11,449 bases of DNA from assembly GCA_040905425.1 (NCBI GenBank), contig JBBDRO010000031.1, forward strand, positions 36,030-47,478, in the 5' to 3' direction. This DNA comes from Gemmatimonadota bacterium. GTDB taxonomy: Bacteria > Gemmatimonadota > Gemmatimonadetes > Longimicrobiales > RSA9. The notes under the pieces are model-generated. The model searched no databases. It worked only from the letters and a program-made list of their open reading frames with translations, and was not told the DNA's origin. A program made the translations under genes and the position numbers. Shown here one piece after another: positions 1 through 11,449 of this stretch. Each line of letters starts with the position of its first letter. Positions within the stretch are counted from its first letter, which is position 1.

Positions 1-18
1 CAAGCCACCGCCAGATCC

Positions 19-41
19 CGCAGGACCTCGCAGGACCTCGC
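19..41 (+). repeat. 10-bp tandem repeat (cgcaggacct x2.3) upstream of the rhodanese gene
   Basis: cgcaggacct-cgcaggacct-cgc read directly. Confidence 0.8.
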
Positions 42-99
42 GCCTGGATCTTGCGCCGCGTACGCTGCGTCATTGCATACCCGAACCCAGGAGAATCCC

Positions 100-1014
100 A
101 TGCGTGGCCGATTTTTCACCGCTGTGGTGGCTACTACGTTCGTGCTGGCCTGTGGCCAGGACGGCCAACGGGACACGGCGGCCGCCGCGGACCGCGGCGC
201 CCCCACCGTCGGCGCCGCGGACAACACCGCGGCCACGGACGTCTTCGTGACGGCCGCGGCGCTGGACGGACGCCAGCTGGTCTTCGTGGGCCAGGACAGC
301 GGCATCCGTCCGGCCGCGTACGCCGGCGCCCCGTTCGTGCCCATGGCCGCGTTCAGCGTGGAGCGGGACGGCATCCCCAACGAGTTTCCTCCCCCGGACA
401 GCATGGCCGCGCTGCTCGAACGCGCGGGCGTGGGGGGGCAGCGCGTGGTCATCGTGGGCGAGCCGATTCCGGCGGGACGGGCCTATGCCGGGCTGGACTA
501 TTTGGGGCTGGGTGACCGGGCCGCCCTGCTCGACGGCGGTCCCGGGGCGCTGGCCTCCGCGAGCGGGGCGCCGGCCGCGGACACCACGGCGGGCAGTGCC
601 GCACCCGCCGGCCAGGTCGTCCGCGAGGACATGATCGTGGACGCGGCGTGGGTGCACGAGCGGCTGGACGATTCCGACGTGGTCATCCTGGACGCCCGCC
701 CGCCCGCCGAATTCACCGGCGCCACCCCGGGGCAGGGCATCGACCGGCCGGGTCACATTCCCGGCGCGCACAATCTGTTCTGGCAGACCCTGATCCGCTC
801 ACCGGAGGACCCGCGGCTCAAGGACGAGGCCGAGTTGCGCCGCATCTTCGCGGCGGCCGGCGTGGGCCCGGAGAGCACGGTGGTCTCGTACTGCCGCACG
901 GGTGGCCAGGCCAGCTTCCTGTACGCGGTGGCCCGCCACCTGGGCTACGACGTACGGCTCTACGACGGCTCGTTCGTGGACTGGAGCCGGACCGACTATG
1001 CGGTGGAACGCTAG
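100..1014 (+). CDS. Sulfurtransferase (tandem rhodanese-domain) lipoprotein
   Basis: AGGAGA SD just upstream of ATG100. N-terminal signal with lipobox VLA-C. Degenerate N-terminal rhodanese domain (..AALLDGG). C-terminal domain with DAR..EF.G, GHIPGA, active-site loop YCRTGGQA and the LYDGSFVDWS signature. Confidence 0.88.
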   Translation: MRGRFFTAVVATTFVLACGQDGQRDTAAAADRGAPTVGAADNTAATDVFVTAAALDGRQLVFVGQDSGIRPAAYAGAPFVPMAAFSVERDGIPNEFPPPDSMAALLERAGVGGQRVVIVGEPIPAGRAYAGLDYLGLGDRAALLDGGPGALASASGAPAADTTAGSAAPAGQVVREDMIVDAAWVHERLDDSDVVILDARPPAEFTGATPGQGIDRPGHIPGAHNLFWQTLIRSPEDPRLKDEAELRRIFAAAGVGPESTVVSYCRTGGQASFLYAVARHLGYDVRLYDGSFVDWSRTDYAVER

Positions 1015-2133
1015 GTGTCTCGCCCCAGGAGTTCGCCGCAATTCGGCCGCCCCTGCATCCGCCCGAGCGTCGTTGCTCCTCGTCAGCATAGCTACGGCTA
1101 TGCTCTTCTCCTGGCGCTTGGCGCCTCCGCCTGCGCCGGGCGCGCGGAGCCACCGGCTGCCGAGCCCCTGCCTCCGGTGGAAGCGCCGCCCGAGCCGGTC
1201 CGTGAGACGCCGCCGCCGCCGGTGCGGGTGCCGGAGCGCATTCCCGAGCGGGTGCCGGAGCGCATTCCCGACCCGTCACCGGTAGCGGAGCCGACCGCCG
1301 ACCGCACAATCGGTCCACCCCTCAGCGGCAGCCCCCTGGCGGTGCGCGCCGACGCGCTCCTGCCCCGGGAGCGCGTGGTGGCCTTCTACGGCAATCCGGC
1401 ATCCACCCGCATGGGCATCCTGGGCGAACTGCCGCCGGAGCAGATGCTCGCCCGCCTGGACCGGGAGGTGGCGGCCTGGCAACGCGCCGACCCCGCCACG
1501 CCGGTACGCCCGGCGCTCCACCTCATCACCACCATGGCCGCGGGGGATCCCGGCCCCGGCGATCTCTACATCGTGCGCATGTCCGCGCGCAGGATCGCGC
1601 AGGTGCAGGAGTGGGCGGCGCGCCGGGACGCGCTGCTCTTCCTGGACATCCAGCCCGGCCGCAGCACCGTGGCGGCTGAGCTGCCGCGGCTACGCCAGTG
1701 GCTCGTGCAGCCCGATGTGCACCTGGCGCTGGACCCCGAATGGAACATGGGGCCCGAGGGGCTGCCGGGCCGCGCGATCGGCTCCATGTCGGCCCGCGAG
1801 ATCAACCACGCCATCCGCTGGCTCGCCGAGCTCGTGGACGAGTACGACCTGCCGCCCAAGATCCTCGTGGTGCACCGCTTCACCCAGCACATGGTGCTGG
1901 GCGCCGAGGACATCCTCGTGGATCCACGCGTGCAGGTGGTCATGCACATGGACGGCTGGGGGCCGCCGGCGCAGAAGCTCACCACCTATCGGAGCATCGT
2001 GGCGCCCGAGGCCGAGCAGTTCACGGGCTTCAAGCTCTTCTACAAGAATGACCTACGCGGGGGCGGGCGCATGCTACGGCCGGAGGAGATCCTGCGCCTG
2101 AATCCCGTTCCCTTCTACATCCAGTATCAGTAG
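1015..2133 (+). CDS. Uncharacterised lipoprotein with Pro/Glu-rich linker and conserved C-terminal domain (possibly TIM-barrel/glycoside-hydrolase-like); start uncertain
   Basis: 372-aa ORF with high-GC codon usage, directly after the rhodanese stop. Hydrophobic stretch ALLLALGASA-C (lipobox), Pro-rich linker, then motifs VVAFYG, FLDIQPG, VHLALDPEW, LVVHRFT, HMDGWG, GFKLFY typical of a widespread hypothetical lipoprotein family. Confidence 0.78.
   Translation: MSRPRSSPQFGRPCIRPSVVAPRQHSYGYALLLALGASACAGRAEPPAAEPLPPVEAPPEPVRETPPPPVRVPERIPERVPERIPDPSPVAEPTADRTIGPPLSGSPLAVRADALLPRERVVAFYGNPASTRMGILGELPPEQMLARLDREVAAWQRADPATPVRPALHLITTMAAGDPGPGDLYIVRMSARRIAQVQEWAARRDALLFLDIQPGRSTVAAELPRLRQWLVQPDVHLALDPEWNMGPEGLPGRAIGSMSAREINHAIRWLAELVDEYDLPPKILVVHRFTQHMVLGAEDILVDPRVQVVMHMDGWGPPAQKLTTYRSIVAPEAEQFTGFKLFYKNDLRGGGRMLRPEEILRLNPVPFYIQYQ
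1224..1271 (+). repeat. Perfect 24-bp tandem duplication (2 copies) encoding RVPERIPE/RVPERIPD
   Basis: gcgggtgccggagcgcattcccga at 1224-1247 and 1248-1271. Confidence 0.95.
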
Positions 2134-2161
2134 CGGGCGGCCGCCCGCACGGCGGCGCCCG

Positions 2162-2188
2162 GGAACCATTCGAGCGTGGATCCTGTTG
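2162..2188 (+). promoter_or_regulatory. ECF (SigR/SigH-type) promoter, probable autoregulatory promoter of the sigma gene
   Basis: GGAAC(2162-2166)-N18-GTTG(2185-2188) in the intergenic region upstream of the sigma gene; matches the SigR/SigH consensus GGAAY-N18-GTT. Confidence 0.8.
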
Positions 2189-2301
2189 GAGCCGTGATAC
2201 GAGGCCCGCAGCCCGCGCACCGAAGATATCGTTCGCAAGATGCAGCCCGCGCTACGATCGCTGAGAAACGCCGCCACGGCACCACCGAGGGGAAACGGCC
2301 C

Positions 2302-2994
2302 ATGAGCCGCGACGCCATGTGGGACATGGTGCGTATGGCGTGGACGATGCTGTCCGGGAGGACCGACCGGGACGTGCGGCCCGGACGCCCCCGGGAGCCC
2401 CGCCCGCAGCCGGAGCCCGAGGAACGCGCCATCGCGGCCGAGGGGTTCGCCGAGGAGGCGCTGCCGTGGCTGGACGCGGTCTACCGCTTCTCCTTGCGGT
2501 TGACCCGGGGGGACCAGGACGCCGCCGAGGACCTGGTGCAGGACACCTTCCTGCGCGCGCACAGGTTCTGGCACACCTACCAGCGGGGCACGAACGCCAA
2601 GTCCTGGCTCTTCACGATCTGCCGGAACACGTACCTCCACCAGAAGGAGCTGGTGCGCAACCAGCGCGAGCGGCCCGAGGCGGACCTGGGCGCCCGCGTG
2701 GAGGCCCTTTCGGCGGCATCCGTGTTCGACACCGGGTCGGCAGACCCGGAGCAGGCATTCTTCGGCGCGCTCATCGATGACCGGGTGGTGGAGGCCATCG
2801 ACGCACTGCCCGAGGAGTTCCACGAAGTCCTCGTACTGAGCGATCTGGGTGACCTCAAGTACGGCGAGATCGCGCAGGTACTGGACATCCCGGTGGGCAC
2901 GGTCAAGAGCCGGCTGTTCCGGGCAAGGAAACTACTGCAGGACCGGCTGCGCGAGTTCGCTGTCGACTCCGGCTATGTGCAGGAGACCACGTGA
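2302..2994 (+). CDS. ECF sigma-70 factor, SigR/SigH-like
   Basis: Region 2 (AEDLVQDTFLRAHRFW..GTNAKSWLFTICRNTY) and region 4 (LPEEFHEVLVLSDLGDLKYGEIAQVLDIPVGTVKSRLFRAR). GAGGGG SD before ATG2302. The frame is open upstream to GTG2194/GTG2176. Confidence 0.93.
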   Translation: MSRDAMWDMVRMAWTMLSGRTDRDVRPGRPREPRPQPEPEERAIAAEGFAEEALPWLDAVYRFSLRLTRGDQDAAEDLVQDTFLRAHRFWHTYQRGTNAKSWLFTICRNTYLHQKELVRNQRERPEADLGARVEALSAASVFDTGSADPEQAFFGALIDDRVVEAIDALPEEFHEVLVLSDLGDLKYGEIAQVLDIPVGTVKSRLFRARKLLQDRLREFAVDSGYVQETT

Positions 2995-3263
2995 TGATGG
3001 AGTCCACGGGCATGATCCGCTGCGAGGAAGCGCTTGCGCGCCTCTGGGAATTTTTGGATGGTGAGCTGCCGCCGCCCGACGAGGCCATGGTGAAGAAGCA
3101 CCTGGACATCTGCAACCGCTGCTACCCGCAGTATGATTTCCAGCGCGCCTACTTCGAGTACACGAGCCGTATGCGGGAGCGGGAGCACGCACCGCCGGCG
3201 CTCCGGCAACGCCTCTTCGAGATGATCCTGGAGCAGGAGGCGAACAACGGGAAGGCATCGTGA
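2994..3263 (+). CDS. Zinc-binding anti-sigma factor (zf-HC2, RsrA/RshA-like)
   Basis: CEEALARLWEFLDGEL...HLDICNRC (HxxxCxxC ZAS motif). Overlaps the sigma stop (GTGATGATG) with AGGAG SD; start could be 2991, 2994 or 2997. Confidence 0.92.
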   Translation: MMESTGMIRCEEALARLWEFLDGELPPPDEAMVKKHLDICNRCYPQYDFQRAYFEYTSRMREREHAPPALRQRLFEMILEQEANNGKAS

Positions 3264-3282
3264 TGCGCCAGGCCCGGCGCCC

Positions 3283-3560
3283 GCCTGGATCGACACTATC
3301 GACCCCGCGGACGCGGAGGGGACCCTGGCCGAAGTGTATGCCAGGATCGGCGGCCGCTCGGGCGCGGTAGCCCACATCCTCGGGTGCCAGTCCCTGCATC
3401 CGGAGGGGCTGCGCTCCGTCTGGTCACGCGGGACGAACAGCTCGTCCGGGCGCTCGCCGAGGACTGGCGCGCGGCGGGTCTCGACGAGCGGCTCCGGGCC
3501 ATCCTCGGCTTCGCGGAAAAACTCACGCTCGAGCACCGGAATGTCCGGCGGGAGGATCAT
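3283..3560 (+). pseudogene. AhpD/carboxymuconolactone-decarboxylase-like peroxidase pseudogene (internal deletion, frameshift, truncated 3' end)
   Basis: Frame +1 from 3283 reads AWIDTIDPADAEGTLAEVYARIGGRSGAVAHILGCQSLHPEGL (family N-terminus). Frame +3 from about 3405 reads GAALRLVTRDEQLVRALAEDWRAAGLDERLRAILGFAEKLT (family C-terminal half). The intervening helix/CxxC segment is absent, and there is no in-frame start before AWIDT. Confidence 0.78.
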
Positions 3561-3565
3561 GATCT

Positions 3566-3592
3566 GGAACCATTGCGTGCCGTTCCCGGTTG
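3566..3592 (+). promoter_or_regulatory. ECF (SigR/SigH-type) promoter upstream of the DsrE-family gene
   Basis: GGAAC(3566-3570)-N18-GTTG(3589-3592); shares GGAACCATT with the site at 2162. Confidence 0.72.
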
Positions 3593-3634
3593 GCCGCTCG
3601 ACACAGAGTCAGCCAATCAACAACGGAGCATGGA

Positions 3635-3991
3635 ATGGCCAAGATTTCAGTCGTGGTGCTGGCAGGCACCGAGTCACACGGGGACCTCGCGCGGGTGCTG
3701 AACGCCCTCGAGCTGGTGAAGGAGGCCGTTGGGGCGGGAGACCAGACGGAACTCGTATTCGACGGCGCCGGCGTGCAGTGGATCCCCGAATTGAGTGATC
3801 CGGACCACAAGCTGCATGGGGTCTTCGAAGAGGTCCGCGGCTTCGTGGCCGGCGCCTGTGAATTCTGCGCGAGCGCTTTCGACGTCAAGGACCAGGTTCG
3901 GGAGGCCGATGTCTCGCTGCTCAGCGAGTTCGAAGGCCATCCGAGTCTCCGGCAACGCATCGCGGATGGTTTCCAGGTCGTGACCTTCTGA
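3635..3991 (+). CDS. DsrE/DsrF-like family protein (putative sulfur relay/redox)
   Basis: GGAG SD at 3625-3628 before ATG3635. MAKISVVVLA...NALELVKE...ELVFDGAGVQW...GACEFCASAF...GFQVVTF has the length and motifs of the DsrE family, with a CxxC. Confidence 0.85.
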   Translation: MAKISVVVLAGTESHGDLARVLNALELVKEAVGAGDQTELVFDGAGVQWIPELSDPDHKLHGVFEEVRGFVAGACEFCASAFDVKDQVREADVSLLSEFEGHPSLRQRIADGFQVVTF

Positions 3992-4012
3992 ACCTGCTCC
4001 TGCCACCGCTTC

Positions 4013-4053
4013 GAGCCGGCGCACCAGGGGGTGCGCCCCCGGCTCTCTCTTTT
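4013..4053 (+). terminator. Intrinsic terminator after the DsrE-like gene
   Basis: GAGCCGGCGCACC..GGTGCG-ccc-CCGGCTC stem with one bulge, followed by TCTCTTTT. Confidence 0.72.
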
Positions 4054-4071
4054 CCGTCGCGCCTCGTCCCC

Positions 4072-4098
4072 GGAACCGTGGCACCGCCCATCCGGTTA
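4072..4098 (+). promoter_or_regulatory. ECF (SigR/SigH-type) promoter upstream of the cytochrome P460-family gene
   Basis: GGAAC(4072-4076)-N18-GTTA(4095-4098), just downstream of a terminator and 40 bp before ATG4139. Confidence 0.78.
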
Positions 4099-4138
4099 GA
4101 ACCCCGAGATGACGGTCCCCCCATGAACGGAGGCTTGT

Positions 4139-4702
4139 ATGAAGCCCGCTCTTCGAGTAGCAGGAAGCGTCCTGACTGCGGTGTTGTTCACGGCCTGCGC
4201 TGACACCGGCCAGGAGGCTGGAGAGGCGGATCAGCTGCCCCCGGCGAACGCGGACGCATCTGCCGCCCAGGCAGCCAACCAGCAGGACACCGGTCCGGAC
4301 ACTACGGCAGCCGCGCTCTGGGCATTCCTGGAAGAGGAGGCTTATCGTGACAACTGGCAGCTTTGGCCGGGCAAGGATCGGCTGTACACGGGGACGGAGC
4401 CGCACGGCATGCTCCTTACGACCTATGCGAACCGCACTGCCTACGATGCGCTGATGGCGGGACAGGTAGCAGATCTGCCGGCGGGATCCATCATCGTGAA
4501 GGAGAACTGGATGCCCGACTCTACCTACGACGCGGCAACCGTCATGTACAAGGTCGATGGCTACAACCCCGACCATCAGGACTGGCTGTTCGCGAAGTAC
4601 AATACCGAGGGCGCTCCGGACGCGTTCGGCCGGGCACCCATGTGTCAGGCGTGCCACGAGAGTGCCGAAAGTGGCTACATTTACACGGCCGTCCAGCGGT
4701 AA
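4139..4702 (+). CDS. Cytochrome P460-family c-type cytochrome, lipoprotein
   Basis: GGAGG SD, lipobox FTA-C, motifs [31 protein letters not shown] and a C-terminal heme motif CQACH. Confidence 0.85.
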
Positions 4703-4737
4703 TGCAAGAGGTGGCGGTAGCCCGCGCGCCCTGAGCC

Positions 4738-5091
4738 ATGGCCTTCCGGCTCCGGATCGACGCGGCCGGGTTGTCCTACCGGCTGATCGAATGGTGGACG
4801 AACCTGCGCAGCCGCCTCCTGACGCTGCCCTACGGAGATCAGGGCCTCGTCGTGCGCAGGGAGGATTACGTCAGGGCAGAGGGCTACCTGCCGTTGCCGC
4901 TCATGGAAGACGTGGTGCTAGTGCGAGCGCTTCGCAGAATCACCCACGTGCACCTGCTGGACGCGGCGGTCCGGGTTTCAGCCCGGCGGTGGCAGGCGGA
5001 TGGGCCACTGCGACGGATGCTGAAGAACTGGATGACCGCGGCCCGGCACATGTTGCTGCAACAACTGCCGATCGACGGAGGCGACTTGTGA
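4738..5091 (+). pseudogene. C-terminal fragment of a family-2 glycosyltransferase (TIGR04283-like)
   Basis: [56 protein letters not shown] matches the C-terminal half of this family. The N-terminal nucleotide-binding half with the DxD motif is missing, and an in-frame TGA lies at 4732. Confidence 0.75.
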
Positions 5092-6329
5092 GAAACGAGA
5101 GGATCACCTTCCCCGGTGCCCAGGGCGCCGAGCTCAGCGCGCGCCTGAGCCTTCCCGTGGACGGGGAAGTCCGGGCATGCGCGCTGTTCGCCCACTGCTT
5201 CACGTGCTCCAAGGACCTGAAGCCGGTTGTGAACATCAGCCGCGCCCTTACGCAGCAGCACATCGCCGCCATGCGATTTGACTTTACCGGGCTCGGCGAG
5301 AGCGAAGGTGACTTCACGGATACGACGTTCACCTCCAACGTAGAGGACCTGCTCGCGGCCGCCGCGTTTATGCAGGGCCAGTACGACGCGCCGGCCATCC
5401 TCATCGGGCACTCCCTGGGAGGAGCGGCGGTGCTGCAGGCGGCGGCACGGATCCCATCGGTGCGCGCGGTGGCCACGATCGGTGCCCCGTTCGATCCCGC
5501 CCACGTGAAGGACCTGTTCGTCGGCTCGCTCGACGCCATCGAGGAGCAGGGCCAGGCGGAGGTCTCCGTGGGTGGGCGCCGATTCACGCTGAGCCACGAG
5601 TTCGTACGGGACCTCGAAGGCCGGAACATGGAGAAGGTTGTCGGCTCGCTCGGCAGGCCGCTGCTCATCTTCCACTCGCCCGTGGATGACACGGTGGGGA
5701 TCGACAACGCGGCCCTCATCTATAAGGCGGCCCGGCATCCCAAGAGCTTCGTCTCACTGGATGACGCCGACCACTTGCTGCTCCGGGAGCGGGATTCCCG
5801 CTACGTCGGTTCCGTGCTGGCGGCCTGGGCCGATCGCTATCTGGCGGAGGCCCCCGAACCGCAGACCGTGGACGAGCTCCGGCAGGACAACCGCGTTGCC
5901 GTGCGGACCGCCGCTGGCGCTTTCCGCACCGAGATTCTCGCCCGGGGCCATGCCATCGTGGCCGACGAGCCCACGGCCGTGGGGGGTGAGGACCTGGGTC
6001 CCACGCCCTACGACCTGCTGGCGGCCGCGCTGGGCGCCTGCACCACGATGACGCTTCGCATGTATGCTGAACGGAAGAAGTGGCCGCTGGAGGAAGCCGT
6101 CGTCCGGTTGAAGCACACGAAGGTCCATGCCGAGGACGAAGAGCGGTGCGAATCCGGCGAAGCGCGGCTGGACGAGCTGGATCGCGAACTCACGCTCGCC
6201 GGACCCCTCGACGAAGGGCAGCGGGCCCGCCTGTTGGAGATCGCCGATCGCTGCCCGGTGCACCGAACCCTCAGCGCGGGGGTACGCGTCGAGACGGAGT
6301 TACGGCCCGCACCCGCCACCACCGATTAG
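5088..6329 (+). CDS. Bifunctional alpha/beta-hydrolase + OsmC-family protein
   Basis: GGAGG SD, GTG5088 overlapping the upstream stop. Hydrolase motifs [41 protein letters not shown]. OsmC domain with ADEP..GG.D.GP.PYDLL, LGACT and RCPVHRTL. Confidence 0.93.
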
Positions 6330-6361
6330 GAACGGCGGGGAGGGATGGCCTCACCCGTTCC
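6329..6361. terminator. Stem-loop between convergent genes (possible bidirectional terminator)
   Basis: GGAACGG...GAGG / CCTC...CCGTTCC imperfect inverted repeat right after the OsmC-fusion stop; no U-tract. Confidence 0.5.
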
Positions 6362-6404
6362 CTCAGCGCCGCCGCGGCGGCTTCCGCGGTAGAACGCTCG
6401 GACA

Positions 6405-7154
6405 CTACCGGTACTCGGGGTTCGGATGGTCGAAGCGGCATCCGGCGTCCCAGGCCGATCGCTGATTGCCGTGCGCCGGGAGGCCGCCGTGGTCCTTCAG
6501 CATCCGGGCCAGGTGCAGGAGGTTCCACGTCATAAAGGTGGTGTTGCGATTCGTGAAGTCGTTCTCAGGGCCTCCCGAGCCCGCGTCCAGGTAGGACGGT
6601 CCGGGTCCCGCCTCACCGACCCACCCGGCATCGGCCTGCGGCGGGATCGTATAGCCCAGGTGCTGGAGCGAGTACAGGATGTTCATGGCGCAGTGCTTGA
6701 TGCCATCCTCGTTGCCCGTCACCAGGCACCCCCCGACCCGGCCGTAGTAGGCGTACTGGCCGTGTTCGTTGAGCTCGGCTGAGGAGCCGTACAGGCGCTC
6801 CACCACCTGCGTGCACACCGATGACTTCTCGCCGAGCCAGATCGGCGTGGTCAGCACCAGGATGTCCGCCGCCATCACCTTCTCCTGGATGGGCGGCCAG
6901 TCGTCGCGCCCCCACCCGTGCGCCGTCATGTCGGGATAGACGCCGTGGGCCATCCGATGGTCCACCGGCCGGATCACCTCCACCGCCACGCCGTTTCTCT
7001 CGAGGATGGCGCGCGAGACGGCAATCAGGCCTTCCGTATGCGACAGCTCCGGCGACGGCTTCAACGTGCAGTTCAGGAAGAGCGCCCGCAGGTCGGAGAA
7101 GTCCCAGTCATGCGATTGGCAGTCTTCGATTTGACGATCGGTCAGGTTGGTCAC
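6405..7154 (-). CDS. Flavodoxin-like NAD(P)H-dependent FMN oxidoreductase
   Basis: LFLNCTLKPSPELSHTEGL, ADILVLTTPIWLG, GNEDG and NRNTTFMTWNL motifs. GTG7154 chosen because the longer ORF overlaps the upstream gene. Confidence 0.87.
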   Translation of the reverse strand: MTNLTDRQIEDCQSHDWDFSDLRALFLNCTLKPSPELSHTEGLIAVSRAILERNGVAVEVIRPVDHRMAHGVYPDMTAHGWGRDDWPPIQEKVMAADILVLTTPIWLGEKSSVCTQVVERLYGSSAELNEHGQYAYYGRVGGCLVTGNEDGIKHCAMNILYSLQHLGYTIPPQADAGWVGEAGPGPSYLDAGSGGPENDFTNRNTTFMTWNLLHLARMLKDHGGLPAHGNQRSAWDAGCRFDHPNPEYR

Positions 7155-7182
7155 GTGCGTCCGTTCGCGGTTGATGTGAAGG

Positions 7183-7635
7183 TCAGTCCAGCGCGGCGGC
7201 CGCGTGGCTACTGGATGCACCGCTCCGCGCAAGCACCGGCCCGTAGATCCCGCCGACCACGCCCCCGTAGATGAGGTGGCCGATGAGGCTGCCCATGGCC
7301 AACGCGGCGGATCCCGAGAAGACCGGCAGGCCCATCATCGGCATCATCACGATCTGCGCCACGAGAAAGGGCGCGATGCCGTAGAGCGCCCCGCGCATAG
7401 CCGGGGGGCCAGGCAGCCATGGCGCCACCACGGCGTAGATCAACGCCAGGATCATACCGATCATCAGGTGGCCCACCCACCCCAGGAGGAGAGCACCACC
7501 CATCTGCCCGGCCAGCATCTCCGCCGGGTTCATGGAGGGAATGCCCATCATGGGGGCCACCCAGAGACCGACGGCGGTCATGACCAGCGTGCCGACGAGC
7601 CCCGCTATGCCAGCCCTGCCGAATTTGATGTTCAC
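7183..7635 (-). CDS. Met/Gly-rich four-TM membrane protein (DUF6789/DUF1440-like)
   Basis: GGGAGAG SD before GTG7635. Four hydrophobic helices, with intramembrane His in GWVGHLMIG and SLIGHLIYG and a VMMPMMG motif. Confidence 0.8.
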   Translation of the reverse strand: MNIKFGRAGIAGLVGTLVMTAVGLWVAPMMGIPSMNPAEMLAGQMGGALLLGWVGHLMIGMILALIYAVVAPWLPGPPAMRGALYGIAPFLVAQIVMMPMMGLPVFSGSAALAMGSLIGHLIYGGVVGGIYGPVLARSGASSSHAAAALD

Positions 7636-7709
7636 GTTTTCTCTCCCGTGGTCGAGTCAGCGCTTGCGCGGTCCCCGAACGGGGCCGGCCGCTCGTTCGT
7701 TCGGGAATC

Positions 7710-7736
7710 GAACCGGACCCGGCGGCTGAGGGTTCC
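7710..7736 (-). promoter_or_regulatory. ECF (SigR/SigH-type) promoter upstream of the membrane protein/flavodoxin operon
   Basis: Minus strand GGAACCCTCAGCCGCCGGGTCCGGTTC = GGAAC(7736-7732)-N18-GTT(7713-7711), downstream of the fasciclin terminator. Confidence 0.78.
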
Positions 7737-7784
7737 TGAGGTCCTGGACCGCGTGGCCGCGCGTCGGGCCGCTGCGCGGGTGGT

Positions 7785-7833
7785 GGGGAGAAAGGAGCGG
7801 GGGGAGGCCACCAAAGGCGCCTCCCCCCGCTCC
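7785..7833 (-). terminator. Intrinsic terminator of the fasciclin gene
   Basis: Perfect 15-bp stem GGAGCGGGGGGAGGC(7794-7808)/GCCTCCCCCCGCTCC(7819-7833), 10-nt loop, followed on the minus strand by TTTCT. Confidence 0.82.
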
Positions 7834-7875
7834 ACCCGACCGGCTGCGCGTGCATCCCGCGTCGGGTAGCCCTCC

Positions 7876-8424
7876 TCAGCGCCGCACGGCCGCCGTCGCC
7901 TCCCGGGGAAGCATGACCGCGTCGATGACGTGGATGACCCCGTTGGAGGCATCCACGTCGGCCTGCACGACGGTGGCGCCGTTCACCATCACCTTGCCAT
8001 CCACAACCCGGACGTCGAGCACCTGGCCCTGGGCCGTCGTGGGTGTGGCGCTGCCAGCCCGCAGCACGTCGGCGGCACCGATCCGGCCGGGCACTACGTG
8101 ATACTTCAGGATCTCGGCCAGGCGCGCAGGGTCCTGGAGCAGCGCCTCGACCGTGCCCTCGGGCAGCTTCGCGAACGCGGCATCGGTGGGAGCGAAGACG
8201 GTGAACGGGCCCTTGCTTTGCAGCGTGGCGACCAGGCCCGCGGCCTTCGCGGCGGCCAGGAGCGTCTGGAAGCTACCGGCGTCAACGGCGACGCCTACGA
8301 TGTCCTTCGTGGTGTGATTCTGCATGGTGTGGTCCCCGGTGGAATGGTTCTGCGCCCACGCGGTCGTGGGCGTCATGAGGGCGAGCGTCAGCAACACGGT
8401 CGCCGGAACGGTGGAGCGTGTCAT
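7876..8424 (-). CDS. Secreted single-domain fasciclin (FAS1) protein
   Basis: AGGAGA SD before ATG8424. Signal peptide ending AWA-Q. FAS1 motifs [20 protein letters not shown] and [13 protein letters not shown]. Confidence 0.93.
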
Positions 8425-8445
8425 GGCAGTTCTCCTGGTCAATGT

Positions 8446-8521
8446 TGTCCATATCATGTCCAGGACAATACCATGCCCACTTCCCGGTGTCGAGGGCCTT
8501 GTCCTGGACAGCACGTTGACA
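8446..8521. promoter_or_regulatory. Pair of inverted CarH/LitR-type operators
   Basis: Minus strand TTGTCCTGGACA-TGATA-TGGACA (8468-8446) and plus strand TTGTCCTGGACA-GCACG-TTGACA (8499-8521); TnnACA cores 11 bp apart in each. Confidence 0.78.
8465..8493 (-). promoter_or_regulatory. sigma70-type promoter of the fasciclin gene
   Basis: Minus strand TCGACA(8493-8488)-N17-TATTGT(8470-8465) with extended -10 TGn. Confidence 0.65.
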
Positions 8522-8544
8522 GCCCCGTGGGCGACCGGTAGGAT
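8516..8544 (+). promoter_or_regulatory. sigma70-type promoter of the carH-like gene (probably leaderless)
   Basis: TTGACA(8516-8521)-N17-TAGGAT(8539-8544), with ATG8550 only 5 nt downstream. Confidence 0.75.
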
Positions 8545-8549
8545 GGAGC

Positions 8550-9488
8550 ATGGACACCGCAAACGAGGACGCTATCCACCCCATCGGCGTGGCGGCGGCA
8601 CGAGCGGGGATCAGCCCCGATCTCGTCCGCGCCTGGGAGCGCCGATACCGGGTGGTCGAGCCCGGGCGAGACGATGCCGGTCGACGGGTCTACACGTCCG
8701 CCGACATCGCCCGGCTCCGCATGCTCGCCCGGGCCACCGATGGAGGCCGCTCCATCGGACAGGTGGCGGAATTGGCGCCGCGCGCCCTGGCCGAGCTCAT
8801 CCGGGAGGACGACGCGGCCCGGCGGGCCGACGCGCCTTCCACGGTGGTCCCCGAGGGTACGGCCCGGGTCGTGGAGGCGGCGCTCGAACATGGACGGAGG
8901 CTGGACGCTCCGGCGTTGGAGGCGCTACTGCTCCGTTCGTCAGCGGTGCACGGCGTACCGCTCCTGCTGCGGGGCGTACTCGTTCCCCTGTTCCGGGAAG
9001 TGGGCGAGCTGTGGCACCAGGGCCTCCTGACCCCGCCCCAGGAGCACCTCGTCACCGCCACGGTGAGAGGGGTGCTGGCCCGGGTGCTGGGCGGCATACC
9101 CGCGGCCGACGACGCGCCCAGGCTCATGGTGGCCACCACCGCCGGGGAGCGGCACGAGATCGGTGCGCTCCTTGCCGCGGCGGCCGCCACCGTGGAGGGC
9201 TGGAGTGTGACCTATCTGGGCGCTGACCTGCCGGCGGCGGACATTGCCGTGGCCGCCCGGGAGGTGCGGGCCCGGGCGGTAGCGGTGAGCGCTGTCTACG
9301 CCCCGAGCCTGGAGGCGCTGGTCATGGAACTGGAGACGCTTCGGGACGCCCTCCCCGATGACGTGACCCTCCTGGTGGGAGGGGCCGCGGGGGCCAGCGC
9401 ATGCCAGCGCCTGGGGAACCAGGGCATCCGGGCTCCGGGAGACCTGGACGGGCTCCAGGGGCACCTGCGGGCGCTGGTCCGACGATGA
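8550..9488 (+). CDS. carH: CarH/LitR-family MerR regulator with B12-binding domain (putative adenosylcobalamin photoreceptor)
   Basis: MerR HTH with RAWERRY and wing RRVY. W-x9-EH motif ([12 protein letters not shown]), ExHxxG (GERHEIG), [12 protein letters not shown] and the VGG Rossmann end. Confidence 0.88.
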
Positions 9489-10966
9489 GCCCCGAAAGGC
9501 GCGTCCTCCTCACCGGCGCCACCGGCTACGTAGGGGGGCGGCTGCTCGGGCCCCTCCTGGAGAGCGGCCTGGTGGTCCGGGCCCTGTCCCGAAGGCCCCA
9601 TGAGCTCCGGGGTCGGGTGTCCGCGACGGTGGAGGTGGTGGGAGGCAACGTTCTCGACGCCGCCTCCCTCCCCGGGGTCCTGCAGGACGTGGACACCGCC
9701 TTCTATCTGGTCCACTCCATGGGCGCGCCGGGGGACTTCCAGGAGGAGGACCGCCAGGCCGCCCGCAATTTTGCCCGGGCGGCGCTGCAGACCGGCGTGC
9801 GCCGGGTGATCTACCTCGGCGGCCTGGGCAGGGCCACCCACCACTCGCCGCACCTGGCCAGTCGCCACGAGGTGGGAGAGATACTGCGGACCGAGGGCCC
9901 GCCTACGCTGGAGCTACGCGCCTCGGTGATCCTGGGCTCGGGCAGCCTGTCCTTCGAGATGGTGCGGGCGCTGGTGGAACGCCTCCCTGCCATGGTGACG
10001 CCACGCTGGATCGACCGCCTCACACAGCCCATTGCCATCGAGGACGTGCTGGCGTACCTAGTGGCCGCCGTGGACGTCCCGGTGGAGGGCAGTCAGGTGG
10101 TGGAGATCGGGGGGCCCGATCAGGTCAGCTACCGGGGGCTGATGGACGAGTACGCGCGGCAGCGGGGGCTGCGCAGACTCGTGGTCCCCATCCCGTTGCT
10201 CACGCCGCGCCTCTCCTCCCTCTGGCTGGGGCTCGTCACACCGCTCTACGCCCGCGTGGGCCGCAAGCTCATCGACAGCGTCCGCTACGACACGGTGGTG
10301 GAGTCGGACCGGGCCCGGGGGGTCTTCCCCGGCATCAACCCCATGGGAGTCCCGGAGGCCATAGCCCGCTCGCTGGTCATGGAGGACCGGGCTTTCGCCG
10401 AGACGCGGTGGTCCGACGCCCGCTCCGCCGCGGGGGACCCGTCCCCCTTCGGAGGGGAGCGCTTCGGCTCCCGTCTGGTGGACACCCGGACCGTCCGCTT
10501 GGAGGTGTCCCCGGCACGGGCCTTCGGCCCGGTGCGCCGCATCGGCGGGAGCGTCGGCTGGTACTTTGCCGACCGCCTCTGGCGGATACGGGGGTTCCTG
10601 GACCTGCTGGTGGGGGGCCCGGGACTGCGGCGAGGGCGGCGGGACCCGGAGATCCCCGCCGTGGGGGACGCCGTCGACTTCTGGCGGGTGGAGGCCTATG
10701 AGCCCGACCGGCTCCTGCGGCTCATGGCCGAGATGCGACTTCCGGGGCGCGCCTGGCTCCAGTTCGAGGTGGAGGCGGACGGAGCGGGTGGCTCGCGGTT
10801 GCGGCAGACCGCCCTCTTCGACCCGGCCGGCGTCCTGGGCCTGCTCTACTGGTACACCCTGTGGCCCCTGCACTCTATGGTTTTCGGTGGGTTGCTCGCG
10901 GGCATCGCCGCGTCGGCGAGGGCGGGGCAAGGCACCGGGTCGGCGGCGGCGGAGACCCAGCCCTGA
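9485..10966 (+). CDS. YbjT-like atypical SDR/NAD(P)-binding protein with C-terminal DUF2867 domain
   Basis: ATGA overlap with the carH stop. VLLTGATGYVGGRL, YLVHSM, HLASRHEV, GSGSLSFEM, QPIAIEDVL; C-terminal IGG..GW, VDFWRVE, AEMRLPGRAWL, LYWY.L.PLH. Confidence 0.9.
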   Translation: MSPERRVLLTGATGYVGGRLLGPLLESGLVVRALSRRPHELRGRVSATVEVVGGNVLDAASLPGVLQDVDTAFYLVHSMGAPGDFQEEDRQAARNFARAALQTGVRRVIYLGGLGRATHHSPHLASRHEVGEILRTEGPPTLELRASVILGSGSLSFEMVRALVERLPAMVTPRWIDRLTQPIAIEDVLAYLVAAVDVPVEGSQVVEIGGPDQVSYRGLMDEYARQRGLRRLVVPIPLLTPRLSSLWLGLVTPLYARVGRKLIDSVRYDTVVESDRARGVFPGINPMGVPEAIARSLVMEDRAFAETRWSDARSAAGDPSPFGGERFGSRLVDTRTVRLEVSPARAFGPVRRIGGSVGWYFADRLWRIRGFLDLLVGGPGLRRGRRDPEIPAVGDAVDFWRVEAYEPDRLLRLMAEMRLPGRAWLQFEVEADGAGGSRLRQTALFDPAGVLGLLYWYTLWPLHSMVFGGLLAGIAASARAGQGTGSAAAETQP

Positions 10967-11199
10967 ACTACCACGCAGCGCTGGCTGTGCTACCGCCTGG
11001 ATCCTTGCACTCCAACGTCGCGATCTCCCGCCGAAGGTCAATCGTCTGGACGATTGAACGCTGCAGGGAGAACCACCAAAAAAATTGCGGGAATACCCGG
11101 GCGCTGGCCAAGGAGTACACCCAGGCCCTCGAGGAGCCGGCCGCTATCGACGGGAGCGGCAGATCCGCGGAGGTGGCCGGGGCGGACGGGCTGGTCAGC

Positions 11200-11449
11200 A
11201 TGCACACGGCGGGAGCCGCAGATGCCGGTGCCCCGGACGCTCCGCCCGCCGAGACCGCACCGCTCGATCCCGCCCGGCGAGCCGCCTGCTCCCGCTGGGC
11301 GCGCCTCATCGCCCGCATCTACGAGATCTCGCCCCTCGGCTGCCCCAACTGCGGCGCTGAGATGCGCATCCTGGCTTTCCCTACCGACCCCCCAGTCATC
11401 GTGGCCATCCTGCGCCACCTGGACCTGCCCACCCGTCCGCCCGCGCTAT
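11200..11449 (+). mobile_element. IS91-family transposase C-terminal remnant (runs off the window)
   Basis: Frame +1 from 11281 reads AACSRWARLIARIYEISPLGCPNCGAEMRILAFPTDPPVIVAILRHLDLPTRPPAL, the characteristic WARL..RIYE..PL.CP.CG..MRI.AF..D..V...IL.HL tail. No HUH/Y2 catalytic region is recognisable upstream. Confidence 0.72.

Follow-up and report, generated by a model that had tools for sequence, protein, structure and literature searches.

A SigR/SigH-like ECF sigma factor with a small, clustered set of predicted redox and envelope targets in an uncultured member of the Gemmatimonadota

We propose, with a probability of roughly 0.6, that the ECF sigma factor encoded in an 11,449-nucleotide stretch of DNA (the window) from an uncultured sediment bacterium reads four promoter sites of that same stretch, and that it is held by a zinc-binding anti-sigma factor until thiol-reactive oxidants oxidise the zinc-binding cysteines of the latter. 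The likely targets are mostly membrane or periplasmic proteins and not the classical thioredoxin set. The switch is of the SigR/SigH (ECF12-like) type, itself textbook; its targets and its host phylum, Gemmatimonadota, set it apart, and the original prediction of a regulon outside Actinobacteria is thus borne out.

Table 1. Features of the window, in order of position.
Feature	Position	Strand	Basis and remarks
Promoter site 1	2162..2187	+	Motif scan, relatives' matrix; predicted autoregulatory promoter of the sigma/anti-sigma operon
ECF sigma factor, 230 aa, SigH/SigR-like	2302..2994	+	Pfam Sigma70_r2/r4_2; nearest solved relative SigH
Soluble zinc-binding anti-sigma	2991..3263	+	zf-HC2; nearest solved relative RsrA
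AhpD-like (CxxU) selenoprotein gene remnant	~3263..3565	+	Aligned with the intact L066 and L067 copies; partial TIGR01926 match
Promoter site 2	3566..3591	+	Motif scan; precedes DsrE-like gene
DsrE-like protein, 118 aa	3635..3991	+	Atlas clusters; CxxC at 75-78
Hairpin and short T run, probable terminator of DsrE-like unit	4013..4053	+	Fold; missed by strict scan
Promoter site 3	4072..4097	+	Motif scan; precedes P460-family gene
Cytochrome P460-family lipoprotein-like protein	4139..4702	+	PF16694 above cut-off; profile match to 7s5o
5'-truncated TIGR04283-family glycosyltransferase remnant	4699..5091	+	Covers positions 106-209 of 221
Alpha/beta-hydrolase-OsmC fusion	5088..6329	+	Profile match; OsmC cysteines 318 and 389
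Flavodoxin-like NAD(P)H-dependent FMN reductase	6405..7154	-	PF03358; second gene behind site 4
DUF6789 (YagU-like) four-helix membrane protein	7183..7635	-	Profile match; most constant target
Promoter site 4	7711..7736	-	Motif scan; precedes DUF6789 gene
Strong hairpin and short T run, probable terminator of fasciclin gene	7794..7833	-	Fold; missed by strict scan

The four sites share the sequence GGAACC-N14-CC(G/T)GTT, that is, GGAAC-N18-GTT, a promoter of the SigR/SigH type. Our scan recovered all of them without a mismatch, on the strands and at the positions previously given, and tolerating one mismatch added no further site in the window. Each is oriented toward its gene, the motif ending 114, 43, 41 and 75 nt ahead of the start codon for sites 1 to 4. 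The motif is also commoner than in shuffled sequence (4 observed against a mean of 0.08 and a maximum of 1 in 200 dinucleotide shuffles), a comparison that is flattering because the pattern was derived from the same four sites. A weight matrix built solely from 50 sites in the loci of relatives (38 of them with C at position 6, 41 with C at 22 and 44 with G at 23) places the four window sites within the top six of the genome (22.0-25.9 bits, the seventh scoring 19.0). In 24 loci around sigma homologues, GGAAC-N18-GTT was counted 54 times versus 5-11 at spacers of 13-17 and 19-23 (292 kb, both strands, some loci being near-duplicates and near-palindromic sites being scored on both strands). Genome-wide, the strict motif occurs 6 times versus 0-3 at nine other spacers, and with so few sites the signal therefore lies in their clustering and placement, not in their number. 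All six lie between genes and point at one no more than 250 nt away, a position with a background of 4.3%, as judged on rough purpose-made gene calls. Since two of the six lie on another contig of the genome (C32), one of them ahead of a Prx-like selenoprotein gene, and a third extra site is likely on contig C59, the regulon is not self-contained as had been supposed.

Two sites had also been described as directly following a terminator. Hairpins with T or pyrimidine runs are indeed present, but they end ~26 nt ahead of site 3 and ~58 nt ahead of site 4 and fail a strict terminator scan. The one assigned to the fasciclin gene stands upstream of site 4.

The nearest solved relative of the sigma factor is SigH (E 5e-33). 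Its top NCBIfam matches, PRK12533 (130 bits) and TIGR02947, the equivalog model of actinobacterial SigH (125.4 bits, curated cut-off 251.55), are both under their cut-offs. The SigH residues that read GTT and GG are known (PMC6411747, in part); seven DNA-contact residues are identical in the window sigma (T97, N98, W102, I106, N109, S203 and R207), two are conservative (Y93 and L112) and three are different (Q94, a main-chain contact, H113 and K202). The methionine of SigH that favours GGAAT, Met181, corresponds to Lys202, which fits GGAAC (same source, in part). A GGAAY-N17/18-GTT promoter with matching contact residues is likewise found in ECF12, and binding of the four sites by this sigma is predicted on these grounds. 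Among 14 ECF homologues of its own genome, only the window sigma combines the T, N and W. In a quick-search tree of sigma cores, 14 of the 15 upstream motifs belong to one clade (26 of 53 rows, SH-aLRT 99). In that clade the 600 nt ahead of the gene contain the motif for 14 of 25 sigma genes, outside it for 1 of 25, and several of the 11 clade members without it lie inside a motif-headed operon. A FastTree tree of 155 rows, picked by likeness to the query and free of named ECF14/15/26 references, places the sigma in a 143-row group (98) with three rows that pass the TIGR02947 cut-off, yet assigns it to a distinct 59-row subclade (99). These three rows do not join the Gemmatimonadota clade, and 12 other ECFs of the genome fall apart from the 143-row group.

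A further possibility is that a different sigma, such as the C51 paralogue, uses the sites, or that some of them are relics, no longer functional, in an island that is decaying. Two broken island genes, the existence of this paralogue at 38% identity and P460 copies elsewhere whose GGAAC element is paired with another -10 could be taken in this sense. We nonetheless hold it for very improbable: the sigma, the anti-sigma and the four sites are all intact, the motif tracks the clade of the window sigma, and the paralogue has neither N98, nor an adjacent anti-sigma, nor an upstream motif.

The original prediction overlooked a conserved N-terminal extension of the sigma, ~40 aa long and opening with an amphipathic helix that marks the clade. 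The long SigR isoform also has an N-terminal extension (PMC5472188, in part), whereas that of the window sigma is conserved in sequence across its clade. A longer isoform starting at the in-frame GTG at 2194 was unsupported, distances from promoter to start in relatives running from 62 to 251 nt.

The anti-sigma (90 aa) starts at a GTG at 2991 that overlaps the stop of the sigma gene; a soluble zinc-finger anti-sigma at this +1 place is an ECF12 feature, and the order is the same in SigR-RsrA of Streptomyces coelicolor and SigH-RshA of mycobacteria and corynebacteria. Its zinc ligands C11, H37, C41 and C44 have the numbering of RsrA and share the C-X25-H-X3-C-X2-C spacing of the SigR/SigH systems. 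Among solved structures it is nearest RsrA (E 1e-5), then RsiW (6e-4), and it scores 57.5 bits with TIGR03988, the equivalog model of actinobacterial RsrA, below the curated cut-off of 62.5. Besides the RsrA ligand spacing, 7 of 10 further residues conserved in redox-sensitive members are found (PMC3177212, in part). For the RsrA redox determinants, namely acidic residues at 39 and 40, Leu 45 and a charged residue at 46 (same source, in part), D39 fits, Y45 is hydrophobic but not Leu, and I40 and P46 do not fit, so that two determinants of RsrA are missing; this rule was derived from actinomycetes only. The partial pattern recurs in the 17 anti-sigmas compared. A model of the sigma/anti-sigma complex scored 0.83 against 0.00 for the best control, with runs that agree on at least 80% of contacts and a partner pLDDT of at least 83, a mark that 51 of 78 solved pairs attained, as did 2 of 108 mismatched ones; with zinc riding along and so textbook-like a pair, this pass may reflect likeness alone.

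With 2 of 4 redox determinants missing, a basic residue at the Met/Arg position and a consensus, GGAAC-N18/19-GTT, that is also read by envelope-stress sigmas of the SigE type (PMC10012870, in part), the pair could instead be a redox-insensitive envelope or general stress switch of the SigE/RsiW kind, freed by proteolysis, of which redox genes are one output. We consider this quite improbable, as the anti-sigma is short, soluble and nearer RsrA than RsiW, and as chaperone and protease genes are missing from the top matrix matches. The claim of a clustered thiol or oxidant stress regulon is thus upheld for the SigR/SigH-like sigma with an RsrA-like anti-sigma and for targets unlike the thioredoxin/mycothiol set, while the inducing signal is one that we infer from an anti-sigma bearing only part of the RsrA redox signature.

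Supporting a link between these promoters and their genes, the motif lies upstream of 11 of 14 DUF6789 orthologues (82-105 nt before the start), 9 of 20 P460 orthologues and 2 of 6 DsrE orthologues, versus 15 of 3,349 genes of the own genome. The orthologues were chosen by protein search, hence without bias toward the motif; the genomes are kin and the counts not independent. Up to ten sites are clustered within 14-kb islands of relatives, and single contigs of three genomes (G076, G062 and G073) bear 10, 7 and 5. By contrast, our table of recurring targets is biased because many loci were retrieved for bearing the motif. At the strict threshold of E 1e-72, the sigma had no match in 250 other genomes of the phylum, only 4 of them from the same family.

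The gene names given earlier were retained by profile for the P460, hydrolase-OsmC, FMN reductase, DUF6789 and glycosyltransferase genes, whereas the DsrE-like protein, without a Pfam match at E 0.01, owes its name to Atlas clusters. Its three nearest clusters are DsrE-named or DsrE-bearing (score 0.92-0.93, PF02635 on 38-45% of members), and comparison with solved structures gave no meaningful match. The gene is present in 6 of 73 genomes of the family. The P460 protein contains CxxCH, Lys121 at the cross-link position and Thr134 in place of the distal carboxylate that hydroxylamine oxidation needs. Lys is found in 9 of 9 aligned sequences, as is Thr at the position of Ala109 of 7s5o, in which a Met is the counterpart of Lys70 (PMC11928373, Table 2); the pairing of Lys with this Met comes from a weak local alignment and the haem cross-link is a prediction. 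PF16694, CxxCH and the cross-link Lys are common to the cytochrome P460/c'-beta superfamily; on the other hand, an invariant Thr replaces the distal Glu/Asp, as in an inactive P460 with Ala there, and the protein has a lipoprotein-like leader, a stress promoter and no nitrifier context. Upstream of its orthologues, counting N19 along with N18 raises the number with a motif to 11 of 20, and 9 of 20 have neither spacing. The hydrolase-OsmC fusion, predicted to be read from site 3 as well, recurs in 7 of 24 genome groups compared.

Between them, a glycosyltransferase remnant is spanned without difference by a contig from another sample. Its family, TIGR04283, is named for an arsenosugar glycosyltransferase, and the islands of relatives include mercuric-reductase-like enzymes, MerR/CsoR-like regulators and heavy-metal transport-like genes. 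The anti-sigma thiols could on this basis sense metals or metalloids (Hg, Cu, As, zinc loss) and the island be a metal-resistance module. This seems unlikely to us: the most constant targets (DUF6789, P460, AhpD-like and DUF3179) are not metal-resistance families, the metal genes are patchy and the window holds only a remnant, and thiol-reactive metals would also be compatible with our preferred explanation.

The DUF6789 protein is about 9% Met, with His56 and His120 invariant. Met makes up 7.3-11.3% of 12 copies versus a proteome mean of 1.8%, and only 4 of 3,161 proteins of the genome reach 9%. Its model is a confident four-helix fold (pLDDT 94), for which Foldseek gave no match at E 0.001, the best Z of 5.8 being within background. 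The order DUF6789 then FMN reductase is repeated in L068, and L176, judged by eye, has a comparable reductase-like gene behind DUF6789. So much Met, together with many exported or membrane-bound targets and a rhodanese gene upstream in the window, could mean that the regulon, though real, is tuned mainly to hypohalous acid or reactive sulfur at the envelope and not to disulfide stress in general, DUF6789 being a sacrificial membrane scavenger. No MsrPQ-type repair gene and no YedYZ were seen in the islands read by eye, however, the rhodanese gene has no motif, and a high Met content can have a structural reason in a small membrane protein. What we take to be an MsrB-like gene stands in one relative's locus only (L080), which also speaks against it. 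A parallel can be drawn with SigF-NrsF of Azospira suillum, another small local ECF oxidant regulon with a Met-rich envelope target, where MrpX and YedYZ serve in hypochlorite defence; but NrsF is a membrane anti-sigma, and MrpX is soluble, periplasmic and 20% Met (PMC4436054, in part). We thus find a response chiefly to hypohalous acid or reactive sulfur rather unlikely.

The original prediction also missed the deleted AhpD-like gene ahead of site 2, and with it the selenoprotein members. A 133-bp internal deletion takes its active site and a second one its 3' end. Assembly errors were rejected as the cause, since a contig that the same study obtained from a different sample runs across the junctions; the corresponding interval measures ~660 nt in a relative described in a separate study, against 296 nt in the window. 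Site 2 resembles the end of an AhpD-like gene, but a coding accident was rejected, as it aligns with the intergenic site that follows the intact AhpD-like gene of L066. All five AhpD-like copies examined have an in-frame UGA at the motif position, as does the Prx-like gene on C32 (PF00578, UxxC), where L100 has Cys. The genome has selA and tRNA-Sec. Both families are catalogued among prokaryotic selenoproteins (AhpD-like, TIGR01926, CxxU, and Prx-like) in PMC13188914, the available part of which does not contain the word "sigma"; the in-frame UGA is the same, and here it is tied to a specific sigma promoter. Altogether, most targets are members of established redox families, of which several have selenoprotein forms as well (same source, in part), and the module is an accessory island whose cargo has been shuffled and, in this strain, partly deleted.

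A match ahead of trxA was rejected as a coding artefact, since it lies inside an opposite-strand glyoxalase-like gene: among the 28 loci with enough upstream DNA (two of 30 were dropped as too short), GGAAC recurs from codons and GTT is present in only 5, the own genome's included. This supports the earlier claim of non-classical targets. No trxB or thiol-synthesis gene was recognised among the top 45 matrix matches. The PTPS-folE operon has a strict site in the own genome, yet only 1 of 29 best orthologues has it (65 genomes with the gene), and this site is lineage-specific or due to chance. On C111, the match ahead of a primary-type sigma gene is a loose one and falls outside the top 45, and it was set aside too.

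In the explanation we favour, thiol-reactive oxidants would oxidise the zinc-binding cysteines of the anti-sigma and free the sigma, which would transcribe its own operon (a positive feedback), the units behind sites 2-4 and at least the Prx-like gene on C32. The products would remove or buffer envelope oxidants and repair thiols, by thiol or selenol peroxidase-like proteins (the OsmC fusion, AhpD-like and Prx-like), the CxxC DsrE-like protein, an exported P460-type haem protein, the flavin reductase and the Met-rich membrane protein, as well as, in relatives, the DsbA/DsbD/TlpA-type, DoxX, DUF3179 and pyridine-nucleotide disulfide reductase genes that their islands carry. Re-reduction of the anti-sigma would end the response; as trxA is not a conserved target, a feedback that re-reduces it is not evident.

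Like SigR and SigH, the system has a predicted autoregulatory GGAAY-N18-GTT site, most promoter-reading residues and redox-type targets. Unlike them, it is small and clustered (about 6-7 sites in the genome versus >100 genes), has an extended consensus GGAACC...CCGGTT and no conserved trxA site, and leans to envelope proteins, selenoproteins, P460 and DUF6789. The phylum is not listed for ECF12 in the part available of the supplement of PMC7826278. A literature search short of most subscription journals found nothing linking Gemmatimonadota to ECF12 or an ECF sigma/anti-sigma pair and no relevant work on the P460/sigma/OsmC/DsrE combination, and the selenoprotein literature it returned does not mention the phylum.

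A bolder hypothesis, speculative and to our mind improbable, would be that a Gemmatimonadota-specific sigma clade has made the SigR-type thiol switch into a portable island for envelope defence, directed at hypohalous acid or reactive sulfur. DUF6789 would then be a Met-rich membrane oxidant sink whose two invariant His may bind haem or metal, P460 a peroxide- or NO-consuming lipoprotein, the selenoproteins the reductants, and the N-terminal amphipathic helix a further level of control, as a tag for degradation or a tether to the membrane. The favoured explanation itself supplies a promoter consensus and a regulon that can be put to the test in a phylum both widespread and largely uncultured, and would give a first functional context to DUF6789, DUF3179, non-nitrifier P460 proteins and two selenoprotein families, with the SigR/SigH logic reused for a small clustered envelope regulon.

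All four copies of the strict motif GGAACC-N14-CC(G/T)GTT (sites 1-4) stand exactly where the original prediction had placed them, four matches comparing with a mean of 0.08 and a maximum of 1 in 200 shuffles of the window. A start codon follows each of them at a distance of 41-114 nt, and the GGAAC-to-GTT spacer is always 18 nt, which is the SigH/SigR-type consensus spacing in the ECF12 section of the PMC7826278 supplement and in parts of PMC10012870. A terminator had also been proposed before two sites: a hairpin with a short T run does lie some 26 nt ahead of site 3 and another some 58 nt ahead of site 4, but neither passes a strict terminator scan. In the own genome (4.12 Mb, 70% G+C), there are 6 copies of the strict motif, compared with 0-3 for nine other spacer lengths. 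The looser GGAAC-N18-GTT has 37 copies, of which 11 are promoter-positioned, compared with 1-8 for other spacers and a positional background of 4.3%, as counted on rough gene calls of our own. Given these few strict copies and their promoter positions, the evidence lies in placement and clustering rather than in abundance.

The relatives were then compared. Around sigma homologues at 24 loci, 54 copies have the 18-nt spacer versus 5-11 at other spacers, some loci being duplicated and palindromic sites counted twice. A weight matrix from 50 of the relatives' sites recovered the extra C, C and G of the strict motif, and ranking the own genome by it put the six strict sites on top. Among orthologues picked by protein search in 73 family genomes, the motif lies upstream of the DUF6789 gene in 11 of 14 cases (with a 19-nt spacer in two further), of the P460 gene in 9 of 20 (two loci, too short, being excluded) and of the DsrE gene in 2 of 6, the background being 15 of 3,349 own genes. 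The four sites are very probably promoters of the window sigma factor; that another sigma factor reads them, or that they are relics, is most unlikely. Upstream of five P460 orthologues (loci L193, L194, L197, L199 and L204), GGAAC at the usual distance is followed by a different -10 element, e.g. CGCATT. These sites may be promoters of short sigma paralogues without the N-terminal extension, which carry Arg at the position of His113 of most members of the extended clade.

This clade emerged from a quick-search tree of the core domain alone, as 26 of 53 rows with an SH-aLRT of 99. The N-terminal extension is present in all 26 (25 by pattern, one by eye) and in none of the 27 others, and a motif lies within 600 nt upstream of sigma in 14 of 25 clade rows (own included) versus 1 of 25 others, three rows with short flanks being excluded. 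The loci encoding sigma relatives are titled Gemmatimonadota in 23 of 25 cases, several Longimicrobiales; the other two are a differently labelled assembly and a distant proteobacterial match. Of 73 family genomes, 56 have a sigma homologue of whatever kind and 15 have DUF6789, so it is the island form, with clustered motif-headed genes, that is patchy. Among solved structures, the window sigma comes closest to SigH; its curated-model scores stay below cut-off. When the SigH DNA contacts described in parts of PMC6411747 are mapped by alignment, T97, N98, W102, I106, N109, S203 and R207 prove identical, while Y93 and L112 are conservative changes and Q94, H113 and K202 differ; in the corynebacterial SigE, a basic residue at the K202-equivalent position goes with GGAAC (PMC10012870, in part). 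Only the window sigma, among 14 own-genome ECF homologues, combines the T, N and W.

We propose, with a probability of roughly 0.6, that thiol-reactive oxidants free sigma from its zinc anti-sigma, and that the freed sigma would amplify its own expression and induce an envelope-centred redox gene set. The trigger is the weak step of this scheme, which in outline resembles SigR as presented in parts of PMC5472188. The anti-sigma is soluble, with a C11/H37/C41/C44 set and RsrA as nearest solved relative. Going by PMC3177212, it retains 7 of the 10 other residues that redox-sensitive members share, but of four redox determinants only one fits clearly and one partly. As an alternative, a redox-blind envelope switch is very unlikely, and metal or metalloid sensing by this zinc protein only slightly less so. 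The sigma/anti-sigma complex model passed with a score of 0.83 (best control 0.00), contact agreement of at least 80% and partner pLDDT of at least 83. The pass mark is one that 51 of 78 solved pairs reach, as do 2 of 108 mismatched ones. For so textbook-like a pair, a pass of the predicted complex shows likeness only.

The DUF6789 protein, with 7-11% Met, gave a confident four-helix membrane model that matched no known fold in structure comparison; His56 and His120 are invariant in 45 of 45 rows. By analogy with SigF-NrsF-MrpX (PMC4436054, in part), specialisation for hypochlorite or reactive sulfur is conceivable but unlikely. In 9 of 9 rows of the P460 family, the residue at the cross-link position is Lys, and Thr stands where a distal carboxylate would be; following PMC11928373, this predicts a cross-link formed with peroxide and no hydroxylamine oxidation.

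Sites also cluster on single contigs of relatives (10 in genome G076, 7 in G062, 5 in G073). In varying order they head DUF6789, P460, DsrE-like, AhpD-like, Prx-like and DUF3179 genes as well as those for DoxX, YceI, hydrolase-OsmC, disulfide-reductase, FMN-reductase and DsbA/DsbD/thioredoxin-like proteins, a tally biased by the choice of loci. The own island has a G+C content of 66-68%, its flanks 72%. The ten-site island (L099, G076:C69) adjoins the start of a gene labelled EF-Tu-like by eye, and those of L061, L089 and L179 lie beside Kdp-like two-component genes. On one contig (G072:C1), two clade sigma/anti-sigma pairs about 28 kb apart (L066, L068) each carry part of the cargo that stands together in the window. 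Some islands (L079, L103, L075) contain or adjoin a catalase-peroxidase-like gene and genes labelled by eye as ergothioneine-synthesis-like, those of L103 with PF03781 and DinB_2.

The regulon had been described as self-contained; it extends beyond the window, a strict site on another contig (C32) preceding a Prx-like UxxC selenoprotein gene. The own genome has selA and tRNA-Sec, and a Cys-form homologue in G062 also has a site. A weaker site before a cytochrome c-like gene on contig C59 is mirrored in genome G012. Between the anti-sigma gene and site 2 lies a remnant, absent from the first reading, of an AhpD-like selenoprotein gene. Five copies from relatives are intact, each with a UGA in frame within CxxU. 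The remnant lacks 133 bp around the UGA and its 3' end; the same deletions recur in a contig of another sample, and the longer stretch is present in a relative that comes from another study. In G012 (L058:1597-2676), a Prx-like gene, split and carrying a UGA in frame, stands behind a motif and is followed by TlpA-like and CcdA-like genes. At L071:6087-6830, a GrdB-like (PF07355) gene spread over two frames follows the anti-sigma gene directly and probably encodes another selenoprotein of the operon. Two candidates were rejected: PTPS-folE has a strict site in the own genome, yet in only 1 of 29 orthologues, and at trxA the codons of an opposite-strand gene account for the match.

Neither gene upstream of site 1 has the motif; the exported protein there contains a short Pro-rich tandem repeat. 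Between the CarH-like and fasciclin genes lie a sigma-70-like promoter (8516-8544) and repeated TGTCC/GGACA words, and this region is probably a separate light or B12 switch unconnected to the motif. The frame at the contig end presumably resembles the zinc-binding end of IS91-type transposases.

Table. Motif sites and neighbouring features of the window.
Feature	Position	Context	Domain matches
Lipoprotein-like rhodanese (sulfurtransferase) gene and unnamed exported protein	100-2133	directly upstream of site 1	
Site 1	2162 (+)	before sigma gene	
Site 2	3566 (+)	before DsrE-like gene	
Site 3	4072 (+)	before P460 gene	
Site 4	7736 (-)	before DUF6789 gene	
CarH-like B12-binding MerR regulator	8424-9488	divergent to fasciclin gene	Pfam MerR and B12-binding; NF052513 below cut-off
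Open frame with CxxC	11250-11449	contig end	no Pfam match

We found no description of this regulon in the literature searched, mostly outside subscription journals. The sigma factor likely belongs to ECF12, and Gemmatimonadota is not among the phyla listed for that group in the part of the PMC7826278 supplement consulted. In its proposed mode of working, the pair resembles SigR-RsrA and SigH-RshA; it falls below the cut-offs of the actinobacterial equivalog models. The window switch is a variant of the SigR/SigH-type switch and not a new type.
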